A stretch of 64,000 nucleotides of DNA, from contig CAVUDT010000007.1 of assembly GCA_963740275.1 (NCBI GenBank), positions 124,103-188,102 on the forward strand, in the 5' to 3' direction. The stretch is from an uncultured Acidobacteriota bacterium (GTDB taxonomy: Bacteria > Acidobacteriota > Vicinamibacteria > Vicinamibacterales > 2-12-FULL-66-21). The notes beneath the pieces were generated by a model. That model ran no database searches and was not told the DNA's origin. It worked only from the letters and a program-made list of their open reading frames with translations. Made by a program: the position numbers and the translations under genes. Below are positions 1 through 64,000 of this stretch, in pieces; the first letter of the stretch is position 1; each line of letters begins with the position of its first letter.

Positions 1-2315
1 GTCGAGGGCTACGACTTCCCCACCTACTCGGTGGGGCCGACCTATCCGGCCGTCTCCCCTGACGGCTCGACGATCGCCTTTTCGGCGCGCGGCTGGCTCT
101 GGACGATGAGCGTCCAGGGCGGCCCGGCGCAGCGCCTCACCAGCGGCGCGGCCCTGGACTCGCGGCCCGCCTGGCACCCGGACGGCCGGCGGATCGCCTT
201 CGTCCGCGACGACACGCGCAACACCGACATCGTCGAAGTGAACGTCGCGACCGGAGCCGAGACGCTTCTCGTGGGCGGCCCGGCCGCCGAGCTCGATCCG
301 GCGTACGCGCCCGGCGGCGACGCACTCTACTACGCCTCGGCGGAAGGCGGGGACCTCGAGATCTACCGGCTCGATTCGACGGCGGGTACGAAGACGCGGA
401 TCACGAATGCGCGCGGGCTCGACCTGCGTCCGCAGCCGCTCGCCGACGGATCCGTGGTCTACGTCTCGAAGCGGGGCAACGGCGACGAAGTGGCGGTGAC
501 CGACGCAACCGGCGTCCGGCGCGTGCTCGCGCTGGCCTCGATCGCCTCGCTGGCGCGTCCGGCGGTCTCCCCGGACGGCCGGCACCTCGTGGTGCCCCTG
601 CCCGTCCAGTCGCGGACCGAGTGGGCGCTGCAGGTAATGGATACCAGCGGCGGCCCGCTCACGGAGATCGTCTCAGGCGGCGGGCATCCGATCATGCCGG
701 CGTGGAGCCCGGGCGGCGCGATCTACTTCTCGCGCGCGGACCGCCAGGGCGTCTTCGGCCTGTGGCGGATCCCAGCGTCGGGCGGCGTGCCCGAGCCGGT
801 CGCTCCGACCGCGTGGGACTGGAAGGCGCCCACGACACGCGTGACGGTGCAGACCCGGATCGCCGGTGCTGGCGGTCCATCCGCTGCTCGCCTGCATCTT
901 GCCGACAAGGACGGCCATCCCGCGTTTGCCGCCGGTCAGCAGGCATGGCTCGATGGGCAGAACGGCCTCATCTACATGTACTCGCCGGGCATCCTGGAGT
1001 TCGAGATCCCTGCCGGCGATTACACCGTGATGGCGGCGCGAGGCTTCGAGCACGTCCCGACTCGTAGCACCGGCGCGGCGGCCGCGGGCGCCGAGGTGTC
1101 GACGACGCTCGAGCTCGCGCCGGTTGGCGGGCCGTCGATGGAGGGCTGGTACGCCGGCGATCACCATTTCCACTTGAACTATGGCGGCCAGGCGCTGCTC
1201 GCTCCCGAGGCGCTCGTAGCGATGATGCGCGGCGAGGATCTCGATGTGGCGACACCGCTGTCGGCGAACCTGCACACCCGCCGCATCGACGAAAGCTACT
1301 TCGGCTGGACACGGGGCGAGACGCCGCTGATCCAGTTCGGCCAGGAAGTGCGGTCGCACTTTCTCGGCCACACCGGTCACATCGGCATCAAGACCCTGTA
1401 CCTGGCCGTGGTACTGGGGTCCCGGCTATCCGGTGTACGGCCTCGATGACCGGTCGAACGTGGAGGCCCTGCAGCGGACGCGCAAGCAGGGAGGCGTCAA
1501 CTCATACGTCCATCCGGTCACGATCCGCGCCCCGTTCGGCAATGAAGCGCCCCGCGGCATTCCGCTCGAGCTGATCTCTGACGCCGTTCTGGGCGACGTC
1601 GACACGATCGAGCTCGCCTGCCTGTGGAGCGACGAGCTCGGGACCGCCGAGGCCTGGTATCGGCTGCTGAACGTCGGCGCGCGCGTCACCCCTTCGGCCG
1701 GCACCGACGCAATGGTGGACTTCTTCCGCACCATGGCGGTCGGCACGACCCGGGTTTACGTCCGCGTCCCCGGGCAATTGACGATGGAGCGGTATCTCGA
1801 AGGGTTGAAGGCAGGACGCAGCTTCGTCAGCAACGGACCCTTGCTGCAGTTCCGGGTCGCTGACAAGGAGCCCGGAGACGCGGTGAAAGCCTCGTCCGGC
1901 GCCGACCTGCCGTGGGAGCTGCAGGTTGCCTCGGCCCTTCCCTTCGACCGCGTCGAGCTCCTCGTCAACGGCAGTGTCGTCTGGACCGGAGCCGGCTTGA
2001 AGCAGCCGGGCGCGCAGACGCATCGCGGCACGATCAAGGCTCCGGCTGGCGGCTGGATCGCGGCCCGTGTGCATGGTGGGACGACGGCAGTGGCCGGCGA
2101 TGGACAGCTATCCGTTCGCGCATACGGCGCCGGTGTGGGTCGGTTCCGGCGGCAGTACGGATCCTGCGGCGGCCGGCCAGGCCGCGAAGGAGCTGCTTGC
2201 GGCGCTGGACGTCGCCGAGGGGCGCATCAAGCAGTCCTACGGCGCCGTGGAGACGCCGGTGCTGCTCGGGCGCATCGCTCAGGCGAGGGAAAAGTTACGG
2301 GCGCTGTTGCGATAG
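1..2315 (+). CDS. TolB/PD40 beta-propeller + PHP-like (CehA/McbA family) metallohydrolase, 5'-truncated by window, two apparent frameshifts
   Basis: Frame is open from base 1. PD40 repeats (PAVSPDG, PAWHPDG, PAWSPGG); GWYAGDHHFH metal motif; AGTDAM. ORFs 31-1449, 1433-2563 and 2067-2315 join if the extra C at ~1402 and extra G at ~2087 are removed (KTLY-WPWYWGPGY; HGGTT-QWPAMDSYPFAHT). Confidence 0.75.
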
Positions 2316-2352
2316 TAGGCCGCGGTCGAGACATAATCGACCGGAAAAGAAC

Positions 2353-3267
2353 ATGCTCAGACAATCTTCGGTCGCGATCTGGCTGCTCATATCTATCGCA
2401 CTGTGCAGCCGCTCTTACGAGGCGGCCACCGGCACGGCCGGCCAGGCGTCCGCGACCCAGGAACAGCGGCCCGAGGGCGGGTCCCCGCGCAATCCCTTTC
2501 CACCATTCCGGGTCATCGGCAACATCTACTACGTCGGCTCGTCAAACGCCGGTTCCTTTCTGATCACGACCGGCGCCGGCCATATCCTGATCGACACCGG
2601 ATACCCGCAGACCGAGTCGTGGGTCCGGGAGAGCATCGAGAAGCTCGGATTCGGACTGAGAGACATCAAGATCATCCTGAACACGCATGCCCATGCGGAT
2701 CACGTCGGCGGGCACGCGCTCTTCAAGGAATGGACCGCGGCGAAGGTCCTGACATCCGAACGCGACAAACCGGTCATCGCCGACGGCGGGCGCAGCGATT
2801 TTCGCAGCGACGGCCGCGAGCTCTGGAAGCCGCTGACGGCTGACGGCACGATTCGCGACGGCGAGCAGATCCGTCTGGCGGACGTCGTGTTGACTGCCCG
2901 CTTGACGCCCGGCCACACCCGAGGCAACACGACGTGGACGATGACCGTGGAGGACGGCGGGCGGAAGCACAACGTGGTCTTCGTCGGCAGCATGGGCCTG
3001 AACCGCGACGTCAAGCTGGTTGCGAACGAGAAGTATCCGGCAGTCGCCGACGACTACGCCCGGTCGTTCGCCGTGCTGAAGCAGTTACCCTGTGACGTCT
3101 TCCTGGCATTTCACGCGGCGCACTTCGGGATGGAAGACAAGAAGCGCCGCCTCGACGCGGGATCGAACCCCAACCCGTTCATCGACCCCGCTGGATTGCG
3201 CGAGTACATCGAGAAGAACGAAGGCGCCTTCCTCGACCAGCTGAAGAAAGAACGGGGCGGCGGCTGA
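2353..3267 (+). CDS. bla: Subclass B3 metallo-beta-lactamase
   Basis: Signal peptide; PFRVIGNIYYVG; GHILIDTG; HAHADHVGG (H116-H118-D120-H121); TPGHTRG (H196); LAFHAAH (H263); NPFIDP. Confidence 0.85.
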   Translation: MLRQSSVAIWLLISIALCSRSYEAATGTAGQASATQEQRPEGGSPRNPFPPFRVIGNIYYVGSSNAGSFLITTGAGHILIDTGYPQTESWVRESIEKLGFGLRDIKIILNTHAHADHVGGHALFKEWTAAKVLTSERDKPVIADGGRSDFRSDGRELWKPLTADGTIRDGEQIRLADVVLTARLTPGHTRGNTTWTMTVEDGGRKHNVVFVGSMGLNRDVKLVANEKYPAVADDYARSFAVLKQLPCDVFLAFHAAHFGMEDKKRRLDAGSNPNPFIDPAGLREYIEKNEGAFLDQLKKERGGG

Positions 3268-3764
3268 AGGCGGCCGTCTCGCTGGCCGATGGCGGTGATG
3301 GCGTCGGGATCGTACGGCCTGATCAGGCGGATCGAGCTGACGCAGTCGTTGAAGCCCCCCTTGCTGCAGCTGCCAGCCACGCGCTCGAGGTTGGGGAGAT
3401 CTTCCGTCACGTCGAGGCGATCCCCGTCGAAGCCGTCATCACGATAGAGTGTCGCTCGCCATCCCGGCGCCAGACGGATGGACGAGATGCAGTCGCCCCA
3501 CAGGTCGGTGGTGGACGTCGAGTCGCCGGAGCTTTCGATCTTGACGCATGGCCCTTTGACGTCCTCCAGGTCCTTGATGTCGGAGGTGATATGGGCCGAC
3601 GCGCCTTGATAGTCGACATGTTCGTACACCACGATGCCGGTCGTCAGCTCGGATGGGGCGGTCGGCAGCGACGTCTGGCACCCCAGAAGCAGCACCAGCG
3701 CGGCAAGGGCCAGTACCTGCCGCCGGCCGCGAGCCGACGTCTCGAGTAGAACAGGGCGCGTCAT
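3111..3764 (-). CDS. Beta/gamma-crystallin-domain lipoprotein (3' end runs into the convergent bla gene)
   Basis: Lipobox LLLGC; Greek-key motifs VYEHVDYQG...WGDCISSIRL and LYRDDGFDG...FNDCVSSIRL. Confidence 0.7.
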   Translation of the reverse strand: MTRPVLLETSARGRRQVLALAALVLLLGCQTSLPTAPSELTTGIVVYEHVDYQGASAHITSDIKDLEDVKGPCVKIESSGDSTSTTDLWGDCISSIRLAPGWRATLYRDDGFDGDRLDVTEDLPNLERVAGSCSKGGFNDCVSSIRLIRPYDPDAITAIGQRDGRLQPPPRSFFSWSRKAPSFFSMYSRNPAGSMNGLGFDPASRRRFLSSIPKCAA

Positions 3765-3786
3765 CAGCAAGTCCGCTCGCCAGCCT

Positions 3787-4809
3787 TCAACCCGGCCCCC
3801 TGCTGCCAGCCCGGGTCGGAACCGTCCACGCCCGTAGCACCCGGCCGGAGAACCCGACCACCGTCCGGCCGTCGCTCGAGAACACCAGCGCGTCGGCCGG
3901 CATGCTGCCGGTATCCAGGTGGGCGATCGCCGCGAGGGTGGCGGCATCCACGATCTGGATACCTCCCTTCGACAGCGTCTCATCGTCGAGGTCACCGAGC
4001 GCGATGAGGCGCCCGTCAGGTGACCACGCCAGCGTGGCGGCCATCCTGGGGGCCTGCAGCGTCATCTGAGCCGCCGGTTTGAGGGTGGCAGGGGCGCGCA
4101 GCGTGAGGCGACGATCCACGCCACCCGCCGCCAGCATCCCATCGCGCGGACTGAAGGCGAGCGCAAAGAGAGAAAGGTCACCGTCGACGAAGCCGAGTTC
4201 GCGCCCGGCCGCGGCATCCCAGAGGCGAAGGTCGGCCTCGGCGCTGGCGCTGGCCAGAATCGCGGTGCCCGGCCGCAGGGCAAGAACCTGCAACTCGGTG
4301 CGGTGCCCACGAAGAGTCTGGCGCAGCGCGCCGGACGCGGTGTCGAACACCCGGATCTCGCCGTGCTCTCCACCGGCCACGAGCAGCGAGGCGTCTGCCG
4401 AGAAGACCGCCGCGCGCGTTCGAGCCGTTCCGAGTCTCGATGCGACGCGAGGTGGAAGCGGCGCCGGACGTGACCGGCGTGCGGGCGAGGGAACCGTCGG
4501 TGGCCAGGCTCCAGACTTCGCGGCCGTCAGCGGTCGAACCGACGGCGAGTACCCGCTCGTTGTGGGGTTTCAGCAGACCGAGGGAGCGGCGTCCTGCCCG
4601 TTCCACACGGCGACCCGCCCATCCTTCAGCCCCACGGCGATCGTCGAGGAGCGGTTGATCGCGGTCAGGCTGGTGATGTCCGCCGGCAGCGTCAGGCTGG
4701 CGGCAATCGGAACGGGACCGGCCGGCGCCTGTCCACTCACCATCGTCACGGCCAGAACAGCCGCCACCCCAACGGACGTGAGCGCCAGGGAACGGGCCAT
4801 GTCGATCAC
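3787..4809 (-). CDS. Secreted WD40-repeat protein, split by two compensating frameshifts (~4578, ~4436)
   Basis: Signal peptide in 4570-4809; WD40 blades (TLRGHRTE, LRLWDAAAG, LAFSPRDG, LAWSPDG) in 3787-4380; bridging frame LLKPHNERVLAV. Confidence 0.7.
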
Positions 4810-5441
4810 GCCTTCTCGAGCACGAGCTCGAATTCGACCGCGGCCATCGGCGTCTCGGGCTGGCCCGAGAGGGTCACGGGCCGCACCAGGGTCCGCGAGG
4901 TGATCAACGGATCCTTGGAGTAGTTCTTGTCAGGGTTGCCGTCGAACACCTCGTCGGTCGCAAAATACAACTGGGTCGAGAGCGGCTTGTGCCCCGGCGC
5001 GGTGACGAAGTAGTGGACATGCCGGGCGACGCGCGCCGGATAGTGTCCGGGCATGATCGAGTCGAACTGTAGACGCCGGACGGACGAAGGCGTGATCGCC
5101 GCCCGATAGCGGTAGCCTTCCAGGTCGTAGAGTCCGCCGTGGTCGGCCTGCCAGATCTCGAGCGTCGCGCCGGACACGCGCTCGCCATGGACGTTGATCA
5201 CCCGTCCGCTGACGGCGAGCGGCATGCCGGGATCTCCGGCCGCCCGCAAGGTCGTCGATGCGGGCGCGCGCTTCTTGTAGAAGGGTCCCATCTCGACGTG
5301 CGCGGTGGGCGGGCGCTCACTCTGGGCGTCCAGCCAGGCGTGCAGCGCCTCCGCCTCTCCCCAACCAGCCGGGACCACGAGCACGCCTGCGGCCAGACAC
5401 TGGCGCAGCACATCCCGCCGCGACCACTCACGTTGGGGCAT
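4806..5441 (-). CDS. Tat-exported intradiol ring-cleavage dioxygenase-like protein
   Basis: SRRDVL Tat motif; EMGPFY; LEIWQADHGGLYD; PGHYP..RHVHY; TQLYF. Confidence 0.8.
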   Translation of the reverse strand: MPQREWSRRDVLRQCLAAGVLVVPAGWGEAEALHAWLDAQSERPPTAHVEMGPFYKKRAPASTTLRAAGDPGMPLAVSGRVINVHGERVSGATLEIWQADHGGLYDLEGYRYRAAITPSSVRRLQFDSIMPGHYPARVARHVHYFVTAPGHKPLSTQLYFATDEVFDGNPDKNYSKDPLITSRTLVRPVTLSGQPETPMAAVEFELVLEKA

Positions 5442-5479
5442 AAAAACCTCGAGTCTTGATGGACGCGAGGACTATAGCA

Positions 5480-5548
5480 CCAGGTTCTGGTTCTAGGTTC
5501 CGGCGTTCCGGGTTCCGGGTTCCAGGTTCTGAGTTCTGAGTTCTGAGA
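5480..5548. repeat. Heptamer tandem repeat (AGGTTCT/GGGTTCC/GAGTTCT)
   Basis: caggttctggttctaggttccggcgttccgggttccgggttccaggttctgagttctgagttctgag. Confidence 0.8.
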
Positions 5549-5551
5549 CTC

Positions 5552-5633
5552 ACCGCGGAGGCCGCAGAGAGCGCCGAGATATTCAGGAATCAGAAAATAC
5601 CTTGATCTCAGCGTGCTCAGCGCCCTCGGCGGT
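5552..5633. repeat. REP/MITE-like imperfect palindrome (CGCAGAG...CTCTGCG type)
   Basis: ACCGCGGAGGCCGCAGAGAGCGCCGAGAT ... ATCTCAGCGTGCTCAGCGCCCTCGGCGGT around an AT-rich loop; related copies at 13151 and 22309. Confidence 0.7.
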
Positions 5634-5740
5634 ATGTCTTCTACCGTCATGCGAATGTGCTTCGCTGTTGTCACGCGTAACTCCAGGGTGTAGGCTCTGC
5701 CCACACCACAATCCGGGATCTATCAATAAAAGGAGCCACC

Positions 5741-7165
5741 ATGACCTGGCGTCGGCACCTCGTGTCCGTCTGGCTTGCCTCGTCGATCTTCGTCGCCGCG
5801 GCCGCGGGCGTTGCTGCCGGCCAATGGCCGCAGTTCCGCGGGCCGAACGGCTCCGGTGTCGAGGCCGGTGCCGGATTCCCCGTCGCGTTCTCCCCTTCCA
5901 CCAACGTGATCTGGAAGACGGCCGTCCCGTTCGCGCAGTCGTCGCCGATCGTGGTCGGCCAACAGGTGTATCTGACGGCCAGCGAAGGCGACCAGCTGCT
6001 GACGATCAGTCTCGATGCGGCGACCGGCCGCGAACTGTGGCGCCGGCAGATCAAGCGCCCGCGCGCACAGAAGACCTACCGCGCCAACGATCCGGCGTCG
6101 CCGACACCCGCGGCCGACAATGACGGCGTCGTGGTCTTCTTTCCCGACTTCGGCCTGGCCGCCTACAGCGCGGACGGGAAGGATCGCTGGACGCTCCCGC
6201 TGGGGCCGTTCAACAGCTTCTATGGCATGGCCGCGTCTCCCATTCTCACCGAGGGCCTGGTGGTGCTGGTCTGCGATCAGCGGACCGGTTCCTTCATCGT
6301 CGCGCTCGACCGCAAGACCGGACAGGTGCGATGGAAGCGCGAACGCGCCGGTGCGCCGGAAGGGTGGGCGACCCCGATGGTCTTCGCCGCCGCGGGAGGC
6401 CCGGCCCAGTTGATCGTACCGGGCTCGACCCGGATCGACGCCTATGCGCTGGCCACCGGTGAACCACGCTGGTGGATGCCGCTCGGCACCGTGGGGTCGA
6501 TGGGCACGGCGGTGGTCAGCGGCGATACGCTGATCCTGTCGAGCACGGGCAGCACGGAACCGTCGATGCCGGCCTTCGACAGCTACCTGGAAAAGTACGA
6601 CAAGGACAAGGATCGCCGGCTCTCCCGCCAGGAGTTCATCGCCGACAAGGAGATGGGCGAGCACTTCGGCTGGGCCGACGCCGATAACGACAACTTCGTC
6701 ACCACCGCCGAGTGGAACACGATCCGGAACCTTGGCATCGGCGAATTCGGCGCCATCGCCGTCCGTCCGGGCAAGGGGACCGGGAAACTCGATCCCAAGG
6801 CGGTCCTGTGGCGCTTCAAGAAGAATCTGCCGTATATCCCGGCGCCGCTGGTCTACCAGGACGTGGTCTACCTCGTGAAGGATGGCGGGATCATCACGTC
6901 GCTCGACGCCGCCACCGGCCGCCCTCTGAAAGAGGGGCGAAGCCCTGACGCGCTGGGTGAGTACTACGCGTCGCCGGTTGCCGCCGACAACAAGGTGTTC
7001 CTGGCCAGCGTCGACGGCAAGATCACCGTGCTGAAGGCGGGTGGGCAGTGGGAGGTCCTGGGCGTGAACGATCTCGGCGAAGGGATCCAGGCCACGCCGG
7101 CCATGAGTCGCGGACGGCTCTACGTCCGGACGCGCGGCGCCGTCTATTGTTTCGGCTCGAAGTGA
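5741..7165 (+). CDS. PQQ-like beta-propeller (BamB-like) protein with EF-hand insertion
   Basis: SD AAAGGAG; signal peptide; [11 protein letters not shown]; [18 protein letters not shown] and YYASPV repeats; EF-hand loops [12 protein letters not shown] and [12 protein letters not shown]. Confidence 0.85.
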
Positions 7166-7270
7166 GTGCGGTACCTCATCGCCAGCCACCACCGCATCGT
7201 GGACGTGACCAGGTCGGCAGCGTCCTGCTGGACGAAGTGCCCGGCGCCCGGCACGGTCACGACGCCACCA
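7162..7270 (-). pseudogene. C-terminal remnant of an alpha/beta hydrolase
   Basis: [27 protein letters not shown] resembles the catalytic-His C-terminus of epoxide-hydrolase-like enzymes; no upstream body is present. Confidence 0.55.
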
Positions 7271-7667
7271 CGGAGCCCGTGCCTTGGCGTCCTCCCAGGC
7301 GCAACTCGCCGAGCTGATCGAGCCAACGCTTCTCTTCGAGCTGTGCTTCTAGGACGACGAGCGTGACGGCGTCGGCCAGAAATTTGTCCGCTACACGGTG
7401 TTCACCGAGAACGAGGTCCTTCCCCGCATGGAAGATCCTCGAGCTTTTTATACGGATGGCGGAAAGCGACTCGCTCCCGCATTCGATTCGCACATGAACA
7501 GGCTGAAGGAATGGCGGCGCGACATCGCCAGGCTGCACACGTGGGCTCGGTGCCTCGATGAGCGGCTCGGTGCCCCGGCGACCAGCGGCACGTCGTGCCG
7601 GCCGACAGTCGGCGGCACCATCGACGTCGGCCGGGAGAGGTAGGACCGCGATCGGAGATCGGACCGG

Positions 7668-10292
7668 TCAGCGCGGCAGCGCCGACGTCCAGTTGAGGAC
7701 CACCGACGCCGGTTCCTCCGCGCCGCCCGACGGCGCGCCGACCACCAGAAAGCGCTGGCCATCGCGCATCGGCCGATAGCGCCCGCGGGCGTTGACGGTC
7801 GCGAACCGTGTCTCGAACAGCGAGGCGGGCGTCCCGGCGACGAAGGTCGTCCCCGCCTGCACCGGTACGCCCATCACCCGTGATCCGACCCGGTAGAACA
7901 GCTCACGGCCGTCGCCGCGCCAGTACGGCTCGAAGCCGCCCCCGGTGGATATCTGCCACTTGTTCCGCGCCTCAGGGAACTCGTGCACGTAGATCTCGTG
8001 GCGGCCGGACTCGTTCGACTGGTAGGCAATGTATTTACCGTCGGGCGAGAACGTCGCCCACATCTCGTTGAACCGGGTCTTGACGACCGGGATCGGCTTG
8101 TCATCACCACCGATCGGCATCGCCCAGATGTCCCACCCGCCTTCGCCCTTGCCGCGGCTCGTGACGAGGACGAACTTTCCGTCAGGCGACCAGTCGGACA
8201 CATACTTTTCGTCCTCGTTGACGAACAGCGGCGCGGCCTCCCTGGTACCCGACGCCTCTTTCACGTACAGGTCGCCGGGCCCCTTCGCCGTCGAGGTATA
8301 GACGATGCGACGCCCATCGGGCGACCACTGGGGAACGGAGTCGACCGCCGCATCGAAGGTAAAGCGTGAGGAGACACCCCGCGCCAGGTCACGGATCCAC
8401 AGATTCCCGCGGGTGCCACCATCAACGACATCGTAGGTGAGCCGGGTTTCATCCGGGGACATCGACGTGTCGCGGTAATCGCCGGGAGCATCGATGACTG
8501 GCGTCTCCTTCCCGGTGCGATCCACCCAGACCATGCGCGAACCCGACAACTCGCCGCCCCTGAACACCAGCACGCCGGTGCGCGAGGCGGAGAACGAGGC
8601 CAGCCCGACATCGTCGGAGCCCAGCCCCTCACCCATCGGCACCGGTTCACCTTCGAGCGTGAGCGAGCCCGCGTCGAACTTCTGCGCCACCAGGGTGCGA
8701 TCCCGGACGAACAGGAGGTAGCCGGGCTCGACGTACTGCACCCGCGTGGTGGTCTTGAAGAGCGCCTTGACCGTGCCGGTCTCGATGTGGCCCACCGTCA
8801 GCATCATTTCCGGTGACGACGGGTCGACGAGCGCGTAGAGAAAATGCTTCCCGTCAGGGAGGAACTCGGGCCATCCCGTTCCTGGCGTGCCGGCGGCCTT
8901 GCCGGTCTCCAGGACGACGGGCTGGCTGACCCCTCCGGTGGCCGGTACCCGCTGCAGCGCATCGGTCGCCCGGCCGTCGAAGAGGATCACCCCTTCCGAG
9001 CTCCAGGAGCCATCGGATCCGTTGGCTGCGTCGCAGATGGTCTGCGGCGGTCCGCCGCCGATGTCCACTTTCTTCAGCTTCCCGCCGGCCACGAACGCGA
9101 CGAACCGGCTGTCGGGCGACCAGAACGGCCGTATGACGCCCTCGGTGCCCGCCAGCACTCGCGGTTCGAGCGCATCGAGCGGACGGATCCAGATCATCGT
9201 CCGGCCGTCGGAGGTCGCGGCAAAGACAATGTTGCGGCCGTCCGGCGACACCACCGGCGGACTCGCGTTCTGGAGCGCCGCCGGCATCAGGAGCGGGAAT
9301 CGCACAATCGGCGCCGGCTCCGGCGCCCGCTTCACCCACGCGACCGCAAAGCCGACAGCGGCGACCGTGGCGATCGCGCAAGCGCCCCACGCCAGGCTCT
9401 CGCGAACGCGGCGGCGGCCGCTGACGACCGCCGGCAGACCGACTTTCGATCCACCCTGTGCAACCCACTGCAGTTCGGCGGCGACGTCGCGGGCGGTGTG
9501 CCAGCGATCCTCAGGGTCCTTCGCCAGGCAGCGTGAGACGACGCGCTCGAGCGCCGGCGGCGTCAGCGGCACCAGCTCCTCGATCGGCCGCGGCTTGGTC
9601 GCGAGCACCGCTGCCATCACGCTCGACGCGCTCTGCCCCTCGAATGCGCGATGCCCGGTGAGCAGCTCGTAGAACACGCAGCCGAAGGCGAAGATGTCGG
9701 TGCGCGCATCCACCTCGCGCGCCTCGATCTGCTCGGGCGCCATGTACTGGGGGGTGCCGACCACCGTATGCGCGCCGGTGAGCGCGGCCAGGGTCGCCTG
9801 CTCGGCGGCCGACGACACACCGGAGCCGGAAGTCACGCCGGACCCCGTGCCCGCCAGCTTGGCCAGGCCGAAGTCCAGCAGCTTGATCCCCTGCTTGGTA
9901 ACCAGGATGTTGGCCGGCTTGAGATCGCGGTGCACGATCCCCTTCCGATGGGCGGCGTGCAGGGCTTCGCAGATCTGGATGCCGTAGGCGATCGCCTGCT
10001 CGACTGGCATCGGTCCGGCGACCGGCTTGCCTTCGATGAACTCCATCACCAGGTAGCCGCTGCCCTCGTGCTGGCCGACGTCGAAGAGGGTGCAGATGTT
10101 CGGGTGGTTCAGCGCCGAGATCGCATGCGCCTCCCGCTCGAAGCGCTCGGTGAAGGGGCCTTTCAGGGTCTTGACCGCGACGTCGCGATCGAGCCGGACG
10201 TCGTGGGCGCGATAGACGTCGCCCATGCCCCCCGATCCGGCTGCTTCGATGATTTCGTAGGGACCAAGCCTGGTACCGGATGTCAATGCCAT
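7668..10292 (-). CDS. Ser/Thr protein kinase with TM helix and C-terminal TolB/PD40 propellers
   Basis: MALTSGTRLGPYEI; GSGGMGDVY; VAVK; HRDLKPANI; DFGLAK; GTPQYMAPE; many WSPDG repeats. Confidence 0.92.
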   Translation of the reverse strand: MALTSGTRLGPYEIIEAAGSGGMGDVYRAHDVRLDRDVAVKTLKGPFTERFEREAHAISALNHPNICTLFDVGQHEGSGYLVMEFIEGKPVAGPMPVEQAIAYGIQICEALHAAHRKGIVHRDLKPANILVTKQGIKLLDFGLAKLAGTGSGVTSGSGVSSAAEQATLAALTGAHTVVGTPQYMAPEQIEAREVDARTDIFAFGCVFYELLTGHRAFEGQSASSVMAAVLATKPRPIEELVPLTPPALERVVSRCLAKDPEDRWHTARDVAAELQWVAQGGSKVGLPAVVSGRRRVRESLAWGACAIATVAAVGFAVAWVKRAPEPAPIVRFPLLMPAALQNASPPVVSPDGRNIVFAATSDGRTMIWIRPLDALEPRVLAGTEGVIRPFWSPDSRFVAFVAGGKLKKVDIGGGPPQTICDAANGSDGSWSSEGVILFDGRATDALQRVPATGGVSQPVVLETGKAAGTPGTGWPEFLPDGKHFLYALVDPSSPEMMLTVGHIETGTVKALFKTTTRVQYVEPGYLLFVRDRTLVAQKFDAGSLTLEGEPVPMGEGLGSDDVGLASFSASRTGVLVFRGGELSGSRMVWVDRTGKETPVIDAPGDYRDTSMSPDETRLTYDVVDGGTRGNLWIRDLARGVSSRFTFDAAVDSVPQWSPDGRRIVYTSTAKGPGDLYVKEASGTREAAPLFVNEDEKYVSDWSPDGKFVLVTSRGKGEGGWDIWAMPIGGDDKPIPVVKTRFNEMWATFSPDGKYIAYQSNESGRHEIYVHEFPEARNKWQISTGGGFEPYWRGDGRELFYRVGSRVMGVPVQAGTTFVAGTPASLFETRFATVNARGRYRPMRDGQRFLVVGAPSGGAEEPASVVLNWTSALPR

Positions 10293-10377
10293 GAGCGGCG
10301 CGATTATACGCGCTATCTCATCCATTGGCATCGGATATCCAGTGCCGCCGGAGTTGGGCTGGGGCGCCTGGGGTGCG

Positions 10378-10818
10378 TCAGCTCGCCGGCAGCACCGGGT
10401 TCGACACCCAACCCATCTGCTGATACATGGTCAGGAAGTCGAACACGTTCCAGCCTTCGATCACCACGCCATCGCGGACGCGAAGGATCACCATCCCGTA
10501 GAAGTCGACCGGCCGGTTGGTCGGCTCGCCGCCGAGTGCGCGGCCGCCGTGCCGTCCGGTGACGCGACAGTACGCGGTGCACAGCTCACCGTCGACCGTC
10601 GTCCGCTCGACCGTCACGCGCAAATCGGGGAACGCCTCGCGGAAGGTGTGAAACAGCGGCTTGAAGGCCGCCGGCCCCACCATCGGCGGGCCGTCGTGAC
10701 CGGTCAGGCCGAAGACCTTGGACGTGGGAGTTATCAGGCGATCGATCGTCTCTTCGCGTCCTTGATTCCACACTTCTTCGAACCACTCGCGGGTCACCGC
10801 ATCGGGGGTCGGCGTCAT
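10378..10818 (-). CDS. SnoaL-like ester cyclase
   Basis: WFEEVWNQG; FREAFPDLRVTVE; GRHGG..LG..PTNRPVDFYG; SD GAGGAGG. Confidence 0.85.
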   Translation of the reverse strand: MTPTPDAVTREWFEEVWNQGREETIDRLITPTSKVFGLTGHDGPPMVGPAAFKPLFHTFREAFPDLRVTVERTTVDGELCTAYCRVTGRHGGRALGGEPTNRPVDFYGMVILRVRDGVVIEGWNVFDFLTMYQQMGWVSNPVLPAS

Positions 10819-10922
10819 GCTGCCTCCTCAGGCACCTGGATGAAGTCGGAATATACGCCGTCGGTGCGGGAGTGACCAGCAAATTAGTCGCGCCACCCGG
10901 TGCCGGCGGATATGCTCTTCAC

Positions 10923-13127
10923 GTGCGTTACTTCGCCCTGATCACCCTCCTGCTCTCACCGCTTCTGGTCGCTCAGTCTCCAACACCCGCGGGGTTCGCG
11001 GGGAGCTCGGTGGAGGCGCAGGCACGGGCGGAAAAAACCTTCGTCGACACCGTGACACCCGCCTCGGCCCGGCGGTGGCTGGCGGCGCTCACCGAAGAAC
11101 CTCACGTCGCCGGCACGCCCGCGGAAAAGAAGGTCGCCGACTACGTGCTCGCACGCTTCAAGGAGTTCGGCCTGAACGCCGAGCTGGTGCACTACGACGT
11201 TTTCCTCAATCACCCGAAACAGGTTTCGCTGAAGCTGCTATCACCGGTTGAAGAAGAGCTGAAGCTCCGCGAGGATCCCTACGAGGTCGACAAGGACTCG
11301 ACCAGCGAGGGTATGTTCCCGGCGTTCCACGGCTACGGCGCGTCGGGGCGGGTCGAAGGGCAGGTCGTCTACGTGAACTACGGATCGCCGGCCGACTTCG
11401 CGCGCCTGGCGGCGCTGGGCATCTCGGTCGAAGGCAAGATCGCGCTGGTTCGCTACGGCGGCGCCTTCCGCGGGCTGAAGGTCAAGGAGGCGCAGGACCA
11501 CGGCGCGCTCGGCGCGCTCATCTACTCCGATCCGCGCGACGACGGCTACATGGCGGGCGAGGCGTATCCCGACGGGCCGATGCGCCCTCCGTCCGCGATT
11601 CAGCGGGGATCGGTGCTCTTCCTCTCGCACATGCCGGGCGATCCATCGACCCCGGGCTGGCCCTCGACCGCCGGGGCGAAGCGCGTGGCCCGCGCGCAGA
11701 TGGTCAACGTCCCGAAGATTCCCTCGCTGCCGATCGCCTATGCCGAAGCCGAGAAGATCCTCCGCCGGCTCGGCGGGCCGGTCGTGCCGGCCGAGTGGCA
11801 GGGCGGGCTGTCGTTCACCTACCACATCGGTCCCGGCGCCGCGCGCGTAGCGATGGACGTGCAGATGGACGAAGGGCTCAAGCCGATCTACAACGTCATC
11901 GCCACCATCCCGGGGAGCGTCGAACCCGACAAGAAGATTATCCTCGGCAACCATCGAGACGCCTGGACGCACGGCGCGGTCGATCCCAACTCCGGGACGG
12001 CGGCGCAGATCGAAGTCGCACGCGCGCTGGCGGCGGCGATGAAGACCGGCTGGCGGCCGAGGCGCACCATCGTCCTGGCGAGCTGGGACGCGGAAGAGTA
12101 CGGCCTCGTCGGCTCCACCGAATGGGCGGAAGAGCATGCCGCCGACCTGCAGAAGAATGCGATCGCGTACCTCAATGGCGACGCGGTCGTCACCGGGCCG
12201 GACCTCAACATGAGCGGCACGCCGTCGCTGCTGGCCGTCGCCATGGAGGTGGCTCGCGACGTTCCGGAGCCGCGGCGTGGCGGATCGATCGCCGCCGGAT
12301 GGGAGTCGCGTCAGCGCACCACCTGGGCGCAGCAGGCGCCGGTCGACATCAACGCCAGAGAGGACGCGAAGTTCTTCGCCCGCCTGGCCCCGCTCGGGTC
12401 AGGCTCCGACTACACGGTCTTCCTCGATCACCTGGGCGTTCCCTCGTTCGACTTCGGCTTCTCCGGCGGTTACGGCGTCTACCACTCCGTCTACGACAAT
12501 TTCCGATGGATGGAGAAGTACGGCGATCCGGAATTCCTCTATCACGCCACCGCCGCCAGGCTGTGGGGCGTGATGGCGATGCGCCTGGCCAATGCCGACG
12601 TCGTGCCGCTGCGGTATGCGACCTACGCGCGGGACCTGCAGCTGGATATGGACAACCTGCGACGCGACGTCATCCGTCGCTCCCGCGCGCCGGTGGCGGA
12701 GGGGAGCGATGCGAAACCGTCCATCACACCGGACTTCGCGCCGATCCAGGCGGGGCTCGAGGCCCTTCGCGTCGCCGGGGACGCTGCGGACCGCGCCGCC
12801 GACGCGGCGGTCAAGAGCGGCGATGCGGCCGCGATCCGCCGGGTGAACGAGGTGCTCAGCTCCGTCGAGCGCGCCCTGCTCGACCCGAAAGGCCTTCCCG
12901 GGCGGCCGTGGTTCCGCCACATGCTGATCGGACCGGGGCTCACGACCGGCTACGCGCCGTGGCCGTTCCCGGCGTTGCAGGAAGCCATGGACAACAAGGA
13001 TGCGGCGATGTTCGCCGCCGAGGCCGGCCGGGTGGTCGCCGCCCTCGCGGCCGCCACGGAGCGGCTCCGCTCGCTGACGAAAACTGAATCGGCCGGCTTT
13101 CAGTCTGATCGCACCCGTCCTCGATGA
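10923..13127 (+). CDS. M28 family peptidase (glutamate carboxypeptidase II/transferrin-receptor-like, PA domain)
   Basis: Signal peptide; PHVAGT; YVNYG; GNHRDAW; GAVDPNSGTA; SWDAEEYGLVGSTEWAE; GSGSDY; YHSVYD; GLPGRPWFRH. Confidence 0.92.
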   Translation: MRYFALITLLLSPLLVAQSPTPAGFAGSSVEAQARAEKTFVDTVTPASARRWLAALTEEPHVAGTPAEKKVADYVLARFKEFGLNAELVHYDVFLNHPKQVSLKLLSPVEEELKLREDPYEVDKDSTSEGMFPAFHGYGASGRVEGQVVYVNYGSPADFARLAALGISVEGKIALVRYGGAFRGLKVKEAQDHGALGALIYSDPRDDGYMAGEAYPDGPMRPPSAIQRGSVLFLSHMPGDPSTPGWPSTAGAKRVARAQMVNVPKIPSLPIAYAEAEKILRRLGGPVVPAEWQGGLSFTYHIGPGAARVAMDVQMDEGLKPIYNVIATIPGSVEPDKKIILGNHRDAWTHGAVDPNSGTAAQIEVARALAAAMKTGWRPRRTIVLASWDAEEYGLVGSTEWAEEHAADLQKNAIAYLNGDAVVTGPDLNMSGTPSLLAVAMEVARDVPEPRRGGSIAAGWESRQRTTWAQQAPVDINAREDAKFFARLAPLGSGSDYTVFLDHLGVPSFDFGFSGGYGVYHSVYDNFRWMEKYGDPEFLYHATAARLWGVMAMRLANADVVPLRYATYARDLQLDMDNLRRDVIRRSRAPVAEGSDAKPSITPDFAPIQAGLEALRVAGDAADRAADAAVKSGDAAAIRRVNEVLSSVERALLDPKGLPGRPWFRHMLIGPGLTTGYAPWPFPALQEAMDNKDAAMFAAEAGRVVAALAAATERLRSLTKTESAGFQSDRTRPR

Positions 13128-13150
13128 ACCGCTAACATCGGCAAAACCTT

Positions 13151-13212
13151 CACCGCAGTGGTCGCAGAGCAACGCAGAGGACTCTTCAAGTTATTCTCTG
13201 CGCCCTCGGCGA
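13151..13212. repeat. REP-like palindrome (CGCAGAG family) between convergent genes
   Basis: CACCGCAGTGGTCGCAGAGCAACGCAGAG ... CTCTGCGCCCTCGGCGA. Confidence 0.6.
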
Positions 13213-13274
13213 ATCGGCCGCCGCATCACTTCTTGGTAATCGTCACCGGAGCGGTGCCTGTCCCCGATCAAAAT

Positions 13275-14447
13275 TCATCCGATCACCGTGAACCTGGACA
13301 GCGCGTCTTCCTTGATCGTCAACCCGAGGCCCGGCAGGTCGTCCCGCAGGTCGATCGAGCCGGCGGCGGGGGTGGGCTCGCCGTCGAAGATGTACCAGAA
13401 CAGCTCGTTGCCGACCTCGACGTCCACCGGCGGGAAGTACTCGGCTATCGGCGAGTTGAGGCTGGCCATCACGAGGTGGTAGTTGTGCATCTGGCCGGCG
13501 TGCGGCACCACCGGCACCGAGAAGGACTCGGCGAGTGCGGCGATCTTGCGCGCCTGGGTGATCCCGCCGACGCGGTTGGTGTCGAACTGGACGTAGTCGA
13601 GCGCCCTGGCCTCGAGCAGGTCGCGGAACTCGTAGACGGTGAAGCCGTGCTCCCCGCCGGCGATCGGGATCCGCCCCATCGCTTTGAGCGCCTGGTAACC
13701 GCCCGCATCGTCCGGGATGACCGCTTCCTCCAGCCAGCGGAGGTTGAACGGTTCGAGCAGCGGGATCATCCGGCGCGCATAGTCCAGCGTCCAGCCCATG
13801 TAAGCGTCGGCCATGATGTCGACCTCGTCACCGACCGTGTCGCGGACGGTGCGCACGAGCTCGACGTTGCGCTGCATACCGGCCGCGCCGTCGGTCGGCC
13901 CCCAGCCGAACCGCAGTTTCATGGCGGTGTATCCCTCGGCCTTGTACTTCGCCGCCTCCGCCGCCAGGGTGTCGAGCGGCTGGCTGTACAGGCGGCTCGC
14001 GTAGACCGGGATGCGCGGCTTGGTGCGCCCGCCGAGCAGCCGGAACACCGGCTGCCCGGCTGACTTGCCGAGCAGGTCCCAGAGCGCGATGTCGACCGCG
14101 CTGATCGCGACCATCCCGACCCCCTTGCGGCCGAACGCCATGGTGCGGCGGTACATGTGCTGCCACAGGAACTCGGTGTCCCAGGGGTCAGCGCCGATGA
14201 GCAGCGGTTTGAGATAGAGGTCGATTGCCTGCTTGGTCAACCGCGGCGCCAGCGCCGCGTTGCCGATGCCCACGTGGCCGCTGTCGGTGAACACTTCGAC
14301 GATCAGCCAGCCGTGGAAGCGGAAGCCGGCCATGGAATCGGCCGGCAGCGACAGCAAGTCCATCGCGTTCGTGCAGAAGTGGGGTTGCGGCGGGACGGTC
14401 GGTCCCTGCCACTCGACCACGCGGGTGCGAACGTCAGTGATCTTCAT
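13275..14447 (-). CDS. Enolase-superfamily (mandelate racemase subgroup) acid-sugar dehydratase, L-rhamnonate-dehydratase-like
   Basis: AISAVDIALWDL; KLR; IMADAYMGW; WLEEAV; AGGEH; QFDTNRVGGIT; VPHAG; PGLG. Confidence 0.85.
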   Translation of the reverse strand: MKITDVRTRVVEWQGPTVPPQPHFCTNAMDLLSLPADSMAGFRFHGWLIVEVFTDSGHVGIGNAALAPRLTKQAIDLYLKPLLIGADPWDTEFLWQHMYRRTMAFGRKGVGMVAISAVDIALWDLLGKSAGQPVFRLLGGRTKPRIPVYASRLYSQPLDTLAAEAAKYKAEGYTAMKLRFGWGPTDGAAGMQRNVELVRTVRDTVGDEVDIMADAYMGWTLDYARRMIPLLEPFNLRWLEEAVIPDDAGGYQALKAMGRIPIAGGEHGFTVYEFRDLLEARALDYVQFDTNRVGGITQARKIAALAESFSVPVVPHAGQMHNYHLVMASLNSPIAEYFPPVDVEVGNELFWYIFDGEPTPAAGSIDLRDDLPGLGLTIKEDALSRFTVIG

Positions 14448-14509
14448 GATGCGGATGTCAACGATGTCATGGTTGGACAGAATGATAGTGTGAGTGCGAG
14501 GTGTTGAAT

Positions 14510-15415
14510 ATGACTAGCGTGGCGGTCCTGGGTTTGGGGGTGATGGGTGGCGGCATGGCGCGCCGGCTCGCGGGCGCCGGATTTCCGCTGACGGTCTGGA
14601 ACCGCAGTCCCGAGCGGGCGCAGGCGCTCGAAGCCGAGGGGGCGGTGCGCGCGGCTACCCCACGCGAGGCCGCCGCCGGCGCGGACGTCATTCTCAGCAT
14701 GGTGGCGGATGACGACGCGTCGCGGGCGGTGTGGATCGGGCCCGACGGCGCACTGGCGGCGGCCCGCCCCGGCGCACTCCTGATCGAGTCGAGCACGCTC
14801 TCGCCTGCCTGGACCGAGCGACTCGCAGAGACCGCGATCGAGCGGGGCTGCCGCTTCCTCGAAGCGCCGGTCACGGGCAGCCGGGTGCAGGCGGCCGGTG
14901 GAGAGCTGCTGTTCCTGGCCGGCGGGGACGCTGCGACCGTCGAGGCCGCCCGCCCGCTGCTTGCCGTGCTCGGCCGCGATGTCGTCCACCTGGGTCCGGT
15001 CGGCAGCGGCGCCCGCATGAAGCTGATCAACAATTTTGTTTGCGGCGTGCAGGCGTCCGCGCTCGCCGAGGCGCTGGTCCTGATCGAACGCTGCGGCCTT
15101 TCGAAAGAGGCGGCGCTCGGCATCCTGCTCAACGGCGCACCCGGGAGCCCGCTGGTGAAGACGGTCGCGCCGCGCATGGCGACCCCCGACTACACCGTGT
15201 TTTTCGTGCTTGCGCTGATGCGGAAGGACCTCGCCTACGCCATCGCCGAAGGAGAGGCGAACGGCGTGCCGCTCACCACAGCCGTCGCGGCGCGACGCCT
15301 GTTCGAGGCAGCACAGAACGGCGGATGGGGGCAGGTCGATTTCGCTGCGGTGATCGAAGCGGTTCGCGCCGCCTCCACGAACCCGGTGCCTCAGCCGCCC
15401 GACCCCGGGCGCTAG
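14510..15415 (+). CDS. NAD(P)-dependent beta-hydroxyacid dehydrogenase (3-hydroxyisobutyrate/tartronate semialdehyde reductase family)
   Basis: GLGVMGGGMA; WNRS; ESSTLSP; FLEAPVTGS; GSGARMKLINN; KDL. Confidence 0.88.
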   Translation: MTSVAVLGLGVMGGGMARRLAGAGFPLTVWNRSPERAQALEAEGAVRAATPREAAAGADVILSMVADDDASRAVWIGPDGALAAARPGALLIESSTLSPAWTERLAETAIERGCRFLEAPVTGSRVQAAGGELLFLAGGDAATVEAARPLLAVLGRDVVHLGPVGSGARMKLINNFVCGVQASALAEALVLIERCGLSKEAALGILLNGAPGSPLVKTVAPRMATPDYTVFFVLALMRKDLAYAIAEGEANGVPLTTAVAARRLFEAAQNGGWGQVDFAAVIEAVRAASTNPVPQPPDPGR

Positions 15416-15532
15416 TCGCCCCGCCGGCGTGGCCGGCTCGAGCGAGACCACCCCTTCCCTCACCTCTGGTCACCAGCTCCTCTGGCCGTCCGGCCGGTCG
15501 TGCGGTGGATCAACAACGGCTTGATCGGCATA

Positions 15533-15595
15533 TCATAATACTGTATTAAGAAGCCAACCTTCGTCATACTGTACTAAGAGAAGCCGACCTTCGTC
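15533..15595 (+). promoter_or_regulatory. Duplicated putative FadR/GntR operator upstream of the TBDR operon
   Basis: Perfect palindrome TAATAC-T-GTATTA (15536-15548); direct repeat ATACTGTATTAAGAAGCCAACCTTCGTC (15538-15565) / ATACTGTACTAAGAGAAGCCGACCTTCGTC (15566-15595); AT-rich patch in GC-rich DNA. Confidence 0.6.
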
Positions 15596-15627
15596 CCATC
15601 AGCCCGCATCCACACAGGAGGATCGCC

Positions 15628-18600
15628 ATGCTCCGCGCCGCCGCTCGCCTCCGGTCAACACTGGTTCGCTGCTGCTTCCTCAGCCTGGTCCTCTGGCCCG
15701 CCGCAGCCGCCGGCCAGCAGCAGCTCGCCACGATCCAGGGCACCATCACCGACCAGACCGGCGCCGTCGTCCCCGGTGTGACCGTCACGGCGACCGGCCT
15801 GGACACCGGCGTCGCCAGAACCGCGATCTCCAACCAGGCGGGGGTCTACCGGTTGCCAAGCCTCGAGCCGGGACGTTACCGCGTGTCGGCCGAGTTGACC
15901 GGGTTCAACCGCGCGATCCGTGACAACGTGACCCTCGAAGTCGGCACCACTGTCGGCCTGCCGTTCGTCCTGCAGGCCGGCCAGGTGTCGGAGGAAGTCG
16001 AGGTTCGCGGAGCGGCGACCCTGGTGCAGACCGAGCGGGCCGACATCTCCTCGGTCGTCGAACGCAAACGGATCGAAAGCCTGCCGCTGGTCAGCCGGAA
16101 CCCGCTGGCGTTGACCGCGTTGACGCCTGGTGTCACCGGGATCCCGACGCGAAACGACTTCCTGCAGCCGGAGCAGGGTCTTGGCATCAGCGCGAGCGGC
16201 ATGCGCAGCGGCGCCAACAGCGCCTACATCGATGGCATGAGCATCAACGCCAATCCGCACGCGGGCACGGTACTGATCGTACCGAACGTCGAGGCCGTGC
16301 AGGAGTTCCAGGTCATCACCAACAATCCGTCGGCTGAGCACGGGCGCAACATCGGCGCTTCCGTGAACCTGGTGACCCGCCGCGGCACCAACCAGTTCAG
16401 CGGCTCGGTCTTCCAGTTCTACCGGAACGAGGCACTTCGGTCGAACAACGTCTTCGAAAAGGAGGCGGCAAACTTCCAGAAGCCGGACTTCAAGCGCAAT
16501 AACTTCGGCTTCAGCATCGGCGGTCCGGTGCGGCGCGACCATGCGTTCTTCTTCGGGTCGTACGAAGGGCTTCGCGAACAGACGGCCAGCGGGCAGTTGT
16601 ACACGGTGGAAACCGAGCAGTTCCGGGACTTCGTCCTGCAGACGCGTCCCAACTCCATCGCCGCGCAGCTGCTGCGGGAATTCCATCCCCGCGCGTATCC
16701 CACAACCGGGTTACGGGACCTTGGCAGCCCTGCACCCGGCGCCAATGTGTTCAGTGCGGTGCCCGACGGCATTCCGGATGTCGGCACCATCAACCTGGCG
16801 ATTCCCAGCCCCCGGGACGGGGATCAATTCAACGGCCGATACGACCAGGTGTTTCGCGGTGGCAAGGACCATCTGCGGTCCACCTACTACCTGTCGAACA
16901 TCTCGACCTGGTTCAACGATCTGCGCGAGACCTTCGACCGTCCGTATCCCCATCGGCTCCAGCTCTATACCGTCGCCCACTCACGCGTGATTTCGGATCA
17001 CACCCTGAATGAGCTGGCCTTCGGCTATGTCCGGATGCACGGTGAAGCGTCGGATCCAACCCCGCAGGTACCCACGATTACGATCACCGGCCTTCAGGCC
17101 GGTTTCGGGATCCTCAACTGGCAACCGATCGGATTCACGCAGAACTACTTCCAGATCAAGGACTCGCTGACGGCGACGAGAGGCCGGCACAGCCTCCGCC
17201 TCGGCGGCGAAGCGCGCGTGACGATGCAGTACCAGGATTTCCACCATTTCGAGCGTCCGAACTACGATTTCTCGAACCTTCTGGATTTCGCTGACGATGA
17301 ACCCTTCACCGAAACCCGCGGCGTCGATCCGAGCACGGGTCTGTCGCGCAGCACCGAAAACCGCTACCTCCAGACCGACTTCGCGGCGTTCCTCCAGGAC
17401 AACTGGAAGATTCGACCCAACCTGACCGCCAACCTCGGGCTCCGCTACGAGGTGTTCACGGCCCCGACACTGGCCGACCGGCCGTTCAATGCCATTCTTC
17501 TCGGACCCGGCGCGACCCGCCAGGAACAGGTGGCCAACGCCCGCAACGGCGCCGTCGACAGCCTGTATTCGACCGACTGGAACAACCTGGCGCCGCGTCT
17601 GGGCCTCACCTGGGATCCGACGAACAGCGGCACGATGGTCTTCCGGGGGGGCGCAGGCGTTTCCTACAATCGGATCAACAACACGGTCTGGACCGGCGAA
17701 TGGCAGAATCCACCGCACTTTGCCCAGGCATCGACACGCGCGGGAGATGCCATACCGATCGTCTACACCATGGGACCGGACTATCCGGAGAACCCAGGGC
17801 TCGGAAAGGGACTCGACGAGCGCGGTGGTCTTGTGGGGGCGCGGATCACGTTGACGGCGCTCGACCCTGATGTCGAAACGCCCTACGCCTACAACTGGTT
17901 CGCTGGCGTACAGCGACAGCTGCCGTGGAATTTCGTCGTCGATGTGAGCTACATCGGTACGGAAGGGCGCAACCTGATGAGCGTGGACGCCGGCGGTGGC
18001 GAAAACTACAACCGGTTCACCGGAGACCTGCTGGTGGGCGGTCTGGACCGCCTGAACCCCAGCTTTGCCTCGGTCAATCTCAACGAGAGCCGCATCTCGT
18101 CACACTATGACGGCCTGACGCTGGAACTGCGACGGCGCTACGAGCGGGGTTTCGCTTTCCAAGCCTCCTACACGCTGGGTAAAGCCACCGATACGGCGGG
18201 CGTGTGGGTGGACCTCAATCGCCGGGATCTGGAGGAGGGCCTTGCCGGGCACGACGTCCGGCATCGGCTGGCGATCAACTGGGTGATCGAGCTACCCGAC
18301 AATCTCGGTGGCCCTGTTCTGAAGTATGTGATCGGCGGCTGGCAGATCAGCACGATCACCGTATGGCAGACCGGATCACCGTTCGACGTCACCACGAGCG
18401 CCAACTACCCCAACGGCGACTACAATGCCGATGGCCAGAACAACGATCGCCCGAACCTCCCGAGCTTTGGCACCGACCTGGGCAGCCCTTCGCAGGAGGA
18501 ATGGCGGTCCGGCGTGTTCACCGCGGCTGATTTCCCGAAGCCCGCGCCCGGTACCGTCGGAAACCTGCCGCGCAATGGCTACACAGGGCCTGGCTATCTG

Positions 18601-18807
18601 AACACGGACTTGTCGCTGGTCAAGCGGTTCGCCATCCCGGCAATCGGTTCCGATGCCGGCCTGCAGCTGCGCCTGGAAGCGTACAATCTGTTCGACACGA
18701 TCAATCTGAACAATCCGGTGACTAACCTCACCAACATCAATTTCGGGCGGGTCACGTCCGCCAGACCGAGCCGCGAGATCCAGGTGGGTGTGAGGTTTAC
18801 GTTCTAA
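15628..18807 (+). CDS. TonB-dependent receptor (Oar-like, N-terminal carboxypeptidase-regulatory-like domain)
   Basis: SD AGGAGG; GTITDQTGAVVPGVTV; EAVQEFQV; FGFSIGGP; QDNWKI..NLTANLGLRYE; DWNNLAPRLG; C-terminal QVGVRFTF. Confidence 0.93.
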   Translation: MLRAAARLRSTLVRCCFLSLVLWPAAAAGQQQLATIQGTITDQTGAVVPGVTVTATGLDTGVARTAISNQAGVYRLPSLEPGRYRVSAELTGFNRAIRDNVTLEVGTTVGLPFVLQAGQVSEEVEVRGAATLVQTERADISSVVERKRIESLPLVSRNPLALTALTPGVTGIPTRNDFLQPEQGLGISASGMRSGANSAYIDGMSINANPHAGTVLIVPNVEAVQEFQVITNNPSAEHGRNIGASVNLVTRRGTNQFSGSVFQFYRNEALRSNNVFEKEAANFQKPDFKRNNFGFSIGGPVRRDHAFFFGSYEGLREQTASGQLYTVETEQFRDFVLQTRPNSIAAQLLREFHPRAYPTTGLRDLGSPAPGANVFSAVPDGIPDVGTINLAIPSPRDGDQFNGRYDQVFRGGKDHLRSTYYLSNISTWFNDLRETFDRPYPHRLQLYTVAHSRVISDHTLNELAFGYVRMHGEASDPTPQVPTITITGLQAGFGILNWQPIGFTQNYFQIKDSLTATRGRHSLRLGGEARVTMQYQDFHHFERPNYDFSNLLDFADDEPFTETRGVDPSTGLSRSTENRYLQTDFAAFLQDNWKIRPNLTANLGLRYEVFTAPTLADRPFNAILLGPGATRQEQVANARNGAVDSLYSTDWNNLAPRLGLTWDPTNSGTMVFRGGAGVSYNRINNTVWTGEWQNPPHFAQASTRAGDAIPIVYTMGPDYPENPGLGKGLDERGGLVGARITLTALDPDVETPYAYNWFAGVQRQLPWNFVVDVSYIGTEGRNLMSVDAGGGENYNRFTGDLLVGGLDRLNPSFASVNLNESRISSHYDGLTLELRRRYERGFAFQASYTLGKATDTAGVWVDLNRRDLEEGLAGHDVRHRLAINWVIELPDNLGGPVLKYVIGGWQISTITVWQTGSPFDVTTSANYPNGDYNADGQNNDRPNLPSFGTDLGSPSQEEWRSGVFTAADFPKPAPGTVGNLPRNGYTGPGYLNTDLSLVKRFAIPAIGSDAGLQLRLEAYNLFDTINLNNPVTNLTNINFGRVTSARPSREIQVGVRFTF

Positions 18808-18812
18808 CAGGC

Positions 18813-19592
18813 ATGTCGGAAACCCACTACCCGAGCCGCAATCTGCACGGCCAGATCGTTCACTCGATCGGCCGGCAGATACTGCAGGGTGATCTGCTGC
18901 CCGGCGAACCGATCCCGGCACAGCCGGACCTGCCCGCCAGCCGGACGGCGGTCCGCGAGGCGATCAAGGTCCTGGTGGCGAAGGGGCTGGTCGAAACGCG
19001 GCCGCGTACCGGCACCAGGGTGCGCGCGCGCGAAGCCTGGAACCTGCTCGACCCGGACGTGCTCGCCTGGGGGCACGACGGGTCGACCTCCAAGGAGCTG
19101 CTCCGCAGCATCACCGAGGTCCGCAGCATCGTCGAGCCGGCGGCGGCGGAACTGGCGGCCCGCCGCGCCACACCGGCCGACGTCGCCCAGCTCGAACAGG
19201 CGTTCCAGGCCATGGAAGCGGCCATGCCGGCCAGCGGCCCCGAAGACATCGGCGGGTTCGTGAAGGCCGACACGCGTTTTCACACCGCGATCTTCCGCGC
19301 TGCCGGCAACGATCTCCTCGAGCACATGAGCGCGGCGATCTACACCGCGCTTCGATTCAGCTTCGAAGCCACGAGCCGCATCCCCGGGAGCGCGCGGGCG
19401 TCGCTGCCCCACCACCGGGCAGTCAAGGATGCCATCCGGGGGCGGAAGCCGGCGGCCGCCGCGACCGCGATGCGATCGCTGGTCCGGCGTATCGCCCGCA
19501 AAGTCGACCGGATGCCGAAGGCCGGCGGCCGGGCGACCGCTGGCGCCGGCGCGGCGCCGCGGCTGGCGAAGCGACGCCAGGTGCGCCGATGA
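18813..19592 (+). CDS. FadR/GntR family transcriptional regulator (DgoR-like, FCD domain)
   Basis: SRTAVREAIKVLVAKGLVETRPRTGTRV; WNLLDPDVL; EVRSIVEP; ADTRFH; GNDLL. Confidence 0.92.
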   Translation: MSETHYPSRNLHGQIVHSIGRQILQGDLLPGEPIPAQPDLPASRTAVREAIKVLVAKGLVETRPRTGTRVRAREAWNLLDPDVLAWGHDGSTSKELLRSITEVRSIVEPAAAELAARRATPADVAQLEQAFQAMEAAMPASGPEDIGGFVKADTRFHTAIFRAAGNDLLEHMSAAIYTALRFSFEATSRIPGSARASLPHHRAVKDAIRGRKPAAAATAMRSLVRRIARKVDRMPKAGGRATAGAGAAPRLAKRRQVRR

Positions 19593-19636
19593 CTTTCCCC
19601 AACCGATGACCGACACCCCGGAGGAGATCTCGAGAC

Positions 19637-20551
19637 ATGCCCCGTAGCGCGCGAACCATCCTCGGCACGCTGAAACTTCCTGAAACGGACGCCCACGACC
19701 TTCCCGATTCGCGAAAGCGTTTCTCCGACGGCGGCCAATACCGGATCGAGATCCCGTCGGTCGAAGGGCCGCGCGCGATGGAGGCGGTGCTGTCGGCCGC
19801 CGACGAGCACGAAGTGGCGCTGCACCGGGTGAGCCAGGGCAGCGGGATCATGCTGCAGACGGACCGCGAGATCGAGCGCATGGTGGAGCTCGGGCGTCAG
19901 CGCGGCGTCGAAGTCTGTCTCTTCGTCGGGCCTCGAGCCAACTGGGATACCGGCGTCCAGGCGGCGAGCAGCGGCGGACGGGTCATCGGCTGCTCGCTCC
20001 GCGGCACCGACCAGCTGGTCTACGGCATCGAGGACGTGCTCCACGCCAACAGGCTCGGCATCAAGTCGGTGCTCGTCGCCGACGTCGGCCAGCTGATGGT
20101 GCTCGGCCGCATGAAGACGGCGGGTGACCTGCCGCCCGATTTCGTCCTGAAGATCTCGGTCACCCTGGCGGCCGCCAACCCGGCCACCGCCCGGGTGCTC
20201 GAAGACCTCGGCGCCACCTCGATCAACCTCCCGGTGGACCTGTCGCTGGCGCAGATCGCGGCGATCCGCCGGGCGGTGGATGCGGCGATCGATTTCTATG
20301 TCGAGAGCCCGGACGATCTCGGCGGGGTCGTGCGTCACTACGAGATCCCGGAGCTGGTGCGCGTCGCCGCCCCGATCTATCTGAAGTTCGGCGTGCGCAA
20401 TTCGCCGGGGCTCTACCCGAGCGGCTATCACCTCGAAGCCACGATCCTGGCGCTGTCGCGCGAGCGGGTCCGCCGCGCCGCGATCGGCCTCGGGCTGCTG
20501 CGGCGGTACGCACCGCACGCGGTCGCCTCGCCGACCGGGGTGAGCGTGTGA
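19637..20551 (+). CDS. U32-peptidase-like (probable TIM-barrel) protein of unknown function
   Basis: SD GAGGAG; YRIEIPSVEGP; RVSQGSG; SVLVADVG; NPATARVLEDLGATSIN; DFYVESPDD. GTGA overlap couples it to the aldehyde dehydrogenase. Confidence 0.65.
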   Translation: MPRSARTILGTLKLPETDAHDLPDSRKRFSDGGQYRIEIPSVEGPRAMEAVLSAADEHEVALHRVSQGSGIMLQTDREIERMVELGRQRGVEVCLFVGPRANWDTGVQAASSGGRVIGCSLRGTDQLVYGIEDVLHANRLGIKSVLVADVGQLMVLGRMKTAGDLPPDFVLKISVTLAAANPATARVLEDLGATSINLPVDLSLAQIAAIRRAVDAAIDFYVESPDDLGGVVRHYEIPELVRVAAPIYLKFGVRNSPGLYPSGYHLEATILALSRERVRRAAIGLGLLRRYAPHAVASPTGVSV

Positions 20552-22167
20552 CGACGCTGCGTGACATCGAGCTCACCGGTTCCAACCGGATCGGCGGACG
20601 TGAGTCGCGGGCGGGGGGTGGCACCTTCCGGTCGCAGGACCCTCGCAGCGGCGCCCCGGGTGATGTCGCGTTCGCGGAAGCGACCGCGGACGAGGTCGGC
20701 GTGGCGGCGGCGCTGGCCGGCGACACCTTCCGCAAGTGGCGCACCTCGCGTCCGGCGGATCGTGCGCGATTTCTCCGCGCCGCGGCGGCGGGCTTGCGCG
20801 AATCGCGCGAGCGCATCGTCTCGATCGCCAACGCCGAGACCGGCCTGGGGGACGCACGGCTGAACGGCGAGCTCGATCGCACCTGCGTCCAGCTCGAAGC
20901 CTTCGCCGAGCTGCTCGAAGACGGCTCCTACGTCGAGGCGATCATCTCGCTCGCTGACCCCCAGGCGAAGCCGGCACCCCGCCCCGACGTCCGCCGGATG
21001 CTCGTCCCGATCGGGCCGGTCGCGGTGTTCACCCCCAGCAACTTCCCGCTGGCGTTCGGCGTCGCCGGCGGCGACACCGCCTCGGCGCTGGCGGCCGGCT
21101 GTCCGGTAATCGTCAAGGGACATCCGGCACACGGCGGGACGTCGGAAGCCTGCGCCCGGGCGGTCGAAGCCGCGGCTGCCGCGACCGGCACACCCGCCGG
21201 CGTATTGTCACTCCTGCAGTCGCGTTCGGTCGAGACCGCGCAGGCCCTGGTCAGGGCGCCGGCGCTCGAAGCGATCGCATTCACGGGTTCGGAAACCGCC
21301 GGACGCGCGATTCACGATGTCGCCGCCTCCAGGCCGCGGCCGATCCCGGTCTACGCCGAGATGGGCAGCGTCAACCCGCTCTTCATCGGCAGTGCCGCAC
21401 TGGACGCGCGGGCGGCGGAAATCGCCGACGGGCTGGCCGGCTCGATCACGATGGGCACCGGCCAGTTCTGCACCAAGCCCGGCCTGGTGTTCGTGCCGGA
21501 CGATGAGCGGGGGCGCGCGTTCTCGCGGGAGCTTGCCGCGAGGGTCGCGGCTCGCCCCGCCGGATTCATGCTGTATCCGGGCCTCCACGCGACCCTGTCG
21601 GATCGCGTCGGCCGGATGACCGCGCTGCCCGGGGTCGCCCTCCTCACGCCCGGCGATGTCCCCGAGTCAGGGGCTGGCGGTGCCCTGGCGCGTCCAGGCG
21701 TCGTGGTCTCGACCGACGTCGCCACGTTTCTCGCCACGCCGGCTCTCTCGGAGGAGCATTTCGGTCCGGTGTCGGTGGTGGTGCACTGCGAGCCGGCACG
21801 GATGATCGACCTTGCCCGGCAGCTACACGGCAACCTGACCGCCACCATCCACGCCGAACCGGCGGAGCACGAGTGGGCCGCCACCCTCGCCGACGCGCTG
21901 GTCGAGCATGTCGGGCGCGTCGTCTGGAACGGCTACCCGACCGGCGTCGCCGTGACCCCAGGCATGTACCACGGCGGGCCCTACCCCGCGAGCACCGCCC
22001 CGGCCCACACATCGGTCGGCGTCACGGCGATCCGCCGCTTTCTCCGGCCGGTGGCGTTCCAGAACACCCCCGACGCGCTGCTGCCGGAGGCGCTGCAGGA
22101 CGCGAACCCGCTCGGTATCCAGCGGCAGCTGCACGGCGCCTGGACGCGGGAGCGGGCCGCACGTTAG
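20548..22167 (+). CDS. NADP-dependent aldehyde dehydrogenase, alpha-ketoglutaric semialdehyde dehydrogenase (KGSADH) type
   Basis: GELDRT; GPVAVF..SNFPLAF..AGGDTASALAAGCPVIVKGHPAH; FTGS; EMGSVNP; GQFCTKPG; EEHFGP; HGGPYPAST..TSVG..AIRRFLRPV. Confidence 0.9.
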   Translation: MTTLRDIELTGSNRIGGRESRAGGGTFRSQDPRSGAPGDVAFAEATADEVGVAAALAGDTFRKWRTSRPADRARFLRAAAAGLRESRERIVSIANAETGLGDARLNGELDRTCVQLEAFAELLEDGSYVEAIISLADPQAKPAPRPDVRRMLVPIGPVAVFTPSNFPLAFGVAGGDTASALAAGCPVIVKGHPAHGGTSEACARAVEAAAAATGTPAGVLSLLQSRSVETAQALVRAPALEAIAFTGSETAGRAIHDVAASRPRPIPVYAEMGSVNPLFIGSAALDARAAEIADGLAGSITMGTGQFCTKPGLVFVPDDERGRAFSRELAARVAARPAGFMLYPGLHATLSDRVGRMTALPGVALLTPGDVPESGAGGALARPGVVVSTDVATFLATPALSEEHFGPVSVVVHCEPARMIDLARQLHGNLTATIHAEPAEHEWAATLADALVEHVGRVVWNGYPTGVAVTPGMYHGGPYPASTAPAHTSVGVTAIRRFLRPVAFQNTPDALLPEALQDANPLGIQRQLHGAWTRERAAR

Positions 22168-22308
22168 TTGCGCGGGCTCAAAGTCCGAGCCGCCGCGCGA
22201 AATGCCAGTCGCTGCCGCTCTCACCGCATCTCATGCCCTCCTGTTCAGAGGTCAGAGGACCACGAGTCGCTTGTGGTCCCAACACTCCTATTCACCCTTA
22301 GCTAAATG

Positions 22309-22338
22309 CTCTGGTGCTCTGCGCTCTCTGCGGTGATC
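22309..22338. repeat. Half copy of CGCAGAG-family REP-like element
   Basis: CTCTGGTGCTCTGCGCTCTCTGCGGTGAT resembles the right arms at 5605-5633 and 13195-13212. Confidence 0.45.
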
Positions 22339-22369
22339 GAGCTATCCGCCCTCACTGGATCAAGACACC

Positions 22370-24718
22370 CTAGAAGGTCGTCTGGATCCGCTTGCCGGCG
22401 TAGGTGATCTCTTTTTCCGTGCCGGCCGGAAGCAGCAGCAGCTTGAACACCCGCTTCCGGGCCACGTTGGTGGCTCCCTTTGGCCCGCCCGGCTCGATCG
22501 TGAGCTGCCTGGTGCGATCGTTCCACGCGATCCGCGTCCAGGTGCCTCTCGCCTTCAAGTAGTCCTGGCTCATCCCATCGTCTTCGTAGAGCGTGTAGTC
22601 GCCATCCGCGCCGCCGTAGATCCGCAGCGTCGTCGGCTCGGTCACCGGCTCGGTGGTGTACTGGCGGACCGGGTCGACCGGGATGATCGCGCCGGCGCGG
22701 ACGTAGATGGGCATGGTCGCGAGGTCGACGTCACGGTTGACGTTCTGGCCGCCGGCTGACTTGGCATTCGTCCACCAGTCGTACCAGTCACCCTTCGGGA
22801 GATAGACCTCGCGCGAGGTCGCCCCCTTGGTGAACACCGGGGCGATCAGCAGGTCCCGGCCCCACATGAACTGATTGCCGAGGGCACGCGCGCGCGTGTC
22901 GTCCGGATAGTGCAGCCACATGGCGCGCATCAGCGGCAGGCCGCTGTCGCGCGCCTCCCAGGCCAGCGTGTAGGTGTACGGCAGCAGCTGGTAGCGCAGC
23001 TCCGCATACTTCTTGGCCACCGGCTCGATCTTCGGATTGTTCAACTCCGACTCGAGGATGTTGCGGGGATGGTCGGGGCCTACCGGCGAGTTCGTGTTGT
23101 TGTTCTCCCGCGGCCCCATCTCGCTCAATCCCCAGCCCCACGGCAGGCGGGTCCACCAGTTTCGGCCATGGGAGCGGAACGAGCCGCAGAACGCGGCGAA
23201 CTGGAACCAGCGCGCATACAGCTCACCGGTCAGCTCGTTGTTTGGATAGAAGCCGCCGATATCCGATCCCCAGTAGGGGCCGATGCTGAGCGAGTAGTTG
23301 ATCCCGACTGCGATCTGCGCTTCGAGCGTCTTCCACGAGCTGTCGGTGTCGCCGGACCACACCCAGCCGCCCCACTGCGCGATCCCCGGATAACCGTTCC
23401 GCTGCAGGCTCCAGGGGCGGACGTTCGGCTGCGTCGACAGATGCCCCTGGTAATAGAGCTGGTGCCGCTTGATGCGTTCGAACAGGTTGAACCAGTCTCC
23501 TTCGTCGGGCCAGAACGCGTCGATGCCCGTCTTCACGAGCGGCACGTGCTCCTGCCAGTAGTTCTGAATGTGCGATGGGTCGAGCGTTTCGCCCGGCCGG
23601 GCCGGGATCGTTCCATGGAGCGTCGACAGACGGTCGCGGTCCCACGGGACCATGTGCACGACGACCTTCACGTTGTTGGCGTGCATGTCGGCGATCACCG
23701 CCTTGGGGTCGCGCTTGAACACCTCGGGGCTGAAGTCGAACGAGGGCTGTTTCGTATTCCAGCCTCGCGGGGCGAATCCGGTGCCGAGGTAGATCACCGC
23801 GTCGACCGGGATCTTCTTCTCGCGAAACGTCTTCACGATCCCGAGGATCTGCGCGTCGTCCTCGAGGGTGCGGTGCGACTGCATGTAGCCGAGCGCCCAC
23901 ACCGGCGGCATCGCGGCGGGGCCGGTGATCACCGAGAAGTCCTTCATCGCCCTGACGGGATCCTGGGCGTCGAAGATGAAGACGTCGTACAGGCCGGGGA
24001 TCACCACCTCGGGGGGCGGCAACCCCTTCGCCAGCGCCTGCTGCTGATTGCGCTCGTTCTGCGGCAGGCGGTCCGCATCGGTCGGCTTCCACGGCAGATA
24101 GATGCCGCGGTCGGCGTTCCGCAGGTCGATCTGGCCCCACGGGGCGGCCACGAACATGCCCCAGCCGCCGGTCCCGAGCAGCATCGCGGCCGGGTTGCGC
24201 GAGCCGTACATGTCGGCCTGCCAGCGCGGCTGCATCGTGTCCAGCTGGCCGCGCCGATCGAACTGCACGGTGTGTTCGCGCCAGTTTGCGCCGCGGCCCG
24301 GCAGCGGGCCGCCTTCACCCATCCCGAGCACCGGGGCATCGTCCAGCTTGAACGAGACGTTGCCGTCGGCTTCGAAGACAAGCTCCTGGACGACGCGGCC
24401 GTTGCTGCTCTTGACACTCACCGTGAGCGGATTCGGCCGCACGTCGACCGTCAGACCGCCGACCTTTCGCTGCACCGGCCCGGTGAGCTCACGCAGGCTG
24501 AGGGCAGGAGCCGGGTACTGGCGGAGCGCGATCGCGGGATTGACCGGAAAGTCCTCCTTGAAGGTGACCGGCTTGAGCGTGACGCGGATGCTCCGCTCGC
24601 CGGCCGCGCGCACGTCGAGCTGGGCGGGCTGTCCGGCGGCCGTGATCTGCTGTGCATCGGCGGCCGCTGGGCCGGTCAGCAAAGCGATGAGAAAAAGGAC
24701 TCGTTGAACTCTACGCAT
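22370..24718 (-). CDS. Glycoside hydrolase family 31 (alpha-glucosidase/xylosidase), secreted
   Basis: Signal peptide; PPVWALGYMQS; IPVDAVIY; FWPDEGD; WSGD; GSDIGGF; ELYARWFQ; RYQLLPYTY; QFMWGRDLLIAP; LYEDDG. Confidence 0.92.
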   Translation of the reverse strand: MRRVQRVLFLIALLTGPAAADAQQITAAGQPAQLDVRAAGERSIRVTLKPVTFKEDFPVNPAIALRQYPAPALSLRELTGPVQRKVGGLTVDVRPNPLTVSVKSSNGRVVQELVFEADGNVSFKLDDAPVLGMGEGGPLPGRGANWREHTVQFDRRGQLDTMQPRWQADMYGSRNPAAMLLGTGGWGMFVAAPWGQIDLRNADRGIYLPWKPTDADRLPQNERNQQQALAKGLPPPEVVIPGLYDVFIFDAQDPVRAMKDFSVITGPAAMPPVWALGYMQSHRTLEDDAQILGIVKTFREKKIPVDAVIYLGTGFAPRGWNTKQPSFDFSPEVFKRDPKAVIADMHANNVKVVVHMVPWDRDRLSTLHGTIPARPGETLDPSHIQNYWQEHVPLVKTGIDAFWPDEGDWFNLFERIKRHQLYYQGHLSTQPNVRPWSLQRNGYPGIAQWGGWVWSGDTDSSWKTLEAQIAVGINYSLSIGPYWGSDIGGFYPNNELTGELYARWFQFAAFCGSFRSHGRNWWTRLPWGWGLSEMGPRENNNTNSPVGPDHPRNILESELNNPKIEPVAKKYAELRYQLLPYTYTLAWEARDSGLPLMRAMWLHYPDDTRARALGNQFMWGRDLLIAPVFTKGATSREVYLPKGDWYDWWTNAKSAGGQNVNRDVDLATMPIYVRAGAIIPVDPVRQYTTEPVTEPTTLRIYGGADGDYTLYEDDGMSQDYLKARGTWTRIAWNDRTRQLTIEPGGPKGATNVARKRVFKLLLLPAGTEKEITYAGKRIQTTF

Positions 24719-24751
24719 TTTGTCGTGCTCCTCTACTCGCGCACACCCGGC

Positions 24752-25670
24752 CTATCTCGGCGGCTGTGGTTGACGGACCCTGCCCACGTAAACGTTGCCC
24801 GGCATCCTGGTCGCCGGGATGATCTGCCTTACCAGCTCGTACAGCCGCGGATCTGCCTCGAGCAGTGTCTCGGGCCCGCGGCCGCTCCCGAACACGTAGG
24901 CCTCGATGCCGGTCGCCCAGTACTCGTTGAAGTTGTTGCCGGGATAGCCCTGCGCCGACGAGAGCCCCTGTTTCCTGGCGGCCGCGTAGGCCGCTTCCAC
25001 GGCTTTCCGGTATTCCGGGTCAACCGTGTAGATCGCTCCTCTCATGATCCCATGAGAGAACTCGTGAACGCAGATCGAGCTGCCGAAGTACCGGGTGCCG
25101 GGATAGCCGAGCAGGTTCTCCTCGGCGCACGAGGTCGTGTTCTCGCCGTCCGGCTCCCCGCCGAAGCCACGACCGCGTGCGTTCCAGGTACTGCTCGCCG
25201 GTCATCGTGCCGACACCCCCGGGCTTGTTGTAGTTCTCCTTCTGCTCCGGCGTGAGCCGCTCGTCGTCGATCTTCGGCAGCAGCCGGTACTTTCGGTGCT
25301 CCGGAATGTCGTAGGTCAGCTCGGTCTGGGCCATGATCGCGAGCTTCCACTTTTTTCGTATGAGCTCCTTGCGCAGGTCGGGCCGGTTGGCGAGCATGAA
25401 CTGGACGATGTCGCGGGCCATCAGGAGCGCGGCGTCCGGCACCTTTGCCGACGTCACCACCGGAATGCCGAGCGCGTCGACGTGCTTCTTGTAGAAGGGA
25501 TCGAGCTCGAGTGCGGCCGGCGGAGCCGTCACGGTGAACGCGATGTAGTCCTGCAGAAGCGCGGGTGCCCCCTTCTGCGCACCTGCGCGATCCTGGCTCT
25601 CGACGCCGGCCGTTACCAGCAGCAGCGCGGTCGCCAGCAGGACGGGCGAAACAGTCATCGACCGCATCAC
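24752..25670 (-). CDS. Secreted HEXXH zincin-like protein (apparent frameshift at ~25187), paralog of 55735-56814
   Basis: LDPFYKK..GIPVV.SAKVPDAALL; after removing one base: YWNARGRGFGG..AEENLLGYPGTRYFGSSICVHEFSHG..EYWATG. Confidence 0.7.
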
Positions 25671-25715
25671 GATCCTCCATCTGCGTCTGCCGCCGGAACG
25701 GCGCGCCCGGGATGG

Positions 25716-26603
25716 CTACGCTTCAATCGTCTCGACGCCGGCATTCGAAATAGTGACCTGCATCAGATCCTCGCCCCAGATCACCCGGCCGGCGAACTCC
25801 TGCTGGATCTCGTGGACGATCCGCTCGCGGACACCTGGCCGGTCGATCTGGGCGAGAAGGTGGGTGAGCACCAGCGTCTTCACCCCGGCACGCGCGGCGA
25901 TCGCCGCGTTGTCGCGGTGATTTCCGCACGCTGCCCGGTAGCTCGCGGTCGGCTCGGTCCCGCTGAAATAGTGGTTCATGTGGATGAGCACGTCGCACCC
26001 GCGCGCGAGCTCGACCAGTTCTTCGCTCACGCCGCTGTCCCCCGAATAACACACCGAGCCCGCGTCGCTGTCGAGGCGGAACGCGAGGCACTCCAGGTGC
26101 GGCTGGACGTGCGAGGCCTGCCCCACCGTGACCTTCCAGCCGCCGCCCTCGACCACGTCCCCCGGATGGACCTCCTTCACCCGGGGGGCCGGCCGCATCC
26201 GGGGAGCCGTGCCGCCGCGGGCTTCGAAGACGTCGATGCTGCTCTGATGCTCGATCCGGGCGCGAATGTCGGGACCGTAGACACCCTCTTCGCCGAAGAG
26301 GAGGTCGGTCATGCGGGCGATCGGGGTCGGACCGTAGACCTCGAGGTCAGGAATCCGGCCCGCCCCCATGTCCCAGCGCTGGAGCACGAGGCGCCCGTAG
26401 TCCATGCAGTGGTCGTAGTGGAGATGACTGAAGAACGCGTGGCTGACCTGCCCGGCATGATGGCCGCTCTCGAGCAGCCGGTGATGGGCGCCCGGGCCGT
26501 GGTCCATGACGAGGAGATCGCCGCCCACCTCGAACAGATAGCCGGCGCTCTGGCGCACCAGCGATGGTGCGGGCGTGCCGGTTCCGAGAAGGGTGATCTT
26601 CAT
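25716..26603 (-). CDS. MBL-fold metallo-hydrolase (RNase Z/arylsulfatase-like)
   Basis: MKITLLGTGTP; SHLHYDH; YSGDSG; DVLIH; LVLTH. Confidence 0.85.
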   Translation of the reverse strand: MKITLLGTGTPAPSLVRQSAGYLFEVGGDLLVMDHGPGAHHRLLESGHHAGQVSHAFFSHLHYDHCMDYGRLVLQRWDMGAGRIPDLEVYGPTPIARMTDLLFGEEGVYGPDIRARIEHQSSIDVFEARGGTAPRMRPAPRVKEVHPGDVVEGGGWKVTVGQASHVQPHLECLAFRLDSDAGSVCYSGDSGVSEELVELARGCDVLIHMNHYFSGTEPTASYRAACGNHRDNAAIAARAGVKTLVLTHLLAQIDRPGVRERIVHEIQQEFAGRVIWGEDLMQVTISNAGVETIEA

Positions 26604-26736
26604 GAGCGACTGACAGTCGAACCGGGCCTCCCGTCCTCATCTCTGCGTCTCTGCGCGTGGGGCTGCCGACGCGCAACACTAACGTACGAGACCGGGAGCC
26701 GGGGCATCCGTTAATGTTATGAACTCATTACATGCG

Positions 26737-28005
26737 TCAGGCGCCGGGAAGGATGAACAGCAGCCAGGTCACCAGCGGCGCGGTCGCGACCATGACCGCA
26801 CCCCAGACCAGCAGACCGCGGTAGACGTGGGCCCGCTCCTCGGGCGCGGCGTTCGCTACGACGAGGGCGCCGACGGTGGAGAAGGGCGTCGAGTCGACGA
26901 CCGTGGCCGAGATCGCCAGCGCGGTCACCAGCGCGGTCGGTTCGATGGCTCCTTGCGCGATCAGTGGAATGGCGAGCGGAATCATCGCCCCGAGGATCCC
27001 GGCGCTCGATGCAAAGGCCGAGGTGACCGCACCGACGGCACAGATCAGCAGCGCCGTGACCAGCGGTGTGCTCAGCCCGGCGATGCCGCCGCCGACGGCA
27101 ACGATTGTGCCGTAGCGCTGCAGCGCAGCGACGTAGGTGACGATCCCGCCGACCAGCAGCACCACGCCCCAGGCGATCTGCTTGTCGGCTCCCTCGCTCG
27201 ATGTCGGAAAAATGAAATGGAGCACGGCGCCGGCGGTGAGCGCGACGAATCCCAGGTTCAGGCCGAAGCCGAGCGCCGCGATCGCCACGCTTGTAAGGGC
27301 GAGCAGCGTGCAGGCCTGGTCGACGCGCAGCGGCCGCGCTGACGCGTGCAGCGCCAGTGGGTCAACGACGCCGGCCGCGGGCGGGTCGATCGTCGTGGCG
27401 GGCACGCGCCGCTGACTGCCGTAGACCAGGTAGATGATGGCGGCGAGCCCGACGTTGTAGCCGAGGTTTCCCAGAAAGAGCGCCGCCGACGAGATCTCGA
27501 AGCCGCTCCGCCCGACCGCCTGGACCACGATGGCGCTCAGGACGTTCAGCGGGGAGAAGTTTCCGGCCGCAGCGCCGTGGACGACCATCAGCCCGATCAT
27601 CCGGCGGTCGATCTCGTAGCGGCGCGCCAGGCGCAGGGCCAGCGGTGCGAGCAGCGCGACCCCGGCCGATCCGAGCGCTCCAGCCATCGCCGGCAGCGAC
27701 GCGACGACGAAGACGATCCAGGGGATGAGCGCCCGCCGCCCCTTGACCAGCCGCGCCGCCCCCTCGACCGTCCACTCGACCGTGCCGTTCATCGAGGCAA
27801 TGCCGAACAGGTAGGTGATCCCGACCAGCAGCAGGAGCAGATCCACCGGGAATCCGCTGTACATGGTCGCCGCGGTCTCGCCGGCGAAGATCGTGCCGAC
27901 GAGAAAGGTCATCACCAGCGCGAGCGTCCCGAGGTTGATCGAGCGCAGAGTGCCGACGAGGAAGACGACTACGAGCCCGATGACCCCGACGGCGTGGATG
28001 GACAA
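26737..28005 (-). CDS. SLC13/MatC-like dicarboxylate carrier
   Basis: About 12 hydrophobic segments; INLGTLAL; GFPVDL..L.GITYLF; GNFSP; SAFASS; VVDSTPFST.GAL. Confidence 0.82.
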   Translation of the reverse strand: MSIHAVGVIGLVVVFLVGTLRSINLGTLALVMTFLVGTIFAGETAATMYSGFPVDLLLLLVGITYLFGIASMNGTVEWTVEGAARLVKGRRALIPWIVFVVASLPAMAGALGSAGVALLAPLALRLARRYEIDRRMIGLMVVHGAAAGNFSPLNVLSAIVVQAVGRSGFEISSAALFLGNLGYNVGLAAIIYLVYGSQRRVPATTIDPPAAGVVDPLALHASARPLRVDQACTLLALTSVAIAALGFGLNLGFVALTAGAVLHFIFPTSSEGADKQIAWGVVLLVGGIVTYVAALQRYGTIVAVGGGIAGLSTPLVTALLICAVGAVTSAFASSAGILGAMIPLAIPLIAQGAIEPTALVTALAISATVVDSTPFSTVGALVVANAAPEERAHVYRGLLVWGAVMVATAPLVTWLLFILPGA

Positions 28006-28013
28006 ACGAAGGC

Positions 28014-28535
28014 TCAGTTCTTCCTGTAGGTCGTCTTCGTCGTCGAGGGTTGACCGCCCATCACCGCGCTTCGCGTCGTCTCGACCACGAGCACGGCCGG
28101 CGATTCGAGCGAGAGCACCTGTCGGGTTTCACTGGTCATCGGCTCGCCGCCCTTCGGCGCGCTGAAGCGGTGGGTTGTCGTGATCACCAGCCGGCTGCCG
28201 TCCCACGCGGTGTTCGAGACCTGTTCCTGCGGGCCGCGGCCCATGTTGATGGTGTTCCGGCTCTCGGTTCCGTCGAGCCGATAGACGAACCGGGTCGGCG
28301 GCTGCATGTCGCTGCGTGCGAACTGCGCGTACTCGATGGTGATGGTCGTCGCAGTCTGGGCCACGGTGAAATCGGCGCCCCAGCCGCTGCCCATCGAGCC
28401 GGACGCCGTTCGACCGCCACGCTGGGTTGGCGCCGGGGGGGGATCCGGCGCGAGCACCCACCGGCCGGAGAAGTCGGCCGGGGCCTGGGCGGTCAGCGCC
28501 GCCGCGAACAGCGCCGTCACCGCCGCGCGCATCAT
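28014..28535 (-). CDS. Secreted hypothetical protein (DFSGRW family)
   Basis: Signal peptide, then ADFSGRWVL..YRLDGTESRN..WDGSRLVITT..TTYRK. Confidence 0.7.
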   Translation of the reverse strand: MMRAAVTALFAAALTAQAPADFSGRWVLAPDPPPAPTQRGGRTASGSMGSGWGADFTVAQTATTITIEYAQFARSDMQPPTRFVYRLDGTESRNTINMGRGPQEQVSNTAWDGSRLVITTTHRFSAPKGGEPMTSETRQVLSLESPAVLVVETTRSAVMGGQPSTTKTTYRKN

Positions 28536-28587
28536 TATTTCCACTGGTCGCATAAGCCGCCTCCGCCGGTCAATTGAGCGATAGTGT

Positions 28588-30774
28588 ATGCCGCGACCAA
28601 CCCTGGAGGCGAAGATGTCCCGGCCGAATTGCGGTCCGCTCGTCGGCTCTTTAGTGCTGCTCGGGGTGCTCTCGTCCCCGGCAGCCGCCCAGCAGAGCGG
28701 CAATCGCGCACGCCCCGCGCCGCCGCCACCCAACATCGTGATCATGTATCCGGACAACCTCGGGTATGGCGAGGTGGCAATCTTCGGCGGCAACCGCGGC
28801 GTACCGACGCCGCGCATCGATGCCCTGTCCCGGGAGGGCATGCGGCTGACGAATTTCAACGTCGAGACCTTCTGTACTCCCTCCCGCGCGGCGCTGATGA
28901 CCGGACGCTATGGCGTGCGCAGCGGCACCCTCGGCTACACGCAGCCCTGGTCGGGCATGACGTTGTGGGAGACGACGCTGGCGGAGCTGCTGAAACCGCG
29001 GGGGTATGCCACCGCCCTGTTCGGCAAGTGGCACGTCGGCAATGCCGCCGGCCGGTCGCCGACCGCTCAGGGCTTCGACGAGTGGTACGGCATCCGGGAC
29101 TCGAGCAACGAGTCCCAGGCCAGCACCATGAACGACACGCCCTACATCTGGGAAGGCCGGGCCGGCGAGCCATCGCGGCCGGTGAAGGAGTTCAATCTCG
29201 AGACCCGGCGGACGGTCGACCGTGAGGTCACCGAACGCGGCGTCGATTTCATGACCCGCAACGTCCGGGCGCGCAAGCCGTTCTTCCTCTATCTTCCGTT
29301 CACCCTGATTCATTTCCCGACGCTGGCGCATCATGACTTCGCCGGCACGACCGGTGCCGGTGACATCGGCGACGCAATGGCGGAAATGGACCGGAACGTC
29401 GGCGTGGTGCTGGACGCGATCAAGCGCCTCGGCGTCGCCAACAACACCATCGTCGTCTGGGCGAGCGATGGCGGCGCGGAAGCGCGCCGGCCGTGGCGCG
29501 GTACGGCCGGCCCCTGGCGCGGCTTCTACAACACCGCGATGGAGGGGGGCATCCGTACGCCGTTCATGATCCGCTGGCCGGGCCGGATTCCCGCAGGGCA
29601 GGTCTCCAACGAGATCGTGCACAACACCGATGTGTTCACGACGCTCGCGCACGCCGTCGGCGTCAGCGTGCCGCAGGACCGCGCCATCGATGGCGTCAAT
29701 CAACTGCCCTTCTTTGAAGGCAAGCAGGCCCGGTCGAATCGTGAGAGCTTTCTCTATTTCGCGCCGAACGGACAGGTCCGGGCGGTCAAGTGGGGGGATT
29801 GGAAGCTGCACTACGTCTGGCAGGACGAACCGGGCCGGCCGGTGGAACAGACGATGAAGCTGTTCAACCTGCGGTCGGATCCGAAAGAGGAGACGGACAT
29901 CAAGGATGCCAACCCCTGGGTGCCCATCGCGATCGCCAGGCTGGTCAGCGATTTCTGGGCGACCGTCGACACCTATCCACTGATCCCGGTCGGGACTCCC
30001 GACCCGTATCAGCCGCCGTCCCCGGCGCAGGCGCCGCGCGGAGCGGCCCGGCCGGCCCTCGGCGAGACGGTCACGACCCCTTCCGGGCTGAGCTACGTAT
30101 TCACGAAACATGGGACCGGCGCCAAGCCACAGCCGGGAGACGTGATGGTCATCCACGGCATCGGCCGGTTCCCCGATGGCAAGGAGTTCTGGAACACGCG
30201 CACTGACGAGGCGCCGTACCAGTACACCTTCGGCGTCGACCGCGTGATCCGTGGCTTCGAGGAGGGCATGCGAGAGGTGCGCGACGGCGACCGTATCGTG
30301 ATCACGATGAAGCCGGAGCTCGCCTACGGCGAGAAAGGCAACCGTGATATCCCGCCCAACGCGACACTGGTCTTCGATTACGAGATCCTGGCCGTCGAGC
30401 CTCTGTCGATCGCCAGGCTGGTCAGGGCCGGCATCGAGGCCGGCACGCTCGACACCGTGCTCACGCGCGCGCGCGGACTGTCCAACCTCAGGGAGTACTA
30501 CGTCAGTGCGGCGAGCATCCGCAGTCTCGCCGCCAGCGCGAGCCGCCGGCAGCCCGGTGACGGCGAGAAAGTGCTCACCTTCGGATTGTCCCTGCTGCCG
30601 GACGCCTACTCGCTGCACCAGGCGCTGGCGCGCGACCAGGCTCAGCGTGGCGGGGCGGCCGATGCCATTCGCAGCTACGAGGCCGCGCTGCGGCTGAATC
30701 CGAGAAAAACGGAAGCCGAACGACGGGATTACGACGCGGCAACGAAGGCGCTGGCGGAGCTGAAGGCGCGCTGA
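28588..30774 (+). CDS. Formylglycine-dependent sulfatase fused to FKBP-type PPIase and a TPR-like tail
   Basis: PNIVIMYPDNLGYG; CTPSRAALMTGRY; GKWHVG; IDG; FNLRSDPKE; then TPSGLSY..VIRGFEEG..PELAYGEKG..IPPNATLVFDYE; AIRSYEAALRLNP. Alternative start at 28615. Confidence 0.85.
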   Translation: MPRPTLEAKMSRPNCGPLVGSLVLLGVLSSPAAAQQSGNRARPAPPPPNIVIMYPDNLGYGEVAIFGGNRGVPTPRIDALSREGMRLTNFNVETFCTPSRAALMTGRYGVRSGTLGYTQPWSGMTLWETTLAELLKPRGYATALFGKWHVGNAAGRSPTAQGFDEWYGIRDSSNESQASTMNDTPYIWEGRAGEPSRPVKEFNLETRRTVDREVTERGVDFMTRNVRARKPFFLYLPFTLIHFPTLAHHDFAGTTGAGDIGDAMAEMDRNVGVVLDAIKRLGVANNTIVVWASDGGAEARRPWRGTAGPWRGFYNTAMEGGIRTPFMIRWPGRIPAGQVSNEIVHNTDVFTTLAHAVGVSVPQDRAIDGVNQLPFFEGKQARSNRESFLYFAPNGQVRAVKWGDWKLHYVWQDEPGRPVEQTMKLFNLRSDPKEETDIKDANPWVPIAIARLVSDFWATVDTYPLIPVGTPDPYQPPSPAQAPRGAARPALGETVTTPSGLSYVFTKHGTGAKPQPGDVMVIHGIGRFPDGKEFWNTRTDEAPYQYTFGVDRVIRGFEEGMREVRDGDRIVITMKPELAYGEKGNRDIPPNATLVFDYEILAVEPLSIARLVRAGIEAGTLDTVLTRARGLSNLREYYVSAASIRSLAASASRRQPGDGEKVLTFGLSLLPDAYSLHQALARDQAQRGGAADAIRSYEAALRLNPRKTEAERRDYDAATKALAELKAR

Positions 30775-30789
30775 GAGTCGGTCGTTCCG

Positions 30790-32385
30790 TCATCGCCGGA
30801 CCCGCTCCCCGGTGAGCTCCCAATGCAACAGCGAGACGGGGATCAGGCCGGCGGCGTCGAATTCGTCCATGAACAGGCGGAGGCTGAAGCCGTCGCCGCG
30901 CTCTCGACGCCGGGCGGCGAGCAGGCCTTCGATCTGGATCTTCCCGATCACGTAGCTGGTGCCATAGCCGGGTTGCTGGAGGTAGAGGTGCTGCTCGGCG
31001 CGAACGAGCTGGCCGTCGAGGCGCAGCCAGTCGCGGGGCGTATGCGTGGACGCGAACTCCGCCGCCTGTTCGAGCGTGGCCTGGTTCGCGTGCATGCGGA
31101 GATCGCCGAGCGCCCGCGCGGCGCGCTGCGCGAGCAGGATGTAGATCAGCTCGCGCGATCGCGGCCGGTCGTCGAACATCCCGGCCTGGAGCATCATCTC
31201 CTCCCATCCGGTCGCGTGCCCCTCCGTCCGGGTGACGAAAATGTTGTAGAGCAGCGGCCCGCGGCGAACCGGGCTCGGATGGGGTTCGTGCTGCATCCGG
31301 GCGAGATCGAACCAGTGGTAGCCGTGCGTCCGCATCACCATCGGATCGCGATAGTCCACCTCGGTGAAGAACTCACGCCGGCCGGGATTGAACCGTCCGA
31401 CCCGGGCCCGCAGCGCCGGATCCATGTAGTCGCGCACGGCCATGACGTCGCGGCTGCGAAGGAACTCGATGTACGAGGTGATCGCCGCCTGCATCTGGCG
31501 CTGGTGTTCGTCGGCGTTCGCCAGCGGCGTCTGTGCCGGCAGCTTCGCGTTCCGCTGCTCTTCAAGGGTAAGAAGCGCATGGGCGCGAGCCAGCTCGCGC
31601 TCCATCAGCGTCACCTCGTCGCGCCAGGTGTACGGCACGAGCTGCACGTGCTCGAGGTACCAGTCGTAGTTTTCGACACCGACGCCGGACGGCCCGGTCT
31701 TGCCGGCGGCTTCGGATTCGACCCAGGCGGCGAAACTGTCCGTGGCCTCCTTCGCCTCGCGGGCGGCGGCGACCAGCGACGGGCTGGCGCCGGCGATTCG
31801 CGGCAGCAGCCGTTCGAGCACCGCCGACTGCTCGCGCACGCTCGAGGCGCCATACCGCCAGAGATCGCGACCGGTGCCGATGAGGTTCGTTCGGGCGGCC
31901 TGGAGCAGCGCCGGGATGACGCGCAGACCCCGCTCGAGATCGGTGGCGCGCTCAGGTGTGAGCGGGAACGTGTAGGTCCACAGCTCCACCGCTCCCGAGG
32001 CGTGCGGTCCTTCCCGCGCCGGCTGGTCGCTCTGCCCCTGGAACACCGTGACGTAAAAGGCCGGGTTGTTGGCCCACGGCCGCAGCACGCGGTGATCGAA
32101 GTCGAAGCCGCTCATCTCGGCGCGCACGAGATGCCAGTCCACCTGCTGCGGGATGGCCCAGGCCGCCGGGTCGATCGCTTTCAGCCGGGACCGCCACGCG
32201 TCGAGTTGACCGTGCTGCGCGCTCATGGCTGCCGCTGAATAGTCCGGAACCCCGTTCCTGGCGGCCGGCTCCTGAAAGGCGCGCCATTCCTTGAACAGCG
32301 CCAGCAGATCCTCGTACGTTGCCGGGGCGGGCGACGTCGAAACGAAGGTCAGCGCGATGACGACGGCAAGACGGGTGAGCAGCAT
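30790..32385 (-). CDS. DUF885-family secreted protein
   Basis: Signal peptide; VDWHLVRAEM; RTEGHATGWEE; QPGYGTSYVIGK; F.DEF...G.IPVSL. Confidence 0.75.
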   Translation of the reverse strand: MLLTRLAVVIALTFVSTSPAPATYEDLLALFKEWRAFQEPAARNGVPDYSAAAMSAQHGQLDAWRSRLKAIDPAAWAIPQQVDWHLVRAEMSGFDFDHRVLRPWANNPAFYVTVFQGQSDQPAREGPHASGAVELWTYTFPLTPERATDLERGLRVIPALLQAARTNLIGTGRDLWRYGASSVREQSAVLERLLPRIAGASPSLVAAAREAKEATDSFAAWVESEAAGKTGPSGVGVENYDWYLEHVQLVPYTWRDEVTLMERELARAHALLTLEEQRNAKLPAQTPLANADEHQRQMQAAITSYIEFLRSRDVMAVRDYMDPALRARVGRFNPGRREFFTEVDYRDPMVMRTHGYHWFDLARMQHEPHPSPVRRGPLLYNIFVTRTEGHATGWEEMMLQAGMFDDRPRSRELIYILLAQRAARALGDLRMHANQATLEQAAEFASTHTPRDWLRLDGQLVRAEQHLYLQQPGYGTSYVIGKIQIEGLLAARRRERGDGFSLRLFMDEFDAAGLIPVSLLHWELTGERVRR

Positions 32386-32417
32386 GGAATCCTCGAGATG
32401 AGGATAACCGCGTCAGC

Positions 32418-32963
32418 TCAGAAACAGGTGGTGTTCCCGACCAGATGTGTGAACTTCGCGTCGACCGGCCCGAGGCTGTCGGCGGTCCCCCCTGCGTCCT
32501 GGCTGATGCCTACGCGCCCCGCATCGCACAAGATGCTGGAGACGCCCGACACCGTGATCCTGAGTGTGAAATGAGAACCAGCGGCAGAGACGTGCCCCTT
32601 GAGTGACAGGGAGAAGGGACCCTCGCCAGTGAACTGGCCGGTCCCACTGCCTCTGAGCGTGCCGTCTGCGCCCTGGAACGCGCCGGTTCCACTGGTAACC
32701 GTAAGCCGGAGGTCGGTCTCGCCCTTCCTCTCGTCACCGCTGCCGACGTAGGTGCCGAACAGCGTTCCGCTGCCGGTAGTCAACGTGAACGTCCCGCTCA
32801 GCAGCGGAAATCCCGCGTCCGACCTGATCGATTGCGGGCCGGCATTCGACGCCGGTGCGGCCGGCGCGGGACTGGCCGGCGCCTGACGTTCGCACCCCGC
32901 AGTGGTCAGCATCAGTCCAAATACGACGAGCGACGGCACGACGCAGGTACGGAAGCACGGCAT
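32418..32963 (-). CDS. Hypothetical lipoprotein, Gly/Thr-rich beta protein
   Basis: Lipobox-like TTAGC; VTSGTGAFQGADG motif; SD GAGGTGG. Confidence 0.6.
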   Translation of the reverse strand: MPCFRTCVVPSLVVFGLMLTTAGCERQAPASPAPAAPASNAGPQSIRSDAGFPLLSGTFTLTTGSGTLFGTYVGSGDERKGETDLRLTVTSGTGAFQGADGTLRGSGTGQFTGEGPFSLSLKGHVSAAGSHFTLRITVSGVSSILCDAGRVGISQDAGGTADSLGPVDAKFTHLVGNTTCF

Positions 32964-33049
32964 GGGGAGCCACCTCAGGAGGTCTTTCGGGGCGAGACGC
33001 CGTGGACTTTAAGGATTTGTGGAATGCCCGTCGTATGATCGTGCTTCGC

Positions 33050-35440
33050 GTGGCAGACAAGCGGATCGACAACACACCCAGAGGACGACTGCGCGCCCTG
33101 TACGAACGGCTGACAGGAGCGGCGTCGGTCCTGTCCTCCTCGGACGGCGGCGGCACCGACCGGACGCGCCCGGGCGCCGCCATGCCGTCGCGCATCGGTC
33201 ACTACGCCATCGAGCGCAAGCTCGGCGAAGGCGGGATGGGGGTGGTGTACGCCGCCCGTGACGAACGCCTCGAGCGAAACGTCGCGCTGAAGACCATGTC
33301 GTCAGTCGCCAGGGACGCGACGGCGCGCGAACGGTTCTGGCGGGAAGCGCGCTCGGCGGCCAGCGTCAACCATCCCAACATCTGCCAGATCTACGAGATT
33401 GGCGAGGAGGGGGGCGAGCTGTTCATCGCGATGGAGCTGCTCGAAGGAGAAGTGCTGTCGGACCGGCTGCAACGGGGCCCGCTCGGGCCGCCGGCCGCGC
33501 TGCCAATCGGCCTCGAGATCCTGACCGCGCTCGCGGCGCTCCACGCCCGCGGCATCGTCCATCGGGACCTGAAGCCGTCGAACGTGTTCCTGACCGCGCA
33601 CGGCGTGAAACTGCTCGATTTCGGGCTCGCCCGTCCCGACGTGGACGACGACCTCACCCGGATGGACCTCACCCGGCCCGGGATCATGCTGGGCACGCCG
33701 CGCTACATGGCCCCGGAGCAGGTCAGCGGCGCTCCGGTCGACGCCCGCAGCGATCTGTTTTCCGCCGGCACCATCCTGTTCGAGATGCTGGCCGGCCGGC
33801 CCGCGTTCGCCGGGCGGACGGTTGCCGAAATCCTGCATGCCACCCGGTACGAGCAGCCGCCGGCGCTCACCGGGTCGCCGGCGGTCGCCGCCGTGGATCG
33901 CGTGATCCGCCGGGCGCTGGCCAAGCGACCCGACGACCGGCCGCCCTCGGCCGACGCCATGGCGGTGGAACTTCGAGGGGTCGGCGGGCTCGATGCCGGC
34001 GACACCCCGGCGCTGGCGCACACGCTCACCCGCCTGGTCGTGCTGCCCTTCCGGGTACTGCGGCCCGATCCTGAAACCGACTTCCTCGCCTTCAGCCTGC
34101 CGGACGCGATCTCGACATCGCTTTCGGGCATCAGCTCGCTGGTCGTCCGCTCCAACGCCGTCGCGGCCAGGTTTGCCGGCGAGACACCGGACCTCAAGGG
34201 GCTTGCCGCCGACGCGGACGTCGATCGCGTGGTGATGGGAACGCTGCTGCGTTCCGGCGACCAGTTGCGGGCAACCGCGCAGCTGGTCGAGGCCCCCGGC
34301 GGAACGCTGCTCTCGGCGCAGACGGTCCAGTCGTCGATGGGGGACCTCTTCCGCCTCCAGGACGACATCTCGCGCCGGATCGTCGAGGCACTTTCGCTGC
34401 CGTTGAGCGGTGGACCGTTGCCGACGCCGCAGCCACGGCCCGACGGCCGGGCCTACGAGCTGTACCTGCGGGCCAACGAGCTGGCCCGCGCCTATGACGG
34501 GCTCGCCGCCGCGCGCGACCTCTACCTGCGCTGCGTCGAGCTGGATCCGCAGTTTGCCGCCGCGTGGGCGCGCCTCGGGCGCTGTTACCGGGTGATCGGC
34601 AAGTACATCGACGGCGCGCCGGAGAGCGAGAGCCGCGCCGAGGATGCATTCCGCCGCGCCCTCGCGCTCGAGCCTCACCTCTCGGTGGCCCACAAGTTCT
34701 ACGCGAACCTCGAAGCGGACATCGGCCAGGCGCAGCGGGCGGTCGTGCGCCTGCTCGGCGAAGCCAACCGCCACGGCAACGATGCGGAGCTCTTCGCCGG
34801 GCTCGTGCACGCCTGCCGTTACAGCGGGCTGTACCAACAGTCGATCGCGGCCCACGTCGAGGCGCGCCGGCTGGATCCCAACGTCCCGACCAGCCTGGAT
34901 CAGACGCTGATGATGACCGGCGACATCGACCGGCTGATCGCGCTCGAGCCGCCGGCGGTCCTCGCCGGCGCCGACGACGGAATCCGGGTGATCGGCCTGG
35001 GGCTGGCGGGGCGGCGCGAGGAAGCGAAGCAGCGGCTCGCTGACATGCGCCACGCGTCGCGCCTCCCGATCTTCCACAGCTGGATCGAATACCTGACCGC
35101 GTGGCTCGAGCGGCGGCCGGCCGAGATGCTCGTGCGGATGTCGGCGACCGTCAGCCTCAAGATTCAGGAGGACCCGGAAGCGATATTCCAGCAGGGATGG
35201 CTGCTCTGCGACGTCGGCGAGCACGAGGCCGGCCTCGTGGACCTGCGCCGCGCCGTCCAGAAGGGATATTTCGTCGCCGCCACCCTGGCGGAACGTCCGC
35301 AGTTCGACGCGCTGCGCGGCACACCGGCGTTCCAGGCGCTGCTCGAGGAAGCGCAGGCCGGCCGCGCCCGCGCCCTGGCGGCGTTCCAGGAGGCGGGCGG
35401 CGAACGGCTGCTCGGCGCCCTGACCTCGCAGCCGAGATGA
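33050..35440 (+). CDS. Ser/Thr protein kinase with TolB-N-like and TPR domains
   Basis: GEGGMGVVY; VALK; HRDLKPSNV; DFGLAR; GTPRYMAPE; LVVLPFRVL; AYELYLRA; ELDPQFAAAWARLG. Start is uncertain (33035/33050/33182). Confidence 0.9.
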   Translation: MADKRIDNTPRGRLRALYERLTGAASVLSSSDGGGTDRTRPGAAMPSRIGHYAIERKLGEGGMGVVYAARDERLERNVALKTMSSVARDATARERFWREARSAASVNHPNICQIYEIGEEGGELFIAMELLEGEVLSDRLQRGPLGPPAALPIGLEILTALAALHARGIVHRDLKPSNVFLTAHGVKLLDFGLARPDVDDDLTRMDLTRPGIMLGTPRYMAPEQVSGAPVDARSDLFSAGTILFEMLAGRPAFAGRTVAEILHATRYEQPPALTGSPAVAAVDRVIRRALAKRPDDRPPSADAMAVELRGVGGLDAGDTPALAHTLTRLVVLPFRVLRPDPETDFLAFSLPDAISTSLSGISSLVVRSNAVAARFAGETPDLKGLAADADVDRVVMGTLLRSGDQLRATAQLVEAPGGTLLSAQTVQSSMGDLFRLQDDISRRIVEALSLPLSGGPLPTPQPRPDGRAYELYLRANELARAYDGLAAARDLYLRCVELDPQFAAAWARLGRCYRVIGKYIDGAPESESRAEDAFRRALALEPHLSVAHKFYANLEADIGQAQRAVVRLLGEANRHGNDAELFAGLVHACRYSGLYQQSIAAHVEARRLDPNVPTSLDQTLMMTGDIDRLIALEPPAVLAGADDGIRVIGLGLAGRREEAKQRLADMRHASRLPIFHSWIEYLTAWLERRPAEMLVRMSATVSLKIQEDPEAIFQQGWLLCDVGEHEAGLVDLRRAVQKGYFVAATLAERPQFDALRGTPAFQALLEEAQAGRARALAAFQEAGGERLLGALTSQPR

Positions 35441-35892
35441 AGACGCTCGCCCACCCGGACGACAAGGCGGAGATCTTCGAGCGGTTGCACCGGGTCCGCT
35501 CCGACAGTGTCCGCCGCTGGGGTGTGATGTCGGCGCCGCAGATGATCTGCCACCTCGCCGATGCCAGCCGCATGGCGATCGGCGAGAAGCCGGTCAGCCC
35601 GATTACCGGCTGGCGGTCGGGTCGCCTGGTCAAGTGGGTCGCGCTCTACGCGCCCCTGCCCTGGCCAACAGGGATCCTGACCAGGCCCGAGATCGATCAG
35701 CGGTACGGTGGCACGTGTCCCGGTGATTTCGCCGTGGATCTCGCCGAAGCCGAGCGGCTGCTCGAGATCGTCGCCACTCAAGCCAGTTCCGCGTGGCCGG
35801 CGCATCCGATCTTCGGCCGGATGTCAGCGCGCGACTGGCTGCGCTGGGGCTACCTGCACACCGACCACCACCTGCGGCAGTTCGGGGTCTGA
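35437..35892 (+). CDS. DUF1569 (DinB-superfamily) protein
   Basis: ATGA overlap with the kinase; WGVMSAPQMICHL; HPIFGRMS..W....HTDHHLRQFG. Confidence 0.88.
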   Translation: MKTLAHPDDKAEIFERLHRVRSDSVRRWGVMSAPQMICHLADASRMAIGEKPVSPITGWRSGRLVKWVALYAPLPWPTGILTRPEIDQRYGGTCPGDFAVDLAEAERLLEIVATQASSAWPAHPIFGRMSARDWLRWGYLHTDHHLRQFGV

Positions 35893-35900
35893 CCCGTCGA

Positions 35901-37094
35901 TCAGTTCTTCGGCGCGGCGATCATGCCGCTGCCGATGTCGGCCGGATCGAAGCCAGCCGCGAAGCCGGCCGTGACCCCGGATCCAACCAGCCTGGTCGTC
36001 AGCAGACCGGCGTTGAGCGGCCCCGCTCCCTTCAGCTTCTCGGCCCACAGGGCCGCGACGCCGGCGACGTGAGGAGTCGCCATGCTCGTGCCGCTCATGC
36101 CGGTGAGCCCCCCGCCTGCCTTGGCCGAGGTGATCTCCACGCCGGGCCCGGCCACCATCGCTCCGGTGTTGGAAAACGGCGCCACCACGAATCCGTCCTC
36201 GCCGCGGCCGAGCGCGGCCACCGAGATGACCCCGTCCGACACAGCCGGTGGACTCACCGCGATCTTGAAGTCCGGATTGACGTCGGTGCGGCTCTCGTTG
36301 CCGGCCGCCGCCACGATGATGGTTGGCTTGCCGAACGCCCCCATGGACTTGACCGTTCGCGCCAGCGCTTCGAACAGCAGCACGTTCTGCCGGTAGCCCT
36401 CGAGCGCCCGCGACGTCGCGAGCTCGGCCGGGAACCCGAGTTCGTCCATCAGTTGCTTCTGGAAACCGGGGAAGTCCATCCCGAGCGACATCGACACGAC
36501 GTGGGCCCCCTCGTCCACCGCCCACTGGATGGCGCTGACGATCTGATCGCTGCCTCCGCCGTTCTCGCCCAGCACCTTGCCGATCAAGGCCTTCTTGACG
36601 CCGCGGGCGACGCCGATCCGCATGCCGTCGACGTCGCGGCCGAAGATCGTGCCCGCGCAGTGCGTCCCATGACCGTGCTCATCGTCGTCCGAATCCTCGG
36701 TGAAGTTGCGCCGCACCAGGGTGACGCCGGCAAACGCCTTGTGAGTCGGGTCGATGCCGGTGTCGAGTACCGCGACGACGACGCCGTTGCCGGTGAAGGC
36801 AGACGAGGTCGCACCGACTGCTTCGATACCCCAGTCGACTCCGGCCGCCATGGGTTTGGCCTTGCGCCCCGACTTTGCGCGAACCGGCTTGATGAGCCGC
36901 ATCGGAATTGACGGCGCCACGGCAACGACGTCGCGGTTGCGCGTCACTTTCGAAATGTCGGCGCTGTCGAGCGTATCCACCTCGACCTTCATGCCGGTCG
37001 CCCCGCCGAGCGGACCGGCCGCGGCGCCGGGCCCCCGCGACGTACCTCGACTGGTGCCACCGGTCACGCGCAGGATGATGTGCTTGCTCTTCAT
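35901..37094 (-). CDS. S8 family subtilisin-like serine peptidase (no obvious signal peptide)
   Basis: VAVLDTG; HGHGTHCAG; AAAGN; SGTSMATPHVAG. Confidence 0.92.
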   Translation of the reverse strand: MKSKHIILRVTGGTSRGTSRGPGAAAGPLGGATGMKVEVDTLDSADISKVTRNRDVVAVAPSIPMRLIKPVRAKSGRKAKPMAAGVDWGIEAVGATSSAFTGNGVVVAVLDTGIDPTHKAFAGVTLVRRNFTEDSDDDEHGHGTHCAGTIFGRDVDGMRIGVARGVKKALIGKVLGENGGGSDQIVSAIQWAVDEGAHVVSMSLGMDFPGFQKQLMDELGFPAELATSRALEGYRQNVLLFEALARTVKSMGAFGKPTIIVAAAGNESRTDVNPDFKIAVSPPAVSDGVISVAALGRGEDGFVVAPFSNTGAMVAGPGVEITSAKAGGGLTGMSGTSMATPHVAGVAALWAEKLKGAGPLNAGLLTTRLVGSGVTAGFAAGFDPADIGSGMIAAPKN

Positions 37095-37212
37095 CGCGTA
37101 GCCTCGCAGGTCCTCAACTGGCAGCTCTTAACTGGAATTACACGATCGGTGTCTGGAAGTTGGTACGGCGATCTGGGAGTTGGGCGTTGGTTGTTTTGCG
37201 AGTTGGAAATGC

Positions 37213-39852
37213 CTAGCTGCTCCGCAAGACGATCAGCGGATCGACCCGTGATGCACGCCAGGCCGGCACCAGCGTCGCGACGGCCGCGACCACGGTCAGG
37301 CCACTCGCCACCGCCGCGAGCGTAAGCGGGTCCCACGGGCTGACGCCGTACACCACCTGCTGCAGGAGTCTCGCCGAGGCGAGCGAAGCGACCGCGCCGG
37401 CGACGATGCCGGCGAGGGCGGGCGTCATCCCTTCCATCACGACGAGGCGTACAACGTCCCCGGTGCTGGCCCCGAGCGCGGTGCGGATCCCGATTTCCCG
37501 GCTGCGGCCGCGCACGATGTATGACAGCACGCTGTAGATCCCGACCGACGCGAGCGCGAGCGCGACGGCGGCGAACAGGCCGAGGAGCAGCGCGCTGAAA
37601 CGCTGCGAGGTCAGCGTTTCGTCGAGGACCCCCTGCATCGTCTTGATGTCCTCGACCGGCTGCTCCGGATCGATGGCGCGGACCACGTCGGCCGCCGGCT
37701 TGGCGAGCGTCATCGGCGGGACTGCCGTCCGCAGCACGATGGTCAGCGTGCCCCACGACTGGTCCCGGGTGAACTCGTAGACGCTCGGCGCCGCCGGCTC
37801 CGAGAGCTCGCCCTGCTTCACGTCACCGACGATGCCGATGACCTCCTTGGAGACGGTTCGTGATTCGAGCGGCAGCGTGACCCGCCGGCCGATCGGATCC
37901 GTGTCCCCCCAGAGCAGCTTCGCCGCCGACCGGCTCACCAGCATCACCTCGGCGTCGCTGTCGGCGACATCGCGGCCGCGCACGATCGGGATCTGCATCG
38001 CCTGCAGGTAGCCGCGGGTGATCTTCCGCACCGCGACCGTCGGCTGATCGCGCGGCAACAGCTCCGCCTGCCCTTCGAGGACGATCGGCTGCTGGGAGCC
38101 GCCCAGGATCGGCAGGTCGTCGATCCCTCCAGCCATCTGCACGCCCGGCAGCGCGCGGATCCGCTCGAGCGCGCTGTCGAAGAACGCCAGGAACTTCGCC
38201 GGGGTGTCGTATCGCGTATCGGGTAACGACACGCGCAGGGTCAGCACGTTCTGCGGATTGAACCCGGCGTCGACGTTGCGCAGCGCCATCAGGCTCCGGA
38301 GCATGACCCCGGCGCCCATCAGCAGCACCACCGACAACGCAACCTCGGAGACGATGAGCAGCCGGCGCGTCCGGACGCCGACGGCGCTGTCGTTGCGGCC
38401 ACCTTCCTTGAGCGCATCGTTCAGATCCGCCCGTCCGGCGCGCAATGCCGGCAATGCCCCGGCGAGGATCCCGGTCACGACCGAGGCGGCGAACGCGAAC
38501 AGCAGCACGCCGCCGTCGATCGACACCTCTTCGGCGCGTGGCAGCTGACCGGCCAGCAGCTTCGCGCCGGTGCCGAGCCCGATCCGCGCGAGCAGCAGCC
38601 CGGCCGCCCCGCCGGCGACGGCGAGCACCATCGCCTCGACCAGCAGCTGCTGGAACACGCGGCCCCGTCCCGCTCCCAGCGCGGAGCGAATCGCGATCTC
38701 CTTGCGTCGGGTCAGCGCCCGCGCGAACAACAGGTTCCCGACGTTGGCGCAGGCAATCAACAGGACGAGCGCCACCGCCGCCAGCAGCACGATCAGCGAC
38801 ATCCGGACGTCGCCGACCAGGACTTCGTGCAGCGGAGTCACCGTCGCCCCCCAGCCGGCGTTGTCCTTGGGATATTCGGCTTCGAGCCGCTTCGAGATCT
38901 GCTCCATTTCGGCCCGCGCCTGTTCCGGCGTCACCCCCGGCCGCAGCCGGGCGATCACCTGCGCGTTGTGGTTCTCGCGGACGGCGCGCTGCTTGTCGGT
39001 ATATGCCAGCGGCACCCACAGGTCGGTGCCGGTGATCCCCCAGGCTTCGACCGAGAACCGCGCCGGCATCACCCCGACGACGGTGTAGGACTCGCCGTCG
39101 AGCCGCAGTGCGCGTCCAACGACATCGGGGGCCGCGCCGAAGTGGGTCTTCCAGAATCCGTCGCTCAGCACCACGGCTTTGCCGCGGCCGGGGGCATCCT
39201 CCTCCGGCAAGAGCACACGACCGAGCGCCGGCTGCGAGCCGACCAGCTCGAAGAATCCGGCGCCGACGGCGCCGGCCACCACCTCACGGGCTCCCGGTCC
39301 GCCGGTGAGCACGAAGGGACGGAAGCGGTAGATCGCCATGTCGTCGAACAGTCGTGCGCTGCGCTTCCAGTCGTAGAAGTTCGCCGGTGACACCGAGAAC
39401 GTCGGCATCCCCGGGAACGCATCCTGCGGTGGCACATGGAACAGGCGAACCAGGCGGTCCGGCTGCTCGAACGGCAGCGGCCTTAGCAGCACCGCGTTGA
39501 CGATGCTGAAGATGGCGGTGTTGGCGCCGATCCCCAGCGCGAGAACGCCGATCACCGCCAGGGCGAACGACGGCGTCCGGAGCAGCACGCGGATGGCATA
39601 ACGAAGGTCGGCGGCAAGGGTACGCATGAAGGGGTCTCGTCCAGGATTCTGATGAATTGCGATTGAGGATGCCGGTGGCGATACGAGACAGCGAATCGCC
39701 TGGCGCCAGTACCATGTCCGGGCGCCGCGCGGCGAGGCTGCGGCACGCGAACGGAATTCTTCTTCGAGGTCGCCGAGCACGAAGTCCCGCCATTCGGGCG
39801 CCAGCCTCCGCGCCAGCAGTCGCGCGGCGAGGGACGGGGGGGACGGAATCAT
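37213..39852 (-). CDS. ABC transporter permease, duplicated MacB_PCD/FtsX (ADOP family)
   Basis: DLRYAIRVL; [13 protein letters not shown]; IACANVGNL; [11 protein letters not shown]; [10 protein letters not shown]; ATGA overlap with PadR. Confidence 0.92.
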
Positions 39853-40190
39853 TTCGCTCCCAGCCGCTCGTCGAGGCCTTCGGCCATCGACCGGAACGCG
39901 TGGTACGCCTGGCGCATCGCGGCGAAGCCAGCGGGTCGGAGCGCATAGTACTTGCGGCGACGGCCGCCGCGCTGGGCCGTGGGCTCGCCGGTCCACGATT
40001 CGAGCATCCCCTTGGTCTCGAGGCGCTCGAGCGTCGTGTAGACGGCGTTGATCGACACGTCCCGCCCCGATCGGCGATGGATTTCCTGCCGGATCGCGGC
40101 CCCATAGGCATCCGCTTCGAGCCGGAGAACGCCGAGGAGCACGAGCTGTTCGAAGTCGCCGAGCGATGGGGCGCCGGGTTTAAACCACAT
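39849..40190 (-). CDS. PadR family transcriptional regulator
   Basis: [10 protein letters not shown]; AYGAAI; [12 protein letters not shown]; RGGRRRKYY. Confidence 0.92.
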
Positions 40191-40195
40191 TGTGG
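40185..40195. promoter_or_regulatory. Palindrome overlapping the PadR start (putative autoregulatory operator)
   Basis: CCACA-T-TGTGG. Confidence 0.4.
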
Positions 40196-40246
40196 GGATA
40201 ATCCTGACAGGTTGGACGGACGCGGGAAGGAAAAGGTTCGCGGCGG

Positions 40247-41515
40247 CTATTTACGCGCCTTGACGAACACGTCGATCGAGTCGGGCCGGGGGTTCACGTA
40301 GGCCAGACGCACCCGGCCGTCGTCGGTCAGGGAGACAGTCGCGGGAATCGAGCTGGTGGTGACCCGCCAGCCGGACGGCAGGACGATGTCGTTCCGCGGA
40401 CGGCCGAAGCTGCGGTTCCACATGAGCTGACCATCGACCGCCGCATATCGCGCCGGGTCGGTGTAGGTCTCCTCGATCCGCAGCCGTACCGAGCGCCCTT
40501 TCTTCACCGCGGGAAACCGGATCACCACGACTTCGCTGTCGGCCGCCACCGGCTCGCCGATGTCGATGGCCGCCTTGGTGATCGCCTCTCCCTTCAGCGT
40601 CTCGACCTTCAACGCCTCACCGGTATCGAGGTTCCTCGCCGATGGATCCGAGACGGTACTGCCCCGGCGGACGACGTTGAGGTACTTGTCCACACCGTCG
40701 CGCGTCTCGGTGTAGTCGTGATAGAGGCTGAACGAGTGCGTCGACGGCTCCTTGAGGAAGTACACGATCTCGCGATCCTGGAACGCCCGCTCACTCACCC
40801 GGATGCGGTTCAGGGCCGGCGTGGCGGCCGCTGGTGCCGCGGCTGGCGCGGGGCTCGGTGATGCCGCGGCGCTGGCCGCCGGTACCGAGGCCGGTGGCGT
40901 CGATGCGGCCACGGCCCGGACCGGCCGCGCCCGAAGCACCAGCGGCGCCTGTACCGGGTACGCGTTCATGAAGCTGATGCCCACCCGGCCGTCCGCTTCT
41001 TCGAGGATCTGCGAGGGGACGTTGCATCCGACCAGTTCGAAGTTCGGCGGCAGCACCACCGCGTTGCGCTTGATGCCGAGCGGACGATCGAACACGATGC
41101 CGTCCCCCTGGCGGAAGTAGCTCTTCGGATCCTTGTAGGTCTTGATGATGCGGATGCGCGCCTCGCCGCCGGCCGGCACCGGGCGCGCGAGCGTCACCTT
41201 GATGTATTCGCCTTCGAGGTCCGCCGCGGTCAGCCCCGCCTCTCGCGCCGCGGCGCCGGAAACCTGTTCGAACTTCAGCGGCTCGCCGCTGGCCAGGTCG
41301 ATGACCGATTCGTCGCTGGCTACGCTCCCTTTCCGGATCGGGTTGAAGTAGAACTTCGCCCCCGGCGTGACCGCCGTCACGTCATAGATGATCTTGAATG
41401 ACGACGTTTCGGGAGCGAGCAGCTCGTAGCGGGTGAACTCGTCCTCGGACCGGTTCTGTGCCCCAGCCATCGCGGGCAGAAGCGTGAGCACGAGCGCGAG
41501 CAGCAGCCGTTGCAT
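40247..41515 (-). CDS. Secreted hypothetical protein with two homologous domains
   Basis: SD AAGGAG; signal peptide; halves YELLAPETSSFKIIYD..RKGSVASDES..RIRIIKTYKDP..RNAVVLP and YFLKEPSTHSFSLYHD..RRGSTVSDPS..RLRIEETYTDP..RNDIVLP, joined by an Ala/Pro linker. Confidence 0.8.
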   Translation of the reverse strand: MQRLLLALVLTLLPAMAGAQNRSEDEFTRYELLAPETSSFKIIYDVTAVTPGAKFYFNPIRKGSVASDESVIDLASGEPLKFEQVSGAAAREAGLTAADLEGEYIKVTLARPVPAGGEARIRIIKTYKDPKSYFRQGDGIVFDRPLGIKRNAVVLPPNFELVGCNVPSQILEEADGRVGISFMNAYPVQAPLVLRARPVRAVAASTPPASVPAASAAASPSPAPAAAPAAATPALNRIRVSERAFQDREIVYFLKEPSTHSFSLYHDYTETRDGVDKYLNVVRRGSTVSDPSARNLDTGEALKVETLKGEAITKAAIDIGEPVAADSEVVVIRFPAVKKGRSVRLRIEETYTDPARYAAVDGQLMWNRSFGRPRNDIVLPSGWRVTTSSIPATVSLTDDGRVRLAYVNPRPDSIDVFVKARK

Positions 41516-41758
41516 CAGTCGGATCTCCTTCTCTGCGAGGGTCAGTTCGTGAATCAGTCACGGGCGAGCCGGATGCCGGTACCGTACGGTAAGCGACTTC
41601 GGCGCGAGTGACAAGTAACCGCCGATTCGAGACGGAACCGTCATACAAATCTGTTCGGATCGCGACGGATTCGTGAGGTGCGAGGCAGGGGGCGATTATC
41701 AACGAGGCCAATCGTCCCGGATCCGCGCGGCATTACTCTTGCCCTAGTGCCGGACGCT

Positions 41759-41971
41759 ATGGCGATATTTCGGCATCCGCACCTGACTCGTGGCATCGTT
41801 CACACGCCTCACGGCGCCTTCGCGATCAATCGGGGCTTTGCTGATCTCCCCGATGAAATCGGCGAGGCGCTCGGGTGGCCGCGCATCGACGGCAATCCGT
41901 CGACTGGATCGTCGGCTCCCGACAGGATGGCACCGCCCATCCCGAGCCGGGACCAGATCAATGCGCGCTGA
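41759..41971 (+). CDS. Small hypothetical protein
   Basis: 70-aa ORF MAIFRHPHLTRGIVHTPHGAF..GEALGW; overlaps the next ORF. Confidence 0.5.
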   Translation: MAIFRHPHLTRGIVHTPHGAFAINRGFADLPDEIGEALGWPRIDGNPSTGSSAPDRMAPPIPSRDQINAR

Positions 41972-42215
41972 GATCATCCAGCGCGAAACCGCGGGGACCG
42001 ACCGGATGACCGCGATTCTCGCCGCGGTCAAGAGCGTGCTGCGCACCCGGCACGCCGCCCCGGTGCCGGAAGCCGGCATCGACCTGATGTTCGACGCCGG
42101 GGTCGTCGCCCGCTGCCGTGCCTGCAACGTTTCGTGGCACGTCGCCCGGACGCAGTACAAGTCGCCCCACTGGTGGGCCTGCCCGAGCGGCTGCCATCGT
42201 CGCGGCGCGGCCTGA
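41961..42215 (+). CDS. Small putative zinc-binding protein
   Basis: CRAC..WWACPSGC. Confidence 0.5.
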   Translation: MRAEIIQRETAGTDRMTAILAAVKSVLRTRHAAPVPEAGIDLMFDAGVVARCRACNVSWHVARTQYKSPHWWACPSGCHRRGAA

Positions 42216-42231
42216 TCGCCGCCGTCCGGCC

Positions 42232-42987
42232 TCAGCTCGCCACGGGATCCTGGACGACGCGGCCGTCGAAGAGATAGATGTGCCGGGGGGCCTGGGCGAT
42301 CCAGCGCGGGTCGTGGGTCGCGACGCACACGGTCGCGCCATCGGCGTGCAGTTCGCCGAGCATCTGCATCAGCGCCTCGCCGCTCTTCGAGTCGAGATTG
42401 CCGGTGGGCTCGTCGGCCAACAGGACCGCCGGCCGGCCGGCGATCGCGCGGGCCACCGCGACCAGCTGCTGATGGCCGCCCGACAGGGAGCCCGGGCGCT
42501 GCTTCCCCCGGGCCAGCAACCCGACCCGGGTGAGCGCCGCATCGACCGTCGCCTTCCGCTGCGCCGCATCCACACCCCGGAGCGTAAGCGGATACTCCAC
42601 GTTCTCCCACACCGTCATGTCGCCGATCAAGTTGAAGCTCTGAAAGATCAACCCGATATCGATGCTGCGCGCGCGCGCCCGCTCGCCGGGGGACATCTGG
42701 TCCGCGGCGCGGCCGTTCAGCCAGTAGCGGCCGGATGTGGGGGTATCGAGCAGCGCGAGCACCGACAGCAGCGAGGACTTGCCGCAGCCGGATGGTCCGG
42801 AGACGCAGGCATATTCCCCGCGCCGGACCTCGAGGCTGACGTCGCGGAGGGCAAACGTCTCCTCGTCCGCGTCTCCTTTGAAGATCTTCGTCACCCCGTC
42901 CAGCCGCATGACGACACCGTCAGCGCCAGGCTGAGAGGTCGTTTCGCGTGCGGCCGGCTCGTGCCGGCTGCGGTTCCACCAGGCCAT
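42232..42987 (-). CDS. ABC transporter ATP-binding protein (LolD/MacB type)
   Basis: GPSGCGKS; FQSFNLI; LSGGHQQ; LLADEPTGNLD; ATHD; SD GGAGG. Confidence 0.92.
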   Translation of the reverse strand: MAWWNRSRHEPAARETTSQPGADGVVMRLDGVTKIFKGDADEETFALRDVSLEVRRGEYACVSGPSGCGKSSLLSVLALLDTPTSGRYWLNGRAADQMSPGERARARSIDIGLIFQSFNLIGDMTVWENVEYPLTLRGVDAAQRKATVDAALTRVGLLARGKQRPGSLSGGHQQLVAVARAIAGRPAVLLADEPTGNLDSKSGEALMQMLGELHADGATVCVATHDPRWIAQAPRHIYLFDGRVVQDPVAS

Positions 42988-43048
42988 CAGTCCTCCAGTC
43001 GCCTACTTTGACGTAGAACCGGAGGCAATGGATGTGAAGTGGGACGAA

Positions 43049-43441
43049 CTACGCTTCCTTCTTGACTGGGAATTCCGGAAGGTGACTTGGTGACGGCTCG
43101 TGCGTCCCGATCGGTGAGCGCCAGTCGTGATACTGCACCCGGCAGGCGGCGCACCAGTTCAGTGGCGCACCCATCCGACCCTGCAGCCGACTCATCCAGC
43201 TGCCAGACACCGACTCGACCTGGTAGCGCCCCGAGATTCGCCGGACGTCGGTACGGCCGCAGTGCGTGCAGCGGGCGTGCGGCGAGAACAGGAAGCCGAA
43301 GCGGGTGACTATGTTCGCGTGCACGCGGTATTTCCGGCGCGCACAACCACGACAACGGAACGCCTCAGCGAACAGCAGTTTTTCGAGATGGCGGCGACGG
43401 ACGCGAAGAAGAACGGATCCGCAGGAGCGACAGCAGGTCAT
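43049..43441 (-). CDS. Hypothetical double zinc-ribbon protein
   Basis: Four CxxC pairs: CRSC, CRGC, CTHC, CAAC. Confidence 0.65.
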   Translation of the reverse strand: MTCCRSCGSVLLRVRRRHLEKLLFAEAFRCRGCARRKYRVHANIVTRFGFLFSPHARCTHCGRTDVRRISGRYQVESVSGSWMSRLQGRMGAPLNWCAACRVQYHDWRSPIGTHEPSPSHLPEFPVKKEA

Positions 43442-43623
43442 GTGTGCAAGGTTTCGATCCATCTCGATTGTTGCACGCGCTACGCCAGTTCGAAGCTCAA
43501 CCACCCAAGCAATAACTTCAGCTCGACCGTTCAATCAGCTCATCTGCGTCGGGAGCGACACGAGCGCGCGTGATCATGGATCAACGCGTGCGGATCAATC
43601 GGGTCTGATCGGTTGTCGCTCTC

Positions 43624-44832
43624 TCAGAGCTGATAAGTGAGGAAGGCACCGGACAGTTCGGCGTTGGTCGCCGGCTTGGTCATCGTCGGCACGTGTCCGA
43701 ACGCCTCGACGAATCGTGGGTTCGCGACGAAGCAGGCGGCGCGCCAGCCGCTGAAGCGCCCCAGCGCACGGCCCATGTCCGTGTAGAGCCGCAACAGCGT
43801 CGCTTCTCCCGCTTCCCCGCCGATACGGACGCCGTACGGCGGGTTGAAGCAGAACACTCCCGGTTGCATGTCGCGCGATCGCGGCAGCAGCCGCGTGACA
43901 TCTTCCGGCTTCAACGCGCGGACGTCCTGCTGGCCGATCACGATCGACTCGTCATGGGCCGGACCGGTGAGGCCGGCGGCGCGAAGATTCCCCACCATCG
44001 CCGGGATGCGTTGTTGATCCTGGTCGAGCGCAAGGATGCACGGCACCGTGCCTGGGAATAGATCCGGTGCTTCGTTGGGCAAACCCGCGAACGCAGCGAG
44101 GTGGCGGAACGGCAGATCGGGCGGCTGGCGGATGGCCGCGCCGACCGCGAGACCGGCGGCTTCGATCGGGATCGTGCCGCCACCGGCCATCGGATCGACG
44201 AGCGGCTCGACGCGCGCGTCCCATCGCGACAGGATGATCAGCTGCGCCGCCATCGTCTCGCGCAGCGGCGCCGGCCCCGCCGCCACGCGTGCCCCGCGCC
44301 GGTGCCGCGCGCCCAGCCCGATGTCGATGCCGACGACGGTGCGGCGGCTCTCTGGTGTACCGGCCCTGCGGGCGACGAAGACGACCTGAGGGGTATCCGC
44401 GTCCACCTCCGCCTGGACCCCGCGCGCCGACAGCGCCTCGACGATGGCGTTCTTGACCACGCCGCGCAGCTGCAGCGGCGACGCCTCGAAGTCGTGCGCC
44501 GAACCGAGATCCACCGAGAAGCGCAGCTCCTTCGCAGCCGGGAGCCGGTTGTCGCCGGTGAGCGCGGGCAGCAGCTCCTCGAAGAGCGGCTCGAGCCGCA
44601 CCGCCTCGCTCGAGAACAGGTCCCACGAGATGCGCGATGACGTCCGGTGATGGCAGCCGGCCACCCAGGCCATTCGCGCGTCGAATGGATACAGGAGCGT
44701 CGCCTCCCCTTCGCGGCGAGGCCTGGGCACACGGACTTCGAACGGAGACCGCATCACCAGGCGCTTCAGTTCCGCCTCCATGACCCGGTTCGCGCCGCCC
44801 GATCCGGTCAACCGCAGCTCGTCGCAGCGCAT
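43624..44832 (-). CDS. THUMP-domain RNA methyltransferase (RlmL/YpsC-like)
   Basis: LRGVVKNAIVE; HRRG; APLRETMAA; DPMAGGGTIPIEAA; FNPPYG. Confidence 0.82.
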   Translation of the reverse strand: MRCDELRLTGSGGANRVMEAELKRLVMRSPFEVRVPRPRREGEATLLYPFDARMAWVAGCHHRTSSRISWDLFSSEAVRLEPLFEELLPALTGDNRLPAAKELRFSVDLGSAHDFEASPLQLRGVVKNAIVEALSARGVQAEVDADTPQVVFVARRAGTPESRRTVVGIDIGLGARHRRGARVAAGPAPLRETMAAQLIILSRWDARVEPLVDPMAGGGTIPIEAAGLAVGAAIRQPPDLPFRHLAAFAGLPNEAPDLFPGTVPCILALDQDQQRIPAMVGNLRAAGLTGPAHDESIVIGQQDVRALKPEDVTRLLPRSRDMQPGVFCFNPPYGVRIGGEAGEATLLRLYTDMGRALGRFSGWRAACFVANPRFVEAFGHVPTMTKPATNAELSGAFLTYQL

Positions 44833-44912
44833 CCGCGGAGTATATCGTCCGAACTAAGATGACAGACCGGTGTCCAACCGCAGATTCGTCGTCCCCCTCA
44901 CAGGAGAACGCG

Positions 44913-46142
44913 ATGCGCACGCGAATGCTGAGCCTGGCAATCCCCGTCGCGGTCGTCATGACATGGGGCGGCGCGCCGGGCACGCTTGCGCAGCGCGCGA
45001 TTCAGCCGAACGCCGCGCTCGACATTCATGTGCCGGTTCTGCCGACGCCGGTCCGGATCGACGGCCGCGTTCACCTGGTCTACGAGCTGCACCTCACCAA
45101 CTTCAGCTCCGCCGATCTGTCGCTGTCGCGGATTTCGCTGGCGGCAGGACCTGATGCCAGCAAGCCCCTGGCGAGCTTCCAGGACGGTGCGCTGCGTGAC
45201 AGCCTCGCGCGGGTGGGCCCTCGCGGCGAAGGTGCGGACGCGCGCTCAATCGGCAGCGGTTCCCGCGCGGTGTTCTTCGCGTGGCTGGCGCTCGAGGAGC
45301 GGGCACCGATTCCACCGGCGATTCACCACACCATTTCGTACAGCCTGACCGGGCCATCCGGCAGCCTGAGCGGAGCTGTCGAAAAAGTAGTGAGCGTTCG
45401 GCTCGATCCGCCGGTGGTGCTCGGCCCGCCGCTGCGCGGCGGCCCGTGGATCGCGGTCTACGACCCGTCGCTCAGCGCCGGACACCGGCGGGCCCTGTTC
45501 GCGGTCGGCGGCGCGGCGCGCATCCCGGCGCGGTTCGCTATCGACTGGATCAAGCTGGGAGACGACAACCGCCAGTGGCGCGGCGACCCTGCGCAGTTCG
45601 CCAACTGGTACGGCTATGGTGCCGATGTGCTCGCGGTCGCTGATGGCACCGTCGCCGCCGCGGCCGACGGATTGCCGGAGAACCTGCCGCGCAGCGCGAT
45701 CACCGCCGACAACGCCGCCGGCAACCACGTCACGCTGGACCTGGGAGCCTCGCGGTTCGCGTTCTACGAACATCTGCTGCCCGGCAGCGTCACCGTCAAG
45801 GTGGGCGATCGCGTCCGGGCCGGCCAGGTGATCGGGCGGCTGGGCGGGTCGGGCAGCGTGTCGAGCGGTCCGCATCTTCATTTTCACGTGGCGGATGGGA
45901 GCTCGGCGCTGGGGGCTGAAGGGCTGCCGTTCGTCTTCAGCCGCTTCGAGCGGCTCGGTGCATTCGAGTCGCTGGCGGCCGTGGGGACTGGGCTTTGGAC
46001 CCCACCCGCCGGGGCGCCGGAGGCCTCCCCCCACCGGGTCACCATGGAGCTGCCGGCTCAGCAGACAGTGATCCGGATGGCGGAGATGTCGATTTCGAAG
46101 GACCCCGTTCGACAAGGAGTCAGAAGACAGCAAAGGAGATGA
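44913..46142 (+). CDS. M23 family metallopeptidase, secreted
   Basis: SD AGGAG; HLVYELHLTN; RFAIDW; YGADVLAVADG; GNHV; YEHL; G.SG..SGPHLHFHV. Confidence 0.88.
   Translation: MRTRMLSLAIPVAVVMTWGGAPGTLAQRAIQPNAALDIHVPVLPTPVRIDGRVHLVYELHLTNFSSADLSLSRISLAAGPDASKPLASFQDGALRDSLARVGPRGEGADARSIGSGSRAVFFAWLALEERAPIPPAIHHTISYSLTGPSGSLSGAVEKVVSVRLDPPVVLGPPLRGGPWIAVYDPSLSAGHRRALFAVGGAARIPARFAIDWIKLGDDNRQWRGDPAQFANWYGYGADVLAVADGTVAAAADGLPENLPRSAITADNAAGNHVTLDLGASRFAFYEHLLPGSVTVKVGDRVRAGQVIGRLGGSGSVSSGPHLHFHVADGSSALGAEGLPFVFSRFERLGAFESLAAVGTGLWTPPAGAPEASPHRVTMELPAQQTVIRMAEMSISKDPVRQGVRRQQRR
46087..46113 (+). promoter_or_regulatory. ECF42-type sigma promoter of the YciI/DGPF gene
   Basis: TGTCGA-N17-CGAC about 30 nt upstream of the YciI start; matches the described ECF42 -35/-10 consensus found before DGPF genes. 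Confidence 0.6.
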
Positions 46143-46144
46143 CA

Positions 46145-46567
46145 ATGCGCGTGATGGTGATCGTGAAGGCCAGCAAGGAGTCGGAAGGCGGAGAGATGCC
46201 GACCGAGAAGGCCCTGACCGACATGGGGAACTACAACGAGGAGCTGGTCAAGGCGGGGATCATGAAGGCCGGCGAGGGCCTCCATCCCAGCTCGAAGGGG
46301 AAGCGGGTGAAGTTCCCGGACGGCGGGAAGCCGACCGTGTTCGACGGGCCGTTCGCCGAAACCAAGGAGCTGGTCGCGGGTTTCTGGTTGTGGCAGGTGA
46401 AGTCGATGGACGAGGCGGTCGAATGGCTGAAGCGCGCGCCGTTCGACGGCGGCGCGGAGCTGGAGATCCGCCAGGTGTTCGAGGCCGAAGATTTCGGCAA
46501 GGAGTTCACGCCGGAACTGCGCGCCCAGGAAGATCGGCTGCGCGCGAAGATCGAATCGCAGTCGTAG
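46145..46567 (+). CDS. YciI/DGPF family protein
   Basis: MRVMVIVKA; YNEELVKAG; GEGLHPSSKG; DGPFAETKELVAGFW; EIRQV; SD AAGGAG. Confidence 0.92.
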   Translation: MRVMVIVKASKESEGGEMPTEKALTDMGNYNEELVKAGIMKAGEGLHPSSKGKRVKFPDGGKPTVFDGPFAETKELVAGFWLWQVKSMDEAVEWLKRAPFDGGAELEIRQVFEAEDFGKEFTPELRAQEDRLRAKIESQS

Positions 46568-46583
46568 TTCGTCCGGTGGACCT

Positions 46584-46608
46584 CACGCGGCGGCACGGAG
46601 GCCGCGTG
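46584..46608. terminator. Hairpin between convergent genes
   Basis: CACGCGGC...GCCGCGTG 8-bp stem; no clear U-tract. Confidence 0.35.
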
Positions 46609-46618
46609 GGGCGCCTCC

Positions 46619-47905
46619 TCATTTCTTCCAGCGCAGCAGCAGCTCGCGGACCGCATCGCTGGCTTCCATGTCGTCGGTGACCTGAGGAGCCAGCGCCCCC
46701 GCCTCCAGCAGCACCTCCGCCGTCCCCACGTAGTCGCCGGTCCGGCAGCGCCAGCCATGCACCGACCCGTAGACGGTCCAGAAGAGCGGCGTGCCGGCGT
46801 AGTCGTGATCGGTGATCTCGAGGGCGGGGCCGTGGCGAAGCAGATCACGCGCCATCGTCGTGTCGCCATGCCAGCCGGCCCAGTGCAGCGCAGTCCCGCC
46901 GTGCTGCCCCCGGGCGTCCACCGGCCAGCCGGCGACGAGCATCAGCCGTACGGCTTCCCGGTTGCCATCGCGCGCCGCGTCGGGGAGCCGGCGCAGGTCG
47001 GCGGTGCCGAGCGAGGCGATCAACTCCGGCCGTCGTCGCCGCAGCTCGCGGACCGTCGACTCGTCCCCGGTCTCGCAGGCCACCGCCAACCTCAACTCGT
47101 CGGGGCTGCGATCGAGCAGGATCTGCAGCACGCCGGCATGCCCGAACTCGTGGGCAATCACGTGGGCCGACTTGCCGGTGCCGAGCGTCCAGTTGTAGAT
47201 CGATCCGCCGCTGCGTGGATCGGTCTTCGGGAACCATTCCTCCGAGACCACCATGCGGATGGCCGATGGATCGGCGTCGAGGGCGGCGGTTACCCGCGAT
47301 TCGTCGCCCATCGCCGCGGCCATCAGCAGGTCGGTGCGGCCGCCTCGTTCGACCAGGTAGCGAGCCACGGGCTGACGGTCGCGGATCATCCACTGCGCCG
47401 GGGTCGATTCGTGATCGATGTCGCGCGCGTCGATCGCCGCGCCATGGTCGAGCAGGTAGCGGGCGACGTCGATCGTCGCGGCGAAGTGGAGCGGGGTCTG
47501 GCCGTCGCCGCCGCGCGCGTGCACCAGCGCCGGGTCGGCCGACAGCAGTGCGTCGAGCCGGTCGATCATGCCGTGCCGGGCGGCGGCGTGGACGTCGACC
47601 ACCGCGCCACGTTCGAGCAGGAACGGCACCAGCGGTCCATCGTGGTCGAGCACGCCGAAGCTGCCGGCCCACCAGTGGCTGCGCGCGTTGATGTCGGCGC
47701 CGGCCTGGAGCAGCAGGTCGGCCATCTCGCGGTTGTTCCGGTAGACGGCAACCAGCAGCGGCGTGGCCCCGAAGGCCTCGCCGGGCATCGGCTCGTTCAG
47801 GCGGGCCGCGAGATCCGGCGAACTGGCGAGCACCCGGCCGGCCGCATCCACCTCGCCGGCGCGAACCGCTGCCGCAAGCGCCTCGAGTCCGTTGGCGTTG
47901 GTCAT
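46619..47905 (-). CDS. Ankyrin repeat protein
   Basis: GATPLLVAV; LLQAGADINAR; GQTPLHFAA; GGTALHWAG; GTPLFW. Confidence 0.9.
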   Translation of the reverse strand: MTNANGLEALAAAVRAGEVDAAGRVLASSPDLAARLNEPMPGEAFGATPLLVAVYRNNREMADLLLQAGADINARSHWWAGSFGVLDHDGPLVPFLLERGAVVDVHAAARHGMIDRLDALLSADPALVHARGGDGQTPLHFAATIDVARYLLDHGAAIDARDIDHESTPAQWMIRDRQPVARYLVERGGRTDLLMAAAMGDESRVTAALDADPSAIRMVVSEEWFPKTDPRSGGSIYNWTLGTGKSAHVIAHEFGHAGVLQILLDRSPDELRLAVACETGDESTVRELRRRRPELIASLGTADLRRLPDAARDGNREAVRLMLVAGWPVDARGQHGGTALHWAGWHGDTTMARDLLRHGPALEITDHDYAGTPLFWTVYGSVHGWRCRTGDYVGTAEVLLEAGALAPQVTDDMEASDAVRELLLRWKK

Positions 47906-47945
47906 GACGAACCATTCTCACGCTGCCAGTGCCGGAGTTCAACAA

Positions 47946-48066
47946 GAGGGGATGGGGATGGGGATTGGGGAATGGGGAATGGGGATTGGGGATTGGGGAT
48001 TCGGGGATGGGGGTGGGCGGTGGGAATCGGGGATTGAAGTTGGGAGTTGGGAGTTGGGAGTTGGAC
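47946..48066. repeat. G-rich heptamer tandem array (GGGGA[A/T]T then TGGGAGT)
   Basis: ggggattggggaatggggaatggggattggggattggggattcgggg...ttgggagttgggagttgggagttgg. Confidence 0.9.
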
Positions 48067-48072
48067 TTGCCG

Positions 48073-48477
48073 TTATCTCTGTGACCGTGATCGCCGGTCC
48101 GGCTTTGGCTTCAGAGTCACGACGGCATCCGGCGGACGTTCTTCGGCCCTGGTGCGATCGCCAACGGCCAGGTAGTAGGCCTCCGGGGGAAAGCCGTGGG
48201 CACGGCGGAACTCACGGACGAAACGTGCGTGATCGGTCATCCCGACCTGGGCCATTACCTCGTTCAGCGCCAGCGTTGTGCGCTCCATCAGCGCCAGCGC
48301 GCGAGTCATGCGGAGCGCCTGGAGGTAGGCGGCGGGGGTCGTGCCGGTGGCGTCGCGAAACAGTCGCATGAGATCGGGGACCGAGAGGCCGGCTGCTGCC
48401 GCCAGCGTGTCGACGCGCACCGGCGTGTGCAGCGTTCTCTCCATCGCGGCGATCACCTGGTGCACTCGGACGTCCAT
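48073..48477 (-). CDS. Stand-alone AraC family HTH regulator
   Basis: LAAAAGLS..L.RLFRDATGTTPAAYL..LRM..A..L; VG..D..RFVREFRRAHG.PP..Y. Confidence 0.88.
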   Translation of the reverse strand: MDVRVHQVIAAMERTLHTPVRVDTLAAAAGLSVPDLMRLFRDATGTTPAAYLQALRMTRALALMERTTLALNEVMAQVGMTDHARFVREFRRAHGFPPEAYYLAVGDRTRAEERPPDAVVTLKPKPDRRSRSQR

Positions 48478-48717
48478 GTTCTGGACACCTGACTACCAAA
48501 CCACGGGCCAGCTTGCATGACCGCTCAAGCCTGGGCTGCCTGTTCGCTCAGGCACGCGGTTGGAGCCCGTATTCAAAGGGCGTGAAGCCCCGCAGACGCC
48601 ACGGTCGCGCCAAGGACCGGAATGCTCGGGCTGGCGACACGAGGCAATGTGGGTAACGATTTGCGTCCGCGTACCGTCATGGACGCTACAGTTCGCACGT
48701 TCCCTCCCATCTGCCCA

Positions 48718-51439
48718 TTAACCTTCCTTGAGGGCTTCCGTCGGCTGCACCCGCAGCGCGCGTCTCGTCGGCACCACGCACGCAATCGAGCACACCGCGG
48801 TCATGAGCCCCGCGTACGCGATCACTAGCGCGGCGCCGCCGGCCGAGAACCCACCCGTCACGGCTAGCGCCAGCGCCCCGGCCAGCAACCCTCCGCCAAC
48901 GACGCCGAGGCCGATCTGCGTCAGCGGACGGCGGAAGGTGGCGCGAAGCACCCGCCAGCCGTCGGCTCCAAGGGCGACGCGGATCCCGATCTCGCGCGTC
49001 CGCCGCGAGACGGTGAACGACATCACCGCGTAGATCCCCGCCAGCGACAGCAGCAGCGCGATCCCGCTCACCAGCAGCAGCAGCCGGAACAGGAAATTGA
49101 ACTCCAGCCACATCGTCTGGCCAACCTGGTCGAGCGTCAGCATGTCGTGTAGCCGGAGGGTTGGATTGACATCGGTGGCGAGCGCCCGCAGCCGCGGCGC
49201 GAGCGACACCGGATCCCCGCGCACGTGGACGGCGATGTGGATCGGGCCGGTGCTGCCGGGACGCGTGGGATGGTAGATGCCGGCGCCGGCCGCCGGGTCA
49301 TCGGCGATCATGCCGAGATCCTTCACCACCCCGACGATCTCGTACCAGGGACCGGGCGGCTGGTCCTGCGATATCCCGTCGTCTCCGCGCCGGCGCTGGT
49401 AGCGGACGCGCCGGCCGAGCGGGTTTCGGCCGTCGAGTACCATGCCGGACGAACGACTCGTTGACGATCACGCTTCGGCTCGCCGGACCGCGGCCGTCAG
49501 CGGGTGCGGCCAGGTCGCCGGTGTGAAACCCTCGTCCCGCAAGAACCGGCGCGCCGAGAACATCGAAGTAGTTCAGTGCGACCGTGGCGGTGCTCACCCG
49601 CCGGTCGACAGCCGCCTCGGGAGGCCCGGCGTCAGCGGCCTCCACCTCGATCCGACGCGGTGAGTGGTGCGTCCGCGGCAGCGGGTCGACGAACGTTACA
49701 CCCGAGACACCCGGCTCCGCGGCCACCTGGCGCTCCAGCTCCTCGAGCGTCGCGCGGAACCGCGCAAGTGAATCCGAGCCGCGCGCGGTCCCCGACTCCG
49801 CGGCCGAGGGCTCGCGGTCCATCTCGAGTCGCGCGGACAGGTACTCTTCGGCACGGAATCCGGGATCGAGGGACCGGATCTGCACCACCGCCTGCCGCAC
49901 GAAGAAAGCGGTCGCCGGGAAGGCCACGGTGACGGCGACCTGGGTGACGATCACCGCCGTCCAGACGCCGCCGAAGCGGAGACCGCTGCCGACGGCAGTC
50001 TGACGGAGCCGCGCCTCGACCCGCCGGCCCGTCACCTTCAACGCCGGGACGACGCCGGCGATTACCGCCCCGAGCAGCGTCAGCCCCCCCGCGTAGAGCA
50101 CCGTCATCGGCGCGAGCTGGGGGTTGAACCAGAACGGCAGCCGGCCCCCCGCCTCGATCTCCGAAACACTCAACCACCATCGCAGGAGGAAGCCGGCCGT
50201 CGCCAGGCCGGCGACGGTCGCGACCGACCCGAGCACCAGGGCCTCGGCGAACAACTGCATGACGATCCGGCCGCGCGTCGCCCCGAGCGCCGTCCGCACG
50301 ACCAGCTCGCTCTCCCGGGTCGCCGCTCTCGCGAACATCAGCAGCGCGATGTTCGCGCAGACGAGCACGAGCAGCATCGCCAGCAGCACGTTGATCGACT
50401 GGAGCGCCAGCCCTTCGACCCGCGACCGGCCGGTGATCGCCTGCGCATACGGCATGACCTGTGGACGCAGGTGCGCGTGCGTGGCCGGCAGATCGGCCGC
50501 CGCGCGAAGGCCGGCGGCGGTCAGCTCGGCCTGCGCTTCGTCAAGCGTCACACCATCGGCCAGCCGGCCGAACACCATGAGCGCGGGACCGTCCCGTCTC
50601 GGGTGCTCGAGCGCGTTCACGCGAAGTGGCGCCCACAGCCGGTGAGCCACCGGGAACGCAAACCCCTCCGGCATCACACCGACGACGGTGCAGTGTTCGT
50701 CCCCGAGCCGGATAGTCCGGCCGACCAGGGCCGGATCGCCGCCGAAGCGCGTCCGCCACAGGTCGTATCCGACAACCACGACCGGACGCGCGCCCGGCTG
50801 TTCGTCGGCGGGCCCGAGACTTCGTCCGAGCAGCGGACCGACCCGAGTGAGCGCCAGGCCTGAGGCCGAGATCTCCGCCACGGCCACCGGCTCGCCGCGG
50901 CCATCCTCCGTAATCAGATTGCGATCGAGCGTTCGGAACGCGCTGAGCTCGACGACCGACCCGAGCTCGCCGCGCCAGGCCACGAAGTCATGCACGACCC
51001 GGCTTTCAACGCCGTTGGCCGCGGTGTCGAGCTGCTGGATCCCGACGATGCGGTCGCCGTCGGCAAGTGGAAGGGCGGGACGGACCATCTGGGTCAGGAA
51101 CTCGAAGCCGGCGGCGCCGATCGCGATCGCAAACGCCATCGCGCAGCCGCCGACCACCGTCAGCCCGGGATACTTGACCAGCATCCGGAACCCGAGCTTC
51201 ACGTCGAGCCAGGACGAGTCGAGCCACACGAAGGAGCGCGCGTCCCGCTGCAGCTCCTTCGCCTGCTCAATGCCGCCAAAGGCCCGCTTCGCCGCATACC
51301 GCGCCTCGTCGGCGCTCATTCCCCCGGCGACGAACCGGTCCTCGAGCATCTGCAGGTGCGCGGCGATCTCACGCGACAGCTCCGCCTCGGCGGCATTCGA
51401 CCGCCAGGCCGAGGTCAAGCGAAGGAGGAAGCGGCGCAC
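48718..51439 (-). CDS. ADOP-family ABC permease (apparent frameshift at ~49440)
   Basis: ELSREIAAHL..AKRAFGG; WLDVKLGFRMLVKYPGL; VCANIALL; joins VNESFVRH-VLDGRNPLG after removing one G; RTREIGIRVALGA; PTRRALRVQP. Confidence 0.85.
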
Positions 51440-51442
51440 TTT

Positions 51443-51692
51443 TTGGGTTCTAGGTTCTTCGTTCGAGGTTCTGGGGCCTTCGGTCGAGGTTCTGGGTTCT
51501 TCGTTCGAGGTTCCAGGTCGTTCTGCGTTCGAGGTTCTGGGTTCTGCGTTCGAGGTTCTGGGTTCTAGTTCGAGTTCGAGGTTCCGGGTTCTGCGTTCGA
51601 GGTTCCGGGTTCTACGTTCGAGGTTCTGGGTTCTTCGATCGGGGTTCCAGGTGCTGCTTTAGTTCTTAGTTCTGAGTTCGTAGTTCTGAGTT
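51443..51692. repeat. Heptamer-based 21-nt tandem array (GAGGTTC-TGGGTTC-TNCGTTC)
   Basis: About 10 imperfect 21-mers between permease and PadR, ending in (T/G)AGTTCT heptamers that extend into the PadR C-terminus. Confidence 0.92.
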
Positions 51693-52036
51693 TCAACGGT
51701 TTCCAACAGAAGCTTGTCGACCAGGCCGGCGAGGCGGCGCCAGCGGGCGGTCTGGCGGGTCAGCTCGCGCTCGCCCGCTTTGGTGATCGCGTAGTATTTC
51801 GCGTCGCGGTTGCTTTCGGTCTTCTGCCAGGTGCCCTTGATCCACCCCTTCTGATCGAGGCGGACGAGTGCGGGATAGAGCGTCCCCTGGTTCAGCGACA
51901 GCGGATGGTCAGAAACCTGCGCCAGCCGGGTGGCAAGCGCATACGCATGCAACGGCCCCATCGTCGACAGGGCGCGCAGGACGATGAGGTCGAGCGTGCC
52001 CTGCAGCAGCTCCACGTTCTGGCCTTCACTTGGCAT
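51659..52036 (-). CDS. PadR family transcriptional regulator (acidobacterial type)
   Basis: LLQGTLDLIVL; LNQGTLYPALVRL; NRDAKYYAIT; W.RL. Confidence 0.92.
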   Translation of the reverse strand: MPSEGQNVELLQGTLDLIVLRALSTMGPLHAYALATRLAQVSDHPLSLNQGTLYPALVRLDQKGWIKGTWQKTESNRDAKYYAITKAGERELTRQTARWRRLAGLVDKLLLETVETQNYELRTKN

Positions 52037-52112
52037 GCCAGTGAAGGTCTCATGGGATTCACTAGACTGTCAAGTGATCCGGAGCCGTCTAGTGATCCGG
52101 AGCTTTCGATTG
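52023..52112. promoter_or_regulatory. Putative PadR operators plus 18-nt triple repeat
   Basis: Palindromes CCTTCACTTGGCATGCCAGTGAAGG (over the ATG) and CACTAGAC-T-GTCAAGTG (52060-52076); repeats GTCAAGTGATCCGGAGCC / GTCTAGTGATCCGGAGCT / TTCGATTGATCCGGCGAG. Confidence 0.6.
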
Positions 52113-52118
52113 ATCCGG

Positions 52119-52283
52119 CGAGGTTCTAAAGGTTCTGGGTTCTACGTTCGAGGTTCTGGGTTCTTCGGTCGAGGTTCTGGGGCCTTCGGTCGAGGTTCTG
52201 GGTTTTACGTTCAAGGTTCTGGTTCCTACGTTCCAGGTTCTGGGTTCTTCGTTCGAGGTTCTGGGGCCTTCGGTCGAGGTTCC
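52119..52283. repeat. Heptamer-based 21-nt tandem array, same orientation as 51443
   Basis: About 7-8 units of GAGGTTCTGGGTTCTNCGTTC, including variant GAGGTTCTGGGGCCTTCGGTC shared with the 51443 array. Confidence 0.92.
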
Positions 52284-52284
52284 A

Positions 52285-52995
52285 TCAGCAGAGCGGCGCG
52301 AAGCGGAACCCCTTCTTGCTCAGGACGGGCGCGACGAGCCGGATGGTCTCGGCGGCGTGGCGGCGGTCGGCGCGGGGGTTGGCGTGGTGGCCGTCGTGAA
52401 TCACGATGATGTCGCCGGCAGATGCCTTGCGGGCGATCCTGGTGACCAGCCGGTCGGCGCGGGGCGTGCGCCACCAGTCCCAGTCCCACATGCCCCAGCT
52501 CCAGCCCGCCAGCGTGTAGCCCGCCTGTCGCAGGCCGCTGTACATGAGCGGACTGCGCCAGCCGGCGTGCGGCCGGAACAGGCGGCACGGCTGGCGGCCG
52601 GTGATGGCCTCGATGCGCGCGGCCGCGTCCTGGAGTTTTCTGGCCAGCGCGTCCGGCGACATGACCATCAGGCGGCGCGTCCCGCTGTGGAGACCGATGG
52701 CATGCCCCTCGTCCGCCAGCCGGCGGACGATCGGCTCGGTCTCGGGGGTGATGTGCTCGTCGATCAGGAAGAAGGTCGCCCTGATGCCGGTGTCACGGAG
52801 CGCATCCAGCAGCGGCGGCGTCCAGGCCGCATTCGGCCCATCGTCGAAGGTGAAATGAAGCGTGGGCGGCGCGCCGCGAGCCGCCTTGACATGCCAGATC
52901 GAGCCGGAGGGGCGGAAGGCCTCGAACAGGAACGGGTACGGCACCATGTGGGCCGCCACCACGACACCGACCAGGAGGGCCAGAGCGAGGACCAT
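52285..52995 (-). CDS. Polysaccharide deacetylase (NodB/CE4)
   Basis: TFDDGP; ATFFL; GHAIGLHS; FRPHAG; WDW; GDIIVIHDG. Confidence 0.9.
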   Translation of the reverse strand: MVLALALLVGVVVAAHMVPYPFLFEAFRPSGSIWHVKAARGAPPTLHFTFDDGPNAAWTPPLLDALRDTGIRATFFLIDEHITPETEPIVRRLADEGHAIGLHSGTRRLMVMSPDALARKLQDAAARIEAITGRQPCRLFRPHAGWRSPLMYSGLRQAGYTLAGWSWGMWDWDWWRTPRADRLVTRIARKASAGDIIVIHDGHHANPRADRRHAAETIRLVAPVLSKKGFRFAPLC

Positions 52996-53026
52996 CCGCG
53001 GATGTTATCCGCCTGCCGTCCGCTCG

Positions 53027-53557
53027 TCATTTCGCCCGGCGGTAGATGAACTTCTCTTCGCGAACGACCCCGTCGCGACTGCGGAGCGCCAGGTAGCCTT
53101 CCATCAGGTCGGGGCTCACCCGGCGAAAGGTCAGGCCGCTGAAATAGGCACCGCTGGCATCGTGTTTCACCAGCCGGAAGGTTACGAAATTCGCCTTTTC
53201 CTCCCAGCCGGTCATGTCAGGGTTGACATGCTTGAGGCGCATCTCGACGCTGCCCTCGATTTCGATCAGCGTCATGATTTCGTAGAAGACCGGCTTGGCG
53301 TCCTTTACCAGCCGGAAATAACCGACCATGGCGCCCGCCTCCGGCGGGCTCCAGACCTCTTCGATCGAGCCGCCGAGTCCTTCCCCGGTCCAGCGTCCGG
53401 TGAGCCAGGCCAGGTCCGCTACCCGCGCCGGTGGCCTCGGCGCCCCTTCGGCCAGCTTCAACGTATTCGGGGTGCTGGATTCCTGAAGATCGACCGCCCG
53501 CGGCCCGGCCGTCAGCAGGGCCCCGATCATCATCAGGACCGTCAAGACGTTTCGCAT
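53027..53557 (-). CDS. Secreted hypothetical protein (DUF6265-like)
   Basis: SD AAGGAGG; signal peptide; DLAWLTGRW; EEVWSPP..G.M.G.F; FYE; LKH...GWEEK. Confidence 0.75.
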   Translation of the reverse strand: MRNVLTVLMMIGALLTAGPRAVDLQESSTPNTLKLAEGAPRPPARVADLAWLTGRWTGEGLGGSIEEVWSPPEAGAMVGYFRLVKDAKPVFYEIMTLIEIEGSVEMRLKHVNPDMTGWEEKANFVTFRLVKHDASGAYFSGLTFRRVSPDLMEGYLALRSRDGVVREEKFIYRRAK

Positions 53558-53636
53558 CTCTCGCCTCCTTGGGCCCGGCAGCAGCGCCGGGTTTCGAGGT
53601 CAAGACGAACGGCCCGTCCAGGATTCGACAGAACGC

Positions 53637-53797
53637 CACCTGGAACCTCGAACGAAGATCCCAGAACCTGCGAACATAGGAACCAGAACCTCGAACGTAA
53701 GACCGCAGAACCTCGACCGAAGGCCCAGAACCACGACCGAAGAACCCAGAACCTCGAACGAAGATCCCAGAACCACGATCGAAGAACCGAGAACCTA
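53637..53797. repeat. 21-nt heptamer array, inverted orientation (GAACCTC-GAACGAA-GANCCCA)
   Basis: Reverse complement of the arrays at 51443 and 52119. Confidence 0.9.
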
Positions 53798-54096
53798 GAG
53801 AAACCGAAAAGCCCCGGGCGCCCTAACTCAACCCGACATCCTCTTGCAGCTTGCGGTAGTAGGTCCCCTGCGCTGGAACCTGCTGGCCTTGAACAAGAGA
53901 CCAGGAGATCAAGAGAACGCCTTGCAAAACGGTCTCTTGAACTCCTGCCCTCTTGTAGAAATTCAGCACCTGGAACCTCGAACGAAGATCCCAGAACCAC
54001 GATCGAAGAACCGAGAACCTAGAGAAACCGAAAAGCCCCGGGCGCCCTCAACTCAACCCGACATCCTTTTGCAGCTTGCGGTAGTAGGTCCCCTGC
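53749..54096. repeat. ~123-bp direct duplication (53749-53871 / 53973-54096) containing the 3' end of gene 54048-54623
   Basis: Near-identical copies differing by one substitution and one indel; encode QGTYYRKLQ[E/K]DVGLS* on the minus strand. Confidence 0.9.
53893..53956. repeat. REP/MITE-like palindrome (CAGGAG/CAAGAG 8-nt period)
   Basis: ACAAGAGACCAGGAGATCAAGAGA ... TCTCTTGAACTCCTGCCCTCTTGT. Confidence 0.75.
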
Positions 54097-54623
54097 ATCT
54101 GCTCGAGGTCACGCTTGACCAGGTTCAGGCCGTGGACGCACTGCTCGAAGTGGTAGGCCAGCCGGCCGAAAAGCGCCGCCTCGTCGCGGTATTCGAAGAG
54201 ATTGAACGACGACACCACCCGGTAGGACTCCTTCCCCGCCTTCACGTAGTCGACGAAGGTGTCGACCGAGAGCGGGCGCAGCCGTGGCAGCGCCCCCACC
54301 GCTTCGGGGAACAGCCCGGTGTAGAACAGCGTGAAGTCACCAACGTGCTTGCGGACGGCGCGCTCCCGGTCGAACGAGGGAGCGTCCAGCAGCGGGTTCG
54401 ACTCGATCAGCATCTCCGAGACGTCCGTGAGCCGCTGCCCTCGCAGGTTCCGGACGCGATACAGGTTCTCGACGTGAGTGAACTCGGTCAACAGCCGGCT
54501 GACATAGTCGGCCAGCTCCGCGTCATCGAGCTGCGCGCCGCGGCGGAAGTTACCCTGAACCAGGTGCTGAAACAGCGTGCGAAGCGGGTGATTGTCGGAG
54601 ATCCGGGTCGAGTCGTATCTCAT
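54048..54623 (-). CDS. Conserved hypothetical protein
   Basis: Clean 191-aa ORF: LADYVSRLL.EF; RKHVGDFTLFYTGLFPE; YVKAGKESY; LA..FE.C..GL. Confidence 0.8.
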   Translation of the reverse strand: MRYDSTRISDNHPLRTLFQHLVQGNFRRGAQLDDAELADYVSRLLTEFTHVENLYRVRNLRGQRLTDVSEMLIESNPLLDAPSFDRERAVRKHVGDFTLFYTGLFPEAVGALPRLRPLSVDTFVDYVKAGKESYRVVSSFNLFEYRDEAALFGRLAYHFEQCVHGLNLVKRDLEQMQGTYYRKLQKDVGLS

Positions 54624-54664
54624 GGCTCCGATTCTACGCAGGAGCCGTCCCTCGGCAAGAGGTA

Positions 54665-54754
54665 TCTGAATTCAGAATTTAGAATTCAGAATTTGAATTC
54701 AGTTTCTCAGTTCCGAGTTCTTGATTCTGAATTCTGAATTCTTAATTCTGAATT
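54665..54754. repeat. AT-rich inverted heptamer array (AGAATTC / GAATTCT)
   Basis: gaattcagaatttagaattcagaatttgaattc ... gattctgaattctgaattcttaattctgaatt. Confidence 0.85.
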
Positions 54755-55087
54755 TCACTTCGCCCCCCTGAGCCTGGGGTCGAGCCCCTTCCACATGCGC
54801 TCGAAGACCTGGCGGGATTCGCGCAGCAGCCCGACGCCGTGAGGGGTGACGGTGACGCACCGGCGCGCCTTGCCGCCACGCTCCGGGGTGGGGTCGCTCA
54901 TGCGCGAGGCGAGCAGCCCCTTCTCTTCGAGCCGGCGCAGGGTGACATAGACCGCGGCCGGCGAGACCGATCGGCCGGTCCGCCGCTCGATCTCGTCGAC
55001 GATCGGCACACCATAGACGTCACCGGTGAGCTGGAGGATCGCCAGCAGGACCATCTGTTCGAACTCGCCGAGGGCTTCGCGGCTCAT
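54755..55087 (-). CDS. PadR family transcriptional regulator (no permease follows)
   Basis: LGEFEQMVLL; YGVPI; AVYVTLRRLEEKG; ERGGKARR. Confidence 0.9.
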   Translation of the reverse strand: MSREALGEFEQMVLLAILQLTGDVYGVPIVDEIERRTGRSVSPAAVYVTLRRLEEKGLLASRMSDPTPERGGKARRCVTVTPHGVGLLRESRQVFERMWKGLDPRLRGAK

Positions 55088-55181
55088 GAGCGGACTCCGG
55101 TTCGCGCGGGTAAAAACATACAACGTCAAGATTATATGCGGCGACCGGGCGTTGGCTCGGAGTACGCGAAATCGAGGGGGT

Positions 55182-55472
55182 TCAGCGCGAGAGGATGTGC
55201 AGCCAGGGGCCGACCGCGGCCACCAGGTAGAAGCAGGTCAACACCGCGAGGGTGCGGCGGATGTTGAGCACGTAGAGCACGCCGCCGCAAAAACAGGCGA
55301 TCAGCTTGGCGCCGAACAGCGCCGGGCCGGCGCCGGCGATGTGAATCCAGGCTTCGATCAGTGGATTACCTTCGGCGCCAACGCCGAAGATCGAGACCGC
55401 GCCGTACGTCAGCAGGCCGTCGGCGATCTGCACCACGACGAACACCAACAGCACCAGACGCCCTGCGGACAT
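55182..55472 (-). CDS. Small membrane protein (DUF5658-like)
   Basis: Three TM segments; Q.ADGLLTY; EGNPL; K. Confidence 0.7.
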   Translation of the reverse strand: MSAGRLVLLVFVVVQIADGLLTYGAVSIFGVGAEGNPLIEAWIHIAGAGPALFGAKLIACFCGGVLYVLNIRRTLAVLTCFYLVAAVGPWLHILSR

Positions 55473-55591
55473 GCCGGCTGAGCTGCAATATCTACTCCGG
55501 CCCAAAGCCGCGCCGCTGCCCTGTTCGAGCCAGGAAGTCTGCCCCGGGGGAGCCTTCTATCTTCCTGGCGAGGAACGATTAGCCCCGGATC

Positions 55592-55737
55592 GAAACTCAG
55601 AACTCAGAACCTGGAACCTCGAACGAAGACCCGGAGCCTCGATCGAAGAACCTGGAACCTCGAACGCAGACCCAGAACCTCGATCGAAGAACCCGGAACC
55701 TCGATCGAAGGACCCAGAACCTGGAACCTAGAACCTA
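55592..55737. repeat. 21-nt heptamer array, inverted orientation
   Basis: gaactcagaactcagaacctggaacctcgaacgaagacccgg...gaacctagaacctag; supplies the stop codon of the adjacent gene. Confidence 0.9.
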
Positions 55738-56814
55738 GCCACACTTGACCGGACGGATCCGCTTGCCGTGGAAGACGTCCATCGGGATCCGGTGGGTGGT
55801 GAAGACGCGGCTGATCAACTCGTTCAGCGCCGGATCATAGGCGGCGAACTCCTCCGGGGTCTCGACCTTGACGTTGCCGGTGAAGCACTCGCCGTAGTTC
55901 GAGAAGAACCACCACTGGACCCCCTCGGCCCAGTATTCGCCGGGGTTGGTGGTGGCGTAGTGCTTCCGCCCATCGAGGTGCAGGTACTTGCCTGCCGCCA
56001 TCGCGGCATCGTAGGCGGCGCGGATCTCGGCGAACATCTTCGGATCGACGTCGCGGATGCCTCCGCCCATGATCGCGTGCGCGAACTCGTGGACGAAAAT
56101 GTGCTCGCCCCAGTACCGCGTCCCGGGATAGCCAAGCAGGTTCTCTTCGGCGCCGGTGGTGGGGTTCCCTCCCAGCCCGCGCGAGCGGTTGGCATGGTAG
56201 TCACGGTCGGCCTGGGTCACCGGTGCCGGCACCAGCTCACCTGGCAAACCTCCTGGGACCTCGCGCGGCGCCCCGGGGCGCCTCATCCGCGAGTACTCCG
56301 GGATGTCCATCGTCATCTCGACTTCCGCGATCACCCCCGTCCGCCATTTGCGGGCGATCATCGACTTCCGGAAGTCGGGCCGCGCCGCCAGCATGGTGTT
56401 GACGATGTCGCGGGCGACGAGGAGGGCGGCGTCGGGGACCTTGGCCGAGGCGACGACCGGGATCCCTTCGGCGTCGGTGTACTTCTCGTAGAACGGATCG
56501 AGGCCGAGCGATGCCGGCACCGGACCGACATTGGCCGCGACGTAGTCGGCGATCAGTTCCACCGGCTTGCCGGTCGATTTCCTCAGGGCCGCCCGCTCCT
56601 CGCGGTGGCGCTCGGCGAGCGCCCGGGCGTCGGCCTCGGTGCGCTGCGGCCGTGCCGCCTGCGTGGCAGCGGACTGCGGGGCAGCGGACTGCGGGGCAGC
56701 GGACTGCGCGGCAGCGGACTGCGTGGGAGCGGGCGGGGTGGTCTGCGGGGCCTGGGCCTGGAGCAGAACGAACGGCACCGCGACGAGAAAGGAGAGGGTG
56801 AGTGTGGCGCGCAT
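55735..56814 (-). CDS. Secreted HEXXH zincin-like protein
   Basis: Signal peptide; (QSAAP)n linker; LDPFYEKY; AEENLLGYPGTRYWGEHIFVHEFAH; YATTNPGEYWAEGVQ. Confidence 0.8.
   Translation of the reverse strand: MRATLTLSFLVAVPFVLLQAQAPQTTPPAPTQSAAAQSAAPQSAAPQSAATQAARPQRTEADARALAERHREERAALRKSTGKPVELIADYVAANVGPVPASLGLDPFYEKYTDAEGIPVVASAKVPDAALLVARDIVNTMLAARPDFRKSMIARKWRTGVIAEVEMTMDIPEYSRMRRPGAPREVPGGLPGELVPAPVTQADRDYHANRSRGLGGNPTTGAEENLLGYPGTRYWGEHIFVHEFAHAIMGGGIRDVDPKMFAEIRAAYDAAMAAGKYLHLDGRKHYATTNPGEYWAEGVQWWFFSNYGECFTGNVKVETPEEFAAYDPALNELISRVFTTHRIPMDVFHGKRIRPVKCG
56666..56723. repeat. In-frame 15-nt tandem repeat x4 (GCAGCGGACTGCGNG)
   Basis: Encodes QSAAA/QSAAP/QSAAP/QSAAT. Confidence 0.85.
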
Positions 56815-56837
56815 GCGCCGAGTATACCCGCGGCCGG

Positions 56838-57299
56838 CTACTTCCAGGCGCCGAGCATCCTTCGGATCGTCACCATCTCCCCGACATGGTAGGCGTTGTG
56901 ATCGATCACCAGAAGCAGCTCCCGCAGGTAGGTCTGGCCGGTGCCATGAGGGATGGCCGCGAACAGGTCGATGGCCGGGTCCGCCGCCAGCGCCTGCAGG
57001 GCCTCGAGGTCGCGATGAAAGGCGGCCAGGCTGACCTCCCAGGCGCCGGGCGCCGGCGCGGCGGTCGGCGGCCAGTAGTCATCGGGCCATTTCATCGCGG
57101 CGTAGTCGGGATTGCGGCAGAAATCGAGGATGTCGTGCTGGGCGATGCGCAGGTGCTCGAGGATTTGCCAGGGCGAGTGCGGCATCCCGTCGGGACGGCG
57201 GCCACGCAGGTCGACCGGCAGTCCGGCGACCGCCTCGTCGAGATTCACGTGCGCATCGTGCCAGGCGAGCGCCGTGGCGAGTGCGGCAGAGAGCGACAT
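56838..57299 (-). CDS. DinB family protein
   Basis: AHV; HSPWQILEHLRIAQ.DILDF; WPDDYWP; DHNAYHVG. Confidence 0.88.
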   Translation of the reverse strand: MSLSAALATALAWHDAHVNLDEAVAGLPVDLRGRRPDGMPHSPWQILEHLRIAQHDILDFCRNPDYAAMKWPDDYWPPTAAPAPGAWEVSLAAFHRDLEALQALAADPAIDLFAAIPHGTGQTYLRELLLVIDHNAYHVGEMVTIRRMLGAWK

Positions 57300-57314
57300 C
57301 AGCGATCCGTCCGG

Positions 57315-57725
57315 TTACTTCCAGCCGGTCGACTTGCGGGTGAACCGCGCCGGCAGTTCCGGCTTTGCCGGGGGTGGCGCGGCCTCGGGTTCGCCGGAGG
57401 CGGCGACGATCTCCCGTTCCAGTTCGTCGGCATTCGGCAGCCCGGCCAGCTGATCGACGAACATGAGCGAATGCTGTGACGGGATCTCGAACTTCTTGCC
57501 GCAGGTCGGGCACGTCACTTCGTCGTCGAGCCGCAGCAGGTAGTCGCGCAGCTTGGCGAACTTGGCGCGATCGGCGTCGTCGGCGCCGTTCGGCGGCCTG
57601 TCCTTTTTGGAGCGGCGAACCCAGCGGATACTGAAGTCGCCGGTCCGGCGGCACTTCGGGCACTGGTAGCGCCCCTGCCGGGTTTCCGGTCGTTCCGTGA
57701 AAAACGCGCGTTCGTCGAGAGCCAT
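57315..57725 (-). CDS. Hypothetical zinc-ribbon protein
   Basis: DER.FF; CPKC ... CPTCGKKFEI. Confidence 0.7.
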   Translation of the reverse strand: MALDERAFFTERPETRQGRYQCPKCRRTGDFSIRWVRRSKKDRPPNGADDADRAKFAKLRDYLLRLDDEVTCPTCGKKFEIPSQHSLMFVDQLAGLPNADELEREIVAASGEPEAAPPPAKPELPARFTRKSTGWK

Positions 57726-57786
57726 TCCCACATAGTAGCAATGAACCCGGGGCGCATGGCGTATGCTCGCCAGCAGAGCCTCGACC

Positions 57787-58719
57787 ATGACACGGCTGCT
57801 TTTTGCGTTGACCATCGTCGCGACCCTGACCGGGGCCGAACGGCGGCAGGATCCGGGCGCGCCGCCGGCGGCGGGCCCGATGCTGAAGATCGACGCCGTG
57901 GCCATCGACCGCAACGGCGCGCCGGTGACCGACCTCGGCAAGGGTGACGTCGAGGTCTGGATCGGCGGCTACCGCGTACCGGTCGAGTTCCTGGCGGTCG
58001 CCGGACCTGACGACCCCGACGGCAGCGGCCGCTCGATCGTGCTGCTGCTCGACGACCTGACGATCCAGCCGGCGATGGTGCTGCGGGTCCGCGAGGTGGC
58101 GCGGCGGTTCATCAACCGGATGGCTCCCGGCGACGAGATCGCGATCGCGCCGCTGAACGGCGAGATCAGCAGGGCCACCGGCGACCCGACGGTGCTTCTC
58201 CGGAGCCTGGAGCGGTACAACCTGCGGCCGACGAGCGCCGACCGTCCCGACACCGTGGCGGAACAGGTCCTGAATACGGTGACGGTGATCTCGCGGCAGC
58301 TGACCGAGGCCCCCGCCCGGCGACGGGCGATCGTCGCCATCGGCGCGTCGTGGCTGTTCGACACGCCGATCCCGCCCCCCTCGGTCAGCCGGAACCTGCG
58401 GACCGAATGGGTCGAAGCGATGCGGGCAATGGGGACCGCCAACGTTGCCCTTTACGTCATCGACCCGACCGGCGTCGGGGTGCGGGCCTCGGCGGGATCG
58501 AGCGGCTTCGCGCGCGACAGCGGCGGACACGCGTTCGTGAACAGCAACGACATGAACGCCGCCGTGGACCAGATCCTCCGCGAGATGGTGACCTACTACA
58601 CCATCGGCGTCGTGGACCCGCCGGTGTTCCGGAACGCTGATCTCCGGGAGCTCGACGTCCGGGCGCTGCGGCGCGACGTCACCGTGAGGGCCAGGCGCGC
58701 TCTTCCGGGACAGCGGTAG
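57787..58719 (+). CDS. VWA-domain protein (acidobacterial VWFA-related)
   Basis: Signal peptide; IDAVAIDRNGAPVTDL; IVLLLDDL; NVALYVIDP.G; FARDSGG; YYTIG; VRARR. Confidence 0.8.
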   Translation: MTRLLFALTIVATLTGAERRQDPGAPPAAGPMLKIDAVAIDRNGAPVTDLGKGDVEVWIGGYRVPVEFLAVAGPDDPDGSGRSIVLLLDDLTIQPAMVLRVREVARRFINRMAPGDEIAIAPLNGEISRATGDPTVLLRSLERYNLRPTSADRPDTVAEQVLNTVTVISRQLTEAPARRRAIVAIGASWLFDTPIPPPSVSRNLRTEWVEAMRAMGTANVALYVIDPTGVGVRASAGSSGFARDSGGHAFVNSNDMNAAVDQILREMVTYYTIGVVDPPVFRNADLRELDVRALRRDVTVRARRALPGQR

Positions 58720-58746
58720 CACGGCCATGATCGCCGGGCGACGACC

Positions 58747-59163
58747 ATGACCCTCGTGTTCTATGACGGCGTATGCGGGCTGTGCGACCGCTTCGTCCGT
58801 TTTCTGCTGGCACGCGATCCGGCCGGACGGATCCGCTTCGCCCAGCTTCAGGGTGAGCTGGCGCGGCGTGAACTGGTGCCGCAGGGGTTCGACCCGACGG
58901 ACCTCGATTCGATCTTCGTGATCGCCGACTGGCGCTCACCGCGACAACGCGTGCTCACCCGATCAGCGGCGGTCCTTTATGCGGTCGCGCACGTGGGGAC
59001 GCCGTGGAACGGCCTGGCACGCATCGCCCAGCTCGTTCCGGCCGCGATCGCCGATCGGGTCTACCGGTTGATCGCCAGCCGGCGCTACCGGATGTTCGGG
59101 CAACTCGACGTCTGCCCGATGCCGCGCCCCGAGTGGCGCAACCGGTTTCTCGACCAGGCATGA
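58747..59163 (+). CDS. DCC1-like thiol-disulfide oxidoreductase (DUF393)
   Basis: FYDGVCGLC; FAQLQG; YRLIASRRYRMFG..C. Confidence 0.9.
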   Translation: MTLVFYDGVCGLCDRFVRFLLARDPAGRIRFAQLQGELARRELVPQGFDPTDLDSIFVIADWRSPRQRVLTRSAAVLYAVAHVGTPWNGLARIAQLVPAAIADRVYRLIASRRYRMFGQLDVCPMPRPEWRNRFLDQA

Positions 59164-59924
59164 CGCGGCAGAACGACTTCCACCACGACATCCTGAACGA
59201 GTCGGCGCACCGCCCATGGCCCATGCCGGCGGGAGCGTGGCTGATGACGCAGACGTGGCACGACCTGCTGTTCGCGCACTGGCGGGTGGCCGAGGAGGTT
59301 CTGCGCGCACGGGTGCCGGCGCCGTTCGAGATCGACCAGTTCGAAGGGGCGTCGTTCGTCGGCGTGGTCCCCTTTCGCATGACCAACGTCGCGCCGCGAG
59401 GCGTCCCGGCCCTGCCGTGGATCTCCGCGTTTCCCGAGCTCAACGTCCGCACCTACGTTCGCTGCAACGGCCGGCCCGGGGTCTACTTCTTCAGCCTGGA
59501 TGCCACCAACCCGGTAGCGGTCGGGATCGCGCGCGCGCTGGTGCACCTTCCCTACTTCACGGCGGCGATGGCGTGCGAAACGGCGGACGGCTGGGTCGCG
59601 TATCGCAGCGAGCGCGCCGGCGCGGAAGGGGCGGCGAAATTCTCCGGGCGCTACCGGCCGACGGGTCCGCCACACGCCCCGGCCACGGGGACGCTGGAGC
59701 ACTTTCTCACCGAGCGATATTGCCTCTTCACCACCAACAAGGCCGGAGAGCCTTTCAGCCTCGACATTCACCATCCCTCCTGGGCGCTGCAGCCCGCCGA
59801 GGCGGAGATCAGCGTGAATACGATGGCCGCAGCCGCGGGGATCGAACTTCCCGCGACGGTGCCGCTCCTCCACTTTTCGCGGCGGCAGGACATGGTCGGG
59901 TGGGGGCTGCGCCGGGAGCCCTGA
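59160..59924 (+). CDS. YqjF/DUF2071 family protein
   Basis: HRPWP; MTQTWHDLLFAHW; FPELNVRTYV; GVYFFSLDA; FLTERY. Confidence 0.9.
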   Translation: MTRQNDFHHDILNESAHRPWPMPAGAWLMTQTWHDLLFAHWRVAEEVLRARVPAPFEIDQFEGASFVGVVPFRMTNVAPRGVPALPWISAFPELNVRTYVRCNGRPGVYFFSLDATNPVAVGIARALVHLPYFTAAMACETADGWVAYRSERAGAEGAAKFSGRYRPTGPPHAPATGTLEHFLTERYCLFTTNKAGEPFSLDIHHPSWALQPAEAEISVNTMAAAAGIELPATVPLLHFSRRQDMVGWGLRREP

Positions 59925-59927
59925 CGC

Positions 59928-60788
59928 TCAGCGCCGGGCGCGCGGCTGGGTGGCCGCCGCATCGAACCTGGCGGCCAGCGGCGCGAACCGGTCGGTGGGA
60001 CCGGTCCACTGCAGTTCGTCGACCGAGGTGAAGACCGGGATGTCGGTGCGCAAGGTCGCCAGGTCCCGGAACAGGAACGCGTGGTCCCGTTCACGCTCGA
60101 GCGTCTGCGCCAGCGTCGCCGCGCTGGTGGCGTTCACTCGCCATTCCTTCCAGTCGGCGGGAATCAGTTCCAGCCGCTTGAACCTGGCGAGCACGGCCGC
60201 CGCCGACTTAGCCCCCCAGCCGCGCAGCCCGGGATATCCGTCGGCCGAATCCCCCACGAGCGCGAGGTAGTCCGGGATCGACTCCGGCAGCACGCCGAAT
60301 TTCTTGACGACCCCTGCTTCATCCATCTCCAGGTTCGTGCGGCGATTCAACTGCACGATGCGCTCGCCGCGGACGCACTGCGCGAGGTCCTTGTCGGGTG
60401 TGCAGATCAACACCTTCTCGACCCGGGGGTCCGTCCCCGCGCGTACCGCCGCGGCCGCCAGGGCATCGTCGGCCTCGAACTCGATCATCGGCCAGACGCG
60501 CACGCCGAGGGCATCGATCGCTTCTTCGAGAAGGCCGAACTGGGCGAGCAGATCGGGGTCGATGCCGGCGGAGGTCTTGTAGCCGGGCCACATCCGGTTC
60601 CGGAACGACTCGATCACGTGATCGGTCGCCACCCCGACATGGGTGGCGCCGCGGTTCACCATGCCGAGGATCGAGCCGACCACGGCACGTACTGCGCCGA
60701 CTTCGCGTCCGCCGGCGTCCCGCGCCGAAGGGACCGCGTAGAAGTGGCGGAAGAGCTCGTAGGTGCCGTCGACCAGATGAATGTGCAC
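59928..60788 (-). CDS. Stand-alone 5'-3' exonuclease / flap endonuclease (PolA N-terminal-like)
   Basis: HLVDGTYELFRHFY; FRN..PGYK; EADD; DKDL.Q; DYLALVGDSADG.PG..G.G.KSA. Confidence 0.92.
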   Translation of the reverse strand: MHIHLVDGTYELFRHFYAVPSARDAGGREVGAVRAVVGSILGMVNRGATHVGVATDHVIESFRNRMWPGYKTSAGIDPDLLAQFGLLEEAIDALGVRVWPMIEFEADDALAAAAVRAGTDPRVEKVLICTPDKDLAQCVRGERIVQLNRRTNLEMDEAGVVKKFGVLPESIPDYLALVGDSADGYPGLRGWGAKSAAAVLARFKRLELIPADWKEWRVNATSAATLAQTLERERDHAFLFRDLATLRTDIPVFTSVDELQWTGPTDRFAPLAARFDAAATQPRARR

Positions 60789-60802
60789 AGCAGGTAGTCT
60801 AC

Positions 60803-61048
60803 TGTCGGAGTCCCTAGCTCAGCCGTCTCAGCCAGCAGCCGGCATGGAGCCAACGACGATTCGTGCGTACGGCGAAATGGTCAACCTCCTCTGAAAGCGG
60901 GCCGCACGGAAGCGGCTATCAAGCTCGAGATGCTTTGGAACGTTCTTGCCGCCAGGTATGCGTTCTCGCTGCTCTCCGGCTACGCCTGAACCAGGTTTCA
61001 AAAGGCTCACCCTGCCCCAGGGTTTGCCCGGCCCGCCAGCCCCCGACA
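60803..61048. ncRNA. Candidate structured non-coding RNA / leader (family not recognised)
   Basis: The two ends are complementary (TGTCGGAG..CTAGC / GCCAG..CCCCGACA, G-U compatible on the minus strand), with several internal complementary segments; no credible ORF. Confidence 0.3.
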
Positions 61049-61127
61049 CGCCAGTCGCCCCCCCGGATCGAGGATCGACCGCCGGGCGGCTCCTGATCGG
61101 GTAGGATGTGAAATCCCCAGACCAAAC

Positions 61128-63287
<2,160 letters not shown>

Positions 63288-63343
63288 CGGCTTCGATTGT
63301 GGTTCCAGGTTCTACAGTCGACCATCTTCGCTTTGCCACTCCG

Positions 63344-64000
63344 TCAGGGAACCCTGCGAAGGGGGTGCGCTTCGGTGTTGAAGGTCACCTTCTCGAAATC
63401 CAGAGCCTCGGGGGAGAAGAGCAGGTAGAAATACTTCAGCGTCTCGGCCAGCAGGAAGCTGTGCTGAAGGTCTCCCTTCTGTTTGGTCACGACGCTCTGG
63501 AGCACGGTGTAGCCGGTCTCGGTCCGGCAATGCGTCACCAGGTCGCGAAACATCGTCCGGCCCATCTCGAGATAACGCGGGTCCTTCGTGTAGTGCGACA
63601 GGATGTAGGCGGACTCGACGATCTCGGGGCGGAGCTGATAGCCGGGGCGGGTCGCGGTCATCGTGCTGTAGTCGAGCGCCTCGGGCTCGATCCCGTGCAG
63701 CGTCCACATGCGGAACGCCGACTCCTGGAGCCGGCGCGCGCGATCGAGGTCCCCTCCCATCGCGAGCACGCCCGGGAAAAACGCGTGGAGTGAGCCGAAG
63801 GTCGTCCCGGTCCGCTCGCCGGTCGTCATGTCGACCCGGCCGTACCACAGGGCGCCCGAGACCTCCTGGGCGACGTAACGGTTCACCGCGCCGACGCTGG
63901 CGCGGTACATCTCGCCGCACTGCCGGTCGCCGAACAGCCGCTCGCACTTGAGGAGGTACTCGTAGTACGAGTCGATGGCGCCGCCGATGTGGCTGGCTTT
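63344..64000 (-). CDS. Glycoside hydrolase family 47 (alpha-1,2-mannosidase), 5'-truncated by window
   Basis: GGAIDSYYEYLLK; AFFPG; YQLRPEIVES; SFLLAETLKYFYLLF; FNTEAHPL. Confidence 0.9.
   Translation of the reverse strand, partial: KASHIGGAIDSYYEYLLKCERLFGDRQCGEMYRASVGAVNRYVAQEVSGALWYGRVDMTTGERTGTTFGSLHAFFPGVLAMGGDLDRARRLQESAFRMWTLHGIEPEALDYSTMTATRPGYQLRPEIVESAYILSHYTKDPRYLEMGRTMFRDLVTHCRTETGYTVLQSVVTKQKGDLQHSFLLAETLKYFYLLFSPEALDFEKVTFNTEAHPLRRVP

Follow-up and report, generated by a model that had tools for sequence, protein, structure and literature searches.

Six genes make up the locus, as judged from the open reading frames and Pfam families of the window (the whole 64-kb stretch of DNA analysed), and their positions and layout, including the order TBDR, FadR-type regulator, U32-like protein and aldehyde dehydrogenase (ALDH), agree with those in a preliminary description of this DNA. 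The genes, with two putative non-coding elements, are as follows:

13275..14447, minus strand: enolase-superfamily acid-sugar dehydratase, apparently of the LyxD type (Pfam MR_MLE_N and MR_MLE_C)
14501..15415, plus strand: beta-hydroxyacid dehydrogenase, HIBADH- or tartronate-semialdehyde-reductase-like (Pfam NAD_binding_2 and NAD_binding_11)
15510..15595, plus strand: AT-rich region upstream of the TBDR operon, a possible operator (repeat and promoter-like site)
15628..18807, plus strand: TonB-dependent outer-membrane receptor, TBDR (Pfam CarboxypepD_reg, Plug and OMP_b-brl_4, the last at 509 bits)
18813..19592, plus strand: GntR/FCD (FadR-type) transcriptional regulator (Pfam GntR and FCD)
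19637..20551, plus strand: Cys-poor U32-like (beta/alpha)8-barrel protein P0001, 304 aa (Pfam Peptidase_U32, PF01136, partial)
20548..22167, plus strand: aldehyde dehydrogenase of the 'ALDH (NADP+)' clade, probable KGSADH (Pfam Aldedh)
22389..22406, plus strand: terminator-like hairpin and T-run after the ALDH gene (consensus scan)

The TBDR gene is the first of a four-gene operon (TBDR, GntR/FCD regulator, U32-like protein and ALDH) whose members are spaced by 5, 44 and -4 nt. A GGAGGAG motif precedes the ATG of the U32-like gene at 19637, and the coupling claimed earlier for the last two genes was found as a GTGA overlap, in which the GTG start codon begins at 20548 and the TGA stop codon occupies 20549-20551. 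Upstream of the operon, a promoter scan gave one site (15510-15539) against 0.7 expected in shuffled sequences, which alone is not significant, and direct reading of the sequence revealed an imperfect tandem repeat of two units, ACTGTAyTAAGA..GCCrACCTTCGTC, at 15540-15565 and 15568-15595, which could form an operator. The hairpin downstream falls within the 3' end of a convergent GH31 gene and is a weak candidate, the scan having given two terminator-like sites against 4.7 expected in shuffles. No FAH, GguC or DHDPS gene occurs in the window, in line with the absence of FAH and DHDPS families noted previously; genome-wide there are one PF01557 match and three PF00701 matches, all outside the window, and the NF040903 (GguC/AraD1) profile has no match in the source genome.

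The best solved relatives of the enolase are 3ssz, 3sqs and 3stp, matched over the full length with E values of 1e-154 to 1e-160, and the residues K177-x-R179, D289 and H316 are present. These residues are reported to be the catalytic ones of LyxD, and PDB 3stp to be Labrenzia LyxD (Ghasempur 2014). By its sequence, the enzyme appears to be an L-lyxonate dehydratase (LyxD) whose product would be 2-keto-3-deoxy-L-pentonate. For the divergently transcribed beta-hydroxyacid dehydrogenase every NCBIfam match lay under its cut-off.

The label of alpha-ketoglutarate semialdehyde (KGSA) dehydrogenase, KGSADH, which the preliminary description had given to the ALDH, finds support in the genomic context of its relatives and not in its family scores. 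Specifically, the protein matches PDB 3v4c and 1eyy at E values of 1e-116 to 1e-118 but reaches only 95 bits against a cut-off of 750 in its best NCBIfam match, while relatives with 46-47% identity lie in two KGSA-forming clusters, one of lactonase-DHDPS-ALDH type in Azospirillum and one for hydroxyproline in Granulicella. The enzyme is a probable KGSADH whose gene is translationally coupled to that of the U32-like protein, and the 4-nt overlap recurs in three related loci (L012, L013 and L018). Among 80 loci carrying relatives of the U32-like gene, an ALDH gene lies within 5 kb in 24 and directly adjoins in 16; seven of these 16 belong to the clade of the window enzyme and nine to an unrelated, classic clade whose best NCBIfam matches are GucD (634 bits) and 2,5-dioxovalerate dehydrogenase (606 bits), both of them KGSADH models, with the next best at 444 and all scores under the cut-offs. 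Thus two unrelated ALDH clades next to U32-like genes both look KGSADH-like.

The U32-like protein has a single Pfam match, to Peptidase_U32 (34.1 bits, cut-off 22.4), covering only residues 136-222 and profile positions 10-90 of 233, and no NCBIfam match; some family members (T. roseum, Nonomuraea) have no Pfam match at E <= 1e-6. It contains exactly two Cys, C94 and C119, as had been claimed, and neither is conserved: in an alignment of 38 family sequences no column has Cys in more than 10, and three sequences are Cys-free. The AF2 model (pLDDT 94.3, pTM 0.92) has eight strand-helix units and, together with the fold searches, upholds the earlier proposal of a Cys-poor TIM barrel, the predicted fold being a confident (beta/alpha)8 barrel. 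Across this large uncharacterised family six residues (E38, D149, K172, N197, D219 and K250) either never vary or reach at least 90% conservation, and in the model they sit at the C-terminal ends of strands 1, 4, 5, 6, 7 and 8, respectively. E38, D149 and D219 are candidate metal ligands, and K172 and K250 candidate acid/base residues.

In the U32 family (UbiU/UbiV, RlhA, TrhP) four Cys hold an Fe-S site. The TIM barrel is shared, with Mk0906 (PDB 5d88) at Z 15.1 in an exhaustive Z-ordered fold search (rmsd 2.9 over 185 residues) and at rank 2 in Foldseek (E 8.9e-8), and the PF01136 match, although weak, exceeds the gathering score; profile alignment gave a weak match to E. coli UbiU (151 columns, probability 25%) and none to UbiV. 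Since no Cys is conserved in the family of the window protein, however, it has no four-Cys Fe-S site, and its context is sugar-acid catabolism rather than RNA or quinone hydroxylation. CutC (PDB 1twd, 4r9x and 2bdq) gave the top Z scores (15.9, 15.8 and 14.6, with some 200 residues aligned), but identity is only 12-14% and we found no match at the sequence level; CutC is not known to have an established enzymatic function, so the resemblance says nothing on mechanism. The top Foldseek matches were class II aldolases (1rvg, 6ofu YdjI and 1gvf, E 3e-8 to 3e-7, TM about 0.5). These enzymes, which include the FBP, tagatose-bisphosphate, YdjI and sulfofructose-phosphate aldolases, reached Z 13.5-14.3 (about 14) in the exhaustive search and are likewise metal-dependent lyases acting on carbonyl sugars, but they share only 10-19% identity with the U32-like protein and their substrates are phosphorylated ketoses, whereas no kinase is conserved beside the U32-like gene. 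We propose that the protein is a cluster-less descendant of a U32/CutC type TIM barrel.

The expectation that homologs would lie in sugar-acid neighbourhoods free of FAH and DHDPS genes was largely borne out. Sugar or sugar-acid neighbours occur in 51 of the 80 loci, and enolase, lactonase and ABC neighbours also on a Thermomicrobium roseum megaplasmid and in Streptomyces nigrescens SNP1; FAH or DHDPS matches numbered zero among the 3432 ORFs of the 80 loci (as a control, the DHDPS paralogs of the source genome find one another at about 1e-28), and no GguC, FAH or DHDPS label fell within 5 kb of the U32-like gene in any locus. GntR/FCD orthologs (51-60% identity) lie upstream in eight Vicinamibacterales-type loci (L001, L002, L013, L014, L018, L019, L020 and L022), and in related soil bacteria a GntR, U32-like and ALDH cassette stands inside an operon of the oxidative L-arabinose or D-galactose type, alongside genes for a mutarotase, an SDR aldose dehydrogenase, a lactonase, a DgoD-like enolase and an ABC transporter. 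Loci such as L012, L013, L025, L135 and L136 contain a recognisable gene for each Weimberg step except the 2-keto-3-deoxy-pentonate (KDP) dehydratase, which leaves the U32-like gene as their sole unassigned gene.

The LyxD-type gene offered a second comparison. Among 401 genomes sampled from the phylum of the window, seven others carry a LyxD ortholog (74-78% identity). All seven encode GguC/AraD1 (NF040903 scores of 414-449 bits, cut-off 340), directly adjoining LyxD in four, and none has the U32-like gene. The source genome is the reverse, so that LyxD-bearing genomes have GguC or the U32-like gene and never both; across the whole sample nine U32-like genomes and 12 GguC genomes did not overlap. 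Orthologs of the beta-hydroxyacid dehydrogenase (52-57% identity) lie beside LyxD in 4/4 f38 genomes, where a TBDR and a GntR regulator likewise accompany it. In LyxD and pentose clusters GguC/AraD1 takes the position that the U32-like gene has elsewhere. Watanabe 2019 (PMC6336799) describes COG3970-type proteins as KDP dehydratases by experiment, and the FAH-superfamily KDP dehydratases as a group (GguC/AraD1, COG3970, C785_RS13680 and Sulfolobus KdaD) would share the reaction proposed here, although they are unrelated in fold and we found no similarity in sequence. As outlined in a review (PMC9795676), they use Mg2+ and a Glu/Lys acid-base mechanism, and by analogy the conserved acidic and Lys residues of the U32-like protein could play these roles.

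Our favoured reading, held tentatively and at a little under an even chance, is that the U32-like protein is a divalent-metal-dependent KDP dehydratase. L-lyxonate or a related acid sugar would enter through the TBDR and be dehydrated by the LyxD-type enolase to 2-keto-3-deoxy-L-pentonate; the U32-like enzyme would remove the C4 hydroxyl to give KGSA, which the coupled ALDH would oxidise to 2-oxoglutarate, all under the control of the GntR/FCD protein. The earlier reading of a non-Fe-S dehydratase or aldolase is in part supported, by the barrel, the sugar-acid context free of FAH, GguC and DHDPS genes, the clade of the partner ALDH and the alternation with GguC, and it left the choice between the two activities to be weighed.

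One rival lies in the same genome. The preliminary description had raised the prospect of a co-regulated FAH or DHDPS dehydratase elsewhere, and as to presence a DHDPS-family gene does occur 94 kb from the locus (C7:239905-240771), where its neighbours encode an SDR, a proline-dehydrogenase-like protein and peptidases and none is a sugar gene. Its product is 36.6% identical to that of an Azospirillum DHDPS-family gene immediately upstream, on a plasmid, of a KGSADH of the window ALDH clade, and Gln replaces the aldolase Tyr in both (VVQDYP vs MIQDAP), a dehydratase-like signature. Since orthologs with this signature occur in 5/5 tested genomes with U32-like operons, this paralog could supply the dehydratase step, which counts against our reading and would leave the U32-like protein an accessory role on sugar acids, as an isomerase, an epimerase, a lactone- or ring-opening enzyme or a tautomerase for KGSA or KDP. 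Such a role would suit the distant subfamilies (38-50% identity, 33% for an Enterobacter plasmid copy), found beside creatininase-family, LarA-like, Ldh_2 or biosynthetic genes, contexts so different that the fold must be functionally versatile, and also the 29/80 loci with no sugar link, which, with the 23/80 where thrB adjoins the U32-like gene, likewise weigh against a KDP dehydratase. In a class sample, however, the paralog was present in 102/301 genomes, comprising 11/15 with the enolase of U32-like operons and 91/286 others; it is thus common without the operon and was not found in four genomes with its enolase. As its own neighbourhood also points elsewhere, and as neither the GguC complementarity nor the tight coupling to KGSADH-like ALDHs would be explained, we regard this explanation as improbable. 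The U32-like protein itself is a (beta/alpha)8 barrel like the Azospirillum brasilense AraD/AbLPDHT (a DHDPS/NAL-family L-KDP dehydratase), but its conserved Lys residues lie on strands 5 and 8, and it has no PF00701 match and no DHDPS-family chain among the fold matches listed. The review PMC9795676 places the Schiff-base Lys of AbLPDHT-type enzymes on strand 6.

The two remaining explanations invoke C-C cleavage. As a 2-keto-3-deoxy-aldonate aldolase (Dahms, or non-phosphorylative Entner-Doudoroff/DeLey-Doudoroff), the U32-like protein would split KDP or KDGal into pyruvate and glycolaldehyde or glyceraldehyde, the small aldehyde being oxidised by the adjoining ALDH, and would serve both C5 and C6 substrates. 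The metal-dependent class II aldolases that head the Foldseek matches, where no dehydratase does, with YdjI at Z 14.1 (VIA), are consistent with this, as are operons without an ALDH: 19/28 loci at >=70% identity lack one, and five of five genomes whose U32-like operon has no adjoining ALDH had no window-type ALDH at E <= 1e-60 and best GucD-model scores of 406-511 bits, so that no clear KGSADH is visible in them, which counts against a KDP dehydratase. So do the minimal Zn-ADH, U32-like and enolase trios without ALDH (L131, with the genes of L133 and L134 arranged alike), which resemble archaeal dehydrogenase, dehydratase and aldolase trios. The enolase of U32-like operons is DgoD-like (galactonate dehydratase model, 262 bits, cut-off 311), and in L137 its 77%-identity ortholog is partnered by a PfkB kinase rather than a U32-like gene, which fits a hexonate substrate, where dehydration to KGSA does not apply. 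Against an aldolase, both adjoining ALDH clades are KGSADH-like and not glycolaldehyde, lactaldehyde or glyceraldehyde dehydrogenase-like, the gene alternates in LyxD genomes with GguC, a dehydratase, and no glycolate-oxidase, malate-synthase or glycerate-kinase occurs among the conserved neighbour clusters; moreover the fold matches are to generic TIM barrels, and ranking by Z places CutC and U32 ahead of the aldolases. We consider an aldolase unlikely, but a serious contender. A far slighter chance attaches to a C-C hydrolase of the 'Route III' pathway, documented in Watanabe 2019 (PMC6336799). Here C4 of the 2-keto-3-deoxy acid would be oxidised by an adjoining SDR, and the 2,4-diketo-3-deoxy acid would be split hydrolytically into pyruvate and glycolate or lactate by the U32-like enzyme, in place of the FAH-type hydrolase. 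In its favour, SDR genes occur no more than 5 kb away in 20/80 loci, with one called immediately upstream in 10 (cluster c7), two database proteins (P0271 and P0272) read as SDR/U32-like fusions, further AKR or GFO/IDH/MocA dehydrogenases in some loci could be the aldose dehydrogenase, and the route needs no ALDH, in keeping with the operons that have none. Against it, the SDR scores 234 bits where the NCBIfam 'glucose 1-dehydrogenase' subfamily requires 215, suggesting an aldose 1-dehydrogenase, the fusions are single database entries and may be merged gene calls, and the window operon has a coupled ALDH and no SDR. Since Route III yields no aldehyde, the 16 ALDH adjacencies would go unexplained.

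The KDP dehydratase reading builds on observations of which genes are present and beside which neighbours, of the fold and the residues conserved at the catalytic face of the barrel, and of phyletic complementarity; that the substrate is KDP, that a C-O rather than a C-C bond is cleaved and that a metal is used are what we infer from them. In its favour are the pathway position, the ALDH partners, the complementarity with GguC, the absence of the known families, the recurrence in independent lineages and the active-site candidates. On this reading the U32-like family may be a third, unrelated family for the dehydratase step of keto-deoxy sugar acids.

All six genes that the preliminary description had assigned to this sugar-acid locus were recovered by open reading frame calls and by Pfam and NCBIfam scans, in the following layout:

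13275-14447, minus strand, enolase-superfamily dehydratase
14501-15415, plus strand, beta-hydroxyacid dehydrogenase (HIBADH)
15628-18807, plus strand, TonB-dependent receptor (TBDR)
18813-19592, plus strand, GntR/FCD regulator
19637-20551, plus strand, U32-like protein of 304 aa (P0001)
20548-22167, plus strand, aldehyde dehydrogenase (ALDH)

The last four genes are co-directional, separated by 5, 44 and -4 nt, the negative value being the GTGA overlap claimed for the U32-like and ALDH genes, which is real in the window sequence, and GGAGGAG lies just 5' of the U32-like start codon. No FAH, GguC or DHDPS gene, the known families of 2-keto-3-deoxy-pentonate (KDP) dehydratases, was found within the window, as had been asserted of the locus for FAH and DHDPS. 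Just 5' of the TBDR gene, an AT-rich stretch holds an imperfect tandem repeat (15540-15595) whose two copies, of 26 and 28 nt, follow ACTGTAyTAAGA..GCCrACCTTCGTC; it overlaps a promoter-like site and could form a putative operator for the GntR/FCD regulator; by eye, no operator motif common to the enolase/HIBADH intergenic region and the TBDR upstream region was seen. The flanks hold an M28 peptidase with PA and transferrin-receptor-like dimerisation domains (10872-13127) and a convergent GH31 glycosidase (22370-24718), and GH31 genes (39-41% identity) also border the U32-like operon in two other loci, L135 and L136.

The window enolase matches the solved structures 3ssz, 3sqs and 3stp at E-values of 1e-154 to 1e-160, and carries K177-L-R179 (the KxR motif), D289 and H316. 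We take 3stp, whose PDB title reads 'galactonate dehydratase, putative', to be the Labrenzia L-lyxonate dehydratase (LyxD). Work by Ghasempur in 2014 is said to have found R179 and H316 essential in LyxD, in which strand 2 ends in KxR and a His-Asp dyad is present. The window enolase has the features of an L-lyxonate dehydratase, namely KxR, the His-Asp dyad and close similarity to these structural relatives, and its product would be 2-keto-3-deoxy-L-pentonate (L-KDP). We know of no step in the published L-lyxonate route that requires a HIBADH-type dehydrogenase; HIBADH orthologs at 52-57% identity (window 14501-15415, L101, L102, L104 and L106) go with LyxD in two separate lineages. P. aeruginosa has been described as growing on L-lyxonate (Ghasempur 2014, as cited in PMC6336799).

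The coupled ALDH falls in the divergent 'ALDH (NADP+)' clade (PDB 3v4c, 1eyy) and stays below the NCBIfam equivalog cut-offs for alpha-ketoglutarate semialdehyde (KGSA) dehydrogenase, or KGSADH, with best scores of 95 and 88 bits against cut-offs of 750 and 770, respectively. Its closest annotated relatives (46-47% identity) belong to two gene clusters that form KGSA: one, on an Azospirillum brasilense plasmid, combines the relative with an SMP-30 lactonase and a DHDPS-family protein, and the other, for a hydroxyproline route in Granulicella tundricola, also holds GH127 genes, FAD oxidoreductases and genes of the proline-racemase and DHDPS families. Because these relatives lie in KGSA-forming clusters, we accept the name KGSADH for the window ALDH on the basis of context, a support that is new here.

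The sole Pfam match of P0001 is Peptidase_U32 (PF01136; 34.1 bits, cut-off 22.4), which is partial, pairing profile positions 10-90 of 233 with residues 136-222; no NCBIfam model matched P0001, and the Thermomicrobium roseum and Nonomuraea homologs gave no PF01136 match at E <= 1e-6. In the U32 family proteins UbiU/UbiV, RlhA and TrhP, four conserved Cys bind a 4Fe-4S cluster. P0001 differs from these Fe-S hydroxylases in lacking the four-Cys signature: it holds two Cys, as the claim of only two isolated Cys had it, and in an alignment of 38 family sequences spanning 31-91% identity no Cys is conserved, with at most 10 of the 38 having one in any column and three having none at all. Profile comparison with E. 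coli UbiU gave a weak alignment (probability 25%), too weak for mapping the Fe-S Cys reliably, and with E. coli UbiV none. Nor did P0001 match the Pfam and NCBIfam models for FAH (PF01557), GguC/AraD1 (NF040903) or DHDPS/NAL (PF00701); DHDPS/NAL L-KDP dehydratases have their Schiff-base Lys on strand 6, whereas the conserved Lys of P0001 are K172 (strand 5) and K250 (strand 8).

A confident, alignment-based AlphaFold2 model of P0001 (pLDDT 94.3, pTM 0.92) comprises eight strand-helix units, and six residues that are invariant or at least 90% conserved, E38, D149, K172, N197, D219 and K250, are placed by the model at the C-terminal ends of strands 1, 4, 5, 6, 7 and 8, respectively, the usual catalytic face in TIM barrels. 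Foldseek returned class II aldolases and the U32 protein Mk0906 at E about 1e-7 and TM about 0.5 (Mk0906, 5d88: E 8.9e-8). In an exhaustive fold search CutC (Z 15.9) and Mk0906, a TIM barrel like P0001 (Z 15.1, rmsd 2.9, 185 residues aligned), were followed by MJ1099, RuBisCO-like proteins and class II aldolases at Z about 14; other TIM barrels lay within 1-2 Z units of Mk0906, no gap separated the families, and all matches were generic TIM barrels, so that no function can be inferred from the fold. P0001 is a remote, cluster-less relative of the U32/CutC barrels. A sequence search of solved structures gave L-galactose dehydrogenase as its only match (E 0.089), which we took as chance, and an ESM Atlas search returned only P0001's own unnamed U32-like clusters.

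The family is large, with at least 7996 clusters at 90% identity among 8000 scored candidates, and with 1099 representatives after 50% clustering at E <= 1e-3, 180 of them at E <= 1e-30; in their sources members are named only 'hypothetical' or 'U32 family peptidase'. A 490-aa database protein, P0002, shares 99% identity with P0001 and has an NAD_binding_11 domain in addition; it could be a merged gene call or the rearranged locus of a near-identical genome. Rare longer entries join the U32-like region with SDR, lactonase, IlvD/EDD, enolase, ALDH, PfkB or RraA-like domains, which we read as fusions or merged gene calls.

We then analysed the best 80 loci from 159 relatives in species-representative genomes, which come from Acidobacteriota (Vicinamibacterales, Bryobacterales, Terriglobia), Thermomicrobiales and Streptosporangiaceae. 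Genes were called with a GC3-based script, neighbours were clustered, and representatives of the clusters were searched against Pfam and NCBIfam.

Table. Neighbours of the U32-like gene in 80 loci (labelled genes within 5 kb; tblastn E <= 1e-10, at least 45% coverage).
ALDH: 24/80 loci, directly adjacent in 16
Galactose mutarotase: 23/80 loci
thrB: 23/80 loci
Lactonase: 22/80 loci
ABC transporter parts: 20/80 loci
SDR: 20/80 loci
Enolase: 19/80 loci, adjacent in 12
GH127: 8/80 loci
GguC, FAH or DHDPS: 0/80 loci

At least one sugar-linked neighbour was present in 51 of the 80 loci and none in 29. A phmmer search with the FAH and the three DHDPS proteins of the window's genome against the 3432 ORFs of at least 100 aa in these loci likewise gave no match, under conditions in which the DHDPS paralogs detect one another at about 1e-28. 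Among the 28 loci at 70% identity or more, the recurrent operon has a divergent mutarotase, GntR, SDR and the U32-like gene, then in some loci a window-type ALDH, and after that a DgoD-like enolase, an SMP-30 lactonase and an ABC transporter; its SDR passes the NCBIfam 'glucose 1-dehydrogenase' subfamily cut-off, and the 4-nt overlap recurs where the U32-like gene is followed by the ALDH (L012, L013 and L018). In Terriglobia a different, classic ALDH lies directly upstream of the U32-like gene on the same strand (9 loci), and in many cases ribulokinase, L-ribulose-5-P 4-epimerase and an SSF transporter adjoin it; its top two NCBIfam matches are the two KGSADH models (634 and 606 bits, the third-ranked model reaching 444), all of them below cut-off. 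The T. roseum megaplasmid has the order IclR, binding protein, ATPase, enolase, MBL hydrolase, permease, U32-like gene (WP_012642555.1), and Streptomyces nigrescens SNP1 the order lactonase, IclR, enolase, U32-like gene, ABC transporter. A functional link of the U32-like family to sugar-acid catabolism is well supported in several phyla.

In Bryobacterales loci the upstream neighbour of the U32-like gene is a homoserine kinase. The GHMP kinase found there and in Terriglobia was considered as a hint of a phosphorylated substrate and rejected, as it proved to be ThrB (241 bits against 168); we read its position as lineage synteny and not as a pathway link. thrB was called immediately upstream in 15 loci of the two groups (for example L033:7090-8001), and sometimes adjoins tsf, pyrH and frr, a conserved housekeeping synteny.

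The surroundings of distant members (33-50% identity) are different, with genes of the creatininase family, LarA-like genes or Ldh_2 nearby, or, on an Enterobacter plasmid, a biosynthetic cluster, indicating that the fold has diversified in function. In L109 (8162-8920), L110 (9906-10892) and L111 (4937-5947) the U32-like gene (40-49% identity) is paired with a creatininase-family gene and IclR, and L110 also holds LarA-like, Ldh_2 and cupin genes; these members probably catalyse a different reaction. The 33%-identity copy on the Enterobacter chuandaensis plasmid NZ_CP097174.1 (L087; 81015-81953) is part of a cluster of ten genes that looks like one for small-molecule biosynthesis and includes a phosphotransferase, an aminotransferase, iron-containing redox enzymes, an M14 peptidase and an MFS transporter.

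The distribution of GguC and the U32-like gene was compared in 401 genomes of the window's phylum, where LyxD orthologs (74-78% identity) occur in seven genomes besides that of the window. Four of them, from one genus, share the order GntR, TBDR, GH39, MFS, LyxD, a 337-aa gene and a HIBADH ortholog (52-57% identity), one also having an ALDH. The 337-aa product is GguC/AraD1 (NF040903; 414-449 bits against a cut-off of 340), with no Pfam match even at E <= 1 and no similarity to the U32-like profile; since such GguC/AraD1 proteins, among them L102:10214-11227 and L104:10252-11268, escape Pfam at this threshold although the literature places them in the FAH superfamily, Pfam-only 'FAH' scans miss this class of KDP dehydratases. 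The remaining three genomes have GguC elsewhere, and no U32-like gene was found in any of the seven. The window's genome (95.9% complete) has the U32-like gene and lacks GguC, and all eight LyxD genomes, which represent only about three independent lineages, thus carry exactly one of the two. Across the whole sample the U32-like gene is present in 9 genomes and GguC above cut-off in 12, with no overlap, an outcome that chance alone would be expected to give at such small numbers; what counts is the one-or-other pattern in the eight LyxD genomes. This complementarity is new here. For COG3970-type proteins of this sort, dehydration of both D- and L-KDP to KGSA has been demonstrated by experiment (PMC6336799).

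Read from its genomic context, P0001 may well be a KDP dehydratase (EC 4.2.1.43 / 4.2.1.141), converting KDP to KGSA, although we put this at slightly under an even chance; that it is a Route III hydrolase seems very improbable. A concrete rival for the dehydratase step, also new here, came from the window's genome itself, where the DHDPS family is represented by three genes and FAH by one. The first DHDPS gene, dapA, is accompanied by dapB and dapD, the second lies beside GNAT and M48 genes, and the FAH gene beside transaldolase and hslUV. The third, on the window's contig (C7:239905-240771), is 94 kb from the locus and about 52 kb past the window end; its product is 36.6% identical to that of the Azospirillum DHDPS-family gene adjoining the ALDH, and in both Gln replaces the aldolase Tyr, a substitution described for the A. 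brasilense L-KDP dehydratase (PMC9795676). It could be the true dehydratase of the pathway. Orthologs were found in all five tested genomes carrying the U32-like operon, and the gene is present in 102 of 301 class-sample genomes, comprising 11 of the 15 genomes that carry the operon's enolase and 91 of the remaining 286. It belongs to a three-gene minus-strand unit (L085:5193-7872) of DHDPS-family, SDR and proline-dehydrogenase-like genes, with peptidase genes around. That this paralog performs the dehydration, leaving P0001 some other accessory role, appears improbable.

We consider it unlikely, if less so, that P0001 is an aldolase. Five genomes with a U32-like operon and no adjacent ALDH have no window-type ALDH at E <= 1e-60, reach only 406-511 bits with the GucD model and show no clear KGSADH. 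Orthologs of the operon's enolase are carried by 15 genomes of the 301-genome class sample, and 10 of these loci were fetched (the other five being the genome of the query itself, then G401, already known as L001, and three on short contigs); the U32-like gene adjoins the enolase in eight and is absent in one, and one of the 10 (enolase at 77% identity) has a PfkB kinase, IclR and TBDR in its place, which suggests a hexonate route. Minimal modules of Zn-ADH, U32-like gene and enolase were also seen. These KGSADH-less carriers, unpaired enolase loci and minimal trios keep the aldolase reading alive.

For the KDP-to-KGSA step only the FAH and DHDPS/NAL families are described in the accessible text of PMC9795676 and of Watanabe 2019 (PMC6336799), and that of the former, a 2022 review, does not mention 'U32'. 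Our literature search returned no publication linking U32 proteins with lyxonate, 2-keto-3-deoxy dehydratase or the Weimberg pathway, and nothing useful on GguC/AraD1 or lyxonate dehydratase/LyxD by name. We tentatively propose, as a possibility falling a little short of probable, that P0001 represents a third, independent KDP dehydratase family, which would have arisen from a U32/CutC TIM barrel by loss of the Fe-S cluster and would use metal and Lys/Glu chemistry. Such an enzyme would close a Weimberg-type L-arabinose/L-lyxonate route in Acidobacteriota, Thermomicrobia and Actinomycetota, moving as a GntR/U32-like/KGSADH cassette able to replace GguC.

With the cultured carriers Thermomicrobium roseum DSM 5159 and Streptomyces nigrescens the function is directly testable. 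If true, the KDP-to-KGSA step of oxidative pentose catabolism would gain a third enzyme family and engineered Weimberg pathways an extra candidate enzyme, and an annotation gap would be filled for thousands of genes named 'U32 family peptidase' or 'hypothetical'. Pathway reconstructions would be corrected for the abundant, poorly cultured soil Acidobacteriota, and the scaffold of prephenate-dependent Fe-S hydroxylases would prove re-usable for cluster-free lyase chemistry.
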